Part shown: in pieces, positions 1-64,000 of the stretch
Layout of the letters: each line of letters opens with the position of its first letter
Position numbering within the stretch: the first letter of the stretch is position 1
Origin: a virus
IMG/VR virus record: IMGVR_UViG_3300032220_000699
Coordinates: 96,001 to 160,000 of that record
Direction: 5' to 3' (one strand)
Length of the DNA stretch: 64,000 nucleotides
The notes under the pieces: model-generated
What the model was told of the DNA's origin: nothing
The model's database searches: none
The model's input: only the letters and a program-made list of their open reading frames with translations
Translations under genes and position numbers: made by a program

Positions 1-49
1 TGATGAATGCGGCCAGAGCAATACAAACCATACCAAACATCTTCTTCAT
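1..49 (-). CDS. 5' part of a gene running off the window edge (MKKMFGMVCIALAAFI..., signal-peptide-like)
   Basis: ATG at 49-47 preceded by AAGGAG; hydrophobic N-terminus; truncated by the window. Confidence 0.5.
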   Translation of the reverse strand, partial: MKKMFGMVCIALAAFI

Positions 50-90
50 ACGAAACTCCTTTTTATTGAAAGTTGCTACTGGAAAAAACA

Positions 91-122
91 AAATAAAAAG
101 ACATGAACTATTTGTTCATGTC
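91..122 (-). terminator. intrinsic terminator downstream of the tmRNA coding piece
   Basis: 9-bp hairpin GACATGAAC/GTTCATGTC (100-122) followed by a T-run on the minus strand. Confidence 0.75.
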
Positions 123-387
123 TGTAAGGAAAGAGAAGGTCCACCTGCCTATTTGGGTAATAAGGACTCCGTCATGATCGGGAGAGCAGGTGGCTTGGAA
201 GACCGAAGTCAACCAATGACCCCATCGCTAGTCAACTTAGGCTAACCGCTGTTAGGCGGCGAGCTTCAGCTGAGGTGCGAACTGTGCATCATTTGCGGCA
301 GTTATTGAGTTTGCTAGATTTACGTCATTCGCCTGACGTGTCGTTCCTTATCCACTAGTTATGCGCTGTCGAAACCTGTACATCCCC
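123..387 (-). ncRNA. ssrA: tmRNA coding piece of a permuted two-piece gene; tag (A)ANDAQFAPQLKLAA*
   Basis: Starts GGGGATGTACAGGTTTCGAC at 387; resume context ATAACT GCC GCA AAT GAT; tag frame 299/296-252 ends LAA-TAA; 3' boundary approximate. Confidence 0.93.
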
Positions 388-504
388 ATCAGAGACAGTC
401 TGAACCAATCGGTCACAATTAACACGTTGACTGCGGTTTTATCCGGAGGCGCTTAACTGTAAATGCCGTTCGCCTTAAACAAGCAAACGCAACCAGACTG
501 TCTT
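388..504 (-). other. intervening segment of the permuted tmRNA precursor
   Basis: Lies between the CCA end (505) and the GGGG start (387); closed by a perfect 10-bp stem 393-402/494-503. Confidence 0.8.
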
Positions 505-580
505 TGGTGGAGATGGGGGGAATCGAACCCCCGTCCAACACACTTTCATTTCTAAAGTCTCAGAGAGTTACCTCTCCATA
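505..580 (-). ncRNA. ssrA: tmRNA acceptor piece (T-arm plus CCA)
   Basis: GACGGGGGTTCGATTCCCCCCATCTCCACCA; CATCTCC pairs with GGGGATG including G3:U70; TGTGTTG pairs with CAGCGCA; 5' boundary approximate. Confidence 0.9.
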
Positions 581-599
581 CGACAATATTCCTTCGCCA

Positions 600-1120
600 T
601 TGATGAGCATGGGCCGAAGATTGAAGCTAGTTAGTCCTCGGGCATTCTATCCCGAATTAGATGCTCTCACATCCCACTTGTTTTAAAGTTCCTGGTGAGA
701 GACCAGATCCTCTTTGTCAAGCGTTTACGTCAATGTCCGTAGAACTAAAAAGCAAACTTGCCTGGTTACACATCCAGGTTGCTGGGATTAAGCAATGCGA
801 ACGGATCTACATTTCAATAGTCCGGTTGTTAATCGAATTACACTTATAGATGAGCGACATCTATAAGACACTTGTGAAAGGTCCCACTTTCATCAAGAAC
901 TGAGCATGTAAGAGCTAAAGATATGGCAGTGGAGAGATCATGTTTAGACGTGACCATGACCCCTAAACCCCACTATTCTGTCTCGATGTAGCAGACCGCG
1001 ATATCCACATCATCGTCGAGCCATATCCTTAGCAAACTAGTCGGGATTCGTCCTAGCCTTAGACGATATCTCTCCGAGATAGTGAGGAAGTTGAACCTCA
1101 CATAAATCCCTTACTCGTAG
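600..1120 (-). ncRNA. candidate large structured ncRNA, family unassigned
   Basis: About 520 nt with no credible ORF, many hairpins and two crossing long-range helices. Confidence 0.6.
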
Positions 1121-1123
1121 TGC

Positions 1124-1456
1124 CTAAGCACAATTCTTTTGTTCAGCTCGCCGCGCATTCAAGCGATCAGCCGTAGTGGTTGACTTGCGAGAATTAAGAC
1201 GGTTAGCCAAAGCGATCGGGTGAATACGATAAACACCCTTAGCGATGCGGCGAGTATATTTACGCCATGTCGGAGAATGTTCGCTGGTATCCATCTCAGC
1301 GTTACTGAGAAGAACACCGGTATAAGACTTCTTGATCTTCTCAAAAAAGTCCATAACTTCCTGACGAGTTACGATCAAACCTTTACCGATTTGACCATCA
1401 AGCATAGCATCCAGAAGCGAGTCATGAATGCTGCTAGTGACGTATGTTGCCATCAC
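1124..1456 (-). CDS. hypothetical protein
   Basis: 110-aa ORF with AAGGAG RBS. Confidence 0.7.
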   Translation of the reverse strand: MMATYVTSSIHDSLLDAMLDGQIGKGLIVTRQEVMDFFEKIKKSYTGVLLSNAEMDTSEHSPTWRKYTRRIAKGVYRIHPIALANRLNSRKSTTTADRLNARRAEQKNCA

Positions 1457-1511
1457 AGTCTCCTTAAAAGAGAGGGTTAAGATTTACTGCGGTTTATACG
1501 TGAAGAGTTAA

Positions 1512-1597
1512 TGGTGCCGGGAACGGGAATCGAACCCGTACACTCAATGAGCGAGAGATTTTAAGTCTCTTGTGTCTACCAATTTCACCACCCCGGC
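1512..1597 (-). tRNA. tRNA-Leu(TAA)
   Basis: Cloverleaf with AGAGA-CTTAAAA-TCTCT anticodon arm, long variable arm, encoded CCA. Confidence 0.95.
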
Positions 1598-1624
1598 AAC
1601 TTTAAAACTCTTTAGTACAAATAA

Positions 1625-1633
1625 TATATATGT
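1625..1633 (-). promoter_or_regulatory. recurring ACATATATA upstream motif (first of about 15 copies)
   Basis: Plus-strand TATATATG at 1625, 2652, 5655, 7751, 10208, 15448, 17019, 19464, 25210, 27443, 37427, 37747, 56201, each intergenic and upstream of a minus-strand gene or RNA. Confidence 0.7.
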
Positions 1634-1646
1634 TATTAAAAAAGTA

Positions 1647-2069
1647 TCAGCTGCAGATCTCTTCGTCAGCATCTGAAGCTAGTGATTTATAACCTTTGTA
1701 AGTAGGATGAATTTTATCCTTACTTAAATCAGACTTTCTAGGACTAATAGTAGTGTCTCTATATATACCAGCAACTTGCCTTACAAATTCATATTGTTCT
1801 GGTTTAATATCTTTATTGGGTAATATCCAAGTAACACATTTACTTCTAATTCCCATCCTTAACTTCAGAAGAGAGTTAAAAGTTGGTGTGACCTTTGTAT
1901 CATTTGTTCCCAAACTAATAATAGTATGTTTATTATATATGTTAACTGGTCCATATCTATTAACATAATTTTCCGAATTGATTCCAGATTGAACGTATGC
2001 TTGACATTCTTTTCTGACTTGTGAAATTCCTACACCAATGGAATCTCCAAGTATCAGGCATTCTAACAC
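1647..2069 (-). CDS. SGNH/GDSL-family hydrolase
   Basis: Block I GDSIG, block III SLGTND, block V DKIHPTYKGY. Confidence 0.8.
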   Translation of the reverse strand: MLECLILGDSIGVGISQVRKECQAYVQSGINSENYVNRYGPVNIYNKHTIISLGTNDTKVTPTFNSLLKLRMGIRSKCVTWILPNKDIKPEQYEFVRQVAGIYRDTTISPRKSDLSKDKIHPTYKGYKSLASDADEEICS

Positions 2070-2090
2070 TGTTAACTCCTTGAGAAATGA

Positions 2091-2166
2091 TGGCCTCCCG
2101 TAGACGGTTCGAACGTCTGACCTGAATCTTAGAAGGATTCTGCTCTTCCAACTGAGCTAACGGGAG
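2091..2166 (-). tRNA. tRNA-Arg(TCT)
   Basis: CTCCCGT/ACGGGAG acceptor stem, GAATC-CTTCTAA-GATTC anticodon arm, TTCGAAC T-loop, CCA. Confidence 0.93.
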
Positions 2167-2621
2167 TTATTTTGAAACGGACTATTCTTACTAATTGTAT
2201 TATGAAATCTAGCAGAACAACTTCTAGAACAAAAAAGATGTTGAACACCCTTTCTAATTCTATTATTTATTTCACCTTGAGTTATATAAAATAAATTTCT
2301 ACAATTATCACATGGAACTATTGTCCATTGTACAACCATAGCGGAATACCACCATTGTTGTTTTAATAAATTCTGCTCTTGCGATAGCAATTGTAGATTA
2401 TTAATATCATCATTAGTTTTATCATCGTCCTTATGATCTACTTCAAAGTCATCAGGAACTTCATATCCAAGTTTAATACCCATAAGGTATCTAGCATAAG
2501 AAATAGTTGTTCTATCTGAATTTGAATTAAACAGATCAACTATTCTTCTATTTTCATTTGATATTCTTAAGTAACCTTTTTTCCATTTACTTCTAAAAGG
2601 TTCTTGTAATTCTATTAACAT
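2157..2621 (-). CDS. HNH homing endonuclease with C-terminal Cys cluster
   Basis: VDHKDDDKTNDDINNLQLLS motif; CDNC...FCSRSC; stop codon lies inside tRNA-Arg. Confidence 0.88.
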   Translation of the reverse strand: MLIELQEPFRSKWKKGYLRISNENRRIVDLFNSNSDRTTISYARYLMGIKLGYEVPDDFEVDHKDDDKTNDDINNLQLLSQEQNLLKQQWWYSAMVVQWTIVPCDNCRNLFYITQGEINNRIRKGVQHLFCSRSCSARFHNTISKNSPFQNNSR

Positions 2622-2676
2622 GCTAATGCTCCAAAAGCTATTGACATGTATTATATATGTTATTGAATAAATCCCA

Positions 2677-2698
2677 TATCCAACTGAGCTATAGGCAC
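2677..2698 (-). pseudogene. 5' tRNA fragment (Arg-like acceptor strand plus D-loop)
   Basis: GTGCCTA TA GCTCAGTTGGATA, then non-tRNA sequence and the ACATATATA motif. Confidence 0.7.
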
Positions 2699-2737
2699 AC
2701 TTACTCTTTACAAACTATGTTGTTATCTAGTATTTTT

Positions 2738-2944
2738 TTAAAACCTTGGTGGCGGTGAAGGATACATAAACATAACAGAAAGATCCATCATAAATTCTCC
2801 AGGCGCGGGATTATCTACAATCTCAAATCCTGGATCTTTTTTCATTCCCTCAAAAAGTTTTTGAAGTTCAGGGTTACCACAGTTTAAAGAAGCTGATTCC
2901 AGATCACCCATATGTCCACGTGACACTCTGATTTTACCAGTCAT
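2738..2944 (-). CDS. hypothetical protein
   Basis: 68-aa ORF with GGAG RBS. Confidence 0.6.
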   Translation of the reverse strand: MTGKIRVSRGHMGDLESASLNCGNPELQKLFEGMKKDPGFEIVDNPAPGEFMMDLSVMFMYPSPPPRF

Positions 2945-2957
2945 TTATTTTCTCCAG

Positions 2958-3467
2958 TTACTTATTGTGAGAAGTTTTATAGATCATATATTCTAGTTCA
3001 CCTCGGCCTATACGTAAATTATTTTTTGCTAATATTGGTACGTCTTTTCCTTCACCACCAATTTCTTCAAATGTGAAAGATTTAAATTCTTTTATTATTT
3101 CTATCTTTCCTTTTGTCAATGCCACTAAATCAATATAACCGATTCTAACCATTTCAATAGGTCTGATAAACCAATGCTCGTGATTTTTTCTAAAATCAGA
3201 CACAGCAGGTGGTAAGTAAGGTCTATCAGAAGTCATATAAATAGCCGGAGGATTCCAACCATTTTCTTCATTTCTGCATTCGATAATAATATCCATACTG
3301 TAAAGTTGTTTATTGCTAGAAATAGATCTTAAGCAATAAAGTAATTCTGGTGCAACACAAACTCTAGGTATATTACCTTCCTTATTTATGATAGCTGATT
3401 CAGGAAGTTTTGGTCTGAATTTAAAAACAGGACCGTGATCCTTTTTTGAAACATGGTAAAACAACAT
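2958..3467 (-). CDS. hypothetical protein
   Basis: 169-aa ORF with AGGAG RBS. Confidence 0.7.
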   Translation of the reverse strand: MLFYHVSKKDHGPVFKFRPKLPESAIINKEGNIPRVCVAPELLYCLRSISSNKQLYSMDIIIECRNEENGWNPPAIYMTSDRPYLPPAVSDFRKNHEHWFIRPIEMVRIGYIDLVALTKGKIEIIKEFKSFTFEEIGGEGKDVPILAKNNLRIGRGELEYMIYKTSHNK

Positions 3468-3517
3468 TTATTTCTCCTAGTAAAAAAAGAAGAGAGGGAT
3501 TTCTCCCTCTCTTCTTC

Positions 3518-3703
3518 CTAGTCGTTTAAAGACTCTTCAATGAACTTCCTGAAGAAAACCTTCTCACTACCGCGTTTCTTTTTCCGCATGAACTTAACGC
3601 GCTTAGGTCCTTTAGGAGCAGGAGTGCAACAAGCACACTTCCAACCACCAGGTCCCAGCTCTTCGCTCTGAATCATACGAATAAAACGTTTTTCACTAAT
3701 CAT
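3518..3703 (-). CDS. small basic protein with CxCC
   Basis: 61 aa; GGAG RBS; terminator 3483-3516 follows. Confidence 0.6.
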   Translation of the reverse strand: MISEKRFIRMIQSEELGPGGWKCACCTPAPKGPKRVKFMRKKKRGSEKVFFRKFIEESLND

Positions 3704-3772
3704 GATATTGCTCCTGTTAAGATCAATGGTTCATGATAGCCTCCATTTGGTTATTAAACTACAGGAAAAAGT

Positions 3773-3985
3773 TTACATATTAATCAGATTCCGAAAGGCG
3801 TCGCAAGCCTCCTTCGCTTCCTTCAAACTGCACTCATTATTCTGCTTACGATAAGCACGAATACCAAGCACATGAAGATCACGGCTGACCAGATGCCTCC
3901 AGTCATATTCCAAAATCTCCTTATCAAGAAGATCAAGAGTTTTGTTAACGTGTTTGCGAACTTCCAGAATTTCAGTCAAAGTCAT
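3773..3985 (-). CDS. protein with a bL12 C-terminal-domain-like motif
   Basis: IRAYRKQNNECSLKEAKEAC resembles bL12 [18 protein letters not shown]. Confidence 0.5.
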   Translation of the reverse strand: MTLTEILEVRKHVNKTLDLLDKEILEYDWRHLVSRDLHVLGIRAYRKQNNECSLKEAKEACDAFRNLINM

Positions 3986-4044
3986 GATTGTTCCTAAGAA
4001 CTATGGCAACATTACCATAGATTATTCATGACAATCTCCTTATG

Positions 4045-4281
4045 TTAGTTAATGGTTCTAGGCGTTCCTATTTTGTCAAGAACACTACAAGCAGCCTCAA
4101 CACATTCTGTCGGAGACTTATTATTTTTATGTGCATCAAGAAGAGCATGTTTAGCCTCTTCTATACGAGCACACATTTCTCTAATAAAGGCAGCCTTTTC
4201 AGCCTGAGACATGCCTTGTAATTTTTGTTTAACCTTTTCTAACTCTGCGTCAAGATCAGGTATAGGTGGAAATTCAATCAT
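4045..4281 (-). CDS. hypothetical protein
   Basis: 78-aa helical ORF in the operon. Confidence 0.6.
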   Translation of the reverse strand: MIEFPPIPDLDAELEKVKQKLQGMSQAEKAAFIREMCARIEEAKHALLDAHKNNKSPTECVEAACSVLDKIGTPRTIN

Positions 4282-4283
4282 GC

Positions 4284-4598
4284 TTAATAAAGGTTTTCAG
4301 AGTACAGAGTACCACCATTAGCGGTATCCCCACCACAGCGATAAACAATTTGCCCAGCGGCCTCTGCAACTTTCCAAGCCTCTGTGCGAGACATGAAGAC
4401 ACCCCACTGATCGATAAACCCTTGATCATCGTAATCATGAAAGTCAAGATCAAGACACAGACGAACATGCATTCGCATGACATCATCCATATGACGAGGT
4501 CCTAAAACAATACGACCTGTTTTACTTGAACGACATGCTGCGCAGACAACACGACGTTGTTTTGTTAATTCATCTTTAGTACATCCATCTGCAAACAT
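4284..4598 (-). CDS. conserved phage hypothetical protein
   Basis: QGFIDQWGVFMSRTEAW...GQI...LYSENLY pattern recalled from phage proteins; start moved to ATG 4598. Confidence 0.65.
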   Translation of the reverse strand: MFADGCTKDELTKQRRVVCAACRSSKTGRIVLGPRHMDDVMRMHVRLCLDLDFHDYDDQGFIDQWGVFMSRTEAWKVAEAAGQIVYRCGGDTANGGTLYSENLY

Positions 4599-4599
4599 T

Positions 4600-5259
4600 T
4601 TATACCTCTGACAGTTTCTTCTGCCTGTAGAAATTATAAGCAGAATAGAATTCAACATAGAAATCTCTTAATTTCAATATATGACTATCATTAGGATTTT
4701 CTAATGCAAGTTCTTGATATTGTTTATACCGAGAACAAACATCTTCATAGGTAAGCTCACCAGCTTTGTGCTTGAGAGCATAAAGATACATCTCTGGATC
4801 TTTAAGTGAACGTTCTGATGCTTTTTCTTGAGCCATCGATATTCTGACAGTGTCAAGAATATTTAATAAAAGAGCAGGTTTGATTTTCTTGATAATGTCT
4901 TTGCAAACAATAAGACATTTTTTAGCTTCTTCAATTTCTTCTTCATCAAAACCCATTGCTTCAAACATACGGTTCTGAAGAATTTGTAATGGATAAGTAT
5001 TGTATGTAACATTGTTCTTGTTACAGTAAATAGAAATGATCTCAATATAAACCTTTAAAGAACTTACAAAGGACTGGTTATTACCAGCACCATCTTTAAA
5101 GATAAACATCCCTTCTCCATCTACTTCAACTTCCCCTGTTTCAAGTAGACGATCAAGTGCTTTCTCAAAAGGAAGAAAGGAGTTCATTTGTGTCACGAGA
5201 CTAGGATAACGAATATCTCTAGGCACGTATTTCTTTTTTGGTTTCTTATTGTTTGCCAT
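4600..5259 (-). CDS. hypothetical protein
   Basis: 219-aa ORF with basic N-terminus. Confidence 0.7.
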   Translation of the reverse strand: MANNKKPKKKYVPRDIRYPSLVTQMNSFLPFEKALDRLLETGEVEVDGEGMFIFKDGAGNNQSFVSSLKVYIEIISIYCNKNNVTYNTYPLQILQNRMFEAMGFDEEEIEEAKKCLIVCKDIIKKIKPALLLNILDTVRISMAQEKASERSLKDPEMYLYALKHKAGELTYEDVCSRYKQYQELALENPNDSHILKLRDFYVEFYSAYNFYRQKKLSEV

Positions 5260-5261
5260 GA

Positions 5262-5654
5262 TTATTGATTTTTAAAGTCAATAACAACAAAAACAGTTTG
5301 AATAATTTCAACATCATCAGCAGACTGAATAGCTGAACAAAATTCTGGTTTTGATTTCTTACCAGGAAACAATTTTGTTACTTCTCGTGTGACAACATGA
5401 AATGAATGAACAACATCTTTCACAATACCAGCTGTAACATGATTATGAAAAATAATATTATCTTTATGATCGGAATGAACATTCTTAAAAATAAGATCGA
5501 ATAGGTTCATTTTTAATTTTATTGTTTCACCGATCTGAGGTATCTGACCAACTTCAATTTCACAACCACGTCGAATTTCAGTTGAGTCAGTATTACTATC
5601 ACCGTATAAACATGGAATAATTTTCACTTTAATCTCCTTATTAATTACAATCAT
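5262..5654 (-). CDS. hypothetical protein
   Basis: 130-aa ORF abutting the next gene. Confidence 0.6.
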   Translation of the reverse strand: MIVINKEIKVKIIPCLYGDSNTDSTEIRRGCEIEVGQIPQIGETIKLKMNLFDLIFKNVHSDHKDNIIFHNHVTAGIVKDVVHSFHVVTREVTKLFPGKKSKPEFCSAIQSADDVEIIQTVFVVIDFKNQ

Positions 5655-5719
5655 TATATATGGTAATGTTTTTTATTCTAATGCAAAAAAAAGAAGGACC
5701 CAAAGGTCCTTCTTCTTAT

Positions 5720-6118
5720 TTATGCAGCTTTATCACACATAACGCCAGAGCGATTACCCTTAGCAGGAGATGCAAGCATCCGCATAAAGTCCAGAAGACG
5801 CCAGCAGTCATCTGGATTGGTAATATCGATCAGACGAATTTCATGTGACCGAGACACACGAACAGCCAAACGAATACCAACATACTCGTTATTCTTGGTA
5901 AAGGCACGCAGAGTGTATTTGGTGCCTTCGACATTCGTAAACTGATGAACATTGTGACCCTGTTCCCAGGTTTCAAAACCAAGAGTTTCAAGAGGTTTTT
6001 CAAGACGCTCAATGAACGGCTTGATTGCTTCCGCATGGTGATCAGCATTGCGTTTGGTACCAACAATACCAAGACCATTTGCACGAAGAGGGATGATGTT
6101 AGTTTGAGGTTTTTTCAT
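5720..6118 (-). CDS. hypothetical protein
   Basis: 132-aa ORF followed by terminator 5685-5718. Confidence 0.7.
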   Translation of the reverse strand: MKKPQTNIIPLRANGLGIVGTKRNADHHAEAIKPFIERLEKPLETLGFETWEQGHNVHQFTNVEGTKYTLRAFTKNNEYVGIRLAVRVSRSHEIRLIDITNPDDCWRLLDFMRMLASPAKGNRSGVMCDKAA

Positions 6119-6217
6119 TTTGTTGCCTTTCTGACGTTCAACGTCGAGTGGGTGCTACTATTAAAATGACCGCTAGGGTCGTTAACACTGGAGCATAAAC
6201 TCTCAGTGGTACTACAA

Positions 6218-7213
6218 CTACAATGTTGCTACTTCTGCTTTATAAGGACGTGAGTAGGTTTTGTTGAGATAGTCAATAAGTTCATCAACTGTTCCAATAT
6301 ACATCTTTTCAATATGATGCAACTTGATATAATCATCGACAGTTTTTAGAATGCCGTCAGGGAAAGCTTCACGAGGTGCAACTTCATGAGGCATGACAGA
6401 GCTTGAAGAAACAAGATCATTAGGAAGATATCCCACACCGATGCAGTAATCATCAGTGAAGAAGAAAACTTCATTGTTCCTGATGCAAGTGATTGTCTGA
6501 CCTTTATCGACTTTCTCTTGCATCTCTTCCTTAGTCAGAACACCCTTGATCTGCTTACCACTCTTAGCAAGCAGTTTTGACATGTGGGAATTGTTTAACA
6601 GTGTTTCCTTATCGAAAACAAAGTCAACCGAATAATCACGTTGATCGATATGATAGTTCATTGCTAAATGATCATTATAGTCTTCTTCCCAGTCCCTTGT
6701 CATTTCATCCAGTGCATCACCCATCTGGTCACATGAGTCATCATGTTCACAGATATAATTGATGTAGCTTACAGCTTTCAGACAAGCGTCCAGGATGTAA
6801 GCTTTGATCTGCCGCTCACTCAAGTATGTCCTGGGACCTTCCTGGTTATAATTGGTGTAGACCGACTCGTAACGATAATCGTTCTTGGGGTCAAGATGAA
6901 GCTGAATGCCACCGTAACGATGATTAAGCTTACGCTTACAGATGATACCAGATTCAACCTGCTTCCAAATTTCCTTGAAAGCGAATTCAGCAAAGCCAGG
7001 TTTACTGGCACCTTCCATCATGGCAGCAAAGCCACCTTTAGCCTTGCGTTGCTCATGATAATGCCGACGAATGTTTTCTTCATCAGGTTTATAACCCATG
7101 AGATAAACATACGCAGCACCTGCGATTGTACGACCAACTTCCGTGTCATTGATCTGCCAAACTTTCTTACCTACACGGAAATTATTCATCAGCCACGACA
7201 TTGTTCTTTGCAT
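6218..7213 (-). CDS. hypothetical protein
   Basis: 331-aa ORF; GGAG RBS. Confidence 0.75.
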   Translation of the reverse strand: MQRTMSWLMNNFRVGKKVWQINDTEVGRTIAGAAYVYLMGYKPDEENIRRHYHEQRKAKGGFAAMMEGASKPGFAEFAFKEIWKQVESGIICKRKLNHRYGGIQLHLDPKNDYRYESVYTNYNQEGPRTYLSERQIKAYILDACLKAVSYINYICEHDDSCDQMGDALDEMTRDWEEDYNDHLAMNYHIDQRDYSVDFVFDKETLLNNSHMSKLLAKSGKQIKGVLTKEEMQEKVDKGQTITCIRNNEVFFFTDDYCIGVGYLPNDLVSSSSVMPHEVAPREAFPDGILKTVDDYIKLHHIEKMYIGTVDELIDYLNKTYSRPYKAEVATL

Positions 7214-7215
7214 TT

Positions 7216-7746
7216 TTAAATCTCCTTATTGGGATTATCGATCCAATTAATCGCTTCTTCGACAGTGTGGAATCCATCTTTAGCTACCTGTTTGGTATCC
7301 GGTTTATGGAACACACAGACATGGTTTTGACAACCACCCATGGAAATACCTGCTGTTGAAACACTGACCAGATACTCTTTATAGTAGAACTGACAGAGAG
7401 CATCGATCGGAAGATATCCAGACTGTGCGTCACCGATGATATGGAAATCACGAATCTGAAGCATGTCCTTGTGTTCATAAGGTCCCGGCATCGGACAAGG
7501 ACGAAGGTATTTCCAACCTTTGGTATCGACATAAATACCAGTACCGACATTACCTGAATGACTCCAGCGTTGAACACCAGGGTTCCATTGAAGAACAACT
7601 ACTTCGTGCTCACGCCCATCAAAATCGATGTGTTGCACCCAGTGGTGACCACCAAGTCGAGAATGATGACCGGGAGGTTTCGGTTCAACCTGAATTTGTT
7701 CTTTAATCATTTCTATACTCCTTAAGGAATTGAAGATATCCATCAA
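7216..7746 (-). CDS. hypothetical protein
   Basis: 176-aa ORF downstream of the motif at 7751. Confidence 0.65.
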   Translation of the reverse strand: MMDIFNSLRSIEMIKEQIQVEPKPPGHHSRLGGHHWVQHIDFDGREHEVVVLQWNPGVQRWSHSGNVGTGIYVDTKGWKYLRPCPMPGPYEHKDMLQIRDFHIIGDAQSGYLPIDALCQFYYKEYLVSVSTAGISMGGCQNHVCVFHKPDTKQVAKDGFHTVEEAINWIDNPNKEI

Positions 7747-7812
7747 CTTTTATATATGCAATCAATTTAATTTCAAATGAAAAAAAAAAAGAAGAGGGAT
7801 TACTCCCTCTTC

Positions 7813-8808
7813 TTATGCCGCTAACAATGTTCCGTTGGTAACACCAACTTCACCAATGTTTGCATTAATATAAGCACCGCGACCTTTCCTACGTTCAGGA
7901 AGAAGTTTAGGTTCAAGGTAATCGACTTCAGAAACAATCAATTCCTTTAATGCCTTATCCTGAGTAATACCGAAGAAGTTAGCTTCTCGCAACAGATCTT
8001 CTTCATTACCAGACTTGACATACATAGCGACCATGAAAAGTTGGTCCAGCATCGGGGTATCTACCGCATATACACAAAGATTTGCGATATGAATCCCTGT
8101 CTTAGTAAATAGTTCTAAACCGAAAGGTGTTCCATGTCCTGGTCTTTCAGTTCTTTCAATGATATTGTTATATCTTCTCTTGGTGAGTACAAACTTAAAC
8201 AAAGAGTCTGGATGACTAACTTCGATCTCATCACCTTTAAGAAAGATTTTAGTATCTTCTTCCATACCAAAGTTATCAAGAAGTTTCAAGGCTCGTTTGA
8301 TAGAGTTCTTAACAGGCTTCCTGACTTCTCGTGGTGTAGATTTTCCACAGACTACTCTTCCTGTTGTATAAACAGGAACACATGGATTACCATTGTAATA
8401 AACAAAGTTACCATTATCCGTTTGATAAACAGCTAATGTTGTCTGTGTTATACAAGTCCCAGTAGTGCTAGCTGTTCCTTCTTGGAAGTAAGGCCATGTT
8501 ACTGAACTTGTTGATGTCGCGGATGTATTAACCCAGATTCTATTCGTTTGAATTTGGTCTGGACCAATTGTTCTATCAGTAATATAGATACCTGTGGCAT
8601 TCGTATAAATACGTGTAGTTCCATTTGCCGGTAACTGTATAGATGTATTATTGGGTAAAGCTATTAAGCCTGTGTTTGGTGTTGCTGGTACCGGATCAGG
8701 CTCAATAACTGGAACAGGAAGATCAGGAATCTCATCAGGAAAGATATTAGCTAGTAACATCGATTGTGTTATTTCTGCTTCCCGTTCCGCAAGCCTAAGG
8801 AAAGACAT
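7813..8808 (-). CDS. hypothetical protein with Pro/Thr-rich N-terminal half and globular C-terminal domain
   Basis: 331 aa; coupled to the upstream gene (TAATG overlap). Confidence 0.7.
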   Translation of the reverse strand: MSFLRLAEREAEITQSMLLANIFPDEIPDLPVPVIEPDPVPATPNTGLIALPNNTSIQLPANGTTRIYTNATGIYITDRTIGPDQIQTNRIWVNTSATSTSSVTWPYFQEGTASTTGTCITQTTLAVYQTDNGNFVYYNGNPCVPVYTTGRVVCGKSTPREVRKPVKNSIKRALKLLDNFGMEEDTKIFLKGDEIEVSHPDSLFKFVLTKRRYNNIIERTERPGHGTPFGLELFTKTGIHIANLCVYAVDTPMLDQLFMVAMYVKSGNEEDLLREANFFGITQDKALKELIVSEVDYLEPKLLPERRKGRGAYINANIGEVGVTNGTLLAA

Positions 8809-9248
8809 TACCCGCCACGAATAGGTTTCATAGCAACAGAGTTAGACTCAACAACTTCTTCAGCTGTCTTTGCCTTCTTCATTGCTTGTAGATCCTTACC
8901 TTTCTTGATCTTACCTACACGCGCTTTATCATTCTTAACAAGTGTCGCAAGATCAGCATCATCAAAATCAGCCATCATTTTTTCGAACTGTTCGTCGGTA
9001 ATGATGATATCTTCAAGTTTACCACGGCGAAGATCTCGTTCGGTAACTTCACCTTTACGTTTAATCTGACCGAATAGATACTTCTTGGTTGTGAAGAAAA
9101 CATAACCTTCTTTCATCTTACGACGAATAACCTCAAGGATATGTTCTTTATTCTGTTCATCCCATTGTATAGTAAGATCTCCCAGCATTCCTAAGAATGT
9201 ACAGGAAAAAGTTTGTTCAGTTACAGTGTTTTCAAGAACAGCTTCCAT
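8808..9248 (-). CDS. hypothetical protein
   Basis: 146 aa; GGAG RBS. Confidence 0.7.
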   Translation of the reverse strand: MEAVLENTVTEQTFSCTFLGMLGDLTIQWDEQNKEHILEVIRRKMKEGYVFFTTKKYLFGQIKRKGEVTERDLRRGKLEDIIITDEQFEKMMADFDDADLATLVKNDKARVGKIKKGKDLQAMKKAKTAEEVVESNSVAMKPIRGG

Positions 9249-9263
9249 GAATTTCTCCAGTTT

Positions 9264-9680
9264 TCAGTTTTCAGTTTTAGAAATACCAAGTATTGGTCGC
9301 CAGCCATTAGTTGTAAAAATATAACAACACTCTAAACGATCTTTTGTTTTTTCATCAAGAGGATACCCAAGATAAGTCTTAGGTGTAAAATAAAATGCAT
9401 CACCTTCTTCAGCCACATCTGGAAAGTAATCAGAAGGAGGGTACCATGTCATCCCCGTAAAGAAAGCTGGTCCTGGTACTCTTGCTAAAGATTTTGTATT
9501 AGCGGCGCCGAAATGATCAACAGTTAAATGATCAAATTTACCAAGAGTAACCTTTTTACCATCAACATAGATACCAGGTTCTGGATTAATGATAGTTGGT
9601 TTTTGTTTAGCAGGAAGAGTCGGAGCAACAGCTAACCCAACAAACCCAGCTAAAGATTGAAGAAATCCACGACGTTTCAT
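9264..9680 (-). CDS. protein with a twin-arginine (Tat) signal peptide
   Basis: N-terminus MKRRGFLQSLAGFVGLAVAP. Confidence 0.65.
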   Translation of the reverse strand: MKRRGFLQSLAGFVGLAVAPTLPAKQKPTIINPEPGIYVDGKKVTLGKFDHLTVDHFGAANTKSLARVPGPAFFTGMTWYPPSDYFPDVAEEGDAFYFTPKTYLGYPLDEKTKDRLECCYIFTTNGWRPILGISKTEN

Positions 9681-9681
9681 A

Positions 9682-10179
9682 TCACACTCCTAGTTGTTTC
9701 TTTTTATCCAGCAATAAAGCATAAATTGCTAGAAGTTCATCAAGACATAATTCACTACCTAATTCAGCGTGAATCTTTCCATCTATAATTTTACACGTCT
9801 TAAAGTTACAATAACCATTAGCACGATATTTATAAACTTGTTCTGCTACATCATATTCCATGATAGGAAGTTTAAGATTATTCTCTTCATCAAATAACAA
9901 ATTAGCACATAAGAAACCATGCTGTGTGTCATCTATTTCTGTAAAGTTAATAATAAAAGGAATATCGATACTAATAACTTCTTGACTAACAACAGCAGCA
10001 TAAACGAATAAAGCATAAATTTCATCTTCAGAAACCATACCATGATCAAACCAATATCGACCACCTTTGCTTGGTGAAAAATAAGGAAGATTGGATGGCT
10101 TTAATTTATTACATGTCTTTTTGTTAATAACCGGATTAGGATTCTCTAATAGAATCTTAAATGCTTCATTGATGTTCAT
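9682..10179 (-). CDS. hypothetical protein with an internal repeat
   Basis: 165 aa; EDEIYALF and LDELLAIYALL suggest two related halves. Confidence 0.6.
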   Translation of the reverse strand: MNINEAFKILLENPNPVINKKTCNKLKPSNLPYFSPSKGGRYWFDHGMVSEDEIYALFVYAAVVSQEVISIDIPFIINFTEIDDTQHGFLCANLLFDEENNLKLPIMEYDVAEQVYKYRANGYCNFKTCKIIDGKIHAELGSELCLDELLAIYALLLDKKKQLGV

Positions 10180-10270
10180 AATAACCTCAACTATATATCA
10201 CAATTATTATATATGAAGTTAAAAAACATTCCATAACAAAGAAAAAAGAAGGACCCGAAGGTCCTTCTTC

Positions 10271-10465
10271 TTACATTCCGTTAGCGTCTTTAAACGCTTC
10301 CAGATAACCCTTACGCCACAACCAGTGACGGCAGTCACTTTCAGGATATGGGTTATTAGCACACATGTCCTTACCACCGGCGTGAGCACGATAACCATCA
10401 TCCTTGATTTCCTGTTGCTGCTCAGGAGTATAAAGGTTGTTAGCAGTCGTAGTGTGATCTTGCAT
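10271..10465 (-). CDS. Rmf/CrpP-like small protein
   Basis: GYRAHAGG...NPY...WLWRKGYLEA matches the GYxAxxxG...PY...WxxGWxEA pattern. Confidence 0.6.
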   Translation of the reverse strand: MQDHTTTANNLYTPEQQQEIKDDGYRAHAGGKDMCANNPYPESDCRHWLWRKGYLEAFKDANGM

Positions 10466-10474
10466 AATTCCTCA

Positions 10475-10978
10475 CTAAGTTTGATTAATCCTCGCTAAAT
10501 CATCAGCAAGGTAAGTTTTAATATACTCTTTGGTTTTCTCGATATAACGTTCAACATTATTATCACGTTCACCAAAGGTATGACCATATTTTAAAAGATC
10601 GTTAGGATCAGTTAATAGTTCAAGAAATACACCATCATCCAAGTTATATTCTTGATCCAGTTCAGAAATATCACGAATGCCTTTAGCGTCAAATATCAGA
10701 TTTGAAGTTGTATCAACAACACAGAAAGCATGGACAAGTCCATTTGCTATTTCTTTAACTTCCTGTAGTGGTGATGGAGTATAACTGACCTCAGGAATAC
10801 CAACCAGCTTTCCTTCTTCGCCGACAATCACGACACGTTTTTCAAGAAGTGCTCCAACTTGAATAGGTGCAGCTAATTCAGCCAGAGCAATCGTGAAGAT
10901 ATGACAACAACCATTTAGATAATCTTCCTTTTCTGACATAGGAAGAACATCAGGTAGATCAAATACTACTTCAGACAT
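10475..10978 (-). CDS. putative papain/transglutaminase-fold Cys enzyme
   Basis: YLNGCCHIFTIAL...LVHAFCVV...IFDAKG gives a Cys-His-Asp order. Confidence 0.5.
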   Translation of the reverse strand: MSEVVFDLPDVLPMSEKEDYLNGCCHIFTIALAELAAPIQVGALLEKRVVIVGEEGKLVGIPEVSYTPSPLQEVKEIANGLVHAFCVVDTTSNLIFDAKGIRDISELDQEYNLDDGVFLELLTDPNDLLKYGHTFGERDNNVERYIEKTKEYIKTYLADDLARINQT

Positions 10979-12249
10979 TACTCAACTCCTTGTGTTGCTT
11001 CATCACCTTTCTGCTCAGCTAAGCGATTAGTGATGGAATTATTAAAACGCAACATGATATCATCCTTCTTTGCGAGAAGTTGACCACCATAATAAAGAAC
11101 AAATAGTTTATAGTCTTCACCATAGTAACGAAGAGCAGTTTCTGTGTCACGAGAACTATCTGTTTTTGTATAACCATCAAATGTTACTTCAGAGTTTTCT
11201 TCTTTTCTATTAAGCAAGCTATAATTAAGAGACTGAGAAACACCATCCAACTTAATTTTAATTTTATCAACAGAACCGAAGTGATGATCTTCAATTTTTA
11301 TATTGATATACTTTCTATTACTAGACGATCCATCTTGGTCATCTGGCAATTTAAATACAAACTGGAAAGTAGTTGCGTGACTACCGACACTAAACTTAAA
11401 GTCAGAATCATATACCAAATCGAAGTTACCATATTCATAGTCTTTACGTTTGATATTTGACCAATCTTCATAACGAGTTTTCAGGAAAGCAGTGAGAAGT
11501 TCTTCCAAGAAAAGCATAAACTGATTATTGACTTCTTGAAATTTAAAGTAGTCAAAACCAAGTTGTTCTTTATAGGCATTATTAACTGCGTGGCTAATAT
11601 TCTCGTCAAGTTCAGGGCAGCTATTTATTGAGCTAAGCCTGACAAAACCTTGTAAGCTATTATCCAGCTGAATATCGAACATATTCATATTGTTATCATA
11701 TCTGAAAGTTACAGGAGCATTTGCTTCCCAGATATCAGATTCAGAACTAGCAATCTTAATATTGTTCTTTACATTATAACCAAACACATTTGATAACTTA
11801 TCCAGAGACATAATTGGATTGGGAATAGTGGTTCTTCCGTCTGTTGAGAACCCCTTAGAATAAGTTTCAGAATAATAATTATTATCCCAGTAAATAAAAT
11901 ATTTCTTAAATGTTCTATCCAAACGTTCACGTTGATTAGGGTCAGCGACAAGCTTCAGAAAATCAATATGACGTTTAAAGGTAGTGATAACTTCGGTGTC
12001 ACCTTGAAGGATATCAATACTATCATTAACAGTGTTGATTAAACTAGCAATGGAACCATGTTGAACAACCATAGGCATAATAGGATTTTGCGGAAAGTTA
12101 GCACGAAAAGAACTTTCTACATTTATACCAACTTGAATTAACATTTGTTCCATTGTGGTGAACTTTGTCATTAAGTCATTTTTGATCTTATCTTTTTCAG
12201 CTTTGATAGACTTAATAGTTTCACGAATAAATTCACGAGTCATTTCCAT
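10978..12249 (-). CDS. hypothetical protein
   Basis: 423-aa ORF; AGGAG RBS. Confidence 0.75.
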   Translation of the reverse strand: MEMTREFIRETIKSIKAEKDKIKNDLMTKFTTMEQMLIQVGINVESSFRANFPQNPIMPMVVQHGSIASLINTVNDSIDILQGDTEVITTFKRHIDFLKLVADPNQRERLDRTFKKYFIYWDNNYYSETYSKGFSTDGRTTIPNPIMSLDKLSNVFGYNVKNNIKIASSESDIWEANAPVTFRYDNNMNMFDIQLDNSLQGFVRLSSINSCPELDENISHAVNNAYKEQLGFDYFKFQEVNNQFMLFLEELLTAFLKTRYEDWSNIKRKDYEYGNFDLVYDSDFKFSVGSHATTFQFVFKLPDDQDGSSSNRKYINIKIEDHHFGSVDKIKIKLDGVSQSLNYSLLNRKEENSEVTFDGYTKTDSSRDTETALRYYGEDYKLFVLYYGGQLLAKKDDIMLRFNNSITNRLAEQKGDEATQGVE

Positions 12250-12359
12250 TTATATAGCTCCTTGAAAACATATGAGAGATTGTTTCAAATAGTATATGTG
12301 TTATTAAAAAAACACCCAACACAAAAAAAAAAGAAGAGACCCGGAGGTCTCTTCTTCTA

Positions 12360-12563
12360 TTACGCAAACAGAATGTGTGCTTCCTTGTGATCCCAGATCA
12401 ACGGAGGGTTACTGTAAATCATGATATCTTCATCATGTTCTACGGCAACAGATTGTTTAACACGCTCACGAGCTTGATCACGACTATTAGCCGTAACCAC
12501 AAACCGTTTGATCTTCTTTTCCTTGTCCTGGGTATGGATAAAGAAAACAGTACGATTACTCAC
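12360..12563 (-). CDS. hypothetical protein
   Basis: ORF followed by terminator 12325-12358. Confidence 0.55.
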   Translation of the reverse strand: MSNRTVFFIHTQDKEKKIKRFVVTANSRDQARERVKQSVAVEHDEDIMIYSNPPLIWDHKEAHILFA

Positions 12564-12835
12564 ACAGCCTCCTTTCGTTTTTCTTTTCGATCTTGTTCAA
12601 GCTGTTCTATTTTCCGACCAGCTGCAACACCGACATCATAAACAGACCGAAAAACACTGAGAAGACTATCGCCATTTAATAGAGTCTTTCCTTCAAATAG
12701 CTTTTTCATGTTTTCTTCAAATGGTCTGTAGAAGTTATCGGCATGAAGTTTTACAAACATTTCATCGACACCGACAAACCCTTTAAAGGGGTCAGCCGGT
12801 GTCTCAGATGTCGGTGCTATATTAGCAGTTGGCAT
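12560..12835 (-). CDS. hypothetical protein
   Basis: Start moved to ATG 12835. Confidence 0.6.
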   Translation of the reverse strand: MPTANIAPTSETPADPFKGFVGVDEMFVKLHADNFYRPFEENMKKLFEGKTLLNGDSLLSVFRSVYDVGVAAGRKIEQLEQDRKEKRKEAV

Positions 12836-13538
12836 CCTCAAGATCCTTATCGAATATATGTTCGAGGACATAAGTTTCAGCCTTCTCGATCATAGGTAGA
12901 TATTTTTGGTAGTTATCAATAACCCATTGGTCTGACATATGTTTTTCATTGTCACCAAACTCCTTAGTGTAAGTCAACAAGAAAAGCAGACTACCACGAT
13001 TGAAATTGATACCGTGTTTTTCCCAATCACGTTCATACCCACGACACTTATCACCGTGAGCAGAAACAATACCACCGCACCACATTTCAGATGGAGTCTT
13101 ACCGAAGACTTCTTTCCAGAAGGGTTCGAGAATACGATTGAGATAATCATAGTGACTGGAGAAGTAAACCTTCTTAGTATTGTAGACTAAGATTTCGCAA
13201 GGCTTAAAACCCTTACCGGACCAACGCATCGGTGTTTCAGACCACATGCGTTCCATAAAGATATCGATAGCAGAGTCTTGTTGATCGATAGGCCAGTATT
13301 CACCACCGCCACAGATACTGTATTTTTCACCAGGTTCGGTTGCCTCAGGATCAAACTCAGCAAACAGAATCTCGTAAAGATCAACAGGTTCCTTCATCAG
13401 GAACTGAACATCGTTACTACGGCGAATACAGAGGATGTTGTTATTAGGAAGTTTATAGTGAACTTCCAGTCCTTGGTTGAGCTTCTTGATAATGGTTTGT
13501 TTGTCAAGAGCTTCTTTATGAGTGGTGCAGAATTCCAT
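12822..13538 (-). CDS. hypothetical protein
   Basis: Start moved to ATG 13538 after a GAGG RBS. Confidence 0.7.
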   Translation of the reverse strand: MEFCTTHKEALDKQTIIKKLNQGLEVHYKLPNNNILCIRRSNDVQFLMKEPVDLYEILFAEFDPEATEPGEKYSICGGGEYWPIDQQDSAIDIFMERMWSETPMRWSGKGFKPCEILVYNTKKVYFSSHYDYLNRILEPFWKEVFGKTPSEMWCGGIVSAHGDKCRGYERDWEKHGINFNRGSLLFLLTYTKEFGDNEKHMSDQWVIDNYQKYLPMIEKAETYVLEHIFDKDLEDANC

Positions 13539-13548
13539 GTTAACCTCG

Positions 13549-14136
13549 TTAGTGAAGTACTTTGTGTTCTTGTTGTTCGGCTTGTTCATTATCCATATCA
13601 AACATCTGGAATTGAACATTACCACCCAAACTTTCCAGCAAGTGTGTCAAAGGGTTAGTTTGATTTTCGTACTTGTTGTACATAGTCTTCAGAACACTTG
13701 GAAGAGAATCCACGTCAAACTGTGTTTCGACAAATATTTCAGGTGTCAGCAAACCTGTAAGAATAGGTGTCTCTTCCATATGAACATCAGCTCGAAATAA
13801 ACGAAACGCTGCCGCGACCATCTCGTCGATTTCTTCAGACTTTTCATAGATCTGTGTCGGTGACAATGACCCACCTAATCCGACAGTGAAGAAACAGGTG
13901 TCAACAATATAACTAAACACCGGTTTATTATCACGATCTTCAGAGTTTATAAAGGTAGTAATGACATCTTTGAAGTCATTAGTCTGTTTAACTACCGAGT
14001 CAGATGCCAGATTAAACAAACGAGCAAACATCAAAGCAAAAGAAGCAACAAGAAAATCTACACGCTTGTTCAGTGCTTCTTCGGTAGACACACCAGCTTT
14101 ACACCACATGCATTTGCAACCTTCTTCTTTTTCCAT
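13549..14136 (-). CDS. hypothetical protein
   Basis: 195 aa; AAGGAG RBS. Confidence 0.7.
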   Translation of the reverse strand: MEKEEGCKCMWCKAGVSTEEALNKRVDFLVASFALMFARLFNLASDSVVKQTNDFKDVITTFINSEDRDNKPVFSYIVDTCFFTVGLGGSLSPTQIYEKSEEIDEMVAAAFRLFRADVHMEETPILTGLLTPEIFVETQFDVDSLPSVLKTMYNKYENQTNPLTHLLESLGGNVQFQMFDMDNEQAEQQEHKVLH

Positions 14137-14160
14137 TTTATTCTCCTTGCCATTTAAGGC

Positions 14161-14388
14161 TTAATTGAATACAAAAATTTCCTTGATCAAATTGACAGCA
14201 TGTTCACCGTCTTTCGCATACAGATTATGCAACGAAGTTTGATCATCGATCTTGTGCAGATTCATTTTGTTGTAAAAAGCCTGACCAAGACGCTGGGTAC
14301 CGTACTTACCCTTCTTGAAGTCAGCCATGAAATTATCGAACGTACGTTGTTCGATGCTGGGTTTAACCAACTTAACCGTTTCCGACAT
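14161..14388 (-). CDS. hypothetical protein
   Basis: 75 aa; QRLGQAFYN motif. Confidence 0.6.
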   Translation of the reverse strand: MSETVKLVKPSIEQRTFDNFMADFKKGKYGTQRLGQAFYNKMNLHKIDDQTSLHNLYAKDGEHAVNLIKEIFVFN

Positions 14389-14644
14389 CTTCTTTCCTTT
14401 CAGGTCTTTGAGCCTTAACTGCTAAAATGACACTGCAAACTTCAGGGCCAAGTGCTTCCCATAGCTTATACCAGTGACCTAGCGTGAGTCCTTCAACATC
14501 ACATTTGACCGCTGGCATTTTGTTAAACCCTAAACGACTTTTGATATCTGCTTCGCGACAGATATTCAGCACTGCTTGAATAACAGCGTCAGGATCTTTT
14601 ACCTGAACATCTTTCGGAAGTTTTAGATCAGTGTTGCGTTTCAT
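14372..14644 (-). CDS. hypothetical protein
   Basis: 90-aa ORF in the operon. Confidence 0.6.
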   Translation of the reverse strand: MKRNTDLKLPKDVQVKDPDAVIQAVLNICREADIKSRLGFNKMPAVKCDVEGLTLGHWYKLWEALGPEVCSVILAVKAQRPERKEDVGNG

Positions 14645-14784
14645 TTTGACCTCTCAGTTCTACACTGACGAAGAAGTTCTTTAAGAGCAACTTCATCTCC
14701 ATTTTTTGCTAAGCCAGAAAGCATAGGAATACTCATCTTAGAATATTCTTTATCTCTATGGTTAATTTTCTTTGGTTTCTTCAT
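14641..14784 (-). CDS. small ORF below the track cutoff (MKKPKKINHRDKEYSKMSIPMLSGLAKNGDEVALKELLRQCRTERSK)
   Basis: 47 codons filling the gap; ATGA overlap with the next gene. Confidence 0.5.
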   Translation of the reverse strand: MKKPKKINHRDKEYSKMSIPMLSGLAKNGDEVALKELLRQCRTERSK

Positions 14785-15115
14785 CGATCAATTCCACCTG
14801 ATCAAGTCCATATTCAAAGGTACTACCAACAGCATTCTGCATTCCAGAAGCTGTGATAGTCACATAGACCGGAAATCGACCACCTGGATAGAAACCACGA
14901 TCAGAAGTATTCGGTCCTTTGACCACACCAGTGTGACTGGTGTACTTAACCTTACACTTACGACCAATCCAACTAGTCACTAATTCAATAACTTCAGGTG
15001 CTGGTGCATCACGATCACCTTGAAGATCCTTGTAAAGCTTATACACATCGTCCTGAGAAGCTCCATTACTTGCAGCTTGCAAAAGAAGACCAGCAGTAAC
15101 ACCGTCGAATGACAT
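14762..15115 (-). CDS. hypothetical protein
   Basis: 117-aa ORF in the operon. Confidence 0.65.
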   Translation of the reverse strand: MSFDGVTAGLLLQAASNGASQDDVYKLYKDLQGDRDAPAPEVIELVTSWIGRKCKVKYTSHTGVVKGPNTSDRGFYPGGRFPVYVTITASGMQNAVGSTFEYGLDQVELIDEETKEN

Positions 15116-15415
15116 TTATTTATCCTTATATGGATTTTCGGCATTAGCACCGATATGGTAAATGGTTTCAGTGTTCGATATGTTGCTAACACCAACTTTG
15201 AACTTAATGGTTGCAATCGGATAATCAAAGTTAGAACTTGTGATTTCTATCACATCACCAGGTTGAGCAAAGAACATAACCCAACCAGGAGCTTTGGCAA
15301 CAGCATTTTCAAGTTTGCTGTAATACCGTGTCCAGAGAACAAGAGATATTTTCTTACCCTTGTGACGAAGAAGCTGAGCACGTATCTTACGTTTGTACTC
15401 TTTGAACTTAGCCAT
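15116..15415 (-). CDS. hypothetical protein
   Basis: 99 aa; AAGGAG RBS; motif at 15448 upstream. Confidence 0.65.
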   Translation of the reverse strand: MAKFKEYKRKIRAQLLRHKGKKISLVLWTRYYSKLENAVAKAPGWVMFFAQPGDVIEITSSNFDYPIATIKFKVGVSNISNTETIYHIGANAENPYKDK

Positions 15416-15512
15416 AATTAAAACTCCTTATCAGAATGATCATTTTTTATATATGTATTTAAAATCATTTCAAATAAAGAAAAAAGAACGGGTAGTTAGC
15501 CCGTTCTTCCTA

Positions 15513-16256
15513 TTACTTCTTCATGATAGCTGATAGCTCTTCATTAGCAATCTCACCAGCAGCCACAGAATCAATCGCTGGCTTGATCAAATGACCAACA
15601 AGCATCATGTGTTCAAGTTTCTCTTTAGAAGCTTCCTGTGACGCATACAGCCACGGGAATTCGTATTCCTTAGCACAGTCTTTACAAAGAACAATAATGC
15701 CAGTCATACGAACAAGTTGAACTTTATCTTGTTGATTTTTACGATTGATAACTTGTTTCAGTTTCCAGTCAGGATAGGTAGCATTAACCTCAATACGACG
15801 AAGAGGGACTTTGTCTTCACCTAGCTCTTTACGAACCATATCACGTACTTGTTGATTAGGACCAAATACACCGTCCTTTACGTCAAAGGCAGGAATAGGT
15901 TCAGAAGAACGAAGTTCTGCTTTGGACATATTAATTAAGTAACGTTCCATAATGATATGTTCATAAACACCATCCTTATGACAACACCAGCAATGTTTAT
16001 TGGGATCTTTAAATCCCATTGATGAAAACATCTCATCACGTGTCATCTCTGGTTGGTTCTTATTAAAGTTCCAACTAGGACGTTCAGCACGATGTTTGCT
16101 TTGTTCAAGATCAGCTTTCTTAGCTTGTTCATTAACACTATGAGCTTCTTGAACTTCAGGGTGGTGTCGACAAGCACGACCATCCTTGTAAGCGTAAGAC
16201 TGAGGTTTACTAACTTCAGCTTGACAGATCACACATTGAAAAGTTTTAGCAGCCAT
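15513..16256 (-). CDS. Cys-rich putative zinc-finger protein
   Basis: CVIC...CRHH, CWCC and CKDC clusters. Confidence 0.6.
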   Translation of the reverse strand: MAAKTFQCVICQAEVSKPQSYAYKDGRACRHHPEVQEAHSVNEQAKKADLEQSKHRAERPSWNFNKNQPEMTRDEMFSSMGFKDPNKHCWCCHKDGVYEHIIMERYLINMSKAELRSSEPIPAFDVKDGVFGPNQQVRDMVRKELGEDKVPLRRIEVNATYPDWKLKQVINRKNQQDKVQLVRMTGIIVLCKDCAKEYEFPWLYASQEASKEKLEHMMLVGHLIKPAIDSVAAGEIANEELSAIMKK

Positions 16257-16270
16257 TTTATCCTCTTGTA

Positions 16271-16462
16271 TTAAGAAGTAAGAACCTTGACCGCAACTTC
16301 CAGCCAGGCGTCTTTAGAACGACGTTCAAGATACTCAAACTTCTTACAATAAGTATCTTGGATAAGATTCATTCTTTTTTGATAAACATCAAAAAGTTCT
16401 TCAGCTTTTGCTTGAATTACTTCTTGCGGAATAGTGACAGTTACTGAACCATCAGCGTTCAT
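16271..16462 (-). CDS. hypothetical protein
   Basis: 63 aa; AGGAG RBS. Confidence 0.55.
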   Translation of the reverse strand: MNADGSVTVTIPQEVIQAKAEELFDVYQKRMNLIQDTYCKKFEYLERRSKDAWLEVAVKVLTS

Positions 16463-16525
16463 TTTTTATCTCCTAACAGTTAATGTCAATTAATAAATAT
16501 GTAATTAAAAAAACTTCTATCGTAG

Positions 16526-16570
16526 AAAAAAAAAATAACAATCCACGGCCAGTGATAGCCGTGGATTGTT
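16526..16570 (-). terminator. intrinsic terminator after the tRNA/ncRNA unit
   Basis: 13-bp stem 16537-16570 followed by a T10 run on the minus strand. Confidence 0.8.
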
Positions 16571-16604
16571 TAAAAAGTCGCCGTAGCGCGACTCAAGGGG
16601 TTCG

Positions 16605-16681
16605 TGGTGGGCCCAGTCTGACTTGAACAGACGACCAATGGATTATGAGTCCACTGCTCTAACCAACTGAGCTATAGGCCC
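16605..16681 (-). tRNA. tRNA with CAT anticodon (probably Ile2/lysidine type; elongator Met not excluded)
   Basis: GGGCCTA/TGGGCCC acceptor stem, GTGGA-CTCATAA-TCCAT anticodon arm, CCA. Confidence 0.9.
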
Positions 16682-16689
16682 TAAAACTT

Positions 16690-17015
16690 TACAACTAGTA
16701 GGCGAAAGGATACTTGGCAGTACACTTTCGGCTACTACTCTGAATTCTATCCAGAGCACTAGATTTAACACCGATAGTCAGATGGGCCTTATCCGACAAT
16801 GGCGCCGGTTGCTTCTCACTGCGGCTAAACGGTTTCCAAAGAAAGGATACCAACGCGGCTAGAGAAACAGCTTCAAGTCCAATTGAGTTTACCCAACACT
16901 CAAAAGTTCCTGCGTACAGTTTATGACTGGGTTGTCAAACTTGTATAGGACGCGCGCTTTACACTGTTAGTTAGCGGACGAACATTTGGCAAACAGCATG
17001 GAGCTATAAGCCAAA
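16690..17015 (-). ncRNA. candidate structured ncRNA between tRNA-Asn and tRNA-CAT
   Basis: About 325 nt without an ORF, own ACATATATA motif at 17019, several hairpins. Confidence 0.45.
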
Positions 17016-17055
17016 TAGTATATATGTAACCAGTTATTTTCCAGTTACATAAATG

Positions 17056-17131
17056 TGGCTCCCCGACCTGGGCTCGAACCAGGGACCTACGGATTAACAG
17101 TCCGGCGCTCTACCGACTGAGCTATCGAGGA
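17056..17131 (-). tRNA. tRNA-Asn(GTT)
   Basis: TCCTCGA/TCGGGGA acceptor stem, CTGTTAA loop, CCA. Confidence 0.95.
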
Positions 17132-17174
17132 ATTACGTTACTCTTTTCAAATAATACTGGAAACTAGTAACTTT

Positions 17175-17642
17175 TTAATATGGTTTAGGAATAGGTCCAA
17201 AAACCTCAAAGATTTCTAGGGCTTGACTATTACCTTCGTAGGCCCAGTAATTCATATTGTTAACTTGTAACCATTTTCTATTAGGTTCAGTGTCATCCCG
17301 GCATTCAGCAGGGAAGAAAGGACCATTTGTTCCTTTGCTACAAACCCAATAATAATGATTAGCTATTAACTGATTATTAGAAGTGATCTTCTCGAAATGA
17401 AGATTGTTTTTCTCCGGATCTCGAGATTTCAATAAAGCTTCGATCTGGTCAACCAAAGCTATGCGTTTATTGAGTTCTTCATCATTATCCAAAATAAATG
17501 GATATTGTTTATCTTTATACCAAACTGACAACTTCACACTGTTATCAGAGTAGTACAATGCATGTGCTTTATTTTCACCAGGAGGAAGTCGTCTGTGCAA
17601 TTCTTGTAGAACTACACCAATAGAAGTTGACATTGTAGTCAT
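17175..17642 (-). CDS. hypothetical protein
   Basis: 155 aa; coupled to the dcd stop. Confidence 0.6.
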   Translation of the reverse strand: MTTMSTSIGVVLQELHRRLPPGENKAHALYYSDNSVKLSVWYKDKQYPFILDNDEELNKRIALVDQIEALLKSRDPEKNNLHFEKITSNNQLIANHYYWVCSKGTNGPFFPAECRDDTEPNRKWLQVNNMNYWAYEGNSQALEIFEVFGPIPKPY

Positions 17643-17651
17643 TTATTTCCC

Positions 17652-18434
17652 TTACATCTTAGGAAGAACTGGTCCTGCTTCCTGATGCTGATATTTACCA
17701 TCACGATCAGCATAAGAAGTGAAACAATTCTCACCTTCAAAGAAAAGCACTTGTGCAGCGCCTTCGTTTGCGAATAGCATTGCAGGAAGAGGTGTCGTAT
17801 TGGAGAACTCCAATGTAACATAACCTTCCCATTCTGCTTCAAGTGGTGTAGCAATACACACAATACCACAACGAGCATAAGTAGACTTACCAAGAACAAC
17901 TCCAGTCACATTGCGTGGCATACGAATATATTCTTTCGATGCTGCAAGTACAAATGAGTTCGGAGGAATAATACAAACATCACCTTCAAACTCACTAAAC
18001 GAACCACGGTCAAAGTTCTTAGGATTAACAACTGTAGAATTAATATTGGTAAAGATTTTAAATTCATGACCAATACGAAGATCATAACCGAAACTTGATG
18101 TTCCATAAGAAATAATCTTATCACCTTTTTCATTTTTATTAACGCTACCAAAATGGAAAGGTTCAATCATGGGTTTCCAATTGTCCAGTTCCTTTTCAGT
18201 GATAGGACGAATAATATTGGTTTCCATTACAGGAAGTTGTGGGTGTCCTACCTTACCAATTTCTTCATTGGTAACAAGTAGTTCATGATAAACATCTTGA
18301 TGATGTTGAATTTGTTGCTGCATTGGAGTAAAGAATGGATGCACTGCGTATTCAATACTACCATCATACTTCTCAACAACATGCGTCGGCCGTTGAGATT
18401 GTGCACGTAGCCACAGATCAGACTTGATGCTCAT
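17652..18434 (-). CDS. dcd: dCTP deaminase
   Basis: [56 protein letters not shown] motifs. Confidence 0.93.
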
Positions 18435-18904
18435 TTCCTTTTCTTCCTTTTTGGACGACCGATATAAGAGGTCTTGTTTTGTTTCTGGAGTTTCATTAGC
18501 TCCAGCTTAAGGTCAATTCGATTCGGATGTTTTTGTACAGCTTTTTGCAACTCCTCAAGTGTCCACTGAGTATGCATTTTATTATACGCAGACTCGGTGA
18601 ACACTTGGGTTATTTTCTTCATACCGTTCCAGATAACTTTACAAGCTTTAGCAAAATCTTCTTGCTCTTTAGTTACACCTGGACGTTCTTGTCTTATTTT
18701 TTCATGAAGTTCTGGAAATGCAAACCGAAGTCTATCTTTTTCATAATCTTCACGAGGAATAATAAATGGCATAGGAGGACGATGACAAGCCTCTTTATAA
18801 AGTCTCTCCATTTCTTCCGGAGATCTATTAAGTAGAGAATGACCATAATTGATATTCTCTATAATTTCTTCATGAGATAATTCTTTCCAACCAGGAAGTA
18901 TCAT
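18431..18904 (-). CDS. hypothetical protein with a basic C-terminal module
   Basis: C-terminus [23 protein letters not shown]...KRKKRK. Confidence 0.65.
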
Positions 18905-19179
18905 TTCTTTTTCTTCCTTTTACCGATCTTCGGTTTGACTCGACTTTGAAGTTTCATTAACTCCATTTTCAAATCGGTACGTTGTGGATGTTTAGCAACA
19001 AGTTTTTGCAGTTCAGCTAAACGATCAAGATCCACATGACTATTGCCACGAACATCAACACTATTAAAATTAGTTTGATGATGATATGGATAAATTACAT
19101 TAATAGATGTCCCGGCAGTAATACAACCAGTGATTGTTAAAGTCCCACTGGTTGCGTTATAGTCAGAAAATAACCCCAT
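18901..19179 (-). CDS. hypothetical protein sharing that C-terminal module
   Basis: C-terminus ELQKLVAKHPQRTDLKMELMKLQ...KRKKKK. Confidence 0.65.
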   Translation of the reverse strand: MGLFSDYNATSGTLTITGCITAGTSINVIYPYHHQTNFNSVDVRGNSHVDLDRLAELQKLVAKHPQRTDLKMELMKLQSRVKPKIGKRKKKK

Positions 19180-19188
19180 AACTTTCTC

Positions 19189-19434
19189 CTAAACAGGAAT
19201 TTGCATTGGTCGATAATGCGAGTTATAATTGCGACGCTGGATTGATAAATTAATACCGATACGTTTTGATTCTTGTTCACATTTAATCTGGAACCAAGTC
19301 TTACGTTTGGTGACACGGTTTTCATAACGAAGACGCCTAAGAGTACCACGAACGCCAGCGGGACGATGTCGAACAAAACGCTTAGTCCAGAAAATCGAAA
19401 TATAAGGACTGATATACTTAAAACAATTAGCCAT
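19189..19434 (-). CDS. small Arg-rich protein
   Basis: 81 aa; AGGAG RBS; motif at 19464 upstream. Confidence 0.55.
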   Translation of the reverse strand: MANCFKYISPYISIFWTKRFVRHRPAGVRGTLRRLRYENRVTKRKTWFQIKCEQESKRIGINLSIQRRNYNSHYRPMQIPV

Positions 19435-19481
19435 TTATTATCTCCTATCATATAGACAGTTATTATATATGTAGGTAAAAA

Positions 19482-19889
19482 TTATCCTATTGTTAAAGAT
19501 TGCAAATGTTCAGAATAAGGTTCAATATACTGTCTATCATCATGATCAACATGTTCTAAAAGAATTTTATGCAGTCTCTGAATTAATAAATATTTATTAC
19601 TACCTTTATCTTTTAAACTAGTAATAATTTTATTAAACTCACATTTAAGTCTGGTGTGAGAATCAAAGTGAGCTACTATATATTTGAAATTAATTTGTCT
19701 CATTAATTCTTCTTCATATTCTAAATGATAAATAAAAATTTTATTTAACTCTTCTATTTTTTCAAACAACGTTTCTATTGCTGAAGTTTTATTTCTTAAT
19801 ATTTCATTTGATATCATGAGAATAGATAGATGTTGTTTATCTATTTCTTCTATGTTTGTTTTGTAGTGTACAAATGCTTCAGGGGACAT
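19482..19889 (-). CDS. bacteriohemerythrin
   Basis: IDKQH, HLEYEE, HFDSH, HVDHDD supply the H/HxxxE/HxxxH/HxxxxD di-iron ligands. Confidence 0.85.
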   Translation of the reverse strand: MSPEAFVHYKTNIEEIDKQHLSILMISNEILRNKTSAIETLFEKIEELNKIFIYHLEYEEELMRQINFKYIVAHFDSHTRLKCEFNKIITSLKDKGSNKYLLIQRLHKILLEHVDHDDRQYIEPYSEHLQSLTIG

Positions 19890-19916
19890 CGCTAAATCTT
19901 TCTTTAAACTAATTAA

Positions 19917-20483
19917 TTATGAGAAACGACCACCAGAATCACCACCACCAGGTTTACGTTTAATTAGATTACGTATGCCTTGGTAATCTGGTTTCTCAAC
20001 AACCTTGCGCTCTTCTTCAGCTCTAACCAATGGGTTAACCAAACCAATGTTAACCTTCTTACTAATAAACAGATTATCAATAACTTCACGAGGTTTAGCT
20101 TTCTCGTAAATATGTTTAGATAGTTTTTCAAGAGCCGTTATAAGCTCTTTATTATTCTGAGCATCCATTTGTCCATGAATACTCACACGAATATATTCTT
20201 TCCATTCTGCAAGATATAATTCAATATGCTTATGCATAGTAATCATATCTTCACGATTAGGAATTTGTACTTCTATACCTCGATCATAATAATCAAGAAT
20301 TTTGCTAATAGGAATTTTAACCATTGTAAGATTATTTTCAAGCATCTTATCAACGTTTTTATTCTGAGTAATATAAGTTCCAAAACGTCTAATGTGTTCT
20401 GGATCTAATGTAGTTTGTTCTGGAATATAAACTGTGTAAAGATTATCCCATATCTTCGGCGCGTGCATTGACGGGAACGTCAT
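19917..20483 (-). CDS. conserved phiKZ-like hypothetical protein
   Basis: 188 aa; family recalled, not verified. Confidence 0.55.
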   Translation of the reverse strand: MTFPSMHAPKIWDNLYTVYIPEQTTLDPEHIRRFGTYITQNKNVDKMLENNLTMVKIPISKILDYYDRGIEVQIPNREDMITMHKHIELYLAEWKEYIRVSIHGQMDAQNNKELITALEKLSKHIYEKAKPREVIDNLFISKKVNIGLVNPLVRAEEERKVVEKPDYQGIRNLIKRKPGGGDSGGRFS

Positions 20484-20563
20484 GATGTACTCCTAGCATT
20501 AATCAATTTATTTTGTTAAATATAAAAAAAGAAAAGAGACTACCATATGGTAGTCTCTTATTT

Positions 20564-21613
20564 TTAATACCGAACTGTTTTAATTTTCATGATGATGGTG
20601 TCACCATTTCTTAAAACAAAAGTAAAAATATCACCGCTGACAGATACAGCCTCATTTATATTTGTAGGTTCAATATACTCAGGCATACTGAATTTATCTG
20701 TAGAAATAAAGTTAAAGTTTATATAATTATCACGAACATCAGGTCGAATAGTTTTAGGATCTACTTTTGTACCATCAGCCTTTGTATACGAGATAACCTG
20801 AACTTCTTCTTGTTTAGGGTCACGACAGAGGCTAACATTTAATATTTCCAAATGTTCAGCCAATTTACCGCCATAGAGTTTCCACTCATTGATTAAGCAA
20901 CTAACAATATCAAAACTCAAGACCTTTAACTTTGTACAAAGTGCAAGAAGTTCTTTAGTAACTTTTTCAGGAACTTTCATATCGTCACAATACTCCTGAA
21001 TAACATCATCACTAAGGCGAGCATACTTGAAGTGGTAGTGAACACGACCAGGTCGATTTAATAAATATTCAGAAATAAGCCCAACATCATTTTCTGTAAA
21101 TAGATGTAGACGCTTAGAATTACCAAGTCCATCTAGTAGACTTAATAAACCAGATTGTGTAGGAACACCACCGCCACTATCATAAGTCTTATAGTTTTTA
21201 CCGAACTCGTCAAAAACCAAAACACAGTTTCCAACGTTTTCGATAAAATTAAATATTTCTGCACCTGGATAAGGTTTATTAATTTGGATAACAGGGGTAC
21301 CTGTGTCAATCATTGCATTTGCAATGAACTTAGTGAAAAGAGATTTACCAGAACCTTTAAGACCTGTTGACAGAATTCCTGTATTACCTTGCTTACGAAG
21401 ATGTGTTTTAATAACACGTTCTGCCGCCGCAGCATAATTCCCATATGTTTTAGCAGGTAATGAATATTTATCAGCAACTTCTAAAAGGTAAAAACCATTA
21501 TCTCTATCAAATTCCAGAGAGTAAAGTTTAGAATTAAGACTTTCAGTCTTTAGTCCATCGGGCAACTTTTCAACAAAAGTCTTTTGCCCAGAAATAATGA
21601 ATTGTACCGACAT
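20564..21613 (-). CDS. AAA-family ATPase
   Basis: Walker A GLKGSGKS, Walker B VLVFDE, LLDG, NRPGRV arginine finger. Confidence 0.88.
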   Translation of the reverse strand: MSVQFIISGQKTFVEKLPDGLKTESLNSKLYSLEFDRDNGFYLLEVADKYSLPAKTYGNYAAAAERVIKTHLRKQGNTGILSTGLKGSGKSLFTKFIANAMIDTGTPVIQINKPYPGAEIFNFIENVGNCVLVFDEFGKNYKTYDSGGGVPTQSGLLSLLDGLGNSKRLHLFTENDVGLISEYLLNRPGRVHYHFKYARLSDDVIQEYCDDMKVPEKVTKELLALCTKLKVLSFDIVSCLINEWKLYGGKLAEHLEILNVSLCRDPKQEEVQVISYTKADGTKVDPKTIRPDVRDNYINFNFISTDKFSMPEYIEPTNINEAVSVSGDIFTFVLRNGDTIIMKIKTVRY

Positions 21614-21741
21614 GTTTCGTCCTCAATAAGTTTCAACCGATGTGACAAATATTTTTTATTCAATCAAAGCCAATTATTATATGTATAGTTATAACTGATT
21701 CAAAAACAAATAAGACTGGAGGGTAACCTCCAGTCTTATCA

Positions 21742-22236
21742 TTACCAATTTTCTAAACTCTTTTTATCTTTGATCATCTCTTCTAATTTATCAAGAGCTT
21801 GTAATTTATCAGGTATATATTCTTTATCTGACGCAGAGTTAATTTTTTCACGTGCATTTTTCATAGTTTCCCATGAATAAGGCACAGCGTCTCCTTCTGA
21901 ATCATGTTTAGAATCATCTTTACGTACATATTCAGCAGTAACCCAGATATCTGTACTACCTTTATAAAGTTTAGCTCTTTCAGGTTTATCAAACTCAAAT
22001 TCATGAGTAATCTCTAATCCAATAGGTTTTACATTTTTAATAAGAATACCAACTTCTTCTAAACATTCTTTAATAGCCGTATTGATAAGATCATCGCCAT
22101 TATCAAATCCACCGCCAGGAAAAATATATGAAGAAAATTTACCTTTAATATATTTCTTACAAAGAAGAATAGAGTTACCATTTGTGATAATAACTCTAAC
22201 ACATTTTCGAAGTGTTCTTGTATCTTGTTCCGACAT
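21742..22236 (-). CDS. NUDIX hydrolase
   Basis: PGGGFDNGDDLINTAIKECLEEVG Nudix box; start moved to ATG 22236. Confidence 0.88.
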   Translation of the reverse strand: MSEQDTRTLRKCVRVIITNGNSILLCKKYIKGKFSSYIFPGGGFDNGDDLINTAIKECLEEVGILIKNVKPIGLEITHEFEFDKPERAKLYKGSTDIWVTAEYVRKDDSKHDSEGDAVPYSWETMKNAREKINSASDKEYIPDKLQALDKLEEMIKDKKSLENW

Positions 22237-22247
22237 ATTAACCTCAG

Positions 22248-23621
22248 TTAAGAATTTACTTTTATTAAGAACCAAAGGACAGGAAGCAAATAAAGCTGAT
22301 GAAGTAAACTAAACTCCATATACTTTTCAATAGCAATAACTAGATCTTCTTTAGCAATAGCTTGTTTAGTCACATGCTTAAAGATTAAAAGTTCAATATA
22401 ACTCAGATTAGCAAAGGTGGAATTATCTGTTATATAGTTATAAAAGTTTTCAGATACTACATAGTAGTCATCTAAGAATAATTCATGTAAAAGATGCTGA
22501 TTAAAAACAGCATTATTATTGACAGCCTGGATAGGAATAACAGGAACAAAATAGTTCTTAGTCGACTTAACTGACTCAATAAAGGAATTCAGTTCAGCGT
22601 CAGGAGCAATTTCATCTATATTTACAGACGTATTAGGTTCCACAGGAAAATTAATGTAGTCAGCACCTGTGTGAAATACAGTCCCAAGCCTAGCTCTATT
22701 CGGAAGCATATGACTTGGTATAAAATTATAACGTTTATTAATACCGCTGATAGTATTAATATTTCTGGTAAATAATAAGTCAAATATGGATTTTTGGTTA
22801 ATGTACTTATTATCACCGTAATTGTGCCTAAAGAATGGAACATCTGCTAACTCACGATAGTCAATGATCTTAGAGAGAAAACCTAATAACAAAGGATCAT
22901 AGACTTTGTAAGGTAATCCAGGAATAAGAATAGTACCAGCTTCTTTTTGCGCAAACGTGGAGAAGTAGTAATCCTTAGATTCCTGTGTTAAAACTCTAAG
23001 ACGATCAATAGCTTCTTTAACAGACGGCTTTATAAGCACATCACGATTAAAGTAGTTTGTATCTTTGTTAAAGAAATAAGAATCCTGGATACGTGCTTTA
23101 AGACTAGCAATGAAATCAGGTTCTTCTGATGTATAGTAAAGAAGATTATAATTAATTTCGTAAATAGAATCTTTACGGAATGTTTTACGAACAACACTGT
23201 TAACCATGAAGACAGCATCTTCACCAGAGTCAACAGGTGCAATGAAGATATCACCTACATTAGGTGTTAAACTATAAGGACTTAGCGCTGATCCAGTAAC
23301 AGTAGTGATACCTGTAGCGGCATCATAACTACTAGATAACGGAGAAGAAACTTGAATAACCATACCGTTAACTTCATAGTAAGGTTGATTCAGGTTAGGA
23401 ACACTCGGATCAAAGTTCTCAAGTGTATTATTCTTATTTAGAATTTGTCCATAGAAGTTAACAGTCCAAGGATAACCTTCAACATACTTCAATAAAGATG
23501 TAATTTTAGATTCAGGTACCAAGGTTGTAAATATAGATTTAGATGGTTCTTGAATTGCCTGTGGCAGTGTTTGTTCTGCCGCAACCGGTGGTTGGTCAGG
23601 TTGTAATCTAACTAAGCCCAT
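22248..23621 (-). CDS. phiKZ-like virion structural protein
   Basis: 457 aa from ATG 23621; SLLKYVEGYPWTVNFY and PNVGDIF patterns recalled from phiKZ-like proteins. Confidence 0.55.
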   Translation of the reverse strand: MGLVRLQPDQPPVAAEQTLPQAIQEPSKSIFTTLVPESKITSLLKYVEGYPWTVNFYGQILNKNNTLENFDPSVPNLNQPYYEVNGMVIQVSSPLSSSYDAATGITTVTGSALSPYSLTPNVGDIFIAPVDSGEDAVFMVNSVVRKTFRKDSIYEINYNLLYYTSEEPDFIASLKARIQDSYFFNKDTNYFNRDVLIKPSVKEAIDRLRVLTQESKDYYFSTFAQKEAGTILIPGLPYKVYDPLLLGFLSKIIDYRELADVPFFRHNYGDNKYINQKSIFDLLFTRNINTISGINKRYNFIPSHMLPNRARLGTVFHTGADYINFPVEPNTSVNIDEIAPDAELNSFIESVKSTKNYFVPVIPIQAVNNNAVFNQHLLHELFLDDYYVVSENFYNYITDNSTFANLSYIELLIFKHVTKQAIAKEDLVIAIEKYMEFSLLHQLYLLPVLWFLIKVNS

Positions 23622-23702
23622 GATTGTTCCTTTATATAGAGTCAAATCATTTTTAAACAAAAAAAAAAACACCTACCCCCTGTTTGGGATAGGTGCTCTT
23701 TA

Positions 23703-24224
23703 TCAGTTCACAGTCTTACTGACAGGAACAGTTGCGCTGCTATCCATCATATCAGCTTGAAGTGTGTGAGCAAGATTATCAATGAACTGATCAAACCCAC
23801 CAGCATCTTGAATCATTTCATCAACTTTCTCATGGTTAATTGTGATAATACCTGGTTCATTAGGAATAGTAAAACCATCCCACCAGTGACCACAATAATC
23901 CATAGCAGCTTGCAACACTTCTCGAATATCCTTAATTCTGATCTGACCATTCTTATGTTCGATCAAACCAGATATTTCAGGATGAGCCATTTGATTATAA
24001 ACCCTAGCGTGTTGCAAAGGCTTAATCCAACGGAACAATTCATGCTGACCAAAATTGATCGATGTTTTTTCTTCTTTCTCCATCATGGTGACCATGAGTA
24101 TATCATCAACGATACTTTGCCGAAGTTCCTCATCCGACATATTGTTGATGCTGAAGATATTATTATGAACAACGCTAAACATCAAAACGTCATTCATTGT
24201 TTCTTCAATACTTCTTTTAAACAT
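23703..24224 (-). CDS. hypothetical protein
   Basis: 173 aa; AGGAG RBS. Confidence 0.65.
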   Translation of the reverse strand: MFKRSIEETMNDVLMFSVVHNNIFSINNMSDEELRQSIVDDILMVTMMEKEEKTSINFGQHELFRWIKPLQHARVYNQMAHPEISGLIEHKNGQIRIKDIREVLQAAMDYCGHWWDGFTIPNEPGIITINHEKVDEMIQDAGGFDQFIDNLAHTLQADMMDSSATVPVSKTVN

Positions 24225-24232
24225 GTCAGCTC

Positions 24233-24838
24233 CTAGCAGACGTATTTAACTTTCTGAGATTGATGAATTTCTTCCAACCGTTTACAGTGCGGTGTGTTGA
24301 CAGTATAGAAAGAATCTTTCTTGACCCGTTGCATGAAGGCTTCTACAGAAAAAGCAATATCATCCGGAGAAAAGTACTGACCGTTAGCCATCATGTAATG
24401 ATGACTATTTTCTTCATCATCGGAATCACCGCTGTAAGTACCCTTGAAGTATTCACCGAAAGTCAGTTCGATATATTCCACCCAAACAGTTTCATTGTTC
24501 AGATGGAACAAACCCCAGCTATGAGACAGAACAACAATGTCTTCATTTTCCAGTTTTACCTGGATACTGTTACTGGTTTTCAGAATGTTCAGGATATCAG
24601 TCATAGATTTCATCAAGAAATCATTCTTATTTATTTCGAAATTCTTGAACGGCACCCATTCTTTTTTCTGTTGATCACGATAATGGGTGTTGGAAATACC
24701 ATTATCATACCAATCAACAGCATTAACAGAACCACCGCCATAACCGGCAGCTGCGAAAGCTTTGTCGATGGTTTCGCCATAGATATGAGACTTCGAACCA
24801 TCCAGCCAGTAGACGGTAAACCATTGATTCCTATCCAT
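24233..24838 (-). CDS. hypothetical protein
   Basis: 201 aa; AGGAG RBS. Confidence 0.7.
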   Translation of the reverse strand: MDRNQWFTVYWLDGSKSHIYGETIDKAFAAAGYGGGSVNAVDWYDNGISNTHYRDQQKKEWVPFKNFEINKNDFLMKSMTDILNILKTSNSIQVKLENEDIVVLSHSWGLFHLNNETVWVEYIELTFGEYFKGTYSGDSDDEENSHHYMMANGQYFSPDDIAFSVEAFMQRVKKDSFYTVNTPHCKRLEEIHQSQKVKYVC

Positions 24839-24897
24839 TTGTTTCTCCTAATAACTTAATAATTTAAAAAAACAAGAGACCCGAAGGTCTCTTATTC

Positions 24898-25134
24898 TTA
24901 GAAGTGGATAACCACTTGTTCTTCTTCAACAACCGGTTCCCATTTGAAAGGGAGATCTGCTGACGTCAAACCGTCGAGCGGAGTATGGATGGTCAGGTAA
25001 ATTTTACCTGTACCTTCTTTACCGTTGTTAAACACAGAAAACGGTTCCATCTCTTTGCCAGCAAAAACAGCATCGATGATGGTGTCAGATTTTTCACGAA
25101 CAGACAATTGTTTTTGCCCTTGAATCAGTTCCAT
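24898..25134 (-). CDS. hypothetical protein
   Basis: Start moved to ATG 25134 after AAGGAG. Confidence 0.6.
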   Translation of the reverse strand: MELIQGQKQLSVREKSDTIIDAVFAGKEMEPFSVFNNGKEGTGKIYLTIHTPLDGLTSADLPFKWEPVVEEEQVVIHF

Positions 25135-25272
25135 TTTTTTAACTCCTTTGTCCTTTTGGTGGAATAGTTTAAAGTAAGGACATAAACTTTGAACTATATA
25201 GTCAGATTTTATATATGTAACCAAACATTTTTCAAACACAGCTAGCAGGGATTTCTCCCTGCTAGTTTTTTA

Positions 25273-26070
25273 TTACTGAAACTCGTGTTTGTGTTTAGCC
25301 CAAAGGTCATTAATTTCTTCATCATCAAAACCAATAAAGAAGTTAACAGGCGCTACACCGTGCATTAATACTTCTAATACACTATTAGGTTGAATAGTAA
25401 GCGAGGTTTGTTCAGGCACTATCTGAACATCTACCATAGATAAGAAATTTTTATTTTGTTCAGTATTATACTTATGCCCAGTAATAAGTGATTTAATTAC
25501 ATCGTTCTTAAAATGGGTAAGTTCAATAGAAAATTGTTCTGTTAATTGCGGCGATACACCATTAGGCATCGCCTGAGTTTTAATCTTTTCAACAGTGTAA
25601 TCAAACAACTGTTGAGCAAATTCTTTTTGTCTAATAGGATTATAAATAGTTGTCAAACACTCTATTACTCTATCTTTTTCAACAAGAGTTGGATATTCAA
25701 AAAAGTTTGTCTTTGGTTCAGTGATAGGAATAACTGCCTGTGTAACTGTACCAAGTTCTTTAGCAACTTCCATATACTTCAGAACTTTTCTCTTCTTGGC
25801 TTCAATCTTGTCACGATTGTCAATTCCGAAAAGAGGAACACCGGCTTCTTGAAGAAGTTCAACACAAGCTTTCAGATCAATTAGCTCATTAACAAGCATC
25901 TCGATCTTAGTCAATCCAGTTGCAGGATCAACATCAGTAAAGCCAAAACGAAGAGCTTTGTGAAGATCTTTCGAAAGCTTAAGAGATACCTTACCAAGTT
26001 CAAAAGCTAGTTCAGCAACTTCACCAGCTTCTTCAGATGTACAAACAGTCAGATGGTTAATTGGTGTCAT
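25273..26070 (-). CDS. MazG-like NTP pyrophosphohydrolase domain fused to an unknown C-terminal domain
   Basis: SEEAGEVAE...KALRFG...NELIDL acidic ligand pattern in the first ~110 aa. Confidence 0.7.
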   Translation of the reverse strand: MTPINHLTVCTSEEAGEVAELAFELGKVSLKLSKDLHKALRFGFTDVDPATGLTKIEMLVNELIDLKACVELLQEAGVPLFGIDNRDKIEAKKRKVLKYMEVAKELGTVTQAVIPITEPKTNFFEYPTLVEKDRVIECLTTIYNPIRQKEFAQQLFDYTVEKIKTQAMPNGVSPQLTEQFSIELTHFKNDVIKSLITGHKYNTEQNKNFLSMVDVQIVPEQTSLTIQPNSVLEVLMHGVAPVNFFIGFDDEEINDLWAKHKHEFQ

Positions 26071-26257
26071 TTTTTTCTTTCAGTTTCCAGTTACAGTTTT
26101 CATTATCCCAGACATAGTCATCATTATTACCTTTAAACCCGAAAGTATATTCCTTCAAACCTAATGCATCACAGGCACCTTGAAAGGAAGTGGCATTGAT
26201 GACATGGCGTTTACCATTGCTGGAATAAATGGTAAACGCCTCAAATTTAACTTGCAT
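26057..26257 (-). CDS. hypothetical protein
   Basis: 66 aa, coupled on both sides. Confidence 0.55.
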   Translation of the reverse strand: MQVKFEAFTIYSSNGKRHVINATSFQGACDALGLKEYTFGFKGNNDDYVWDNENCNWKLKEKNDTN

Positions 26258-26664
26258 TAGTGAATAGGGTTGATATAAGCTTCATCAGTGTTAGGATTAA
26301 CCGTAACATGAATAGACTTAGCATTGGACATAAGTTCTTTCACATGGTCGGTATCTTCGATTGCTTCATAAGCAAACTTAAGGATATCACCATTAAGCAG
26401 AGCTTCTTCAATCTTCTCTTTGTCGATAGAGAAGTGAATACTCAACAAAATATAAAGCGTCATATGGAATATCTTATCACTACGACGATACAACGTATGG
26501 TACATATTCTTATGTTGATCGAAGAATGCATTCATAGGTTCTGAATTTTCAGGTGAACCATACATATCACGATTAGTTTTGTTACGGATATAGTCATTCA
26601 GTAAATAGATCTTGGCACTGTCGTCCACATATTCAGCATCAATATGAGCTGTAGGGTGAGTCAT
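26257..26664 (-). CDS. hypothetical protein
   Basis: Start moved to ATG 26664 after AAGGAG; the track extension overlaps tRNA-Tyr. Confidence 0.65.
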   Translation of the reverse strand: MTHPTAHIDAEYVDDSAKIYLLNDYIRNKTNRDMYGSPENSEPMNAFFDQHKNMYHTLYRRSDKIFHMTLYILLSIHFSIDKEKIEEALLNGDILKFAYEAIEDTDHVKELMSNAKSIHVTVNPNTDEAYINPIH

Positions 26665-26736
26665 TTTATTCTCCTTGGTGGTGAAAGATGAAAAAGTATA
26701 GACAGAGGTTAACCTCTGTCTATACTCTTTTAGTTG

Positions 26737-26821
26737 TGGTGGACCGGGCATGATTCGAACATGCGAAGCACGAGGCGTCAGATTTACAGTCTGATGGGTT
26801 TGACCGCTCCCCAACCAGTCC
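26737..26821 (-). tRNA. tRNA-Tyr(GTA)
   Basis: GGACTGG/CCGGTCC acceptor stem, TCAGA-CTGTAAA-TCTGA anticodon arm, long variable arm, CCA. Confidence 0.95.
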
Positions 26822-26838
26822 AGAGTACTACAAATGTT

Positions 26839-26926
26839 TGGCGGAGGCGGTGAGATTCAAACTCACGAAGGGTTTCCCCTTGCTGGTTTTCAAGACCAGT
26901 GCAATCGATCGCTCTGCCACACCTCC
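26839..26926 (-). tRNA. tRNA-Ser(TGA) with A19/U56 in place of G19/C56
   Basis: GGAGGTG/CGCCTCC acceptor stem, CTGGT-CTTGAAA-ACCAG anticodon arm, T-loop TTTGAAT, G73-CCA. Confidence 0.88.
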
Positions 26927-26927
26927 T

Positions 26928-27413
26928 TTAATCTTTATATTTAGTTCCATGCTGTCCATATTGATTTGCAGCATTGTATTTGGATCTACAAGATCTGCTA
27001 CAGCATAAATCATCTGTAACTTTTATTCTGTCTTTATACTCACTGTCTGAAAGATAAAACAATTCATTACAGTAAGAACAAGGTAATATATGATAGTTAA
27101 GCAATTCTTCAAACTGCTTCAACTCATATTTCTTTTTGTTTTCCTCAGATGTAAGAACCTGAAGATTATTAATATCATCGTTGGTTTTATCATCGTCCTT
27201 ATGATCTACTTCTTCATCAGGAGTTAATAAACGATCAAGTTTATCTTCCATCATTACTCTTGATAGAGCTTTAGACGGAGTGTTACCTTTTTCAAAATAG
27301 ATGACGCATCTTTTCCTACCATCCTTACTTTCATAAGGACCTAAGATGTTTTTGCATCCATATAGCTTCTTCAGCTTTTCTTTGTCAAATGGTATATCTG
27401 TTTCTTTCGACAT
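26928..27413 (-). CDS. HNH homing endonuclease, paralog of 2157-2621
   Basis: VDHKDDDKTNDDINNLQVLT; CSYC...CCSRSC. Confidence 0.88.
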   Translation of the reverse strand: MSKETDIPFDKEKLKKLYGCKNILGPYESKDGRKRCVIYFEKGNTPSKALSRVMMEDKLDRLLTPDEEVDHKDDDKTNDDINNLQVLTSEENKKKYELKQFEELLNYHILPCSYCNELFYLSDSEYKDRIKVTDDLCCSRSCRSKYNAANQYGQHGTKYKD

Positions 27414-27470
27414 AATGATACTAACTGTATTGCGACAATTAATATATATGTCATTAATTAGTATTCTATT

Positions 27471-27502
27471 GGAGGTGCTTTCAACCGCTCAGCCAAACCT
27501 CC
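27471..27502 (-). pseudogene. 5' fragment of a tRNA-Ser-like gene
   Basis: GGAGGTT TG GCTGAGCGGTTGAAAGC ACC: acceptor strand plus complete D-arm, no anticodon or T arm. Confidence 0.75.
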
Positions 27503-27527
27503 TTTTCCAATCTATTATGTAAACTAG

Positions 27528-27722
27528 TTAATTTTTAATGAGTCTATGGTGATGGAAGTCACAACAAACTACATTTGTGTCAGAACTAAAGTGTTCGATT
27601 AATTGATTATTCTTAAACCTAGTTTCTTTAATTAGTTCAAGAGTATTTAGCATTTGTTCTTCCATTTTATCCATTACTTCATTAAGCTTTATAAGATCTT
27701 TAAGCTCAACAGACATGATCAC
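27528..27722 (-). CDS. hypothetical protein
   Basis: 64 aa, coupled to the upstream gene. Confidence 0.5.
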   Translation of the reverse strand: MIMSVELKDLIKLNEVMDKMEEQMLNTLELIKETRFKNNQLIEHFSSDTNVVCCDFHHHRLIKN

Positions 27723-29443
27723 TTGTCCTGTCTTAAAGCTATAACATGAGTATTCATAACTGACTTCATAACACCTTCAACGTCATTATAGTTGTAAGTA
27801 GATCTAAAGTTTTGTTTTGAATCTTCTATGAATCCACGTTGACTAATATAGTTAAATAGTTCAGGGAACATATTAAACAAAATATCAAATAACTGAGTGT
27901 AGATATAAGGATTAGTTTTTACTACCAATAGAAAATCTTTAAGAGAATTATCATCATCTATCATTCTGTAATGGTTAAGGATGTGAATAAAGACTCTAAA
28001 AAGATCATTCATTGTATCGAATATTCTACTAAATTCTGTTTTAAAGTTATCAAACGCATTCATCCATTCTTTAATAAATAAAAATAGAACAGGTTTATTA
28101 TTAAGTAAACGATCTAAGGCGCGTTTATCAAGCATTGTTATATCGACAATAATGCTTAATGTAACTCTAACTGGTTTAAACAAACTTAATTCATTAACAG
28201 ATTTAATAGTTAAGTTTTGATCTATTTCACCGTAAGCATCAAATAAAGCACCATCCTGATGTAGTCCAACATAAATGAACGACATATAAGGATGTTTAAT
28301 AAATTCATGTTCACCATCACTAATATAATTTAATAGAATATCAGGAATATAAAATGGGTCAATTTCTTTTAGATTTAGTAATGTCTTCTTATCTGTTTCA
28401 TCGACTTCAGTTAAGAATGATGCAAGAATAACATAACCTTTATGAGCTTGACGAAGATTAAAATCGTCGAACGCAGGAACATTAATAGGGTAGTTAATAT
28501 CGACTCTATTTTCTAATTGACGATGAGCTTCAAAATGACTTAAAGCATGAAGGCTCTGTGTATAACTTAAGTTACGCTTTCTTTCTTCAATAGAATTAAC
28601 CTTAGCATCTTCAATGAACTGTACATACTTAGCAGGTAAAAGCTTATTACAGATCATGACAGGATAACGGATACCTATAGCTCTAGGAACATCGAAAGAT
28701 AATTTATAACTGAAACTTACTTTATAGTTGGAGTTTTCATTATCAGCATCAACCTTCTCAGGCATGCTACTAAAATCAAAAAGACCAAGTATACGAACTT
28801 GTTTTTCAAAAATTGCGATCTTTGCATTTTCCTTGTTAGCCATGTCTGTAATCAGATGCATGCGCTTCGTAGAATGCTCTCTGAAATATTCCTCAAGAGA
28901 CTGAGGAACAAGTCTGTTCTTTAGTGTATGTACATCTGCAATAAATTCTTCAACGATATCAGGAAGAAGAATATCGTACTGGATATCATGGATACCAATG
29001 TTTCTGGTTTGGGATAAACGAATACGGATATCATCTCTTATTCTGTTAGCTTCTGTTTTAGAAGGAGTGAAGTAACTGAACTCAATCGTTATATCAGATT
29101 TAACATAAATAGGGAAAACAAAGACATCAATTTGTCTATCTTCAAAAATAGGGAAAGCGTTAACTTGATGAACAGCTGTTGTGGTCAGTTCATCTTCATT
29201 ATACTCTTCTATAATGTTTGCACTGATACGTCTTAATGACGCAGTTGAAGGAAGATTCTTCTTCTCAACTCCTGTTTCATTTGTTTTGTTATCAGTGAGT
29301 GTATAGTCAATATCCTTATGCACAGCAATAACAGCTGTATGTGGGATTTTTGTTGCTTCGACGATATCACCGATAATCTTAAAATAAGCTTCATTCAAGA
29401 TAGTACGGTTTGTATCCTCTAGGGTTAAGGAAACTGTAGGCAT
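27719..29443 (-). CDS. phiKZ-like virion structural protein
   Basis: 574 aa from ATG 29443 (MPTVS); structural-gene context; family recalled. Confidence 0.55.
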   Translation of the reverse strand: MPTVSLTLEDTNRTILNEAYFKIIGDIVEATKIPHTAVIAVHKDIDYTLTDNKTNETGVEKKNLPSTASLRRISANIIEEYNEDELTTTAVHQVNAFPIFEDRQIDVFVFPIYVKSDITIEFSYFTPSKTEANRIRDDIRIRLSQTRNIGIHDIQYDILLPDIVEEFIADVHTLKNRLVPQSLEEYFREHSTKRMHLITDMANKENAKIAIFEKQVRILGLFDFSSMPEKVDADNENSNYKVSFSYKLSFDVPRAIGIRYPVMICNKLLPAKYVQFIEDAKVNSIEERKRNLSYTQSLHALSHFEAHRQLENRVDINYPINVPAFDDFNLRQAHKGYVILASFLTEVDETDKKTLLNLKEIDPFYIPDILLNYISDGEHEFIKHPYMSFIYVGLHQDGALFDAYGEIDQNLTIKSVNELSLFKPVRVTLSIIVDITMLDKRALDRLLNNKPVLFLFIKEWMNAFDNFKTEFSRIFDTMNDLFRVFIHILNHYRMIDDDNSLKDFLLVVKTNPYIYTQLFDILFNMFPELFNYISQRGFIEDSKQNFRSTYNYNDVEGVMKSVMNTHVIALRQDK

Positions 29444-29502
29444 TTGGAATTCCTTCTTATAGGTCAAAAAATGTCCGGAGGTTTCCCTCCGGACATCTTC
29501 TA

Positions 29503-31101
29503 TTAGAATTGCTTGGCACACTTATAGAGATACTTAATCATCTCATATCGACATTCTTGATGAATACCCATCAGTCCAACTGAAACTTCTTTCAAGAGAA
29601 CCTGGATAACATTAAGATAGTTAATAATAAATTTATGCAGATCTTCAAGTTTATCAATAACTTCTTTGCTATGTCTAGTCGGCTTATCGTTATTTCCACT
29701 ATTACCAAAATCTAATTCAGGTTCATCTAAATTAGGTCTTCTGGTAAATCCAGCGGCACCCAACATATCATTAGCCTGACTAGCTGAAATAGTGCTGGAA
29801 GATTCATCTTCATCTGTAGCCGTAACTGGGAAAGGATCGTCTTCCGTTGGCATTACATTTTCAGTAGCAATTGTAAAAGGATCACGAATAGTAGTTGTCA
29901 GTCTGTCAATTTCTTTGTCAAACTTTTCAACAGTTTTCTGAACTTGTTCAATTTTTACTGTTTTACTAAAGTCTTTATAGAAATCATAAAGACGCAAGAG
30001 ATTTTCACGAGAACTAATTGTTTCAAGATTATTCTCTGTGATATTATTTCTTTCTGAGTTAGATGTAATAAGCACCTTAGATGAATTGGATGTTTCACTA
30101 ACAGCAAAATCACACTTAACGTGATAAATATTAAAATCTCTGGGAAGCATTTGATTCGGATTTTTATCCGGGATCGCGCTGAAGAAAGAAGAACCCTTGA
30201 TTTCTGAAGAATCAAAAGCATTCATAATGTCATTCTGAACATCATCAGGCAGATTGTTAAAATGAACAGAATTTGTAAATAAAGTTTGGAAAGTGTCAGC
30301 AAGTCTATGTCTGATATTATCAACATCAGACGCTGTTAAAACAACACTCTTGTCTTTAAGCTTAGAAATAAGACTGTTCATCTCGGCAGTAAAACCAGGA
30401 TGAAAGTTTTTATCAATTTCACCAGTAAAGACTTTAATAAATGTTGAAAGATTAGAAAGCTTCTGTTTACCTTTAGTAATCAGATAATCAGATCTCATCG
30501 TTTCAATATCAGGTGTGCCTAACAAGCTCGGGAGCTTAGAGTCAACCTTAATTTGTGTAACTGAATTTTTATCGCTACGCTTAACTTTATGCATTAAGTC
30601 TTCGATATACATTTCATACTCTTCCATCTGAAGATTAGCATTAACTAATCTCTTAAAGAAAAGCATAACACGTTTAAAGAAGTCCTTAAAGAAGGATTTA
30701 ATCTTTTCCCAAATAGACCGCATGAATTCCATAAAACCTTCCATGGCGATCTTATGTGAAGTTTCAACACCATAAGGATTCTTGAAATCTTCCATAGAAG
30801 GAATTTTAGCTCTTACACCAAGATTGTTAGCAACACTCTTCATGTATAATGAATAATTCTCCATAGACGTGAAGTATTCAACGCTAGAGAGCTTTTTAGA
30901 TTCAATTGATGCCTTGACATCCCTAAGGATATAAAGCTCGTTAGAAGCTCTTGCAACACCTTCCACAGCTACCTGAATAGCATCTTCATGAAATTCAACG
31001 ATATCAGGAATATCACTGTTTTCAATCTTTGCTTCAATAAGCTTTTCGGGAGCTGAAGGCTGCTCTATATCTAGTTCTTCACTTGCGAATAACTTTGCCA
31101 T
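29503..31101 (-). CDS. phiKZ-type internal head protein paralog
   Basis: IAMEGFMEFMRSIWEKIKSFFKDFF motif; S/A-x-E sites; MAKLFASEE N-terminus. Confidence 0.8.
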   Translation of the reverse strand: MAKLFASEELDIEQPSAPEKLIEAKIENSDIPDIVEFHEDAIQVAVEGVARASNELYILRDVKASIESKKLSSVEYFTSMENYSLYMKSVANNLGVRAKIPSMEDFKNPYGVETSHKIAMEGFMEFMRSIWEKIKSFFKDFFKRVMLFFKRLVNANLQMEEYEMYIEDLMHKVKRSDKNSVTQIKVDSKLPSLLGTPDIETMRSDYLITKGKQKLSNLSTFIKVFTGEIDKNFHPGFTAEMNSLISKLKDKSVVLTASDVDNIRHRLADTFQTLFTNSVHFNNLPDDVQNDIMNAFDSSEIKGSSFFSAIPDKNPNQMLPRDFNIYHVKCDFAVSETSNSSKVLITSNSERNNITENNLETISSRENLLRLYDFYKDFSKTVKIEQVQKTVEKFDKEIDRLTTTIRDPFTIATENVMPTEDDPFPVTATDEDESSSTISASQANDMLGAAGFTRRPNLDEPELDFGNSGNNDKPTRHSKEVIDKLEDLHKFIINYLNVIQVLLKEVSVGLMGIHQECRYEMIKYLYKCAKQF

Positions 31102-31110
31102 ATTAACCTC

Positions 31111-32568
31111 TTAACCAAAATGTTTCAGAGACAAGACACTGTAGTCAACAACACCGTCAGCTGAATCAAGTGCCATTTCTAAAACGTTCTTGCAGATTTT
31201 GTTGTAATTGTTGAAGAAAGTCTTAGCCATGTTAAGGCGTTTCTTGACTTTATTATTCAACACTTTCTTATATTTACCTAAATTCTCTTCAGGAACTTTA
31301 TTAATATCATTGATAATTTTATCAACCTTATTCAGGTTATCCATAATCTTATCATTAATCTTACCATAAACAGTAGAAAGCTTTTCAGCTTCAGTAATAT
31401 TTTCTAAGACTGACTTGAGAAGTTTGAGCAATGTTGCTTTATCTTCAAGGATAATACCATTAGGTGTTTCTTTTTCTTCGTCAGTCTCAATTTCGATACC
31501 TGATTCAGGATTGACCTTAACTTCCTTAATGATCTTTCCTTTGACTAAGGTTTTGCCTTTGACTTTATTAAGAACATCAGCTAAAGATTTAATGAAACTT
31601 TCAAATTCACGACGGGCTTCTTCACCCTTCTTATCTTCTGTTTCATCGTCAGATTCACCAGCAGTTATTTTACTGATAGTTTCTTTACTGTCAGCAATTT
31701 TATTTGCACTGTCTTTAGCTTCTTTTTCTAAAGAACTATTTTCCTTATTAAGGGCACTATTTTCTTTCATGGTTTGTCTAATTGACTTACCATTAAAATC
31801 AGTATAAGAACCCTTCTTATCATTATTTTCAGACATCTTAGCATTGTTAGAATCAATGCTTTCACGAAGCTTAGAAATATTAGCTACAAAATCTTTATCA
31901 AGAACATCTTTATTAGCAAATGCTTCTGCCTTCTTATTAACTTCACCAAAAGAAGCTAACAAAGTTTCAACAGAAAGAACTGCTTCAGAAATAACATTGA
32001 TATCAATTTCACCGCTAACAGGAAACTTACTAGCTAAACCACCAGGAACTTTGTCAAGGCGAGATTTAGCGATATCTTTGTTTGTTTCACCAATAACCTC
32101 GATAAGGTTAGCAATCTTATTCTTAACACGACCAAGGCGTGTAAAATACTTCTTGAAGAATTCTTTAATAGTGTTATAGATCTTAGAGAAAATTTCCTTG
32201 ATCTTATTCCACATATCTCCGATAAAACCTTCAAGCGCGATGTGGTGGTTCAATGCAGTTGTCGGAAGAGTATTTATAGTTTCCTGAGAAATAACAGGAA
32301 CATATTTCATATTTAGATTTGATGTGACAGACTTAATATATTCATTGTAAAGGATATAATTACCTTTATCAATGAAGTTATAGTTTTCGTTAGCGATCTG
32401 TTCGTCAATCACATTAAGACTATTAAAAGCCTTGACATGGTTATTGAATTCAGCAACCTGCTGATCAATAGACGCAGATTCAATATCAGTTGTTTCGTCT
32501 TCTGTGGCATACTGAACCACATCACCCATTTTGGGTTTAGGTTCTTTAACCTGGTCAAAAAGTTTCAT
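31111..32568 (-). CDS. phiKZ-type internal head protein paralog
   Basis: IALEGFIGDMWNKIKEIFSKIYNTIKEFF motif. Confidence 0.8.
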   Translation of the reverse strand: MKLFDQVKEPKPKMGDVVQYATEDETTDIESASIDQQVAEFNNHVKAFNSLNVIDEQIANENYNFIDKGNYILYNEYIKSVTSNLNMKYVPVISQETINTLPTTALNHHIALEGFIGDMWNKIKEIFSKIYNTIKEFFKKYFTRLGRVKNKIANLIEVIGETNKDIAKSRLDKVPGGLASKFPVSGEIDINVISEAVLSVETLLASFGEVNKKAEAFANKDVLDKDFVANISKLRESIDSNNAKMSENNDKKGSYTDFNGKSIRQTMKENSALNKENSSLEKEAKDSANKIADSKETISKITAGESDDETEDKKGEEARREFESFIKSLADVLNKVKGKTLVKGKIIKEVKVNPESGIEIETDEEKETPNGIILEDKATLLKLLKSVLENITEAEKLSTVYGKINDKIMDNLNKVDKIINDINKVPEENLGKYKKVLNNKVKKRLNMAKTFFNNYNKICKNVLEMALDSADGVVDYSVLSLKHFG

Positions 32569-32652
32569 TTGGAAATCCTTACTGGAAAAGTCAAAAAATT
32601 GAATAAAAAAATAAAAAAGAACAGTAGGGAGAAATCCCTACTGTTTCTCTTA

Positions 32653-33882
32653 TTAAGCGAATCTTACAGAACGATTGATATATTCAACACCGGCATCCAT
32701 AGCACGGTATGTTATGTTTGTAAATTTAGTCGAAAACAATTTAACAAAAGCAATAATGGCACAAATCAATGCATAGTAAAATGCGTAGATAGAAATGATC
32801 CAACCTAAAGCTAATCCAAAACCAAAACCAATAGCAGCTGAAACCATGCCAGCAACCCAAGCGCCAATGTGAACCAATGTGCCCTTAATTGTAGACATGA
32901 GATAATCAGCTGTATGGAATAAGGTATCTGTCCTATTTTCCATCAAGGTGACTAAGTTATTTAACTCTTTCAAAATCTTTGTTGCATCAGACTTATTGGC
33001 TGTTTTCATCAGCCCAGGTTCAGATGCATTTTTACCATCAACAATTTTAACATTAATACTTCCCTTACTAAAACTATAAGTCTTCATATGTGCTTCATCT
33101 AGTTCGACTTCAATAGACTTACCTTCAGCTAAATCAATATTCAAACCAGTTTTAGAAACATTCATAAGTTTCATAAGGTTATTAATAGCTGAATCAATTT
33201 CAGATTTAACCTTTGTTTGTTTATCTTCTGCCTTAGCTTTGGCAATAACATAAGTCATTGCCTTAATGTCAGATTCAGAAATTTTGACAATACTATCTCT
33301 TGCAGAGAAAAGAGCATCAGCCACTTTTGAATGATTCTGAAGAATATGCAAAACATCTTCGGGTTTCAATGTGTTCTTATTATAAGGCACACGGAAAGAA
33401 TTGCTGATAGAATTTGTTATCTGGGCTTCATTACTACTTGACCCCATTGAACGAACAACTTCATCCAATTGAGAAATTCTTTTCTTAACAAAACGGAATC
33501 CACGAATATTTTTATTCCATGTATTTTCCAAGAATCCAAATGTACCATTAACCAGAGTTTGAATTTTAAGAGTCATCTTACCAACAATATCGCTAATACC
33601 TTCCATAGCAACTTCTTTATTGTTAGACTTAAATGCTTCTAATACATACTCAGTGTCTTTCTTAGGAACACCAAGACCACGATATACAGAACTAACAAGA
33701 AGCTGCATTGATTCTGCGCTGATGTCACTGCTTGTTTGAATTTGTTGTTGAATTTGGAAAAGTGTTTCCAATTGCTCTAATGCTGTTTCAAATGTGTCCA
33801 GATTGTTTTCAACTTTAAAGTCTGTAAACTCATTGTCCAGAATTAGTTCTTCAAACGAAATTTCGTTATGTTCAATTGACAT
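32653..33882 (-). CDS. divergent internal head protein paralog with a hydrophobic C-terminal segment
   Basis: VAMEGISDIVGK motif; start moved to ATG 33882. Confidence 0.65.
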   Translation of the reverse strand: MSIEHNEISFEELILDNEFTDFKVENNLDTFETALEQLETLFQIQQQIQTSSDISAESMQLLVSSVYRGLGVPKKDTEYVLEAFKSNNKEVAMEGISDIVGKMTLKIQTLVNGTFGFLENTWNKNIRGFRFVKKRISQLDEVVRSMGSSSNEAQITNSISNSFRVPYNKNTLKPEDVLHILQNHSKVADALFSARDSIVKISESDIKAMTYVIAKAKAEDKQTKVKSEIDSAINNLMKLMNVSKTGLNIDLAEGKSIEVELDEAHMKTYSFSKGSINVKIVDGKNASEPGLMKTANKSDATKILKELNNLVTLMENRTDTLFHTADYLMSTIKGTLVHIGAWVAGMVSAAIGFGFGLALGWIISIYAFYYALICAIIAFVKLFSTKFTNITYRAMDAGVEYINRSVRFA

Positions 33883-33944
33883 TTTAAATTCCTCAAAAAT
33901 AATCAAAAAATTAAACAGTAGGGATTTCTCCCTACTGCTGTATA

Positions 33945-35129
33945 TTAGCTATGAGTTAAACAAAAATGAGAATAAGATGCAATTGATCTTGCAAGCTTAA
34001 CATTCGAAACAATCATTGTTCCAAGTAGTTTAGGAATACTGCTATTTATTCGATATATTAGTCTAAGTGTGGTTTTATAATTAACCATTAATTTAGTCTT
34101 ATTCTGACTTATATCATCAAAGTCAATAACAAGTCCGTTATTTTGCATATGGCTGTCATAAGTCTTGGTTACATTATTAAATTCTGTTTGTAACTGATGT
34201 TGTGTTTCTTTATAATGCATTGTTTGTTTAATGATGTCAAGAGCTTTCATAATCACGGTCTTAAGATGAGAAGCTGTGACAAGATAGATTCTACGATTAT
34301 CATCGTAATCAATTTTATTTGTTTCTGCATTAAACTGAATATCAGTACCATCATCCATGACATAATCAATGTCGATATATTCACCAGAGATCATTGGTGA
34401 ACGTTCTGTACCAAGTTTAAATGTGTGAGTAGTGAACTCTTTACAGATATGCCCTAAAACATCCTGAACACCTGATTCAAAATCACTCTGATTAATATCT
34501 TTAACATGCTTGTTAAAGTACTTTGTATTTTTAATAAGACTATCGATTGTATTAAAGTTATTATAATGCGCAGAGATAAAGTTAATCAATGTTCGATCAT
34601 TAATATCTTCGCCATTATTAAAGTTTAAAAGAATATGTTCATCCATTTTATCTGAAACAACTTGGGATGAATTTTTGTATTTTGAGTTGACTTCTTCTAA
34701 AGCATGTTCTAAAGCAGCTTTAATTTTATTCAGAGAGGCAAAGTTATCATTCCAAAATTCGCCTATCTTATTCCAAAGTTCTTCTATGGATTTTTTAATC
34801 TTCGACCACAGATCATTAACAAATAGTCTCATATCTTCCAATACTACTTGTTTAGAGTAAGATTCTGCAGAGATAGAGAAATACTTAGTTGAGTCGGCAC
34901 CGAGGTTCTGACAGATAGATTCAATCGCTAACTGAATAGATTGTAGTGTGATATGTGAAATAGGTTCAGCGTTAGGGATATCTGAAACCACACTTTGGAT
35001 ATTATCTGCAAATACACTAGTAGCTAATGCGTCGGCTGTAGCATCGTGTCGTTCAATAACTTCGTTTTGAATATGATTTACTTCTAACTCTTCTTCAGCT
35101 AAAATAGCTAAAACATGTGTGTTGGACAT
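33945..35129 (-). CDS. phiKZ-type internal head protein paralog
   Basis: ISAESY, VVLEDMRLFVNDLWSKIKKSIEELWNKI; start moved to ATG 35129. Confidence 0.75.
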   Translation of the reverse strand: MSNTHVLAILAEEELEVNHIQNEVIERHDATADALATSVFADNIQSVVSDIPNAEPISHITLQSIQLAIESICQNLGADSTKYFSISAESYSKQVVLEDMRLFVNDLWSKIKKSIEELWNKIGEFWNDNFASLNKIKAALEHALEEVNSKYKNSSQVVSDKMDEHILLNFNNGEDINDRTLINFISAHYNNFNTIDSLIKNTKYFNKHVKDINQSDFESGVQDVLGHICKEFTTHTFKLGTERSPMISGEYIDIDYVMDDGTDIQFNAETNKIDYDDNRRIYLVTASHLKTVIMKALDIIKQTMHYKETQHQLQTEFNNVTKTYDSHMQNNGLVIDFDDISQNKTKLMVNYKTTLRLIYRINSSIPKLLGTMIVSNVKLARSIASYSHFCLTHS

Positions 35130-35195
35130 AACGTTATCTCGATAACTAATCACAAAATTAAAACAGTAGGAGGTTTCCCTCCTACTGTCTATTTA

Positions 35196-36224
35196 TTACA
35201 CAGAAATTGGATAATCGATTTTCTGATGTGATTGATAACCAACCAGAGTAAAGTCATCAATAGTAAAACTAAAGATGTCAGTCTTATTCGGGTTGATTTT
35301 CATTACCGGCAAATCATAAGGTTCATTGACAGATTGCTCTTCAATAAACTTTGCGATGTGATTATTATAGATATGGCAGTCACCAAAAGTATGAATGAAT
35401 TCACCAGGAATCATATTCACACACTGAGCAACCATCATCGTAAACAATGCATAGGATGCAATATTAAACGGAACACCCAGAATGTAGTCAGCAGATCGTT
35501 GATACAGCTGACAGTCCAGTTTAAACTTAGGAATATTCAGACGAGTAAAGATCTCTTCGATCTCATCGTCCATAGAAGATTTGTTAGCTGGTTCGATATA
35601 ATCAGGATAACGATCTACAAGAACAATACAACGTTCTTCAAAAGTCATTTCACGAACATAGAACTGGAAAAGACAGTGACAAGGGGCCAATGCCATTTTA
35701 CCTTGCTTAACGTTTTCTTGTGGAGAAATAGATTCATCAGGAAGATCTTCCACATTCCATGCAGATACGATATGACGGCGAGAAAATGGTTTCTTTTTCA
35801 AACCAGTGATCAGATCAGAAATCTGATCATGTTTCTGCCGAACAGGAGTTCCGGTGAAATGCATCTGATCAGCGTCACGTGTAGTCGGCGTGACATCAGA
35901 CATACCAATGACTTTGCCTTCCCAACAACGCCACTGCTTACCATACACAGGACCAAGGTCACCATTCTCAGCCGCCCATTCATCCCAAATGTGGACATTC
36001 TTTTCAACAAGAATATTGTTATTGGTATCACCGTTCAGAAACCAAAGTAGTTCTTCAATGATACCACGAGTAAACATCTTCTTCGATGTAAGCAAAGGAA
36101 ATCCCTTGCTAAGATCAAAACGCATTTGCGGACCAAAGATACTAATTGTACCAGTACCTGTACGATCACCGCGACGATTACCTGTTTGTAGAATACGATC
36201 AGCAAGTTCGAGATATTGTTTCAT
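35196..36224 (-). CDS. thyA: thymidylate synthase
   Basis: [56 protein letters not shown]. Confidence 0.97.
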
Positions 36225-36724
36225 TCCGGCATCCTTTTCAATTGAGAATAAGTTAAAGGGTGATATTTGATTCTATAGCTACCATCGCTCCAGTAGTCTT
36301 TTCTTACTTCACAAAGCACCAAGATAGTTGTATCAGGTGTCTTTAAACTACAATGGGTATGAATATAACTTGGTTCATTACCCGAAAGAATTTCTTGTTG
36401 TATTGTAGAGTTAGGTATAACCCATTCTCTTCCTAGCACTTGAGACTCATAGCAGTAATCAGCTAAAGCTGCAACAGTAGTTAGAACCGCCGAGACATCA
36501 AAATCTTTAGGACCTGTACACACAGTAGCTGAATGAATAAGATTACCAGATCCATTATCCATTAATACAGATTTTACAAACAAATCAGCTATTGTTTTTT
36601 CACTGATTATTTCTGTAGATTGATTATCAGCAGAAGGTAATGGCGTTGAATTTTCGCCCATAGCTATCTTATCCTTTAAATCAATATTAGATTCACTGCA
36701 TATTATATCTGTTCTAATATTCAT
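36221..36724 (-). CDS. hypothetical protein
   Basis: 167 aa, ATGA-coupled to thyA. Confidence 0.55.
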
Positions 36725-36801
36725 AAATCCCCCCTATAACTAAAGAATGTTTAATAAAATAAAAAAAAAAAGAAAGCCCTAAACATCAGGGCTTCTCTTT
36801 G

Positions 36802-37116
36802 TTACAGCTTGTAAGCAAAGGTATGAACCTTTTGCTGAGCTTCATTGTAACGAGTAACAGTTTCATACTTGTCACCGTCAGGAAAGACCATGGTCATAAT
36901 AAGCACACCATGCATCTTAAGACGAGTGACAAGAGAGTTGAAGATCTTGACTTCACCCAGCTCATCTTCAAGCTTGATACCACAAACTTCACAAGCCCAA
37001 CCGAGTTGACCAAATCCTGTAAGAAATTCATCGACAGACACAGTTTCTACAGAACCTTGGTTCTTATCCAGTCCAGCTTTCAGATTGGTAAGAATCGAAT
37101 CATTTTGTTCAAACAT
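36802..37116 (-). CDS. hypothetical protein
   Basis: Start moved to ATG 37116 after AAGGAG. Confidence 0.65.
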   Translation of the reverse strand: MFEQNDSILTNLKAGLDKNQGSVETVSVDEFLTGFGQLGWACEVCGIKLEDELGEVKIFNSLVTRLKMHGVLIMTMVFPDGDKYETVTRYNEAQQKVHTFAYKL

Positions 37117-37126
37117 GTTTCTCTCC

Positions 37127-37399
37127 TTAAAACTTGATACCGTATTGCGCAGCAGCAGAGATAACTTCATCTTTACCACCACCATTGTTAAGAACTTTCT
37201 CGATAGTTTCCCAACCAGATGAGAGTTCGAGAATAAAAGCTTGTTTGGAAGTAAAGCCAAGCTTTTCAAGGCGACCGCGTGGCGTAGCAGCAATCATCTC
37301 ACTGTGCTTTTGCCAATCAACCTTTTGAAGAGGGGTAGCGATAGGACGCGGAACGCCATTAACGATTTGATATGCAGACATGATTTTCTCCTTGCTCAA
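37127..37399 (-). CDS. hypothetical protein
   Basis: Motif at 37427 upstream; AAGGAG precedes ATG 37381. Confidence 0.6.
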   Translation of the reverse strand: MSKEKIMSAYQIVNGVPRPIATPLQKVDWQKHSEMIAATPRGRLEKLGFTSKQAFILELSSGWETIEKVLNNGGGKDEVISAAAQYGIKF

Positions 37400-37496
37400 T
37401 TAAGAGCTTAATATTTAACCACTTATTATATATGTAACTGTAAAAATTTCAAAGACAAAAAAAGAACAGTCGTAGTGACCTGTTCTTTTTAAAATA

Positions 37497-37703
37497 TCAG
37501 CTATTATTATTTTCAATAATAACGATATCTTTTTTACCTGACAGTTTTTCAAGAAAAGCCGTCAGTGCTTCACCAACAACAGTTACAACCGACGACATAA
37601 ATTCATGTTTATCGGTTTGTTGATTTTCAGCTTCACGGGAAGAAGCTTCTTCTTTGGCTTTATTCAAAGACTTGATAAGGCCATCTGCAAAGGTAGTTTT
37701 CAT
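37497..37703 (-). CDS. hypothetical protein
   Basis: 68 aa; AAGGAG RBS; motif at 37747 upstream. Confidence 0.6.
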   Translation of the reverse strand: MKTTFADGLIKSLNKAKEEASSREAENQQTDKHEFMSSVVTVVGEALTAFLEKLSGKKDIVIIENNNS

Positions 37704-37830
37704 TTGTTTCTCCTTCTGTTAAATAAACTACAGATGATGCAATTATTATATATGTAACTACTATAGCGTCAAAAACAAATAAAAATACTGCCAAGGATTT
37801 CTCCCTGGCAGTATTTTTTAACGAGTCAAA

Positions 37831-39057
37831 TTACGACTTGTAGTTCTTGATGCAAACGGCGGTGTAGGCCAGGATACCCTTGACCAGAGCCATGTTAGCG
37901 CTCAGAACCTTGGTTTCCAGCATCGGACCCTTGGTCAGAACCATGTTGAAGGAACGAACGGCGGTCTTGGCAGACTTAGCGTCAGCGCCTTGCTTGGCCT
38001 GGATTTCCTTGTCGATAGCCTTGAAGGAGTTGGTGACAGCCTTAGCACGCTGCTCAACCTTGTCACGATACTTGATCATGGCCTTGGTGACAGTGATACA
38101 ACCGGCGATCAGGTTCTTCAGGGTTTCCTTGTTGGCGATATCAAGCTGGGTGTCCTTACGGCCATCGCTGAACTTACCATGGTCTTCTTCAACTTCCAGG
38201 TTGATAACGGTAACGCCGTCATCTTGTTCTTCTTCAAGCTTGAACGTCCACTTGAAGTAAGCACCACCCGGCAGAGGAGCAGTTTCCGAACCCATCTCAA
38301 CAACGATACCGCTCTTGGCAGCTTGAGCAGCCTTGATAACGTCGTTCAGGCTAGCAACTTGAGCGATGTCTTGCAGCATACGGAAACCACTGATAGCGGC
38401 TTCAGCCTTGGACACGGTGTCAACGAAGGTCTTCAGTTCGTCAACGCCCAGGTTAGCACCCTTGACCGGGAACACAGAACGCAGGTTACCAGGAACTTCG
38501 ATCGGCTCGTAAGTACCAGAACCCTTGGTCTGCGAAACCTTGTCCTTCATGGATTCCAGAGCCTTCAGCATACGACCCAGTGAAGAGACGTGCTTGTTCC
38601 AGAAAGCCTTAACCTTTTCCCACAGTGAGGAAAGAGCAGACTTGATCTTTTCCCACAGGTTCTTCAGGAATTCACCCAGACCTTCCAGAGCGTACTTGGT
38701 GTTAGCCTTACGCGAGGAAGCAGAAGCGAAGTTTTCGGTAGCGTACAGGGAGTACACAGCCTTCGGGTTAGCACCGATACGAGCGCAGATGGCTTCGACA
38801 GCGATCTTGATGGCTTCAGCAGCAACCGGATCAAGGCCTTCGCCTTCAGCAGCTTGTTCAACAACTTCTTCAACTTGTTCCAGTTGGTCAGCAGCGCCCA
38901 TACCTTCTTCAACGCCAGCAGCAACTTCAGTCATTTCACCGGCATCGGCTTCGACTTCAACTTGAACGTCAGCAACTTCACCAACTTCCGGTGCAGCTTC
39001 CAGTTCAACTTCAGTACCTTCCAGTTCGGCTTCTTCCAGAGCAAAAAGTTTTGCCAT
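37831..39057 (-). CDS. phiKZ-type internal head protein, probably abundant
   Basis: MAKLFALEE, acidic propeptide, YALEGLGEFLKNLWEKIKSALSSLWEKVK; strongly biased codons. Confidence 0.85.
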   Translation of the reverse strand: MAKLFALEEAELEGTEVELEAAPEVGEVADVQVEVEADAGEMTEVAAGVEEGMGAADQLEQVEEVVEQAAEGEGLDPVAAEAIKIAVEAICARIGANPKAVYSLYATENFASASSRKANTKYALEGLGEFLKNLWEKIKSALSSLWEKVKAFWNKHVSSLGRMLKALESMKDKVSQTKGSGTYEPIEVPGNLRSVFPVKGANLGVDELKTFVDTVSKAEAAISGFRMLQDIAQVASLNDVIKAAQAAKSGIVVEMGSETAPLPGGAYFKWTFKLEEEQDDGVTVINLEVEEDHGKFSDGRKDTQLDIANKETLKNLIAGCITVTKAMIKYRDKVEQRAKAVTNSFKAIDKEIQAKQGADAKSAKTAVRSFNMVLTKGPMLETKVLSANMALVKGILAYTAVCIKNYKS

Positions 39058-39132
39058 TTTCTTTACCTCAATTTAAAAAAAGTTAATCACACGTGTGGTT
39101 AGTATTTTAACCACATTATTTCTAGTATATTA

Positions 39133-40536
39133 CTAGGACTTGAGTTCGATACACTTATTGATAATGGTATCGAGGTTAAGAATATAGCTCATAAGCATGG
39201 TAACATTACTGTAATATGCTTCAGAAACTAGTTTAAACTTAATGAAGTCTTTGACCTTGGAGTCAATGTCGAGTTCCGCTAAGTTGGAATATTTATCCTG
39301 TTCTACGTCATAGATGAAGACCTTGATCTCATCTATTAATTTATTAAGGTTAGAGTTTACGACGTTGAAATTATCAACGGACATACTTAGATCAATCAAC
39401 ATCTTATCCAAGTTTGTCATCAAAAAATCTAATTCTTTATCTTCAGTGATGCCTACTGCATCAAGATTGTATAGATATTCAGTCTTGAATGTCTTAAGTT
39501 GATAATAGTGGAAGTTCTCAATATTAGCCTTGAGATAGTTTTCATACTGATCGAGGTGTGCTCGAATCATATTGAATCCTGGTAACATTGCCTTGTAAGC
39601 AAAGTCATCTTCTTCCGAAACAAAATTCGCATTGCTTAATGCTGAACCAATAGAATTAAAGTCGTTATTAAGCACATAATTAACGAACTTATTAGAATTT
39701 TCAATATAATTAACCAGAAGTTTGCACGTCTCTCTCGGATCGGATTTGTCAAGAACAGAGATCTCTGCTAAGAGTTTCTGGTCATTAACTAGATTGTGAG
39801 TGAAGTGATACTTACGGTTTTCAATAAACTGTCTTAGAACTGTAAGACGTTCATTGATATTTTTAATGGATTCAGCATTGCTATCGATAAAAGTTTTATT
39901 CTTACCGATATAGTTGTTCGCAATCGTGACAAGATTGTTCAATGCTTCAAGTACAGATTCTTTAACATAGACAATCGGTTGTTCTTCGATAGCTATACGC
40001 TGTGCAATATTGAATGATTCCATCGACACCATATACTTGTCATAAGACCTTTTCAACGGATTAAAGACATTTGACAAGGTTACTTTTTTACCAGAAAGTT
40101 TAAGTGATTCCTGAGCAGACTTTTCACCATCGTCTTCACCTTCATCATTGGACATACCTGACCCAATTACTGATTTAAGTGAATCTTTGTCATCAGCTTG
40201 CGACGAAAGGTTTTCATCACCTTTGTCATTAGTGTTGTCGCTATCAGAGTTTCCCGAGTTATCTTCTCCGGAACCACCTTCACCATTTTCTTTGTTTTCT
40301 TCACCTTGGCCATCGCTATCGCCTCCAGAACCATCTTCATCAGGATTCTCAGGTTCAGCATCCAGACGATCTTGAATCTCTGTCTTTAGCTCTTGGCGTT
40401 GTTTAATAATGTCAGCGGTAAGAGACACAGGGTCTTTATTCTTTTCCGCTAATTTCAACACCTTGTCAATGAGAAGATCATTGGCTTCAGTATCTACTTT
40501 CTTACCTTCTTCTTCAAGCGCAAATAACTTTGCCAT
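39133..40536 (-). CDS. head protein with a processed acidic N-terminal region
   Basis: MAKLFALEE N-terminus, long D/E/G/S linker, SAQE/SME/AIE sites. Confidence 0.7.
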   Translation of the reverse strand: MAKLFALEEEGKKVDTEANDLLIDKVLKLAEKNKDPVSLTADIIKQRQELKTEIQDRLDAEPENPDEDGSGGDSDGQGEENKENGEGGSGEDNSGNSDSDNTNDKGDENLSSQADDKDSLKSVIGSGMSNDEGEDDGEKSAQESLKLSGKKVTLSNVFNPLKRSYDKYMVSMESFNIAQRIAIEEQPIVYVKESVLEALNNLVTIANNYIGKNKTFIDSNAESIKNINERLTVLRQFIENRKYHFTHNLVNDQKLLAEISVLDKSDPRETCKLLVNYIENSNKFVNYVLNNDFNSIGSALSNANFVSEEDDFAYKAMLPGFNMIRAHLDQYENYLKANIENFHYYQLKTFKTEYLYNLDAVGITEDKELDFLMTNLDKMLIDLSMSVDNFNVVNSNLNKLIDEIKVFIYDVEQDKYSNLAELDIDSKVKDFIKFKLVSEAYYSNVTMLMSYILNLDTIINKCIELKS

Positions 40537-40545
40537 GGTAACCTC

Positions 40546-41124
40546 TTAATAGTAATCTGCGAAAATGTACTTGAAGAACGTGATAAATGTATCACGATTA
40601 GTTTCTGACAGTTCAGTCAAGAATGTTTCCCAGTTATTGACATAATAAGTTTGCTTTTCAAACTCACGAAGATTTTCAATAACTTTGTCTGTTGTCAGCG
40701 CATTGTTATGAACAAAACGAATATTGAACGGAACAATAGCGTAGTCACGATAGTTCGTAAAGAACTTGCCATTGATACAATCAAGACAGAATTTACGAGA
40801 GATATTTGACAAAGTCGTATTAGTTGCTTGAAGTTTAAAGAAAGAAGAAAAATCAATTTCTTTAAAAATTTCAATAGCAACATTGACTAAAGCAATATAA
40901 TTTTCAAACGTTGGGCAATCATGATAACTATCCAACAGTCTGTTAATAGTGTCAGAACGATAAACATTCTTATTCTTATAAAACTCAACCAGCGTAGCGT
41001 CGTTCGAAGCAACGATAGAACGATTAAAGATAGAATCAGAGACAGTATCTTCGGGCTGGAAAGGCTTGAAATAGTTATTTGCCGGGATCATGAAACCCGA
41101 AGCAGCTACTATGAATTCATTCAT
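40546..41124 (-). CDS. putative virion protein
   Basis: 192 aa in the head cluster. Confidence 0.55.
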   Translation of the reverse strand: MNEFIVAASGFMIPANNYFKPFQPEDTVSDSIFNRSIVASNDATLVEFYKNKNVYRSDTINRLLDSYHDCPTFENYIALVNVAIEIFKEIDFSSFFKLQATNTTLSNISRKFCLDCINGKFFTNYRDYAIVPFNIRFVHNNALTTDKVIENLREFEKQTYYVNNWETFLTELSETNRDTFITFFKYIFADYY

Positions 41125-41176
41125 GTCAATTCCTAAGTGTAAAATATCAAAAAATTAGGGACAGAGATAAGAATTA

Positions 41177-41210
41177 ATAAGAGACTGAGTCCGAAGACTC
41201 AGTCTCTTAT
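41177..41210 (-). terminator. strong hairpin with a UUCG loop
   Basis: GAGACTGAGTC-TTCG-GACTCAGTCTC extended by ATAA/TTAT. Confidence 0.7.
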
Positions 41211-41213
41211 AGT

Positions 41214-42137
41214 TTACTCTACGCTTTCTTCAATCTTAGCAAGCTTGTAATCAATATCTGTAATACGTTTCTGGAGGTGTTCAATCTCCTTTTCCATGTT
41301 CAGATCTGATTGACCTTGTTCCTTCATGAGTTTCATATGAAGATAACGCAGTTCAAGCAGCTTCTTCTTGTCTTTCAATTCACGGTAGCGATCAGCTTCC
41401 CACTGAGCGAAGATCAAACGAACAGAATAAATAGGTGAACCAATAAACTCATTCGGAAGATTGTTGAACATATCAATCTTTTCAGCATTGTAGATATCAA
41501 CTACGTTGTCAACTTCTTCCTTAGGAAGCATGACCTCAGTGATATCCTTCAATCGATCTGTAAAGACTTCGTGGGATTCACCGTACAGTGCAACCATACG
41601 AGCAAAAATCCAGATGTTCTTAGTGATAAATTCTTTTTGCTTCTTGTTGAGCTTATATTCTTTATTCAAGCCATGGTCGCCATTTTCTGCTTCTATGACA
41701 TAGAAAAAGTTAGCAAGATCAAGAGCAAACTTAGTCATGAAATAATAATGACCAACCGCACGAAGCAGATTAGCCTTATAAGCTGTTAAAGCTTGACTGA
41801 TAACAACATCATTGATCGCGTCGCTGATTTCCTTAAACAAGTAATCACCGTTGGTCTTGATGTTCTTAAACAGAATAAGAATGTCTGAAGCGATATTTTT
41901 ATTTGGAGAAAGCTTAACCTTATGTTTAACTTGACCAATTTCTTTATAAAATTCTTTAATAACTTTTGTAGCTTCGTCACTAGCAGGCGGAGCTACACGG
42001 TAAGCTTCTTCAAGAGAAGTGTAGATATCATTAACAGTAGAGATTGCTTCAAGAGAAATCTCCATATCTGTTTCAATATCAGATTTAGAGAAAGAGGGAA
42101 GCAGTTTCTTTACGAAGCCTGCGATATTTAATTGCAT
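41214..42137 (-). CDS. phiKZ-like head/inner-body protein
   Basis: 307 aa; ISLE site; C-terminal coiled coil; family recalled. Confidence 0.6.
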   Translation of the reverse strand: MQLNIAGFVKKLLPSFSKSDIETDMEISLEAISTVNDIYTSLEEAYRVAPPASDEATKVIKEFYKEIGQVKHKVKLSPNKNIASDILILFKNIKTNGDYLFKEISDAINDVVISQALTAYKANLLRAVGHYYFMTKFALDLANFFYVIEAENGDHGLNKEYKLNKKQKEFITKNIWIFARMVALYGESHEVFTDRLKDITEVMLPKEEVDNVVDIYNAEKIDMFNNLPNEFIGSPIYSVRLIFAQWEADRYRELKDKKKLLELRYLHMKLMKEQGQSDLNMEKEIEHLQKRITDIDYKLAKIEESVE

Positions 42138-42149
42138 AACGTTCTCCTA

Positions 42150-43292
42150 TTAAAAGCTTGGTGCGTTATTCAGAGAAAACGCTTTGATGATATCAGCGAT
42201 ATTGTTATTACCCTTATCGCTCATAGACTTGAATGCGTCAAAGGAGTTCTGGCTAAAGCCATCGATATCCTTAACATAAATACTTACACGTTCCCATTCC
42301 TTATCAACAACAACGATCATCATCGCAGATGTGTTATTGAAGATAATTTCACGGGTATGTTCATTGGTTAATTTACCACCAATTTGTTTCTGGATGTATG
42401 ATTCATCTTCTTCAGAGATAACCACGATACTAGAAACGCCTGCCAACGAGATGTTACCGCTCAAAGCAGAATACATACGGGAGTTATTAATACGTTTCAT
42501 CAACTGGTTATAGTAACCAGTGGGGTCTTTGATCATTGTCTTCTTCTGAGTCTTAATCAGATCAGAACACAAGATGAAATCTTTAATAAAACCGATACGA
42601 CCAGAAATAGCGTCCTTAAAACGGCTACCAAGTGTAATCTCATCAGAATTAGCTGTCAGGATTTGATCAATCACATCGGCCGGAATAACCATGTTGTCGA
42701 GTTTAACAACAACAGGAATAGTAATTTCATCAGAAGCCTTACTGTCATTACCACGAACAGTAAACTTAACTTCCATAACTTTACCAACAGCTGATCCAAG
42801 CTTTTCGAAGGTTTCCAATTTCTGTGTAGAATTACCAAGTGAATTGGTAGAATCTTCATCAAAAATAGATTCCATAACAAATGAAGGCTTTTCTGAACCA
42901 AGCATTGGAAGCTTATATTTACAATTTTCAAGAGACAGTGTTTTCACATTAAGACTCTCATAGGCTGTATAACCAGAAGTCAATAATGTTTTCATATCAC
43001 GATCTGGATTAGTTTTATCCAAGATCTTTAAAATACGAACGTCTGACAATTGTGCCGAAAGAATATGCACAGCTTGCAGATAGAAAGCGGCATAGATATT
43101 TAAAACACCATGAAGAATGTTATAAAGTTCTTTTGTACCTGTCAGGTTTGACGAGATAAGTGTGATCGGTTCAACTCTAGCGATCTTTGAAATATCGGCT
43201 AAAGAGACCGGATCACCCACCGTACCTTTATAGGTTACAACCACATTCCTTAGCATCTCCAGGAATGTCGGTTCACCATTAGCATTTGCCAT
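42150..43292 (-). CDS. phiKZ-like head/inner-body protein
   Basis: SLADISKIARVEPITL pattern recalled from phiKZ-like head proteins; AYE/SLE sites. Confidence 0.6.
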   Translation of the reverse strand: MANANGEPTFLEMLRNVVVTYKGTVGDPVSLADISKIARVEPITLISSNLTGTKELYNILHGVLNIYAAFYLQAVHILSAQLSDVRILKILDKTNPDRDMKTLLTSGYTAYESLNVKTLSLENCKYKLPMLGSEKPSFVMESIFDEDSTNSLGNSTQKLETFEKLGSAVGKVMEVKFTVRGNDSKASDEITIPVVVKLDNMVIPADVIDQILTANSDEITLGSRFKDAISGRIGFIKDFILCSDLIKTQKKTMIKDPTGYYNQLMKRINNSRMYSALSGNISLAGVSSIVVISEEDESYIQKQIGGKLTNEHTREIIFNNTSAMMIVVVDKEWERVSIYVKDIDGFSQNSFDAFKSMSDKGNNNIADIIKAFSLNNAPSF

Positions 43293-43374
43293 TTTTTATT
43301 CTCCAATGTTTCAATGAGTACTAAATTAATACAAGTTAAATCGGGTGAAATTCAAACTATTTTAAGGCTTAATC

Positions 43375-44577
43375 ATGGCAGATAGTTCCTCTTCTGGTCA
43401 AGAGGTTGTATTTAATTCCTCTGTTGATCAAATGTTAGAAAACATGCCAGTTGGTAGCGTAAGCAAAGCTATTGGCAATAACATGTACGGTGTTAACTTT
43501 AGACAGACAGGAAACCCTGTTCCTCGTGCTAAAGATATGTATGGTTTCACATTCTTTACGAGACCTCAGTTAAATCTGACTCGAATGAATATCACAAACT
43601 ATAGGGGTTTTTATAATTTATTAACAGACAACATGACAAGTTATCAGGCATTCACACGTTTGATGCTTGATCCTAGACTACAACATGTTGGTCAATTAAT
43701 CTGTCCTTTTGCTGATAAGAATAATGCATTTATTCCTATCTTGACAAATAATATTCAGTCTTTATCTGGGTGGCCTGATCTTACTGCTCCTACTTACACT
43801 AGTGAAGCTGGACAGTTTGGTGAAGAACATAGCATGGTTGATGGTGTAACTAACCACTTCGAGTCATTTGATTTGGACGTTACATTTAAAAATACAAAGG
43901 GTAATCCCTTAATCTATTTCTTCTATATATGGATTAAATACCAGACTCTTGTCTTTGAAGGTATTCTTAATCCGTATATCGACATGATCACTGAAAACGA
44001 GATTGACTATAACACTCGTATTTATCGTCTTGTTCTTGATCAACAGAAACGTTATGTAACGTACATTGGGTCAACTGGTGCTAGTTTTCCTATGAACGTT
44101 CCGACTGGTTCTCTATTTGACTTTAACGTCGATACACCTTTTAATACAAGAAACACAGAAATAAATATTCGGTTTAAGAGCATGGGATTCTGTGCTTTCG
44201 AAGATATCTTAAAACTCGAATTTAACAAGACTCAGGCTATCTTTAATTCAGATATCCGAAATATTCTTAAGCACGATCTTAAAGACAGTATTAGTGATAG
44301 TCAAAAAGCTCGTGACGATGGTATGACAGTTTATCGTGTGCCTGGCTGTAACTATGTTAAGATCCCACATTTCTTAGCTATGTCTATGGACACTAGTGTC
44401 TTTAGTAATAGTTTCTTTAGTGTTAATCATAGAGCATATCCCTACATTAACTTAGTCACAAATGAACTTGAGTGGTGGGTTGATGAAAGAAGATTTAAAC
44501 AGTCTAATGAAAAAGACTTTAAGAACATGGTTGAAAAGAACGGACTTCCGTCTAACGATCTACCCTATGACGGCTAA
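43375..44577 (+). CDS. phiKZ-like baseplate/tail structural protein
   Basis: 400 aa; GFTFFTRPQLNL, LSGWPD, YNTRIYRLVLD patterns; divergent from the head cluster. Confidence 0.6.
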   Translation: MADSSSSGQEVVFNSSVDQMLENMPVGSVSKAIGNNMYGVNFRQTGNPVPRAKDMYGFTFFTRPQLNLTRMNITNYRGFYNLLTDNMTSYQAFTRLMLDPRLQHVGQLICPFADKNNAFIPILTNNIQSLSGWPDLTAPTYTSEAGQFGEEHSMVDGVTNHFESFDLDVTFKNTKGNPLIYFFYIWIKYQTLVFEGILNPYIDMITENEIDYNTRIYRLVLDQQKRYVTYIGSTGASFPMNVPTGSLFDFNVDTPFNTRNTEINIRFKSMGFCAFEDILKLEFNKTQAIFNSDIRNILKHDLKDSISDSQKARDDGMTVYRVPGCNYVKIPHFLAMSMDTSVFSNSFFSVNHRAYPYINLVTNELEWWVDERRFKQSNEKDFKNMVEKNGLPSNDLPYDG

Positions 44578-44591
44578 AGGAGTAAAAAAAG

Positions 44592-47468
44592 ATGCCTGAT
44601 ATAACACCCACTAATACACTTAATATCGCAGATGAACTTGATAAGTTAAGTCTGTACAAATATCATCCTAATGGTATTTTAAATGTATCTTTGAATCGTC
44701 TTACCGACATGCTTGATGGTAAGGTTGAAATCACAGATCCTTCGAATCCATTTACTTATCTGCTTGAAACCTCTTGTCTTAATACAGCATTTGCTATTCA
44801 GGAGTATACTCTTCTGACTCGTAAGCTTTATCCACGTCTTGCTAATACAGAAAAAGATCTGTACATGCATATGTCGGATTATGACTATCTTGGTATTTTC
44901 TCAGAACCTTCATACGGGACTGTGAAGTTCAATATCCTGTTTAATGATTTTAAAACAAAGGCTAAGTACGATCCTGTTCAAAAGGAATACGTTCTGAAGC
45001 TTCCTCGTCATCTTAAATTAACTGTTGATAAGTATATCTTTACACTTACCTCAGCTATTATTATCCGGTTGACAGAAACAGGTGTTGTTGATGTTAAGTT
45101 TGAAAATCAAGACTTCAACAATATCTTTCCTGTTGAAACAAATTACATTAACTTTAACTTCTATAGCGTTAATCAAAACGAGACGTACATTACGTTTGAT
45201 TTGAAACTTCCTGAAGTTGATATTGAACCTGTAGAAATTCCGCTTGAAAAGTCTAAGCTCTTTAAGGGTTCTATGACTTTCAATCCGAAGAGAAAGTTCT
45301 ATTACTTCCGTGCCTTCTATATGAAGGATGGTATTTGGAATGAGATGCTCATTACACATACTGACGAAGTTTACGATATTTACAAACCAACATGTATTGT
45401 TAAAGTTCTTCAGAATGAAAACTCTGTAGAATACTACGTGCCACCTGTTTATGTCAATAGCGGGCAGATTGATTCCAAGGTTAAGTTCTTGGTTTACACC
45501 ACGAATGGTTATATTAATGTTAACTTCAATGACTTTGTAATTGGTAGCTTCTCTAGCGAATACAACCCTGTGTTCCCGGATGAAGAACTAGATGACCAAA
45601 CAGAACCTCTTCAGTTGATCAGTAAGGTTATCTTTATTAAAGATAAGATCGTCGGTGGTCGAGATAATCTCACCTTTGATCAAATCAAAGAAGCTGTTAT
45701 CAATAACAGTATCGGTGATCGTCAGCTCCCGATTACAAATAAACAAAAAGAGTATTCTGTCATTCAGAATAACTTTAAACTTATCAAAGACGTGGATGTG
45801 GTTACTAACCGTGTCTTCCTTCTTGAAACAGATATTCCTAAGGCTAACACACGTTATCCTATCACTAAGTTCAATCTTGACATTATTGAATTCAAGACAA
45901 CTATTTCTAACCTAAAGAATAATGGTAACAATGTTGTTGATGTTAATTCTAGCGTTACGATTATTCCCGAAGGTTCTATCTTTAAGTTAACGACAGATGG
46001 TCTGTCAATGTTAACTGAACAAGAATATAATCAATTAACTAGCTTGTCTGATATTCAATTGGCAACCGAAGTTAATAACAATGTTTATCTTTCAACGATG
46101 TATCATTATGTTCTTGATACATCTTCAAATGAAACTCAACTTAGACCTTATGAGGTTTCTAATCCCACTGTTCCGCGTATTAGCTTTAAGGAGTTTAATG
46201 CGACAGGTCGAGTTGGTGTCAATACAACCAATACAGGTATCACTAAGACTAACGAGGGTTACACACTGAATGTCTTAGCTAATCTGAAGAAATACGTTAA
46301 CACTATCAATGAAACGAATGTTAAACCATATCTTGTCTTTACGGATAAGAATAATAGTCGTTTCTTCTTGGAAAGTTCTCTCTTCACCGAGATCAATAAT
46401 AATCCGGTCTATAAATTCAATATCGAAACAAACTTCTATATTGATAAAAATAACCAATTGAATGTCACTAACTTTAGAGACATCAATAATAATCAAGCTA
46501 ATATCTTCATTGACTTGGATTCTACCTTAGAAATCATCTATATCAGTAACACAATTCCTCCGGCTTATGTATCCGGTGAATTGGATAACTATATCTTTAA
46601 TAGTTACCTTGGTATTGGTAACTGTGTTGTGACACTTGAAGAAATCAAGATCAACTTCTGTAGCTATCTTAAGTATCTTTATAACCAAATTCATAGCAGC
46701 ACTGGTTCTTACGAGTATCAGACTTATGATGAAGACGTTCCTTTACGTTACACATCACATGTTTATAACAATGCTAACGCACTTATACATGCTGTAAATG
46801 ATATTGTTCATGATGATAACAACGAGGTTGTATTTAAACATCGTAAGGGTGACATTGTACTTGATGCAAATAATAACCCTGTCCCTATTAATGCGCTTGA
46901 ATTAACTCGTTATCTTAATTTGTTGTTTATTGACTATCGTGCTCAATTGGCTACAAAGAAGAATACAGTTGATTATAGAAAACAAGTTAAGTCTTATCTG
47001 ACTGAAAATATTACAACAAACGCGGTAAGTGTTCAGAATCAACTTCTGGAAAACACCGAAGCCTATGTTGTTGTTCCTAAGAATATTAATCTGACTACTG
47101 TTAAAACACCCTATCGCACAATAAATATTTCTTGTCTACAATCATTTATTTTCGACGTGAATGTTTCTGAAACAGTTTACAACGATGTAAATATTCGTGA
47201 CAATATTGAATATACAATTATTGATGAAACTGATAATTATTTATCAGCTAACACAACTTATAGCAGAACAGCTTTGCTTGACATTCTGTATAATAAGTTA
47301 AAAGAGTATGTACGAAGTATTAGTATTCCTAAGTTTACTGAACTTAATGAAGAGTTTATTGAGCTTGTGAATACAAACTATCGCATCAGTCTAAATAAGG
47401 TTTTAACTGTTGATACCGACGGTTATGATCTCAAAGAAGACATTGTTGTTAATTTCGTTAAGACGTAA
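44592..47468 (+). CDS. large baseplate (wedge-like) protein
   Basis: 958 aa; NPFTYLLE...LYPRLA...DLYMHMSDYDY N-terminal pattern of phiKZ-like baseplate proteins. Confidence 0.6.
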   Translation: MPDITPTNTLNIADELDKLSLYKYHPNGILNVSLNRLTDMLDGKVEITDPSNPFTYLLETSCLNTAFAIQEYTLLTRKLYPRLANTEKDLYMHMSDYDYLGIFSEPSYGTVKFNILFNDFKTKAKYDPVQKEYVLKLPRHLKLTVDKYIFTLTSAIIIRLTETGVVDVKFENQDFNNIFPVETNYINFNFYSVNQNETYITFDLKLPEVDIEPVEIPLEKSKLFKGSMTFNPKRKFYYFRAFYMKDGIWNEMLITHTDEVYDIYKPTCIVKVLQNENSVEYYVPPVYVNSGQIDSKVKFLVYTTNGYINVNFNDFVIGSFSSEYNPVFPDEELDDQTEPLQLISKVIFIKDKIVGGRDNLTFDQIKEAVINNSIGDRQLPITNKQKEYSVIQNNFKLIKDVDVVTNRVFLLETDIPKANTRYPITKFNLDIIEFKTTISNLKNNGNNVVDVNSSVTIIPEGSIFKLTTDGLSMLTEQEYNQLTSLSDIQLATEVNNNVYLSTMYHYVLDTSSNETQLRPYEVSNPTVPRISFKEFNATGRVGVNTTNTGITKTNEGYTLNVLANLKKYVNTINETNVKPYLVFTDKNNSRFFLESSLFTEINNNPVYKFNIETNFYIDKNNQLNVTNFRDINNNQANIFIDLDSTLEIIYISNTIPPAYVSGELDNYIFNSYLGIGNCVVTLEEIKINFCSYLKYLYNQIHSSTGSYEYQTYDEDVPLRYTSHVYNNANALIHAVNDIVHDDNNEVVFKHRKGDIVLDANNNPVPINALELTRYLNLLFIDYRAQLATKKNTVDYRKQVKSYLTENITTNAVSVQNQLLENTEAYVVVPKNINLTTVKTPYRTINISCLQSFIFDVNVSETVYNDVNIRDNIEYTIIDETDNYLSANTTYSRTALLDILYNKLKEYVRSISIPKFTELNEEFIELVNTNYRISLNKVLTVDTDGYDLKEDIVVNFVKT

Positions 47469-47476
47469 ATAAGATA

Positions 47477-47506
47477 TCCAAGAGAGGGAGTGATCCCTCT
47501 CTTGGA
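47477..47506. terminator. hairpin between convergent genes
   Basis: 13-bp perfect stem TCCAAGAGAGGGA/TCCCTCTCTTGGA. Confidence 0.75.
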
Positions 47507-47516
47507 CTCTTTATGA

Positions 47517-50330
47517 TTAGTACTTGATGTAACTTACAGTGTCAAACTTTTCACTTGTAGAAAGATCTGGCAATGCAAAAACTGTTGACTGATCAACTGG
47601 GTCAACTGCTGCAATTGTGCCATCGTAATAAGGAGAATAGTCATTGAGACCATCAAGAATAGGAGCACTCCAAACTGCTGCAGAAGTAGCACCAGGTTGT
47701 AAAACACCGCCGACTGAATAAATTCTATTTTTAGTAGCAAAAATAGAATGATAGTAACCAGAAAATGGTAAAGTTGCACCAGATGTCCATCCACCTAAAG
47801 TACCATCTTCATTTATATTAGCTGACCAAATAACAGTTATATTAGAACTACCATTTGAACCAGTGATTAAATATACACGATTTTTAGTGATAAAATTTTG
47901 ACTATAGGCAATGTTGACAGGGAATGTCCCTAAACTAACCCATGTCCCTATTAAACCATCATTATTAATCGTAGCTGTATAATAATTAGGTGTAACACTA
48001 CCACCAGCGTTATAACCACCACAAAGATATATACGATTCTTGGTGATAAATACAGCAGCACTATGAACATTTATAGGTAAAGCTGTTGAGGTACTCCATG
48101 TACCTAATGTGCCATCGGAATTGACGGGGGCGGTATAAACATAAGAAGTTGCTGAATTTCCGTCAGAAGTACCAATCAAATAAACACGATTCTTAGTAAC
48201 AATTGCCTTTGACCAAGCTCGACCAGCAACTAAATTTGTTCCGCTTGACCAAGTGCCTAAAGTACCGTCAGCATTAATCGGAGCTGTGTAAACACTACCG
48301 CTAATAGCTCCGTTCCAACCGCCAATTAAATGTACTCTATTTTTAGTTACAATGGCTTGAGCATAAGCAAAATTGCCTGGTAATATATTTGTTTGTGTGG
48401 TCCAAGTGCCAAGAGTACCATCAGCATTGATAGGCGCAGTATATACTGATGTTGTGTAAGAATTAGCAGCAACACCACCTAGTAGATAAACGCGATTTTT
48501 AGTGACAATTGCTGATGATCCGTGTAATGTTACTGGTAAATTGGTACCAGCAACCCAACCAGTAATATCTGTAGTTTGTGCTGTATTAATCTGATACTGT
48601 TGTTCCCAAGGACGACCAGATCCGGAAACTGTATAATTAATATTATCTTCAGTGTAATATGCAGAATAATCGTTCATACCACCAGAAATATTTGCTATAT
48701 AAACTGTAGAAATACCATATCCACCTAAGGTATAAAGTTTATTCTTTAAAGCTAAAGCATATGACTGTGCCAATGCACCTGGCATGGATGTACCAAGTAC
48801 CCATGTACCAATAGTACCATCAGCATTGATAGGCGCTATCATAACTGTAGAAACAGGTGATCCAGCAGTGTTAGTTCCACCAAGTAAATATACACGATTT
48901 TTGGTAACATAAGGTGTTGCTGTCCAAACAGCGATAGGTAATGAATTAGATACTAAACTCCAAGTACCTAGTGTACCATCGCTGTTAATTGTAGTAGTAT
49001 AGATTTTAGAGAAAACCTCTGAAGCATTTCTACCACCACAAAGATAAACACGGTTCTTAGTTAAAACAGTTGCAGCACAATAAAAACCTTCAGGCAAAGC
49101 AGTGCCTGATGTCCAAGCACCTAAAGTACCGTCGCTATTAATAACAGCATAATAAACAGTGGCGACATAAGAATTTCCAGAATTGCCACCAGCTAAATAA
49201 ACCCTACTGTTGGTGATAATTAAATGAACATTCGAAATAGCTGCTGGTAAGGCTGTGCCAGTAGTCCAAGTACCGATAGTACCATCAGCATTAATAGGTG
49301 CTGTATAGACAGTTGTCACAGAGTTATTACCATCTGTGCTACCACCAAACAAATATATACGGTTTTTAATTATAGTTACTTGTGAGTAACACAAAACACC
49401 AGGTAAAGCTGTCGCTGTGGCCCACGCGTTTAAACTACCATCAGCTTGAATTGTGGCAGTGTACACCGCTGAACTAGCCGAAACACCTGCTATAAAACCA
49501 CCAATAACATAAACACGATTCTTGGTAACAACAGCCTGAGCTGTAGAAAGATTAGCAGGTAAAGCTGTTCCAGTAACCCAACCGCTTATATCAGAATTTT
49601 GTGTTTCATTGATATTGTATTGTTGCTGCCATGGGCGGCCAGAAGTAAAGTGTTTCTGTTTACTAAATCTGTCACCTATAATGGCATATAAAGAACTATA
49701 CGTTGTTTTACTAATCTCAGCGCCGTTACACTTCAAGAAACCGCTAGGTGTGGTAGCGTAAGGTTTACGAATAATATCACCAACAGCAATACCAGAAGAA
49801 GAACTTAGTGTCAGATCAACATACTGTTTAGTAACAGCCTGCATGTTACCAACAACAGAACCATTAAATGTAAGGAAACCAGTTAAAGTTCCACCGGATA
49901 AACTTATTCCATCGTTGATTCCATAACCAGCTAATGTCGTGGGTTTGTTAGTTGTTATCTTATCCCAACTAACATTCGTGATATCGTCAGAAATTAATAC
50001 CGATCCACCTGTGACGCGACCTTTGGAGTCAACCGATGGTTTAACATAGTCACCAGCAGTAATACCAATAGGTGCTAAATTAATTGTTGAGGAACCTGCT
50101 GGTTTTACAATATCACCAGCAAAAGAAGGAAGACGTGCCGAAGGCAGTGTACCAGTTGTTAAATTGCTTGCGTTAAGATTAACCATCGACGAGTCGACGT
50201 ACTGCTTAGTCGCAGCTTCAAGAGGTTCGCTCGGGTTTCCAGCAAGAATCAGAGCACCAGTCAATTGACCACCGTTAAAAGTGAAACCTCCGGTGCTATT
50301 ACCACCGTTCGAGTAAACTCTAGCTCTCAT
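47517..50330 (-). CDS. tail-fibre-like protein: fibre repeats, tail-collar domain and two six-bladed Kelch-type propellers
   Basis: AATKQYVD, KPTTLAGYGI, PSGFLKCNGAEISKTTYSSLYAIIG, 12 KNR(V/I)YLxGG-type repeats, STVFALPDL. Confidence 0.8.
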   Translation of the reverse strand: MRARVYSNGGNSTGGFTFNGGQLTGALILAGNPSEPLEAATKQYVDSSMVNLNASNLTTGTLPSARLPSFAGDIVKPAGSSTINLAPIGITAGDYVKPSVDSKGRVTGGSVLISDDITNVSWDKITTNKPTTLAGYGINDGISLSGGTLTGFLTFNGSVVGNMQAVTKQYVDLTLSSSSGIAVGDIIRKPYATTPSGFLKCNGAEISKTTYSSLYAIIGDRFSKQKHFTSGRPWQQQYNINETQNSDISGWVTGTALPANLSTAQAVVTKNRVYVIGGFIAGVSASSAVYTATIQADGSLNAWATATALPGVLCYSQVTIIKNRIYLFGGSTDGNNSVTTVYTAPINADGTIGTWTTGTALPAAISNVHLIITNSRVYLAGGNSGNSYVATVYYAVINSDGTLGAWTSGTALPEGFYCAATVLTKNRVYLCGGRNASEVFSKIYTTTINSDGTLGTWSLVSNSLPIAVWTATPYVTKNRVYLLGGTNTAGSPVSTVMIAPINADGTIGTWVLGTSMPGALAQSYALALKNKLYTLGGYGISTVYIANISGGMNDYSAYYTEDNINYTVSGSGRPWEQQYQINTAQTTDITGWVAGTNLPVTLHGSSAIVTKNRVYLLGGVAANSYTTSVYTAPINADGTLGTWTTQTNILPGNFAYAQAIVTKNRVHLIGGWNGAISGSVYTAPINADGTLGTWSSGTNLVAGRAWSKAIVTKNRVYLIGTSDGNSATSYVYTAPVNSDGTLGTWSTSTALPINVHSAAVFITKNRIYLCGGYNAGGSVTPNYYTATINNDGLIGTWVSLGTFPVNIAYSQNFITKNRVYLITGSNGSSNITVIWSANINEDGTLGGWTSGATLPFSGYYHSIFATKNRIYSVGGVLQPGATSAAVWSAPILDGLNDYSPYYDGTIAAVDPVDQSTVFALPDLSTSEKFDTVSYIKY

Positions 50331-50433
50331 GTTAACTCCTTATGTTGGATAACTGTATAAAAAAGAAATGCTGTGTTTTAAGGTCAAATGATGCAATAAC
50401 AAGAGAGAGGATAAACCTCTCTCTTGTCCTTTT

Positions 50434-51429
50434 TTAGTCTAAGAATTCAATCAATTCAGCAGTCTTATCAAAGCAATTATCTTTAGTTTCAATGATGGCT
50501 TTTAGACGACCAATAACTTCAAGTTTAAAAGCCATATCATCATAACCATTAATAAATTCGATAGTCTCTGCATTCAGTTCAGTTTCTTGACGCTGAACAG
50601 CAGTAAGACCGGAATAATAACGTTCAAGATCTTCTTTATAACGATTTAGATTCTCAATAGCAGATTTACCATACTGAACTAAACCTGACAAAGAAAGTTC
50701 GTTCTTAGCCGGAAGATAACTAACAGTGTTATAAAGATCACTCAGTGTTTCACTATAATAGATAGCACTGAACATATCAATTAAAACACCATTATATTTT
50801 TCATATTCAAGCTTGGAGTCATCCATATGAAGAATAACATCCATCTTTTCAGTATAAAGATCGACCAAACGGTTTTCTTGATTTTGTTCCTGAGAAACAA
50901 ATGCTTTATATTCCACAACTGTCGGAGGAACATTTTTAAATACCTCAGCTTTACCAGATACCATCGAAGTAAAAGCCTGGAAATAATTAACTAAAATCTC
51001 AACCATTGGAATATGATTTTCAATTAAAGCTTTCAGATCATATAACTTATCAGAAATATCTAAACTCAGTTTGTGTTCAATATTTGCATTAAACACTTTA
51101 TCCATCAGTTCCTTATTAATAATAGAAGGAGCCGAAGTTAATTTAGCTTGTTCTACCTTACCGATTTCAGGTAACATGGTAAAGACTTCCATCGCAATAC
51201 CACGATCTACTCGCGGCATAGTAGCAATGTTATTCTTTAACACAAGCAAGTTAAACATAGTGTTCACTTTTTCAAGTGTTTCCTTTGAGAAACGCTGAAC
51301 ACTAAACTGTTGACCATTTTTCTTGGCATCAGTGATAACGACATTCTCTGTAGCAATACCAGCGTCTTCCGGAGTTTCTACATTAGTCACGTTATCTTTG
51401 ATGTCGTCAAGGATATCACCTAAGCTCAT
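50434..51429 (-). CDS. putative virion protein
   Basis: 331 aa; acidic N-terminus. Confidence 0.6.
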   Translation of the reverse strand: MSLGDILDDIKDNVTNVETPEDAGIATENVVITDAKKNGQQFSVQRFSKETLEKVNTMFNLLVLKNNIATMPRVDRGIAMEVFTMLPEIGKVEQAKLTSAPSIINKELMDKVFNANIEHKLSLDISDKLYDLKALIENHIPMVEILVNYFQAFTSMVSGKAEVFKNVPPTVVEYKAFVSQEQNQENRLVDLYTEKMDVILHMDDSKLEYEKYNGVLIDMFSAIYYSETLSDLYNTVSYLPAKNELSLSGLVQYGKSAIENLNRYKEDLERYYSGLTAVQRQETELNAETIEFINGYDDMAFKLEVIGRLKAIIETKDNCFDKTAELIEFLD

Positions 51430-51432
51430 GGT

Positions 51433-51942
51433 TTACCCCGCTAAAACAGGTTGAGCAATAGCGCCTTCTTGTCCACTATCTGTAACCATTTTGCTTTTGA
51501 CTTCTGAAGTCAAAGAACGGAATACATCAGACATATAGTTTGCATTATTAAGAATATCACCAACAGCGCACATATATGTCACATCGACATATCTAGGCAG
51601 GTTAGAAATATCATCAATAACAGAATTCGGACAATCGCGGAAGAATGTTGCCGGAGGATTATACGCCACCGAAGCACGCCACAAAGTGAGATCGCCGATC
51701 AGTTTTTCAAGAATAGCGACTTGATCTTCACTCATGAATGAATACATATTCAGACTCCAAACAACTTCATCAACGAAGCGTTTGTGATTCAGAATAAATA
51801 GACGGACATTGTCTTCGTCAGCAGGCATCAAAGGAAGAGAATCAGCAATCGCTTTGGCAAGCAAAAATACTTCACCCTTTTGCAATGAACGCTGGTTGAG
51901 AGCATTCAGCTTGTTTGAAAGATCTTGAGAGAATTGGTACAT
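51433..51942 (-). CDS. hypothetical protein
   Basis: 169 aa; AAGGAG RBS. Confidence 0.65.
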   Translation of the reverse strand: MYQFSQDLSNKLNALNQRSLQKGEVFLLAKAIADSLPLMPADEDNVRLFILNHKRFVDEVVWSLNMYSFMSEDQVAILEKLIGDLTLWRASVAYNPPATFFRDCPNSVIDDISNLPRYVDVTYMCAVGDILNNANYMSDVFRSLTSEVKSKMVTDSGQEGAIAQPVLAG

Positions 51943-51952
51943 GTTTAACTCC

Positions 51953-53281
51953 TTAGTTTACCTTAAGTTGTTGTGCTTTGACAAAGAGAAGATTGTTGAG
52001 ATTATTTTCAATGGATTGCTGTAATCCAATATAGTAATTGTTGTTCCTGTTACTGGACAACAAGATATCTGCAATATGACTTCTGACATCTTTGAAGTAC
52101 ATCGATTTCTCTATGACTTCATTGATAAAGATAAACTGAGATAACAAATCTTTAACCAACTCTTCAGGAAGATTAATGTTCTTAAGATTATTAACAATTG
52201 AATTCTTAACACGATTATAACGTTCCAGTGGGAAATCATAAGTCATCGTGCTAGAATCACTATTATAAAGAATAACGATAACAGCCATCATAACAATAGC
52301 TCCAGGCACCTTAAAGAAAGCCAGGAAGAAAATGCTAAGCAACATATCAATAAACAAAAGAATGCTATAAGTCATACGGTTATTATCACGGACTAAACCA
52401 TAACGACGATTCAGTTTATTCAAACCACTGACAAGTTCTTTACCCATATTAAACCGAGCAGCGAAGCTATCTGCTAAGTTTTCAAAGTTGGTTTCGTCAT
52501 ATTTAGAATTACCCATTTGAGTTTTAATTTCATCCAAATAAGCAAGCGCGACCTTACCATAGAAGTCATTAACTTCCTTGGAATTAGTAACACTGATTTC
52601 TTGGAACTCTTTTTGAGTAAAATGTTTCTTAAATGTATAAACAGCCTTATCGGGATTATTGTTATTCATCTCGTTAAGGATATCAGCAATAGTTGAATTG
52701 GTTGTTTCAAGTTTGTGATGGTATTCTAAACCACCAAAAGCATGACCAAGTTCATGGAGAATGATTGCAGTCAGTTCAGCCGGCTCAATTTCTGATTGAC
52801 GCAATGCAAAGAAATCAATAATCAGATAGTGTTTAATCTCTGAAAGATAACCACCAACCCGAGCATTTTTAAAATCAACATAACCTTTTCGATTATGTAG
52901 TTTAGCAAGGATGATTTTCTTTTCTTTCTCAATTTCATTAACATGTTTAAACACATCATTGAACTTGAAAATAGCAGAGAACTTATCACTACCAATATTT
53001 TTCATGCTACTTAGATCGGCTAAGTAGTCACTAAAGAAAGGAATGATAGCAGCAGGATAAAAGACATGAAGTTCTTTATCAAATACCACATTCATATTGA
53101 AACGATTACAGATCAATGTCTGAATCTCTTTAATATAACCAGACTTTTCAATCAAAGTCTTATTGTCCATATAGATATTGTTCTCAATTTCTTTATAGAC
53201 GTATTCTATCTTTTCTGTAAGCTTCTGAGGAAAAGTATCATTATTCTGATACTTTATCATCTCCTGTGAAATCGTTTTCAT
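51953..53281 (-). CDS. virion-cluster protein with an HEXXH zinc-peptidase motif and a membrane segment
   Basis: IILHELGH...FENLADSFA; hydrophobic stretch near residues 300-340. Confidence 0.65.
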   Translation of the reverse strand: MKTISQEMIKYQNNDTFPQKLTEKIEYVYKEIENNIYMDNKTLIEKSGYIKEIQTLICNRFNMNVVFDKELHVFYPAAIIPFFSDYLADLSSMKNIGSDKFSAIFKFNDVFKHVNEIEKEKKIILAKLHNRKGYVDFKNARVGGYLSEIKHYLIIDFFALRQSEIEPAELTAIILHELGHAFGGLEYHHKLETTNSTIADILNEMNNNNPDKAVYTFKKHFTQKEFQEISVTNSKEVNDFYGKVALAYLDEIKTQMGNSKYDETNFENLADSFAARFNMGKELVSGLNKLNRRYGLVRDNNRMTYSILLFIDMLLSIFFLAFFKVPGAIVMMAVIVILYNSDSSTMTYDFPLERYNRVKNSIVNNLKNINLPEELVKDLLSQFIFINEVIEKSMYFKDVRSHIADILLSSNRNNNYYIGLQQSIENNLNNLLFVKAQQLKVN

Positions 53282-53478
53282 AGAAACCTTTGGCCGGAAA
53301 TAATTAATTCAAAAAATGAACGAAACTAGTAAGAAAAGACTACCAGAGGGTATTTCCCTCTGGTAGTTAATCCCATCAAAAAGGAGAGAGAAAACAAGGA
53401 AAACAACTCTAGCCGCCACCAGATCAATTCACTGCGCCCGCAAAAACACACTGAATCTACAGTCTTCCCAAATAATTA

Positions 53479-55185
53479 CTACTCATCCAGGTATTTATCG
53501 ATCTCAAGCATATTAGGCATACCGAACATTACATGAAAATATTCCAGCATGTTCGCGTTACCTAAACAAATACTTAAGTTCATTTCTCTAAAGGTATCCT
53601 CTCGAACACCTTCAATCTTAATAATTTCATTAACACAAGTTTCTTTAGATACATTACCTACTTGTGTACAAGAAGGATATGCAGCTGTGGCATCCTGGTC
53701 ACAAACAACACCACGCATGTTAGTTACAACATCCGGATATTCTTCAAGACACTTAAGACCTTCGGCTAATAATAAGTTCTGAGGAAGAAGTTGAATCCAA
53801 CCTTTTAAGTCAAGAGTATTATACTTCTTGACATCGTATTCATCGTCTTCTTCTTCATCATCATCTGTTTCTATACTATCTGCTTCTAACTCTTCTTCTG
53901 GTTTAGCTTGTTTAGGAACAGTACCAATAACACGATTACGTTCTAAACCAAATAAGAAAAGTGCATCAACAATCTTTTTAGGATTCGAATTGAACTTAGC
54001 AAAGTCAGTAATCGCTGCAAAGGAAGGAAGTGAACTTTTCAAATCCTTAATCTTCTCGTCGAGTTCCAACATTCCGAGACAATCGTAAAAGTTATAGACA
54101 ATATATTCAACAGGATAATTTTCCTGCATAAAGATATGCCACTTTTCTCCTGAATAAGCGTCAGCTTCTTTAAACTTTAACTTGCCACCGATCTCTTCTT
54201 TCTTGAGAATAGCATCAAGTGCGTAACTAGGTTCTTCTTGTTTAGCCATACGAAGTTGACGATAAACACACATTGCGTCAATAACGTAGAACTTAGAAGT
54301 AGATGTAAGAGTATGCCACTGAAGAGATGGATTAATTGGTTTAACCACACCAGAGGCTGTAACTTTCTTTTTGATACCTTGTTTATATCGACAAATACGA
54401 TATTTACGAGGAACAGATTTATCACAGATAACATCAACAGGATTGACGTTCTTTTCTTTAAGACGTTCTAGAATTCGCGGTATGTCGAAGTCCATGTTCC
54501 AAATTGCTAGAAAGTCAGGACCCCACTCATTTGCAACTTCAAAAACATCTGTTAACAAATCAACTTCATTATCAAATGTTCTTACAGTGATATCAAAATC
54601 TTTATACTTAGGGATATAGTAATCAACTGCGTCATGAACACGTTTATCAAGATTACTAACATTCTTAACAAACCTACTTAGAACAGACGAGTGAATTCTA
54701 TTACCAAAACAAATGGTGGCAATAATAACTTCTCGAGTAGCAATATCTGTTTCAATATCGAATGCAGAGACTTTATAATTCGATTGAACAAAATCATTGC
54801 GTTTTAAACTTGTATACTTAATCAATGATGTTGACGTAATGTCATAACCATAGACATAAGGGGAATTTTTAATCTCATCGGGTTTGCTAGCCATCCAAGG
54901 TGAACCAAGCAAACCAGCGACAGCTTTGTTAATGTCAGACTGAATGACATCCTGTCGCATAAGACGATCAACTTCTTCAAACTCTTTCTTTTCTTTATGA
55001 TTACGAAAAGCTTGTTGCGTTACCCAAATAGGACGTTTAAAGTCTTTTGTTAAAAAAGTTTGTGGTTCTGTTGATCCATCTGCATAAGTAATTTGCTGCT
55101 TTACGTAATGCATATCTTCCCGGAAGTCTGTCCTAGGGATATGTATTGCAAAACGTATTTCTTTCTTTACAATGTCTTTAGCCAT
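53479..55185 (-). CDS. split family-B DNA polymerase subunit (3'-5' exonuclease plus motif A)
   Basis: ExoI FDIETD, ExoII WNMDFDIP, ExoIII YNFYD, motif A DQDATAAYPS; motifs B and C not seen. Confidence 0.8.
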   Translation of the reverse strand: MAKDIVKKEIRFAIHIPRTDFREDMHYVKQQITYADGSTEPQTFLTKDFKRPIWVTQQAFRNHKEKKEFEEVDRLMRQDVIQSDINKAVAGLLGSPWMASKPDEIKNSPYVYGYDITSTSLIKYTSLKRNDFVQSNYKVSAFDIETDIATREVIIATICFGNRIHSSVLSRFVKNVSNLDKRVHDAVDYYIPKYKDFDITVRTFDNEVDLLTDVFEVANEWGPDFLAIWNMDFDIPRILERLKEKNVNPVDVICDKSVPRKYRICRYKQGIKKKVTASGVVKPINPSLQWHTLTSTSKFYVIDAMCVYRQLRMAKQEEPSYALDAILKKEEIGGKLKFKEADAYSGEKWHIFMQENYPVEYIVYNFYDCLGMLELDEKIKDLKSSLPSFAAITDFAKFNSNPKKIVDALFLFGLERNRVIGTVPKQAKPEEELEADSIETDDDEEEDDEYDVKKYNTLDLKGWIQLLPQNLLLAEGLKCLEEYPDVVTNMRGVVCDQDATAAYPSCTQVGNVSKETCVNEIIKIEGVREDTFREMNLSICLGNANMLEYFHVMFGMPNMLEIDKYLDE

Positions 55186-55192
55186 ATGTCAC

Positions 55193-55468
55193 CTATGTTA
55201 GAACCAGACCTGTTTCACAATCTATTATTAAAGTATAGGTATCATACTTATCGAGTTTTTCACTTACTCTATTTAATATTCTTTCTTTATTTAAATTCAT
55301 TTGTGTTACTATAATAGAAGTGGCTGCTAATACATCAGCAATTTCTTCTTCTAATTTTAATATATTTTTATCTTTAGGTTTAATGATAGTCTTACAAGTG
55401 ATATGTTGTAGTTCACCACACTCTTCAGCTAACTTAACTAGGTTAAAAGTTTTACTGAGTTTCTTCAT
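55193..55468 (-). CDS. MazG-like NTP pyrophosphohydrolase
   Basis: KLAEECGEL...LEEEIADVL. Confidence 0.8.
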   Translation of the reverse strand: MKKLSKTFNLVKLAEECGELQHITCKTIIKPKDKNILKLEEEIADVLAATSIIVTQMNLNKERILNRVSEKLDKYDTYTLIIDCETGLVLT

Positions 55469-55647
55469 CTATAAACTCTGTTCATCATCAAATGACCTTC
55501 AATATCAAATACTTCATATTCAAGACCATTGTAAACAATCTTTAATTTATCTTTAGCTTTAGCTTGGACATGAAATCCATTTATATGATATTCTTTATTT
55601 ACAATATTAACTTGAACAGGGGTCTTATTGGTGACATCAGACGACAT
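55465..55647 (-). CDS. hypothetical protein
   Basis: 60 aa, coupled. Confidence 0.5.
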   Translation of the reverse strand: MSSDVTNKTPVQVNIVNKEYHINGFHVQAKAKDKLKIVYNGLEYEVFDIEGHLMMNRVYR

Positions 55648-55888
55648 CTAAAGCCTCCTTTGTCCACTTAACATGGTTGCGATAGTACACAATCCAAAAT
55701 GCAATGTTCATTGGTAAAAAACCCCAGGTAGCTGTGGTAACAATCCAAACTAACCAAAAGAACTGATTAAACAAACCAAGTAACCATGCCTTAGGATGTT
55801 TATTTCCAGTAAGAACAGCCATGTAAATTGTTATAGCGCTAAGTATCCATGGCAGTATAGTCTCAATGAACCACATGAGAATCTCCAA
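55637..55888 (-). CDS. small PnuC-like membrane protein (half-size)
   Basis: Three Trp-rich hydrophobic helices; GNKHPKAWLLGLFNQFFW...RNHVKW pattern. Confidence 0.55.
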   Translation of the reverse strand: MEILMWFIETILPWILSAITIYMAVLTGNKHPKAWLLGLFNQFFWLVWIVTTATWGFLPMNIAFWIVYYRNHVKWTKEALDVV

Positions 55889-55958
55889 TTTATAATCATC
55901 CCATTTCTATAAAAATAAAAAAAAAAAGAAGAGACTTCGGTCTCTTCTTAGTTTATTG

Positions 55959-56174
55959 TTAAGCGCTATCTTCTTTACGCCGTTTAAATTCGCAAAGACT
56001 TATTACGGTCATGGTTTCTTCCAAATCCAATATATCCTGGTGTGATTTACCATCTAACTTGTCATACCAGACAGTTAGAAATAATAAAAACATACCACCG
56101 GTTAACAAGGACATAAAGATAAAATAATATCCGTAATACATCAAAGCGGTTTCAATCAAGTAAAACATTGACAC
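55959..56174 (-). CDS. small membrane protein
   Basis: 71 aa with a long hydrophobic N-terminus. Confidence 0.5.
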   Translation of the reverse strand: MSMFYLIETALMYYGYYFIFMSLLTGGMFLLFLTVWYDKLDGKSHQDILDLEETMTVISLCEFKRRKEDSA

Positions 56175-56226
56175 AACTCCTTTCTGTTTAAGTCAGATAC
56201 TATATATGTTATTCAAAAAATTCCCA

Positions 56227-56481
56227 TTAACTTACTTCATCAAACTTCTCACAAAACTCGTCAGTGTTTCTAACATATACATCATTAGGTAATAATAGTC
56301 TTATAATAACTGCTCTAAACTTAGTAAACCAACTTTGTTTTTTGGTATATATAATAGCTTTTTCATTTCTACGATCATTATTACAATCTGTACAAATAGT
56401 TATAACTTCATATAAATTACCATGTTTTTTATTACGGTATGACATCTTATTCCTTTTCATGAAAAGATACCACTGGATCAC
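56227..56481 (-). CDS. DUF1653-like protein
   Basis: YRNKKHGNLYEV...IIY...VYVRNTDEFCEKF. Confidence 0.7.
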   Translation of the reverse strand: MIQWYLFMKRNKMSYRNKKHGNLYEVITICTDCNNDRRNEKAIIYTKKQSWFTKFRAVIIRLLLPNDVYVRNTDEFCEKFDEVS

Positions 56482-56495
56482 CAGTGGTATCTTCT

Positions 56496-56981
56496 TTAGT
56501 CCGGAATATCCGGAGCTTTAGGTTTAGCATTTTCAAGATCTTTAAGAACCTGTTCATTAACACGATTCTTTTTCTTATCTACTTCATCAACAACACGAAG
56601 CATCTCGATAATTTCAAACTTAGGACGATTCAAGAAATCATCAAAAGACATTCCTAGTTTCTTCCCAAGTTCTTTCATGATAAATGTAGAGAGATAACCA
56701 TCCCAAAGAAAATCTTTAAGATAGTTCTCAGCAGGATTAAATTGAACTAGAGCTAACGGATTACTTGTAGTTGTGTGGTCACAAATACCAAATGTTGTCT
56801 CGTAGAGTTCAATAAAGAGCTGACGGCCGTAGACATAATTCGGGATCTTAGAACTTTTAATTGTTGCTAAGGTTTCTCGAATAAATCGATCGAAATCGAC
56901 TTGATGACCAAAGCCGTAACCAGCTATATATCTTAGACTTCCCTCTCCATTATTTTCGAGATACGGAGAGTAATCAATGTA
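56496..56981 (-). CDS. -1 frame ORF (161 codons) probably reached by frameshift; T-like part of a tail assembly chaperone
   Basis: Frame stays open from the T8 run (56988-56981) to TAA at 56496, with no ATG/GTG/TTG until 56678. Confidence 0.65.
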   Translation of the reverse strand, partial: YIDYSPYLENNGEGSLRYIAGYGFGHQVDFDRFIRETLATIKSSKIPNYVYGRQLFIELYETTFGICDHTTTSNPLALVQFNPAENYLKDFLWDGYLSTFIMKELGKKLGMSFDDFLNRPKFEIIEMLRVVDEVDKKKNRVNEQVLKDLENAKPKAPDIPD

Positions 56982-58510
56982 AAAAAAAGGTTCATTACGT
57001 CCAGAGGAATGACACTGGTCATATGCTCAGCAACGTTCTCATCATTCTGAGGAAATCCACAGTTAGGACACTTATAGTCAGGAATACCTACCAGACCAAT
57101 CGTCGTACTAGACTTGAACTCAAGAATCTTATTTGTGATAGATGTACGAAGTGTATCGTCAGCCGAGAAGACTTCCAGCACTTCATTAATCGTAGGACGA
57201 TCTGTGATAATGTTTTCATCAATTTCGATGTAATCGATGAAGTGACTAAATTGACGCAGAATCGAAGAACGAACATATTGATCAAGAAGTTGAGTCTTAG
57301 CTTCAGCCTCGTCACCTTCTTCAACAATAAATGAATCAATAGCAGAATTGATCTTGTTAACCCATGTCAGACCGTCTGCAGTATATTCAGCAAATGTCGG
57401 AATACGAAGTTTAAACTTGATCGATTCATTAACCTTAAATTCTGTACTGGACACACGAACATGTTCAGCAATAAACTTACGATAATGTTCGGCTGTAAGT
57501 GTATTAGGACGATTCTCAGTCATGATAAGCTTTTGTGCTTCGGTCAGACTGTTATTGTCAACCCACAACAGCTTACACATGTTAAGAACAGCCTTAACAG
57601 CGTGAGTACATTGTTCAACGTTGTTTACACAAGCCCGCTGATAATCAAACCCGTTAGGATAGATAGTTGCAGCAAATCCCCATGCGAGAATAGGGAAATC
57701 ATGTATAAGTACATATTTGTCCAGGTCATTTTTAGTAATGTCCTTATTGTTTGTATTGTGCACATGTTTCATGATGAAGTCAAACAACTTCATATTAACA
57801 TATACAGAGAAGTTGGTCAGTGTCAAACCAAGGGTAGAACGACCAATTGCAATCTTCTCTTTAAAGATTCCATTGTAGAAATCGATAAGATCTTTTTCAG
57901 CAGGCGGTTTAATGGTTACCCAAATACCTGAATGCGGAAGAGGAACAGAAAGAACATCACCAAGACCAAGTGCTTTGGAAACTTTAAGAACAGCCATAGC
58001 ACCCTTAAGTTCACCATCAGCTTGTTTCATTTTAAGCGAACTAATAGTTTTCAATTCGCCTTCTTTGGTTTCTACACCTTGATCAAAACGAGAATTTTCA
58101 TCGAAGAAACGATCTTGATAAATACCACCAGGAGTCTGGTAATCAATACCTTCTTCATTAATCTTTCGCCATTCTTTAAGATCAGGACGATTACCATCAA
58201 GTTCAAGATGCTTAAATTCCTGGATCTTTTTATTAAAGTTTAATACTCCCAAAGATGGAAGAGAAAATCTCCAGACAAATTTGGTTGGATCATAGTTATC
58301 ACTACTCCAGTCAGAAGTAAGTTTTGCGTTAGGCTTCTTGACTGTTTGTTGTGGAACAGGCTCTTGCACTTGAGGTTGTTGATCTACGACAGTATCTGGT
58401 TCAGCTGTAACTGTCGTAGATTGTTCTACAGGCGAAGCTTCAGGTTCAATATTAAAGGTCGGTTCATCTTCACCGGGATTAGCCGGCAAAGCGTCAATTG
58501 GTTCAGACAT
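56933..58510 (-). CDS. probable tail assembly chaperone / T4 gp26-like hub protein (G-like part)
   Basis: 525 aa; C-terminal CPNCG...NLFF; start moved to ATG 58510. Confidence 0.6.
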   Translation of the reverse strand: MSEPIDALPANPGEDEPTFNIEPEASPVEQSTTVTAEPDTVVDQQPQVQEPVPQQTVKKPNAKLTSDWSSDNYDPTKFVWRFSLPSLGVLNFNKKIQEFKHLELDGNRPDLKEWRKINEEGIDYQTPGGIYQDRFFDENSRFDQGVETKEGELKTISSLKMKQADGELKGAMAVLKVSKALGLGDVLSVPLPHSGIWVTIKPPAEKDLIDFYNGIFKEKIAIGRSTLGLTLTNFSVYVNMKLFDFIMKHVHNTNNKDITKNDLDKYVLIHDFPILAWGFAATIYPNGFDYQRACVNNVEQCTHAVKAVLNMCKLLWVDNNSLTEAQKLIMTENRPNTLTAEHYRKFIAEHVRVSSTEFKVNESIKFKLRIPTFAEYTADGLTWVNKINSAIDSFIVEEGDEAEAKTQLLDQYVRSSILRQFSHFIDYIEIDENIITDRPTINEVLEVFSADDTLRTSITNKILEFKSSTTIGLVGIPDYKCPNCGFPQNDENVAEHMTSVIPLDVMNLFFTLITLRISKIMEREV

Positions 58511-59078
58511 TTTCATCACCTTTCTGTTCTGCACCAGCTGGAGGTGTTGCAGATTCAACCACATTTACAGGAATGATTTCAGTGACAGTCATCATCAAAT
58601 CACCCAGTGTCGGAGTGATAAGTGTAGCCAATTCAGAGAACAACGATTGGTATTGAATAGCGATACGATTATAGTTATTGAAATCAGTCATCGTTTCAAT
58701 ACGACCTGACAAATGTTCATGAAGAACACGAATGTCTTTAACCTTGAAACTAAAGTTATTGATATCGCTAAAGAACAATTCAACAACTTTATTAAAATGA
58801 TCTGCCTTATCACCCAAGTTTTGGATAATCGCAGGGTTAGTGATAACTTCTTGAACTTGTGCAATAAATTGTACAATCTGACTACCGAGATCTTCTTTTA
58901 GCTTATTCAGATCTTCCCAAGAATATTCAGATGTTTTCAAGAATTCTTCGTCATGAGAAGTATCTATGCTGAAGCCAGTTTGAATAGCATGGTCAATTTC
59001 TCTAACAATTTGTTTCTTTTCTAATTTATCAGCGTTCATTTTAGATACCCATGAAAAGTAGTGTGGTGAAATAATCAT
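58503..59078 (-). CDS. hypothetical helical protein
   Basis: Up to 191 aa; start may be 59039. Confidence 0.6.
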   Translation of the reverse strand: MIISPHYFSWVSKMNADKLEKKQIVREIDHAIQTGFSIDTSHDEEFLKTSEYSWEDLNKLKEDLGSQIVQFIAQVQEVITNPAIIQNLGDKADHFNKVVELFFSDINNFSFKVKDIRVLHEHLSGRIETMTDFNNYNRIAIQYQSLFSELATLITPTLGDLMMTVTEIIPVNVVESATPPAGAEQKGDENV

Positions 59079-59136
59079 ATAATACGAACATATAGTAAAA
59101 AAACAAAAAAGACTGGAGGGTAAACCTCCAGTCCTC

Positions 59137-59964
59137 TTATAACGATGGGTTGATCATGCTTTGCAATAGACGATTGTATCTTGTCGTGTCGTTCATAAAT
59201 AGAACAGCACCTAAACGTTCCCGAAGGAAAGTATTGTAATCAGCTTCTGCCTCTGAATAGCTTTCCAGAATGCTTTTGAACATACCTAGATCCTGACCAG
59301 ATGCAAGATAACCACTGTTGACAGGGATGATAAGCTTATTGTAGATGTAAGCCTTAGCAGCTAATACACAAGCCATACTAACATCTTTATAACTTCTTGG
59401 TTGAATATTATTTAAGTTGCTATCATTCTCTAACAGAACTCTTAGACCAAAGTTTGTAAGAACACGGAAGTTAGCATAAACAAGAATAGTATTGTAACCA
59501 ACAATTTCTAAATGTGCGTTACTGAGAACACCTGATGGTGAAGCAGCGCTACCGATACGGTTAGCTACATTCATAACAGGATTCTCTTGCATGTAACCAA
59601 TATTACCAAAACTATTACCAGATAACCCACCTTGACCAAATACACCAGCACCAGGCATTAGCGTAATATTCAAAGCAGAGATGATCTCTTTGTTCATTGT
59701 CAATTCAGGAGGAACCTGATAGACCGTATAAAAGTATTCATAGAAGCTAGGTTGAATATTATTTAACGGGATAATTAATTCAATACCACCCGTGATATTC
59801 ATATCGATCAAAACTCTCTTACGAAGAAGCTTGCGTAAGATTTTATCATCAACGGTATTCAGATTAACTGTCTCAGGTGCATCATCAATTGTAAATGCAG
59901 CATGCAATAGTTCTTGAGGAATCTGGTGTGTAATCTCGTTGATAGAGTAAATTAAAGCATTCAT
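59137..59964 (-). CDS. conserved phiKZ-like virion structural protein
   Basis: MNALIYSINEITHQIPQELL; LAAKAYIYN; start moved to ATG 59964. Confidence 0.6.
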   Translation of the reverse strand: MNALIYSINEITHQIPQELLHAAFTIDDAPETVNLNTVDDKILRKLLRKRVLIDMNITGGIELIIPLNNIQPSFYEYFYTVYQVPPELTMNKEIISALNITLMPGAGVFGQGGLSGNSFGNIGYMQENPVMNVANRIGSAASPSGVLSNAHLEIVGYNTILVYANFRVLTNFGLRVLLENDSNLNNIQPRSYKDVSMACVLAAKAYIYNKLIIPVNSGYLASGQDLGMFKSILESYSEAEADYNTFLRERLGAVLFMNDTTRYNRLLQSMINPSL

Positions 59965-60032
59965 CTCTATGTCCTTAATGTTATTAATCAAAAAATGATC
60001 CAGTAGCGAAAGCTACTGGATCATCTTATAAG

Positions 60033-60818
60033 TTATTGCTGTGCAGCTTCAGCTTCAACAGGCTGTTCAACAACAGATTCTGCCGGAGCAACTTCTTCAG
60101 CGACTTGAGTTTCTACAACAGGCTCAGCTTCAGAAGCCGGAAGTTCGTAGTCTTCTTCGTCGTCCGGATGTTCTGCATTACGCATACGTTCCAGAACTTC
60201 AGGAGACATAACCTTTTCCAGAACACCTTCCAGATAAACCATACCGGCCTTATCCTTGGTATCAACGAAGACAGAGAAGTCAGGTTCCTTACCTTCCTTA
60301 ACAGCCTTGATGATCAGCTCAGCGATGTCAATGATCAGAGCAGCATAGCTGGTAGCAATGCGCAGACCACTAGACTTCACAATGTGGTAAGAGATGAGAG
60401 TCTTATTCTCATCAAGAGCCTTAATTTCACGGATGATATCCGGATAAGACTTGATCTTGTTCCACGTCGCTTGACCAATGATGGCCTTGAAGTTCGGAAC
60501 GAACTTGTTGAAGATGCCGTTGGAGTCAGCATAAACCTTCAGGTTACGACCGGTCAGACGACGGATGGTGTCATCCAACGTTGACGAACGGACCCAATAC
60601 CACAGACTCAGGACAGAGTTGAACTTGCCGATGTGCTTGTAGTTGATAACCTTCAGGTAAGCAGGATCAAAGATCTTGCCAAGACGAGTTTCCGACTGAA
60701 TGCTGATATTGATGTGGTCTTCACCTTCCTTACCGAACTTATTCGGATTATTAAAAGGAGCGGTAGCGCGAAACTTCTTACGAAGATCCTTAAAATCCAT
60801 TTTCTTTTGTTGAGCCAT
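60033..60818 (-). CDS. conserved phiKZ-like hypothetical protein with an acidic tail
   Basis: 261 aa; DHINISIQSETRLGK; biased codons. Confidence 0.65.
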   Translation of the reverse strand: MAQQKKMDFKDLRKKFRATAPFNNPNKFGKEGEDHINISIQSETRLGKIFDPAYLKVINYKHIGKFNSVLSLWYWVRSSTLDDTIRRLTGRNLKVYADSNGIFNKFVPNFKAIIGQATWNKIKSYPDIIREIKALDENKTLISYHIVKSSGLRIATSYAALIIDIAELIIKAVKEGKEPDFSVFVDTKDKAGMVYLEGVLEKVMSPEVLERMRNAEHPDDEEDYELPASEAEPVVETQVAEEVAPAESVVEQPVEAEAAQQ

Positions 60819-60829
60819 TTTAAATTACC

Positions 60830-61306
60830 TCATGCTTGTTTAAAAAACAATTTGTTAACGATCGCAAAAATATACAAAGCCAGCAAGAATTTATTGTTTT
60901 CTAGGAATGATTGTAAGTCCTCCATGGAGTTAAACAAAAAGTCATCGATTGCTTCACGGTTAATAATCAAGTTCTGTTTTGTGACAGTGCGATTAACCGA
61001 TATCAATGACAGTATGTGTGATGTAAAAGCTTCGGTATCATTATATGTTACTAAGCTATAAATTTTTACTATGTCCAGATAAGAGAAACACTCTATCAAG
61101 AGTTCATTGCGATAACCAATTTCTTCAGCGACACCTTTTAAAGATTGTGCAAGAAGAAGGGTTGTGCTAGTTAACCCTTTCTCTTTAAGAAATCCAGCCA
61201 TTGCTGGAAAGTTATCATTTTGCTGCTCAAGCAAAATAAGAATGTTGTTGTCATCCATATTTATCTCACTTCTTCTTGGAGAGCCAATACGGAACATACT
61301 TATCAT
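60830..61306 (-). CDS. hypothetical protein
   Basis: Start probably near 61258 (MDDNN). Confidence 0.55.
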   Translation of the reverse strand: MISMFRIGSPRRSEINMDDNNILILLEQQNDNFPAMAGFLKEKGLTSTTLLLAQSLKGVAEEIGYRNELLIECFSYLDIVKIYSLVTYNDTEAFTSHILSLISVNRTVTKQNLIINREAIDDFLFNSMEDLQSFLENNKFLLALYIFAIVNKLFFKQA

Positions 61307-62720
61307 AGTACATTTCGATTAGATCCATGGTTGAAAGGAATGGGATAGGATGGTCGTATTGATTAAACGTCCAATAATCCCGTGTGTTAAGCAGAACCTT
61401 CCAGTCATACTCTTTGCCAAGTTTCTCGTAGAGAGCTTTGACATCAGGTACTTCAAAAGGAAGATCTTTGTAGTACGTCTTAATCTGGAGAAGATCAGCG
61501 GTGATCTTAACTGCCCGACGAAGCATTGGGTCAGTATCCAACAAATTACGAATTGTAGTACGTCCTACCTTAACATCAGGATATAGAATCATGTTATAAG
61601 TATCGCGGCTACCCTCAATACCAAAACGGTCATGATCTTTTACATAATTAAATTCAGTCAAAGACGCAAGAACACCTTCAGTCTGAGAAACAACCAAGTC
61701 AAAACTATAACCACTAGGACCCGACTTATTACGGATCAGCTTAATAGTAACCAAGTTAAGATCGAAACTACCTTCATCGACACGTTCACGAGTCTTAGGG
61801 TATTCCGGACCTTTAGTGGTTTGATTATTAAAGACAGACGAAGACATTGTCTGCCAAAGCAAATTAGACAGATAAAGAAACTTACCAGCTACACCCTTAA
61901 CAACTTCACCAGGCTTCATATGTGGAAGCTGTCGAACAGGTATAGAAGCCATAGGGCCATTACCCATCGGAATATCTTTACCGATATGAGCGGTCATAAT
62001 GATATAGTGCGAAGATGCATTACAAACTGGAGGAATCTCCATCAATAAACGCGTCTTAGCCAAACCACCACGCATATGAATTGTATTACCACCACTGTCT
62101 CCGATTTCATTCTTGTTCTGAATTTCTTCGGTATCGGCGGTTGTAAATTCTGACACACTGTCAAGATCACCAAAGGAAGGAAAAATTGCCATGATCGGCT
62201 TATTATCCTTATCCATAAAAGGTGTCTCAAGGGTATAGTTTTTTGCATTCTTAATCTTCTCATTTCGTAAGAAGTCTTTCAGAAGCTTAAACCACTCATT
62301 CCCAAGGTGATAAGTTTTATCTGTAATACTCCAAGCACCTTCTTTAACCAAGTCGATGTCTTTGAAGATTTCAAACTTACGAGAGAGATCAAGACAGTGT
62401 TCAACGTCAATGTTGATTTCAGTGTCGTAAGTATTGAGATAAGGAAGGAACCCAGATGCCGCTGCTTTGCTTGCAGCAGATAACATCATGTAACGAGCAA
62501 TCTTAGACTTATAGGTGTTGCCTTTACCCATCACAGCGGTGAAGACACTAAGTCCGCCATTCATAATGTTTTCACCGCGTTTGCCGCGAATATAACGACC
62601 AGTCGGAATATCTAATAAAGCACCGACATTATAAAAAACTTTACAAGGATCAACCTCTTCAAAGGCCGGCTTGTTCTTAAACATTACTTGCATTTTTATC
62701 TCCAAGTTTCTATCATCCAA
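61266..62720 (-). CDS. RecA/UvsX-like recombinase of the phiKZ type
   Basis: NVGALLDIPTG, Walker A variant GKGNTYKS, YDTE, DSVSEF, RNKSGPSG. Confidence 0.75.
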   Translation of the reverse strand: MDDRNLEIKMQVMFKNKPAFEEVDPCKVFYNVGALLDIPTGRYIRGKRGENIMNGGLSVFTAVMGKGNTYKSKIARYMMLSAASKAAASGFLPYLNTYDTEINIDVEHCLDLSRKFEIFKDIDLVKEGAWSITDKTYHLGNEWFKLLKDFLRNEKIKNAKNYTLETPFMDKDNKPIMAIFPSFGDLDSVSEFTTADTEEIQNKNEIGDSGGNTIHMRGGLAKTRLLMEIPPVCNASSHYIIMTAHIGKDIPMGNGPMASIPVRQLPHMKPGEVVKGVAGKFLYLSNLLWQTMSSSVFNNQTTKGPEYPKTRERVDEGSFDLNLVTIKLIRNKSGPSGYSFDLVVSQTEGVLASLTEFNYVKDHDRFGIEGSRDTYNMILYPDVKVGRTTIRNLLDTDPMLRRAVKITADLLQIKTYYKDLPFEVPDVKALYEKLGKEYDWKVLLNTRDYWTFNQYDHPIPFLSTMDLIEMYYDKYVPYWLSKKK

Positions 62721-62738
62721 TTAGGGATTTAGTATTTT

Positions 62739-63557
62739 TTAATGTCCATGGTGGTTTGTATTACCACCATCGTCAATAATACTACCTGTAGCATGAATAT
62801 TTCCAGTGACATCAAAATTACCTGTCATAGAAACATTGCCTTGAGTTTTTGTATTACCTGTAGTGTTAACATTACCTTTGATATTAACATTACCTTCCAG
62901 ATTAATTGTTGGTGCTTTAAGATTAATAACTTCGCCAGCTGTTCCTGAGATTTCTTTTAAAGCATTTACAACAAACTTATCTTTTTGACTATCTAGCATG
63001 AAGGTATTACCCTTCTTGTCTTTTAATGTAAATGTACCAGCTTTGGTATCTATTTCGATATCATATTCTGTATATTCACCGTCATTCATAGCGGTATGAA
63101 ATTTGACAGATTTTTTCTTTGTATCAACTTCTAACCAATAGCTAGTTGTTTTATCAAAAGCAGAAATACCGGACTTAATATTTCCGAAACCATAAAGAAC
63201 AGTTTCTTGTCTACGAAGTTCTACTTCACGGAAAATAGTTGTCCAGTAATATTCATCGACATCACCAAACTTAAATAATACAACAGTTTCATTAGCAACA
63301 ACGTCAGGCGCGGTAAGACGATTACTTTGTCCAAAGGCTAACCATTTAGCTTTGACATAGTTCGTTGATTTCATTTCACTAGCAAAATTCTTACCGCTTG
63401 AATTCTTTAAAGTACCTTCAAACTTTGTCGAAGCATCTTTAATAGAGCCAGCTGGTTGAATGTTAAGAACTTCCATGGGAGAAACCATGATCATATCTGA
63501 CCCAACTGGTTTATTCTCAACAACAATACCTAATGAGTATAACTTTAATTCACTCAT
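62739..63557 (-). CDS. baseplate central spike (gpV/gp5-like)
   Basis: OB-fold-like N-terminus, beta-helix repeats, C-terminal HHGH metal-binding tip. Confidence 0.8.
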   Translation of the reverse strand: MSELKLYSLGIVVENKPVGSDMIMVSPMEVLNIQPAGSIKDASTKFEGTLKNSSGKNFASEMKSTNYVKAKWLAFGQSNRLTAPDVVANETVVLFKFGDVDEYYWTTIFREVELRRQETVLYGFGNIKSGISAFDKTTSYWLEVDTKKKSVKFHTAMNDGEYTEYDIEIDTKAGTFTLKDKKGNTFMLDSQKDKFVVNALKEISGTAGEVINLKAPTINLEGNVNIKGNVNTTGNTKTQGNVSMTGNFDVTGNIHATGSIIDDGGNTNHHGH

Positions 63558-63949
63558 GTCGATTCCTCAAGATTAACTAAAAACTCAATAGTATTTACTA
63601 ATTCTTCTAAGTCATGTTTGAGTTTCATATTAATATCATTCTCTTGAATAATAGGAATGATACGTTTTAAACAGTAGTTAATGTCTTCTGTTGTCTTAAA
63701 GTAACCATAAATATTGACAGCAGCAATTTGTCTTTCATCAACTTTACTAACCAAGTTAAAAAGAAGATCTTCAAACGAAACATAATATACATTCATGATG
63801 AGCAGCTTATTATGCGGCTCATTAATAATATTTACAAGATTATCAGTAAACGCAAGTGTTTGTACTTTTTCAATAAGTTCCTGATTCTTTGAAGTGGTTT
63901 GTATCGGTTTTTTCTCCGAAGAGAAAAGTTTTTTAAATAATTCCAACAT
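63554..63949 (-). CDS. hypothetical protein
   Basis: 131 aa, ATGA-coupled to the spike gene. Confidence 0.6.
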   Translation of the reverse strand: MLELFKKLFSSEKKPIQTTSKNQELIEKVQTLAFTDNLVNIINEPHNKLLIMNVYYVSFEDLLFNLVSKVDERQIAAVNIYGYFKTTEDINYCLKRIIPIIQENDINMKLKHDLEELVNTIEFLVNLEEST

Positions 63950-64000
63950 ACTGTAGACTCCTATTGGCGTTTAACTACAATATGTCACAAGGAATATTTT

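Follow-up and report, generated by a model that had tools for sequence, protein, structure and literature searches.

A mosaic of separately inherited, putatively folded RNA modules upstream of a permuted two-piece tmRNA in an uncultured phage

The GOLLD and ROOL RNAs are often located beside tRNA genes. In phage T4, the tRNA cluster also encodes the stable small species 1 and 2 RNAs (rnaC/rnaD), which are co-transcribed and co-processed. These are structured, non-coding RNAs of ~100–140 nt whose function is unknown, and they are presumably released by tRNA-processing enzymes. Structured sequence next to, or within, tmRNA genes has also been described. Circularly permuted tmRNAs with an intervening segment (IVS) are found in Alphaproteobacteria, Betaproteobacteria and Cyanobacteria; their transcripts are cut by tRNA-processing enzymes, and the reported contents of the IVS include an intact tRNA-Ala gene in one case and a repetitive element in another (PMC11915505). 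Furthermore, a glutamine riboswitch has been found upstream of the two-piece tmRNA of the OM43 phage Melnitz (PMC9004378).

Here we describe a phage locus in which an ORF-free stretch of ~500 nt is located directly upstream of a permuted, two-piece tmRNA. The window, i.e. the whole stretch of DNA that was analysed, is 64,000 nt long and corresponds to bases 96001–160000 of the 189-kb uncultured-phage record IMGVR_UViG_3300032220_000699 from IMG/VR. All features of the locus are borne by the minus strand, where the order from 5' to 3' is a promoter-like motif, a tRNA-Leu, a gene encoding a protein of 110 aa (ORF110), the ~500-nt stretch, the tmRNA and a terminator (Table 1). The G+C content is 44–50% in the first 1.5 kb of the window, versus ~28–38% over the next few kb.

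Table 1. Features of the tRNA-Leu–tmRNA locus, in minus-strand order; positions are those of the window.
Feature	Position	Strand	Evidence
Promoter-like phage motif ACATATATA, upstream of tRNA-Leu (putative start of the transcription unit)	1625..1633	-	Motif enrichment
tRNA-Leu(UAA), functional, class II	1512..1597	-	ARAGORN; Rfam tRNA 57.5 bits
ORF110, conserved small protein gene	1124..1456	-	16 homologues, alignment
Module A1, three predicted hairpins within a 5-bp stem, cloverleaf-like	1034..1138	-	Folding z -2.8
Module A2, predicted three-way junction with a closing 14-bp stem (1033-1020 with 927-914)	914..1033	-	Folding z -5.25
Module B1, four hairpins, conserved at L012:1207-1358	756..907	-	Alignment, covarying change
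tRNA-Leu(UAA) relic within B1	831..895	-	Local alignment to tRNA positions 8-70
Module B2, 128-nt five-helix junction (P1-P5)	626..753	-	Three-copy consensus, folding z
Leader and acceptor piece of the tmRNA, with T arm, 3' strand of the acceptor and a CCA that ends at 505	505..620	-	ARAGORN, Rfam; 86% identical to L020:463-579
tmRNA IVS (module C), 117 nt, closing 10-bp stem with three inner hairpins	388..504	-	Fold
tmRNA coding piece, tag AANDAQFAPQLKLAA	148..387	-	ARAGORN, Rfam; 88% identical to L020:729-950 (over 376-148)
Intrinsic terminator, 10-bp stem followed by a T run (putative end of the transcription unit)	99..123	-	Terminator call

The motif ACATATATA occurs in 11 copies in the window, against 0.96 expected, and all 11 are on the minus strand. 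The copy upstream of the tRNA-Leu (1633–1625) is overlapped by a sigma70-like match at 1650–1621. Since neither a further copy of the motif nor a terminator was called between 1633–1625 and the terminator at 123–99, the tRNA-Leu, ORF110, the stretch and the tmRNA probably constitute a single transcription unit, in which the stretch would be co-transcribed with ssrA.

ORF110 is a real gene, with homologues that are 52–94% identical to it (n = 16), and it was used as the anchor for the comparison of loci. Its predicted fold has a pLDDT of 69, and the matches obtained in the PDB were weak and winged-helix-like (E > 0.4). On phage contigs the homologues adjoin tRNA genes, and on bacterial contigs they are found in mobile or defence islands, near SIR2, GmrSD, ParE or an integrase. 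Protein-anchored scans of IMG/VR gave one distant relative of ORF110; a lipoprotein relative was not found in these scans. The site just 3' of ORF110 is hypervariable across the homologue contigs compared, and can be occupied by HNH endonuclease genes, by a gene of 164 aa or by long ORF-free stretches. In one locus (L005) a different permuted tmRNA is located 3' of the ORF110 homologue, after a spacer of 237 nt.

An initial annotation of the stretch (600–1120) described it as one pseudoknotted RNA of about 500 nt without ORFs, lying outside the tmRNA and possibly belonging to a class of large RNAs such as GOLLD or ROOL. The absence of ORFs, the hairpins, a 14-bp helix and the strong folding were all recovered in the present analysis; the pseudoknot and the reading of the stretch as a single unit were not. 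No credible ORF is present in 600–1120, the longest being one of 62 aa on the plus strand, which is disrupted by two 1-nt indels in the closest relative. Neither this nor the other spurious ORFs had a homologue in protein searches, and when 560–1160 was searched by tblastx against all ORF110 loci compared and the remainder of the genome, no match had an E below 0.5. With both types of search blank, the reading of the stretch as a pseudogene was rejected.

The 521 nt of the stretch fold on the minus strand with an energy of -172 kcal/mol, whereas dinucleotide shuffles give -141 ± 5.9 kcal/mol. This corresponds to a z of -5.2, and 0 of 100 shuffles fold as well. The plus strand also folds better than its shuffles (z -4.1; 0 of 100 as good), and the same is true for each of the sub-modules (z -2.8 to -5.3). 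The annotated hairpins at 843–867, 875–892, 761–778, 692–706 and 638–655 are present in the sequence as well as in the minimum-energy folds, and the 14-bp helix closing module A2 is part of the MFE structure and likewise of the centroid. The predicted helices are confined within the modules.

The division into modules comes from comparison with two relatives, and gives A (1138–908), B1 (907–756) and B2 (753–626). In the closest relative, L012, the ORF110 protein is 94% identical to that of the window. L012 aligns only to 907–622 (94% identity), directly after the stop codon of its ORF, and is without both 1138–908 and the tmRNA. There, B2 is followed by a strong canonical terminator, and then by a ribosome-binding site and a gene of 101 aa. 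The second relative, L020, is a metagenome contig of 1119 nt with the order ORF, acceptor piece, B2 homologue, coding piece. The B2 homologue of L020 is 82% identical to 754–636 of the window and makes up nearly the entire IVS of the tmRNA (L020:581–712), being flanked on one side by the CCA that ends the acceptor piece and on the other by the 5' G with which the coding piece starts, and having a closing stem of its own. The acceptor strands of L020 are complementary across B2, with G3–U70 kept, and both ARAGORN and Rfam call an intact permuted tmRNA with the same tag as in the window. Based on the matching acceptor strands, the retained G3–U70 and the intact tmRNA calls, the possibility that L020 is a chimeric contig was rejected.

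The breakpoints coincide in the three genomes at ~621/622. Judged from these alignments, the stretch is a mosaic of the separately inherited modules A, B1 and B2, each with a predicted fold of its own. By its placement, B2 is a portable cassette, located before the tmRNA in the window, at the end of the 3' UTR and before the terminator in L012, and in the IVS in L020. In the window B2 lies 5' of the acceptor piece and hence is not an IVS; it is a free-standing copy of the element that serves as tmRNA IVS in L020, the only place where the IVS position was seen. Modules A and B are not repeated elsewhere in the 189-kb genome. A blastn search of GenBank phages gave no further copies of the modules, exact-word scans of IMG/VR (with B1, with two words from B2, with the tmRNA tag region and with module A) gave 0 matches, and a scan of GTDB genomes with a B2 word also gave 0 matches.

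The two modules shared with L012, B1 and B2 (together B), differ between the window and L012 at 17 of 287 positions (5.9%), compared with 23 of 111 four-fold degenerate sites (20.7%) in the two flanking genes. B thus diverges 3.5 times more slowly than these sites (Fisher p = 5e-5), and B1 and B2 are each significant when compared alone. Furthermore, the differences that fall in paired columns keep the pair in seven out of seven cases. One of the seven is a full compensatory change, and the others proceed via G-U pairs, a pairing that only the RNA of the minus strand allows. The slow divergence, the pair-keeping changes and the restriction of the G-U pairs to the minus strand argue for selection on B at the RNA level, on the strand of the tmRNA. 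A recent recombination patch could partly account for the low divergence of B.

B1 differs from its counterpart in L012 at 7 of 152 nt, and includes one compensatory pair (CCUGG/CCAGG to CCCGG/CCGGG). Within this module, alignment shows 895–831 to derive from the tRNA-Leu(UAA) of the phage itself, in remodelled form. The local alignment between the two has a z of 7.7, with 0 of 2000 shuffles as good, whereas other tRNAs score at background in the same test; a second test gave a z of 8.0 against ≤3.7 in control sequences. The relic is without an acceptor stem and a T stem, the alignment ending at tRNA positions 8 and 70 and the bases of the T stem being deleted. The D arm has been reshaped into the hairpin 875–892, and the anticodon/variable region into the hairpin 843–867 with its perfect 10-bp stem. 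No tRNA was called by ARAGORN at the relic, and it is not an intact functional tRNA. The relic and the functional tRNA-Leu are located on opposite sides of ORF110, which suggests that the tRNA may have been duplicated or displaced by the event that brought in ORF110.

In B2, P1 is made up of 7 bp and a further 3 bp on its outer side, P2 comprises 4 bp and an invariant loop of 8 nt, and P3 is long and interrupted; P4 and P5 follow, with P5 (5 bp) directly abutting the 3' strand of P1. RNAalifold on the three copies gave a consensus of 42 pairs in which 96% of the cells are paired. Eight pairs have changed on both sides, a result equalled in 1 of 500 column shuffles, but with two of the three copies 94% alike this is essentially one divergent comparison. 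Slid controls, where the partners were shifted by 1–3 columns, contained 0–1 double-changed pairs. Folding of the single sequence gave an MFE structure identical to the consensus, with a z of -4.75 for the minus strand; for the plus strand the z was -3.4. Loops and junctions are invariant in all three copies, including blocks of 21 nt and 23 nt.

A covariance model built on B2 (R1) was run on the phage genome, on all ORF110 loci compared and on 64 host-type ssrA loci (see below). It recovered only the three copies, with nothing in the 64 Rhodocyclaceae-type loci or in the remaining ORF110 loci. When 3 kb were searched with the filters off, the best non-self match was the class II tRNA-Leu (E ~0.01). 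This alignment is full-length and has all five helices in register, at a score of just 11.4 bits; tRNA-Ser scored 2.9 bits and tRNA-Tyr gave no match. The Rfam tRNA model RF00005 did not match B2 at E up to 10. ARAGORN made no call in ~3,500 variants from which the P3 insert had been taken out, and gave only junk calls at thresholds of 70–80%. B2 is also without CCA. Its shape appears to be that of a tRNA, but a tRNA it is not. We regard B2 as a new RNA motif of small size, modestly supported by covariation and unusual in its distribution.

Module A is a 231-nt insertion that is missing from L012 and unique to this phage lineage. The insertion point is exactly the stop of ORF110: the last five codons and the stop codon of ORF110 fall in module A, and the ORF of L012 ends with a TGA at the A/B junction. 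A1 and A2 jointly fold with a z of -4.8, and the z of A2 on the plus strand is -3.24. Homologues with compensatory changes were obtained for B1 and B2. For module A no homologue was found in the genome, in GenBank phages, in IMG/VR or in the protein collection, and its structure is a purely thermodynamic prediction.

The tmRNA is circularly permuted and consists of two pieces. It was called by ARAGORN at 597–161 and by the Rfam models beta_tmRNA (639–191, 96 bits) and tmRNA_permuted (102 bits), and is complete without the stretch, which, as annotated, is additional to it. A degenerate pattern for the tmRNA core was searched in genome contigs and matched 64 of them, almost all from Rhodocyclaceae/Azonexaceae (Dechloromonas, Azonexus, Accumulibacter, Propionivibrio and Rhodocyclus). 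These host-type loci match the phage gene only in the core, at 277–400 (~72–74%) and 501–540, and there is no match to the IVS, the leader, or modules A or B. The phage tmRNA is of the type found in Rhodocyclaceae (Dechloromonas, Accumulibacter). Since only the tmRNA core is matched by the host loci, a host flank was rejected as the origin of the stretch.

In 37 loci of the Rhodocyclaceae type the IVS measures 23–37 nt, with a median of 27. The IVS of the phage tmRNA is 4–5 times longer, with 117 nt in the window and ~139 nt in L020. The spacers of the phage tmRNAs thus hold structured insertions of ~100 nt. The insert differs between the phages, being module C in the window and B2 in L020. 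No similarity above controls was detected when A1, A2, B2 and C were compared with each other and with any tRNA. The closing stems of A2, B2 and C have no sequence in common, and none of them recurs elsewhere in the genome. With neither a shared closing stem nor mutual sequence similarity, treating the modules as one family of cassettes is conceptual only.

Our best explanation, to which we give about an even chance of being correct, is that the stretch is a mosaic spacer made of self-folding, independently inherited modules that are excised by tRNA-processing enzymes. In this view, each module would be closed by its own stem and so would fold without disturbing the adjacent tRNA-like domains. 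Maturation of the tRNA-Leu and of the tmRNA pieces by RNase P and by enzymes acting on 3' ends (RNase E/Z, with exonucleases) would then cut the modules out, leaving B2 as a by-product in the form of a stable RNA. The 7-bp and 5-bp helices of B2 may stack in the manner of the acceptor/T minihelix of a tRNA, and B2 could possibly be a processing signal itself, as a form of tRNA-like punctuation. The modularity, the descent of B1 from a tRNA-Leu, the constraint and covariation in B and the enlarged phage IVS are read from the sequences, whereas we infer co-transcription of the modules, their excision, and whatever role the freed RNAs may have.

A different explanation is that the stretch is neutral debris: the remains, such as tRNA scars and leftover spacers, of cassettes that came and went in a tRNA/HNH hot spot. 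It would then fold only through its descent from structured-RNA genes and now be functionless. A tRNA-Leu relic without acceptor and T stems is in line with this, as are the presence of module A in a single lineage and the high variability of the site after ORF110 in the relatives, where HNH genes, the 164-aa gene, a tmRNA or other spacers are found. We consider this explanation unlikely. B diverges 3.5 times more slowly than the synonymous sites on both sides of it, every change in its paired columns keeps the pair, and the fold of B2 has been kept through eight double changes and in two genomic contexts. These observations apply to B and none of them to module A, which may well be such debris.

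It may also be speculated that the whole of B, or just B2, acts in trans as a small RNA and makes use of the neighbouring tRNA/tmRNA processing sites, or of the terminator, only for its biogenesis. Such an RNA could be a regulator derived from a 3' UTR, or a tRNA-shaped decoy for host enzymes that target tRNAs. The arrangement in L012, where B directly follows the stop of the ORF and ends at a canonical terminator, is the layout of a 3'-UTR-derived sRNA, and both the invariance of the B2 loops and junctions in three copies and the apparent class II tRNA-like topology of B2 are consistent with a role in trans. However, the copy in L020 occupies sequence that is normally discarded, and the copies are few, with none found by exact-word or BLAST searches of IMG/VR, GenBank phages and GTDB genomes. 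This makes a trans-acting RNA a rather improbable explanation.

A further speculation is that B2, perhaps together with A2 and the IVS of the window, represents a class of portable, stem-closed and tRNA-shaped cassettes. These would be located at dispensable positions of stable-RNA operons (3' UTRs, leaders and IVSs) and be freed by tRNA-processing enzymes as stable, functional small RNAs, for example as decoys for host defences that cleave or sense tRNAs. We see the existence of such a class as a long shot.

A riboswitch-like leader that acts in cis, controlling read-through into the tmRNA or a downstream gene, has a precedent in the glutamine riboswitch of phage Melnitz (PMC9004378), and the succession of B2, terminator, ribosome-binding site and ORF in L012 would suit such a control. 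No riboswitch family was matched at E up to 10, however, and in the window B2 and the tmRNA are not separated by any terminator call. Furthermore, the L020 copy belongs to the IVS and comes after the acceptor piece, a position from which transcription of the gene cannot be gated. We therefore find a leader switch very unlikely.

The view of the stretch as a single large, ornate and pseudoknotted RNA of ~500 nt, similar to GOLLD or ROOL, draws on the high overall folding z-score and on the adjoining tRNA and tmRNA genes, and is now largely refuted. Rfam scans of 1.7 kb and of 531 nt (615–1145) matched no family to the stretch at E up to 10, riboswitches and tRNA included, and there was no match to GOLLD, ROOL, group I or II introns or RNase P either at the gathering score or at E up to 10. 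The relatives carry parts of the stretch separately, L012 having 907–622 and L020 the equivalent of 754–636. The predicted helices stay inside the modules, and the only helix proposed to be of a cross-module type, the 8-bp pairing of 1075–1068 with 938–931 from which the pseudoknot had been deduced, is at chance level. Its complementarity is indeed perfect. However, five complements of 8 bp were observed in the stretch versus 2.0 ± 1.8 by chance for the same length and composition, and 52 of 500 shuffles reach five. The MFE and centroid structures favour local hairpins that compete with this pairing. Being at chance level and outcompeted, the helix leaves the pseudoknot unsupported. Non-coding, strongly structured and extra to the tmRNA are the parts of the initial interpretation that stand; membership in a class of large RNAs does not. 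Hardly tenable, finally, is a DNA-level element, i.e. a folded single-strand recombination or homing site for cassette exchange, since the coinciding module borders at ~621/622 in three genomes and the HNH genes crowding the locus in relatives are countered by pair-keeping changes that run via G-U pairs (on the opposite strand these read as C-A mismatches, and in DNA they are weak) and by the better folding of B2 and A2 on the minus than on the plus strand.

The results replace the call of a giant ornate RNA with a testable anatomy of separate modules. They suggest that phage tRNA/tmRNA operons can gather folded modules that are inherited separately and in some cases reuse tRNA gene sequence. 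Two observations appear to be new: an RNA element, B2, that is kept under apparent structural selection while moving among three kinds of site (a 3' UTR, the leader of a tmRNA and the spacer cut out of a two-piece tmRNA), and a Rhodocyclaceae-type tmRNA with a spacer 4–5 times longer. Should the modules serve as processing or insulating cassettes, they would illustrate how long polycistronic precursors of stable RNAs are built by phages. If the released RNAs act in trans, they would represent a new reservoir of small RNAs from phages. For annotation, where a high folding z-score is obtained near tRNA genes, tRNA relics and modular inheritance should be looked for before a new class of RNA is claimed.

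Compared with the known systems, the stretch resembles GOLLD and ROOL in its phage context near tRNA-like genes, in the absence of ORFs and in being well folded, but it matches neither model, consists of far smaller independent units and is inherited in modules. It also shares with the Melnitz riboswitch (PMC9004378) the position of a structured RNA directly before a phage two-piece tmRNA and, presumably, in the same operon. Unlike in Melnitz, the Rfam glnA and Downstream-peptide models gave no match here (E up to 10), and B2 is also found at positions that are incompatible with a leader switch.

The likeness to tRNAs is of two kinds. B1 recalls the class II tRNA-Leu and the tRNA scars left by the insertion of islands or cassettes, 895–831 being homologous in sequence to the tRNA-Leu(UAA) of the phage. 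B2 has five predicted helices that may follow the order of a tRNA, with a stacked 7+5-bp minihelix predicted. Both modules differ from true tRNAs. B1 has no acceptor and T stems, and in B2 a hairpin of ~28 nt replaces the anticodon loop, the T-like loop has 8 nt, there is no spacer nucleotide before the D-like arm and the CCA is missing. Neither of them is called by the Rfam tRNA model or by ARAGORN.

The species 1 and 2 RNAs of T4 are broadly comparable as structured, non-coding RNAs in a phage tRNA unit, the modules described here being candidate RNAs. In contrast to the T4 RNAs, the modules described here also occur inside a tmRNA gene. The B2 copy of L020 resembles the IVS of the permuted tmRNAs from Alphaproteobacteria, Betaproteobacteria and Cyanobacteria (PMC11915505), both in its position and in having its own closing stem. 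Unlike those segments, B2 also exists as a free-standing element, upstream of the tmRNA in the window and, in L012, in a locus that has no tmRNA.

The protein encoded by ORF110, the 110-aa gene between tRNA-Leu and the ORF-free structured stretch that precedes the tmRNA, has no Pfam or PHROG match and belongs to a small-protein family without a name. Alignment showed that a YRIHP motif is invariant across this family. The phage homologues adjoin tRNA genes, and those from bacteria lie within defence or mobile islands, with SIR2, GmrSD, ParE and integrase genes as neighbours. The AlphaFold model of ORF110 has a pLDDT of 69, and its structural matches are weak and winged-helix-like. In several relatives (L047-L054) the homologue is followed by a gene for a 192-aa HNH/His-Me endonuclease, and this recurrence marks the site after ORF110 as an insertion hot spot for homing endonucleases.

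Structured sequence next to ORF110 homologues was also found at other loci. In a third phage lineage (L005) the homologue is followed by a well-folded spacer of 237 nt and then by a different permuted tmRNA (80 bits), whose intervening segment (IVS), between the acceptor and coding pieces, is about 29 nt as estimated by eye from the sequence. No sequence similarity was found between this spacer and modules A or B, the parts of the ORF-free stretch of the window. Downstream of a different homologue (L014), about 1.6 kb without a called gene contains a tandem pair of structured units, each roughly 100 nt long. Each unit starts with UUAAGGGCACC and contains CGAAAAAUGCGGGAG and GGGAAUCUCGCAACCGAAAGG. 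Rfam, at gathering score, returned no family for these units. One of the contigs sharing them in part (L022) is metagenomic and phage-like and also encodes an ORF110 homologue; 89 nt of it match the bacterial LSU rRNA model (positions 2126-2215) with a score of 51.6 bits, barely over gathering.

Within the window, ACATATATA occurs 11 times against an expected 0.96, each time on the minus strand, and is a candidate for the core of a phage promoter.

Features and their coordinates (positions without a locus prefix are those of the window)
Feature	Coordinates	Remark
ORF110	1124-1456 (-)	
tmRNA	148-620 (-)	
tmRNA acceptor stem	381-387 with 508-514	
HNH/His-Me endonuclease gene, example	L047:1566-2144	begins ~60 nt after ORF110 homologue
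ORF110 homologue, spacer, tmRNA	L005:4283-4732	
Tandem ~100-nt units	L014:1177-1700	also L015, L016, L021, L022 in part
LSU rRNA match	L022:3528-3616	
ACATATATA, examples	1625-1633, 2652-2660, 17019-17027, 27443-27451 (-)	

Comparison of the window tmRNA with that of L020, a relative whose IVS is homologous to part of module B, revealed a differing central T-arm/acceptor/IVS block between flanks that are 86-88% identical. As read from the sequences, positions 4-6 of the acceptor stem covary (GGGGAUG/CAUCUCC versus GGGCCAG/CUGGUCC), and G3-U70 is retained in both.

Hosts of the Rhodocyclaceae/Azonexaceae type probably have a much higher G+C content than the phage. By type, the phage tmRNA belongs with the two-piece tmRNAs of betaproteobacteria, and its closest relatives are Rhodocyclaceae/Azonexaceae genes (Dechloromonas, Azonexus, Accumulibacter and Propionivibrio; comparison loci L055-L118), with a core identity of ~72-74%, a kinship that hints at this family group as the possible hosts.

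Follow-up and report, generated by a model that had tools for sequence, protein, structure and literature searches.

A phage HNH endonuclease gene whose stop codon lies inside the adjoining tRNA-Arg gene

Does a nuclease gene that borrows its stop codon from a tRNA gain a control device, or is it simply pressed against its neighbor? We examined this question at a locus in a 64,000-nucleotide stretch of phage DNA (positions 96,001 to 160,000 of the 189-kb IMG/VR virus record IMGVR_UViG_3300032220_000699; referred to here as the window), in which an HNH homing endonuclease gene runs into a tRNA-Arg gene (Table 1). A preliminary description of this DNA had proposed that maturation of the tRNA removes the stop codon and routes the protein to tagging and proteolysis, possibly by the phage's own tmRNA, as a built-in limit on a toxic nuclease. 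Our analyses lead us to favor a plainer explanation: the overlap is probably, in the main, a tolerated result of squeezing a selfish HNH gene against a tRNA gene, in the leader of the pre-tRNA.

Table 1. Features of the HNH-tRNA-Arg locus and associated elements (window coordinates)
Feature	Position	Strand	Details
Permuted two-piece tmRNA gene, tag AANDAQFAPQLKLAA	161..597	minus	ARAGORN "Permuted"; Rfam tmRNA_permuted, 102 bits
tRNA-Arg(UCU), CCA encoded	2091..2166	minus	ARAGORN, Rfam
10-nt overlap	2157..2166	minus	(AA)C TCC CGT TAG codons = tRNA-Arg positions 1-10
HNH homing endonuclease gene, short form	2157..2621	minus	154 codons; HNH_3 and zf-FCS zinc finger, no C-terminal HTH
Shine-Dalgarno GGAG	2629..2632	minus	7 nt 5' of HNH ATG; from sequence
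Phage promoter motif	2643..2675	minus	G-rich -15 element; core ACATATATAATA, 2660-2649; TG, 2646-2645
tRNA 5' stump, 22 nt	2677..2698	minus	Acceptor strand, U8-A9, D stem and loop
Sister HNH gene, 161 aa	26928..27413	minus	40% identical (tblastn)

Read along the minus strand, the locus consists of a 68-codon open reading frame (ORF; 2944-2738), the tRNA stump, the promoter motif, the HNH ORF, tRNA-Arg, a 140-codon ORF (2069-1647), and tRNA-Leu, with the tmRNA gene ∼1 kb beyond. The HNH gene is free-standing, with its own promoter motif, GGAG, and ATG, and occupies the space between the 68-codon ORF and tRNA-Arg. Its 3' end reads ...AAC TCC CGT TAG, and the TAG (2159-2157) is U8-A9-G10 of tRNA-Arg(UCU). 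ARAGORN and Rfam agree on the tRNA, and positions 1 to 10 of the tRNA are, as the preliminary description stated, the final 10 nt of the ORF. The tRNA was absent from a fast first pass of Rfam and was found in a later Rfam search (RF00005, 48.8 bits; gathering score, 29, with the match starting at 2166). Because its acceptor stem (CTCCCGT/ACGGGAG) forms seven Watson-Crick pairs, the 5' end at 2166 is firm, and the minimum-energy fold of the tRNA in its precursor context is a cloverleaf.

The encoded protein matches Pfam HNH_3 (PF13392; 39.1 bits, cutoff of 24.8) as well as zf-FCS and was assigned to PHROG 14913. The invariant residues E60, V61, D62, H63, D71, N75, and N84 and four cysteines are all retained, an alignment of 21 homologues shows no variation at H63, N75, or N84, and the ORF is free of frameshifts. 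The protein thus resembles other HNH_3 homing or nicking endonucleases of phages in its above-cutoff domain and conserved DH...N...N pattern, whereas the zf-FCS finger and the association with tRNAs set it apart as a distinct subfamily (PHROG 14913). When PDB sequences were searched with a profile, no solved relative was returned at an E value of ≤0.01.

The 140-aa ORF between tRNA-Arg and tRNA-Leu (1647-2069, minus strand) begins with a GDS motif and has no match in Pfam or PHROG. Its homologues occur in unrelated contexts, and one of them (45% identical) sits within a 21-tRNA array on another virus contig (L147:3489-3905), for which reason we regard the ORF as a second kind of passenger gene in tRNA arrays.

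We looked to the promoter motif for evidence on how the HNH gene and tRNA-Arg are transcribed. The motif takes the form GAA-N12-ACATATATAWTA-N2-TG, and a search of the whole genome for its core, allowing one mismatch, gave 30 copies on the gene (minus) strand but one on the other. Most copies lie 20 to 40 nt 5' of a ribosome-binding site and start codon. One copy (core at 1633) lies 18 nt 5' of tRNA-Leu, so a tRNA in this phage can have its own promoter. The sole copy upstream of tRNA-Arg is the one 5' of the HNH gene; a motif scan found none between 2643 and 2166, and no terminator-like site was found in 1400-3000. The HNH gene and tRNA-Arg are therefore probably cotranscribed, as had been supposed, and judging by these motifs the HNH message would most simply be the 5' leader of the pre-tRNA.

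A hairpin is predicted at 2649-2618 (minus strand), in which the HNH start codon and part of the GGAG pair with ACAUGU just after the promoter core. In this it is similar to the ribosome-binding sites that are sequestered in homing endonuclease genes of T4, although the fold of the whole segment that holds it is no better than those of shuffled sequences (z-score not significant). Elsewhere in the window (16682-17055, minus strand), a copy of the promoter motif (core at 17027) lies just past tRNA-Asn and is followed by ∼330 nt of relatively G+C-rich sequence and then tRNA-Met. This stretch contains neither a convincing ORF nor an HNH remnant and could represent either an extended leader of a pre-tRNA or a small, stable RNA comparable to those of the T4 and T5 tRNA regions.

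Based on the structure of the tRNA, RNase P is predicted to cleave between 2167 and 2166. An RNA cut there would end ...CAA AAU AA and contain no in-frame stop codon, so the logic by which tRNA maturation yields a nonstop mRNA holds. Taken together, these features suggest a unit in which a free-standing HNH gene would sit within the 5' leader of the transcript for tRNA-Arg(UCU), in the order phage promoter, ribosome-binding site, HNH ORF, and tRNA. The ORF, lacking a stop of its own, would extend ten bases into the tRNA and end on the near-universal U8-A9-G10, the conserved TAG serving as a ready stop. Ribosomes could translate up to the TAG only while RNase P had not cut the transcript; after cleavage, the HNH message would have neither a stop codon nor a protective 3' structure, so that ribosomes would stall and the RNA would decay. 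Low nuclease output is a likely side effect of the overlap.

The 22-nt tRNA 5' fragment ahead of the HNH gene is real and beyond doubt derived from a tRNA, but its origin may not be the one first assigned to it. The preliminary description held that the resident tRNA had replaced, rather than repaired, the old one. This is doubtful, as 20 of the 22 nt of the stump, including a run of 17, are identical to the 5' end of the phage's own tRNA-Met (16681-16605; blastn-short E value of ∼1e-4), and a related locus (L010) has a tRNA-Met directly before an HNH-tRNA-Arg(tct) pair. Agreement with the tRNA-Arg(tct) of another virus contig (L079) is 19 of 22, and the D loop of the stump agrees as well with tRNA-Arg(tct) genes found in other viruses. 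By sequence, then, no tRNA-Arg is a better fit to the stump than tRNA-Met is, and the stump need not derive from a former resident, although 22 nt is too short to settle its identity. With L010 as the model, the stump may be what is left of a tRNA-Met that once stood 5' of the HNH-tRNA-Arg pair.

The stump and its counterpart in the sister cassette (2665-2706 and 27471-27502, minus strand) can each form a hairpin in which the 5' acceptor strand pairs with bases just past the D arm (CCUAUA/UAUGGG and GGAGGU/ACCUCC, respectively), and each hairpin finishes at the upstream edge of the promoter. These hairpins may be due to chance, or the stumps may be internally deleted tRNAs retained as RNA structures.

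The sister HNH gene belongs to a cassette of the same build, consisting of promoter (core at 27451-27440), HNH gene, tRNA-Ser, tRNA-Tyr, and then a hairpin, and it is likewise preceded by a tRNA-like stump (32 nt, resembling tRNA-Ser; 27502-27471). Here, the stop codon (TAA, 26930-26928) lies 1 nt 5' of tRNA-Ser (26926-26839). A six-frame hmmsearch of the whole genome with a family profile found only these two intact copies and no decayed HNH gene between tRNA-Asn and tRNA-Met. A third HNH_3 gene (genome positions 92795-92932, 3.1 to 3.2 kb before the window start; L002) lies in an open frame of 188 aa; it is unrelated to both cassettes by tblastn, and ARAGORN found no tRNA nearby.

A 958-aa virion protein of this phage matches 290 phage records, and those among the matches listed are jumbo phages, the closest of them being AgentSmith (53%). 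Through this protein, the phage appears to be a phiKZ-related jumbo phage. A query with the phiKZ nuclear-shell protein (chimallin) gave no match in this genome, and we therefore dropped an argument in which a phage nucleus, by uncoupling translation from transcription, would give RNase P a head start. AgentSmith, the nearest cultured phage, has a tRNA-Arg(tct) but no HNH homologue, and a megablast search of 1500-3500 against phages returned only scraps of tRNA and HNH sequence. Searches with the HNH protein, the upstream 169-aa ORF, a 219-aa ORF, and an exact 20-nt word of tRNA-Arg recovered no sister genome or HNH-free allele of the locus, so insertion into the tRNA leader is a model rather than an observation.

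The tmRNA that had been suggested as the tagging partner is also real. The gene is permuted, lies ∼1.56 kb downstream of the HNH gene, and encodes a tag ending in LAA, but nothing links it to the HNH gene, and the proposed connection is unsupported. Only one of ∼130 related loci (L014, on another virus contig) has a tmRNA nearby. There, an HNH homologue (L014:2083-2935) begins ∼12 to 30 nt past a phage tmRNA gene, from which it appears that the family also settles beside tRNA-like genes.

To place the overlap in a wider context, we compared the HNH protein with 276 database homologues. About half of the family is of a long form (∼188 aa; range, 179 to 198 aa) with a C-terminal HTH tail ending ...NTVMKYW, while the numerous and diverse short forms (∼150 aa; range, 140 to 160 aa) include the HNH protein of the window. 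ORF ends and tRNAs were surveyed in 52 virus, 80 metagenome, and four cultured-phage loci. Among 68 nonredundant homologues with complete ORFs, a same-strand tRNA abuts 49, lies −63 to +43 nt from the stop codon in 31, and is overlapped in 15, by exactly 10 nt in 7 cases. Across virus contigs that are unrelated to one another, the homologues are found next to many different tRNAs, an indirect sign of mobility, and the exact 10-nt overlaps use TAG or TAA at positions 8 to 10 of Arg, Leu, Met, Ile, and Asn tRNAs; this exact length arises mostly because TAG or TAA is conserved at those positions. The stop-removing layout is not conserved: of the 31 homologues that are closely followed by a tRNA, only 15 run into it.

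The closest relatives show both arrangements. P0002 (79% identical and equal in length) also ends ...SSR, as would be expected of an overlap with the same tRNA 5' end; for this protein and for P0003 (75% identical), the overlap is read from the protein tails only. The closest long-form homologues that adjoin tRNA-Arg(tct), in turn, stop 4 to 24 nt upstream of it. Since close homologues end 6 to 8 residues earlier than the HNH protein of the window, loss of its last three residues would not disable the enzyme were the ribosome to be rescued with no tag added. At the L010 locus, a distant homologue (L010:127-699) is wedged between intact tRNA-Met and tRNA-Arg(tct) genes; its ATG shares the final A of the tRNA-Met CCA, and its TAA is nt 8 to 10 of tRNA-Arg(tct). 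Bounded by tRNAs on both sides, this gene has no room for a separate ribosome-binding site. In cultured phages, the homologue stops 0 nt (Acinetobacter) or 2 nt (Xanthomonas) before a tRNA, and HNH genes of another family (PF01844) overlap a tRNA by 10 and 14 nt at two further loci (L115 and L024, respectively).

Evidence that the overlap has been selected is weak. Of ten overlapping genes whose tRNA carries TAR at positions 8 to 10, seven use it as their stop against an expectation of one third (binomial P of ∼0.02, calculated by hand), but this frame test is a weak one, as a preference for short overlaps alone would give the same result. Nuclease ORFs overlap the tRNA in 20 of 37 cases, compared with none of 6 other ORFs, in a sample that is small and drawn from nonindependent loci (one-sided Fisher P of ∼0.02, by hand); the six ORFs without a nuclease domain, from the same loci, stop 4 to 11 nt 5' of their tRNAs. 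Four "non-HNH" overlapping ORFs in a first control list were rejected as artifacts that read through tRNA genes, and the two real overlapping ORFs left from that list are both HNH genes of another family. In AgentSmith, a gene (L150:295-1008; MW749006.1, 46094-46807) ends, directly before tRNA-Arg(tct), with a TAG at nt 8 to 10 of tRNA-Lys(ttt), which is the same 10-nt overlap. Although annotated as "toprim domain-containing," its product matches Pfam DUF4326, together with a below-cutoff match to NADAR, and not Toprim.

Both the layout and the hypothesis built on it have precedents. In phage T5, hegC and hegD are also HNH genes on the tRNA strand; we confirmed in the sequence that hegC ends with a TAG inside the next tRNA (tRNA-Ser2, nt 12 to 14) and hegD with a TAA inside an annotated pseudo-tRNA-Gln2 (nt 21 to 23). 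These F-Tfl nucleases are of a different lineage (annotated HNH plus NUMOD4, with no tblastn match to the HNH protein of the window), overlap their tRNAs by 14 and 23 nt rather than 10 nt, and are embedded in a densely packed array of tRNAs, not in a unit that has one tRNA and a promoter to itself. In T4 and T6, segB is, like the gene described here, a free-standing homing endonuclease gene directly 5' of tRNA-Arg(UCU); segB is cotranscribed with the tRNAs. However, SegB is a GIY-YIG enzyme, the segB TAA of T4 precedes the 5' end of the mature tRNA by 5 nt instead of falling inside the tRNA, and no tRNA stump precedes the gene. SegB cuts inside tRNA genes (PMC13096335). For segB, it was proposed in 2008 that maturation of tRNA-Arg cleaves the mRNA past its final sense codon but short of the stop, which would impair the message and hold the nuclease down, and the same stop-removal idea was cited for the T5 F-Tfl nucleases (PMC2330249). 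Given these T5 genes and that earlier proposal, neither the layout nor the hypothesis is new; the mechanism is plausible and already published in outline. The present analysis contributes a third lineage of nucleases, a cleaner example, with the stop codon truly within the tRNA, and a measure of how large the tRNA-associated family is.

Related outcomes occur in other systems. The arfA mRNA of Escherichia coli is cut by an endonuclease upstream of its stop codon, and the product of the resulting nonstop mRNA is controlled by trans-translation; there, however, RNase III cuts at a hairpin and the protein backs up tmRNA failure, whereas here the predicted cut is by RNase P at a tRNA. In mitochondria, coding regions border on tRNAs or run into them, and excision of the tRNAs sets mRNA 3' ends and sometimes removes part of the stop codon. 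Mitochondria complete U or UA stops by polyadenylation, whereas A's added to ...AAU AA here would give AAA, which is not a stop codon.

Could the overlap nevertheless be a selected control, with RNase P removing the stop codon and the stalled product tagged by tmRNA (perhaps the phage's own) and degraded, so as to limit a toxic nuclease? In favor of this, the overlap itself exists, the two genes involved are probably cotranscribed, a relative of the same length keeps the ...SSR ending, overlap is commoner in nuclease ORFs than in other tRNA-adjoining ORFs, and the phage tmRNA tag ends in LAA. Tight control of expression is, moreover, the rule for homing endonucleases, and this very route was proposed for SegB (PMC2330249). 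Against this, the sister cassette keeps its stop codon outside the tRNA, as do long-form relatives beside tRNA-Arg(tct); the 10-nt class is about what a conserved TAG and a preference for short overlaps would produce; a nonnuclease gene in AgentSmith has the same overlap; and a tmRNA lies near only one of the related loci. Rescue of the ArfA/ArfB type would, in addition, release an untagged and essentially complete enzyme, three residues short. We consider such a device unlikely here, and nothing shows the overlap to be the built-in limit that was first proposed. Broader still is the idea that selection has made stop removal by RNase P a widespread means of controlling the dosage of homing endonucleases encoded in phage tRNA operons, with output inverse to tRNA maturation and the excess sent to trans-translation, here perhaps via the two-piece tmRNA of the phage; we give this generalization little credence.

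At the other extreme, the overlap might not affect expression at all, if translation occurred before or without the RNase P cut, or if the tRNA came from another transcript, so that most translated messages kept the TAG. The ribosome-binding site and AUG follow closely behind the promoter, where ribosomes could load early, and weak sigma-70-like hexamers occur inside the HNH gene (2425-2397 and 2290-2262). However, such matches are at background level for AT-rich DNA (13, versus 7.1 ± 2.7 in shuffled sequences), with none above 9/12 inside the gene, and the phage promoter motif is missing between 2643 and the tRNA. Processing of pre-tRNA by RNase P is also generally fast, and we regard an overlap without consequences as improbable. 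That the gene is a decaying remnant, in which a deletion took the C-terminal HTH and the original stop codon and fused a dead ORF to the tRNA at a position without meaning, would fit the fact that the HNH protein stops where the HTH of the long forms would begin. This reading is very unlikely: the invariant catalytic and zinc-binding residues are intact, there is no frameshift, short forms of this size are numerous and diverse, P0002 retains the same length and ending, and the gene has a promoter motif and ribosome-binding site. The account that best fits the evidence as a whole is that of a selfish gene pressed against a tRNA, with an overlap that is mainly tolerated.

The overlap described here adds one more case of a layout that the T5 annotation already shows, and the gene belongs to a large, unnamed HNH/zinc-finger family that is found almost wholly beside tRNA genes and in which about half of the members located upstream of a tRNA read into it. 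If tRNA maturation does set the amount of nuclease made, this would explain how selfish genes of this kind can last in the tRNA regions of phages and do their carriers no harm, and an idea first raised for T4 segB in 2008 would finally be tested.

Follow-up and report, generated by a model that had tools for sequence, protein, structure and literature searches.

Why should a phage carry the broken 5' end of a tRNA gene in front of an HNH endonuclease gene and a complete tRNA of the same isotype right behind it, and why should it do so twice? The question is raised by a stretch of viral DNA of 64,000 nucleotides (positions 96,001 to 160,000 of IMG/VR record IMGVR_UViG_3300032220_000699), the whole of which was analyzed and is called the window here. 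A first-pass annotation, made from the sequence, had described a tRNA-Ser 5' piece, a promoter motif, an HNH gene and a whole tRNA-Ser in this order on the minus strand, from 27502 down to 26839, and an identical layout at 2091-2698. All four elements were present in the claimed order, and the second layout was found for tRNA-Arg(TCT), likewise on the minus strand, from 2698 to 2091. The two loci are referred to as the Ser and the Arg cassette, the broken 5' ends as stubs and the complete tRNAs as residents. The coordinates of their features are given in Table 1.

The genome of the phage is a single contig of 189,134 bp with 37% G+C. Nearly all genes of the region are carried by the minus strand. 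Six tRNAs and a tmRNA were detected in the genome with ARAGORN, every one of them within the window. The virion protein has distant relatives among jumbo-phage proteins, its top match being Bacillus phage AgentSmith (45%). A nucleotide search with the locus against 50,697 phage records returned no match; single-protein searches for the locus in IMG/VR and an exact search of IMG/VR with the Ser stub were also without a match. An ORF-free interval at 16690-17010 was considered as a third, decayed cassette and rejected, as it holds no HNH remnant and the whole genome has two copies only.

Table 1. Positions of the features of the Ser and Arg cassettes in the window
Feature	Position	Strand	Basis
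Ser cassette: tRNA leader motif	27503..27536	-	from stop codon of 64-aa ORF to Ser stub
Older tRNA-Ser (UGA type) 5' stub, 29 nt	27474..27502	-	sequence
ACATATATA putative promoter core	27443..27451	-	motif distribution
HNH endonuclease gene, Ser copy, 161 aa, intact	26928..27413	-	Pfam HNH_3, phrog_14913
Near-identical block over catalytic motif, 51/53 nt	27160..27212 vs 2392..2444	-	alignment
Complete resident tRNA-Ser(TGA)	26839..26926	-	ARAGORN; Rfam tRNA 51.1 bits; L009 alignment
tRNA-Tyr(GTA), in transcription unit of Ser cassette	26737..26821	-	ARAGORN, Rfam
Strong terminator hairpin closing Ser-cassette unit	26695..26726	-	14-bp stem, then T run
Arg cassette: tRNA leader motif before Arg stub	2699..2740	-	sequence; conserved in L008
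Older tRNA-Arg 5' stub, 22 nt	2677..2698	-	sequence
ACATATATA putative promoter core	2652..2660	-	motif distribution
HNH endonuclease gene, Arg copy, 154 aa, intact	2157..2621	-	HNH_3 + zf-FCS, phrog_14913
Complete resident tRNA-Arg(TCT)	2091..2166	-	ARAGORN; Rfam tRNA 48.8 bits

Stubs, leaders and promoter motif

The Ser stub spans the acceptor strand and the whole D-arm and reaches 2-3 nt into the anticodon stem. It had been placed at 27502-27471; its start was right, while its end was not, since identity with tRNA stops at 27474 and the last 3 nt are not tRNA-like. A length of 29 nt was assigned because the agreement between the stub and real tRNA-Ser genes ends after nt 29. When a 21-mer of the stub was searched in bacterial genomes, 77 of 85 exact matches lay within tRNA-Ser genes called by ARAGORN, always from tRNA nt 8; 66 of these genes have the anticodon TGA and 11 have CGA. 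The Arg stub is shorter and consists of the acceptor strand and the D-arm as far as the D-loop. A pattern for it was built from the window and from the relatives L008 and L006, and the D-stem strand that the stub lacks was added; of 60 matches to this pattern in IMG/VR, 56 mark tRNA-Arg (42 TCT). These matches show that both stubs are tRNA 5' ends, each of the isotype of the complete tRNA behind the HNH gene. In Rfam scans of the cassettes only the full tRNAs were matched and the stubs remained undetected.

Each stub is preceded by a leader motif, composed of AAAAA, 1-3 nt, WACTAG and about 25 nt, with its start at the stop codon of the ORF upstream. In the 189 kb, three copies of the leader are present on the coding strand: before tRNA-Asn, before the Ser stub and before the Arg stub. 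As it precedes both stubs, these occupy the normal start position of tRNA genes in this phage. A short form of the leader is also found ahead of tRNA-CAT. A chance origin of the stubs is excluded.

The motif ACATATATA, located between stub and HNH gene, has 28 copies genome-wide, 27 of which are on the minus (coding) strand and mostly before a ribosome-binding site and start codon. The promoter 10-mer was counted 4 times in the window (0.46 expected), and about 12-14 nt ahead of most ACATATATA copies lies a T-rich, TTGAA-like element. Judging by this distribution, we accept ACATATATA as the promoter motif of the phage. One copy also stands directly before tRNA-Leu. In the Ser cassette the motif putatively drives the HNH gene together with the tRNA-Ser and tRNA-Tyr behind it, and the unit ends at the terminator hairpin (-26.1 kcal/mol, z = -8).

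The residents are closely packed against the nuclease genes. The HNH stop codon of the Ser copy is separated from tRNA-Ser(TGA) by 1 nt, and tRNA-Arg(TCT) overlaps the HNH ORF by 10 nt, so that the ORF stop TAG forms tRNA nt 8-10. Stub and resident differ in their acceptor strands: at the Ser site at nt 7, and at the Arg site completely, the two strands being unrelated. The element had been proposed to supply a replacement 5' half or a whole tRNA; a whole tRNA is indeed supplied, while replacement of the 5' half does not agree with these acceptor strands. The 5' strand of the D-arm is identical in the old and the new tRNA-Arg, and resistance of the resident allele therefore cannot reside there. 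Deviant D-arms were sought in the cassette tRNAs as a sign of immunity, with mixed scores.

The HNH proteins

Both proteins belong to one HNH family. Pfam HNH_3 (PF13392) is matched by the Ser copy with 32.4 bits and by the Arg copy with 39.1 bits (cut-off 24.8), the Arg copy also matches zf-FCS, and both match phrog_14913 (E = 2.7e-22 for the Ser copy and 2.6e-38 for the Arg copy). The catalytic D-H and N residues of the beta-beta-alpha-metal HNH motif are invariant across 29 family members. All 14 invariant residues of the family alignment are kept in the Ser copy, and the Arg copy likewise keeps the invariant residues. The C-terminal part resembles zinc ribbons of the zf-FCS and eL24 types. 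A structure model of the Arg copy (pLDDT 92.6) has I-HmuI (1U3E) as its best PDB match, with a Foldseek E-value of 2.6e-3, a probability of 1.00 and 125 aligned columns. With intact ORFs, the family-invariant residues and the predicted structural match to I-HmuI, the nuclease looks functional.

The Ser and Arg copies fall on the two deep branches of the family tree. Their proteins are 39% identical and their genes are about 50% identical in DNA, except for one block over the catalytic motif. This near-identical stretch had been noticed before and given as about 45 nt; its identity was borne out, while its length has to be corrected to 53 nt, of which 51 are identical. Within the block, the orthologs of the Arg copy differ more from the Arg copy than the Ser copy does. 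We read the block as a probable tract of recent gene conversion between the two copies inside the genome.

Relatives with and without the nuclease gene

Among the phage's own relatives, L008 has the Arg cassette in common with the window, including leader, stub and promoter. Window and L008 differ at 4 of the 22 stub positions and at 2 in the next 57 nt, and this faster divergence of the stub fits a decaying relic. The tRNA-Arg behind the orthologous cassette of L008 is a different allele. In L006 a homologous Arg stub pairs at 7/7 positions with a 3' piece located behind tRNA-Arg.

The Ser site can be compared with L009, whose virion protein is 66% identical to that of the window phage and which has the small ORF before the Ser site in common with it. 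The leaders of the two phages align. In L009 the leader is directly followed by an intact tRNA-Ser(TGA) of the resident type and the stub is absent, so that the stub of the window occupies the position where tRNA-Ser begins in L009. By alignment, the resident tRNA-Ser(TGA) is orthologous to this tRNA-Ser. Behind the latter L009 has a terminator and then the promoter motif with an Arg-clade HNH gene, where the window has tRNA-Tyr and two ORFs. Relatives without the HNH gene had been expected to lack the stub, and L009, the sole relative without HNH before tRNA-Ser, has none there. In two more distant relatives reached through the virion protein (L201 and L202), the Ser site is without a tRNA and has a DNA ligase gene, so that they do not reveal the ancestral allele. 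An intact tRNA-Ser or tRNA-Arg allele of the stub type was not found among the phage's own relatives, the Ser site being represented by L009 alone.

Homologs of the HNH gene in two other groups of phages offer the comparison before and after insertion. In Kuravirus (phiEco32-like coliphages) an HNH homolog is present in about 9 records, while 97 match the flanks. The HNH-free phages Bas88, MN05, SU10 and phiEco32 have an intact tRNA-Arg(TCT), of which nt 1-27 remain in O18-011 and nt 1-19 in Bas91. In these two phages the stub gives way to a ribosome-binding site and the HNH gene, behind which stands a tRNA-Arg(TCT) that is not the old one and has a different acceptor stem, and the sequence of SU10 just past its tRNA matches that of Bas91 just past the new tRNA. 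In Seunavirus, the HNH-free phages FENT2 and EC152 have an intact tRNA-Leu(TAA); in R7 and PVP-SE1 its nt 1-29 are kept, the HNH start codon follows immediately, and a different tRNA-Leu(TAA) overlaps the HNH stop. The comparison points in both genera to replacement of the old tRNA by the cassette from about nt 28-30 through the 3' end. The 29-nt Ser stub has the same junction, and the shorter Arg stubs (window, L008, L006 and Bas91) look like products of later erosion, as in the pair O18-011 and Bas91. The expectation that HNH-free relatives carry an uninterrupted tRNA of the stub type was thus confirmed for tRNA-Arg(TCT) in Kuravirus and tRNA-Leu(TAA) in Seunavirus; the tRNA-Ser of L009 is intact but does not begin with the stub sequence. 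Empty sites are accordingly available for the Kuravirus and Seunavirus homologs, and in part for the window phage, through the absence of HNH before tRNA-Ser in L009. Invasion had been located near the D-arm; more precisely, the junction lies past the D-arm, at about nt 27-33, and not within it.

A search with the HNH protein gave 275 relatives and a profile search of IMG/VR gave 68 loci, from which 60 non-redundant loci formed the survey set. A tRNA lies on the same strand within 60 nt of the HNH gene in 49 of the 60. In 34 loci a same-strand tRNA starts no more than 60 nt from the HNH stop, in many cases with an overlap, and in about ten the HNH stop codon coincides with tRNA nt 8-10. Orphan matches to a profile of tRNA 5' ends were concentrated before the nuclease genes: 17 of 31 were on the same strand within 245 nt upstream of an HNH start, a zone that makes up 3.6% of the sequence (p about 5e-17). 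The predicted association of HNH homologs with tRNA 5' fragments was therefore recovered. Stub lengths and end points vary among loci, from 19 to 33 nt.

Eight loci (L006, L007, L011, L036, L046, L060, L064 and L067) have an orphan 5' piece and an orphan 3' piece of a tRNA on either side of the cassette. The 3' piece consists of T-arm and acceptor, and the acceptor strands of the two pieces pair at 6-7 of 7 positions; being complementary, they represent one old tRNA gene split by the inserted cassette. The insert is the HNH gene plus a complete tRNA in 6 of the 8. In the window cassettes no 3' piece of the old tRNA was found. Insertion into the tRNA body is not the sole mode of the family, since about 24 of the 60 members, with a tRNA end within 60 nt upstream of the HNH start, lie just downstream of an intact tRNA and have no stub immediately before the HNH gene. 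Isotype labels are clustered on the HNH tree (33 changes against 41.7 in shuffles), with frequent switches. The Ser copy is placed in a clade associated with tRNA-Leu, on a long branch, which gives only a hint. Altogether, the survey and the HNH-free relatives largely support the claim that a mobile HNH family leaves 5' tRNA scars and has struck two isotypes in this phage.

Interpretation and relation to known systems

We consider it quite likely that both loci are free-standing homing-endonuclease cassettes which overwrote older tRNA genes of the same isotype, Ser(UGA) and Arg(UCU). In each cassette a phage promoter is followed by an I-HmuI-like HNH gene, whose product ends in a zinc ribbon, and by a complete tRNA, and the remains of the old gene would be its tRNA-specific leader and first 22-29 nt. 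Both copies are free-standing, as no Rfam intron was found and each has a putative ACATATATA promoter of its own. The nuclease would nick or cut HNH-free cognate tRNA alleles where the D-arm gives way to the anticodon stem, near nt 27-33. During mixed infection, repair from the HNH-bearing genome would copy in the nuclease gene and the linked tRNA allele, which is presumably not cut, and the decoding function would be retained. First insertions into a new tRNA gene may occur by one-sided or illegitimate repair, which would strand the 5' and sometimes the 3' piece. The steps of cleavage and repair are proposed here because they are established for T4 SegB and other free-standing endonucleases (PMC2330249, PMC13096335). 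The tRNA would be co-transcribed with the nuclease mRNA, and its processing would trim that mRNA; in the Arg copy, processing by RNase P would remove the stop codon, probably holding nuclease output low.

The main doubt concerns the place where the Ser stub was made. It may have arisen elsewhere, and an L009-like ancestor would then have received stub, promoter and HNH gene as one block, through homing, from a related donor whose tRNA gene was already broken. The resident-type tRNA-Ser of L009 does stand straight behind the same leader without a stub, the D-arm of the Ser stub departs from both resident-type alleles (9 of 29 positions), and free-standing homing endonucleases normally co-convert their flanks (PMC2330249). 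However, the leader before the stub is the phage group's own, so that such a donor must be a close relative, and in L009, a single relative, recombination between the repeated 5' ends could equally have removed the stub together with the HNH gene. We regard an imported Ser stub as rather unlikely, though it deserves more weight than the readings that follow. The cassettes could also be old, fixed residents, with the HNH gene domesticated or idle and the stubs left by a single ancient event. This would suit the Arg cassette, which is shared with L008 down to stub and promoter and whose HNH protein is 69% identical there, having diverged about as much as the neighboring gene (71%). It is made improbable by the two intact ORFs with every invariant residue kept, by the sporadic presence of HNH in Kuravirus and Seunavirus, by the position of the Arg-clade HNH gene of L009 at a different site downstream of tRNA-Ser, by the other tRNA-Arg allele behind the L008 cassette and by the apparent recent gene conversion between the two copies.

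Two further readings attribute a function to the stubs or an intron to the tRNA genes. As both stubs can form a hairpin using the acceptor strand and are positioned immediately upstream of the HNH promoter, they might be functional RNA or DNA elements, such as tRNA-like processing, termination or regulatory hairpins for the HNH transcript. Their folding energies are nevertheless ordinary (z = -1.4 for Ser and +0.3 for Arg), their length and end point vary among loci, the stub changes faster than the adjoining sequence between the window and L008, and in the HNH-free relatives the stub sequence is simply the start of an intact tRNA; a functional role is thus very improbable. Least credible of all is an intron in a tRNA gene, with the stub as 5' exon and the HNH gene as the intron's ORF. 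Phages commonly have group I introns with HNH ORFs, and ARAGORN, when introns were allowed, joined the stub to a 3' piece across the HNH gene at several other loci. In the window, however, permissive Rfam scans of either cassette detected no intron family, a complete tRNA with its own acceptor stem follows where a 3' exon is missing, and the HNH gene appears to have its own promoter.

Overwriting of tRNA genes by homing cassettes has partial counterparts among known elements. That free-standing homing endonucleases reside in phage tRNA clusters is already known from SegB of T4 and T6 and from F-TflI/II/IV of T5. SegB is encoded in a phage tRNA gene cluster (PMC2330249; PMC13096335). Its gene lies among phage tRNA genes, as both cassettes do, and close relatives lack it; a conserved tRNA motif directs the enzyme to tRNA genes, and neighboring tRNA genes are inherited with it. 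Since the SegB ORF adjoins a tRNA, tRNA processing is thought to limit its expression, and a brake similar to the one suggested above was proposed in the SegB paper. Unlike the cassette proteins, which show only HNH_3 and a zinc finger, SegB is a GIY-YIG enzyme. It recognizes a T-loop motif, whereas the cassette junctions are at nt 19-33, far from the T-loop, which argues for a different recognition site. Neither a 5' stub nor replacement of the broken gene by one of the same anticodon is reported for SegB. The T5 enzymes F-TflI/II/IV (cited in PMC2330249) are HNH-type and site-specific, and their ORFs are located inside the phage tRNA gene cluster; we found no report of a layout of stub plus spare tRNA for them. 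The Ser-copy protein matches 20 phage records, none of them T5-like, so these enzymes are not close relatives.

I-HmuI of Bacillus phage SPO1 (PDB 1U3E) shares the HNH_3-type core and the N-terminal sheet domain. It is, however, a nicking enzyme whose ORF resides in the group I intron of a polymerase gene, and it has a helix-turn-helix at its end, whereas the family described here is free-standing, ends in a zinc ribbon (zf-FCS or eL24-like) and presumably has tRNA genes as its target, as the broken tRNAs suggest. SegF, SegG and MobE of T4, which act in intronless homing, resemble the cassettes in having the nuclease gene beside its target and a resistant donor allele that is co-converted; there the target stays whole, while in the window the old target is truncated and a second, complete copy serves. 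Islands and prophages with integrases also insert into tRNA genes and restore a working copy. There a tyrosine or serine integrase works with an att core, and it is the 3' part of the tRNA that ends up duplicated, whereas the window cassettes have no integrase and no direct repeat, strand the 5' part and supply a whole tRNA. A tRNA-integrating integrase element was also considered for the window and rejected, the cassette ORFs being HNH genes only and a 3' piece being absent there. In the literature we found no description of an HNH cassette that breaks a tRNA gene, leaves a 5' stub and supplies a spare of the same anticodon.

Homing endonucleases are usually tolerated because they are hidden in introns or inteins or placed beside their target. 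A target that is broken outright, with a complete spare copy as payment, would be a third route to harmless invasion, and the layout, which recurs in many unrelated phages, suggests how such an element could disrupt a useful gene while its carrier keeps the function. Tentatively, and with confidence a little short of even, we propose that the HNH family is a widespread, hitherto undescribed mobile class in which nuclease and spare tRNA overwrite tRNA genes of the same anticodon across unrelated phages and drive a rapid turnover of phage tRNA alleles. The tRNA alleles borne by the cassettes may be selected to escape the nuclease and possibly also tRNA-cleaving defenses of the host. Such a process would explain the mosaic tRNA clusters, the common stray tRNA pieces and the odd tRNA alleles of phages, as well as annotated HNH ORFs that run into tRNA genes. 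A tractable system exists in the BASEL collection, whose HNH-bearing and HNH-free Kuravirus phages infect E. coli K-12, and the family might yield nucleases specific for tRNA genes.

Exchange of tRNA alleles and probable gene conversion in the HNH cassettes

The Arg cassette is shared with a relative, locus L008, and the two orthologous cassettes carry different alleles of tRNA-Arg(TCT). The acceptor stem is the same in both (L008:3568-3642 and window 2091-2166); the D-arm, anticodon stem and T-arm differ. In one of the two lineages, that of the window or that of L008, the tRNA of the Arg cassette has been swapped again. The HNH paralogs of the Ser and Arg cassettes share a near-identical tract of 53 nt (27160-27212 versus 2392-2444) and are otherwise deeply diverged. 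This tract is probably the product of gene conversion within the genome.

In one sub-family (L048, L053-L055, L058, L063 and L064), the spare tRNA precedes the HNH gene, the order being stub (the leftover 5' end of an older tRNA gene), sigma-70-like promoter, complete tRNA-Leu(TAA), ribosome-binding site and HNH gene.

Leader motif and tRNA-like sequences

A leader motif, composed of AAAAA, 1-3 nt, WACTAG and then about 25 nt, is restricted to the sites preceding tRNA-Asn and both stubs (Ser and Arg), and may act as a promoter or processing signal specific to tRNAs.

The ORF-free stretch is preceded by a ACATATATA promoter and has a G+C content of 46%, against 36% in the window. It had no Rfam match, and a search for an HNH remnant in it found none. 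The stretch opens with bases similar to those at the 5' end of tRNA-CAT.

Unannotated tRNA-like sequences were also found in other phages. The one in Bestia, which ARAGORN did not call, has matching acceptor ends and terminates in CCA. The longer one, in the HNH-free Kuravirus SU10, has a T-arm and a CCA end, and its start is also kept in the HNH-bearing Kuravirus Bas91.

Positions of the features in the window and in other phage loci
Feature	Position	Strand	Remarks
Phage-encoded tmRNA	Window 161-639	minus	Rfam and ARAGORN
ORF-free stretch, ~320 nt	Window 16690-17010	minus	Between tRNA-Asn and tRNA-CAT
Leader motif copies	Window 17132-17177, 27503-27536, 2699-2740	minus	Each starts at the preceding ORF's stop codon
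tRNA-like sequence, unannotated	L003:1852-1945 (Acinetobacter phage Bestia)		Immediately 3' of HNH stop
Long tRNA-like sequence, ~120 nt, unannotated	L077:905-1025 (phage SU10)		Immediately after tRNA-Arg

Phage tmRNA and the HNH stop codon

The phage tmRNA matched the permuted tmRNA (102 bits) and beta-proteobacterial tmRNA (96 bits) families of Rfam, and ARAGORN gives its tag peptide as AANDAQFAPQLKLAA. The Arg-copy HNH gene, whose stop codon is within a tRNA, is 1.5 kb away.

This stop codon, TAG, forms nucleotides 8-10 of tRNA-Arg, within a 10-nt overlap at window 2157-2166. The same 10-nt overlap between HNH gene and tRNA occurs in about 10 other loci, with five tRNA isotypes. RNase P processing of tRNA-Arg would leave the message of the Arg-copy HNH gene without a stop codon.
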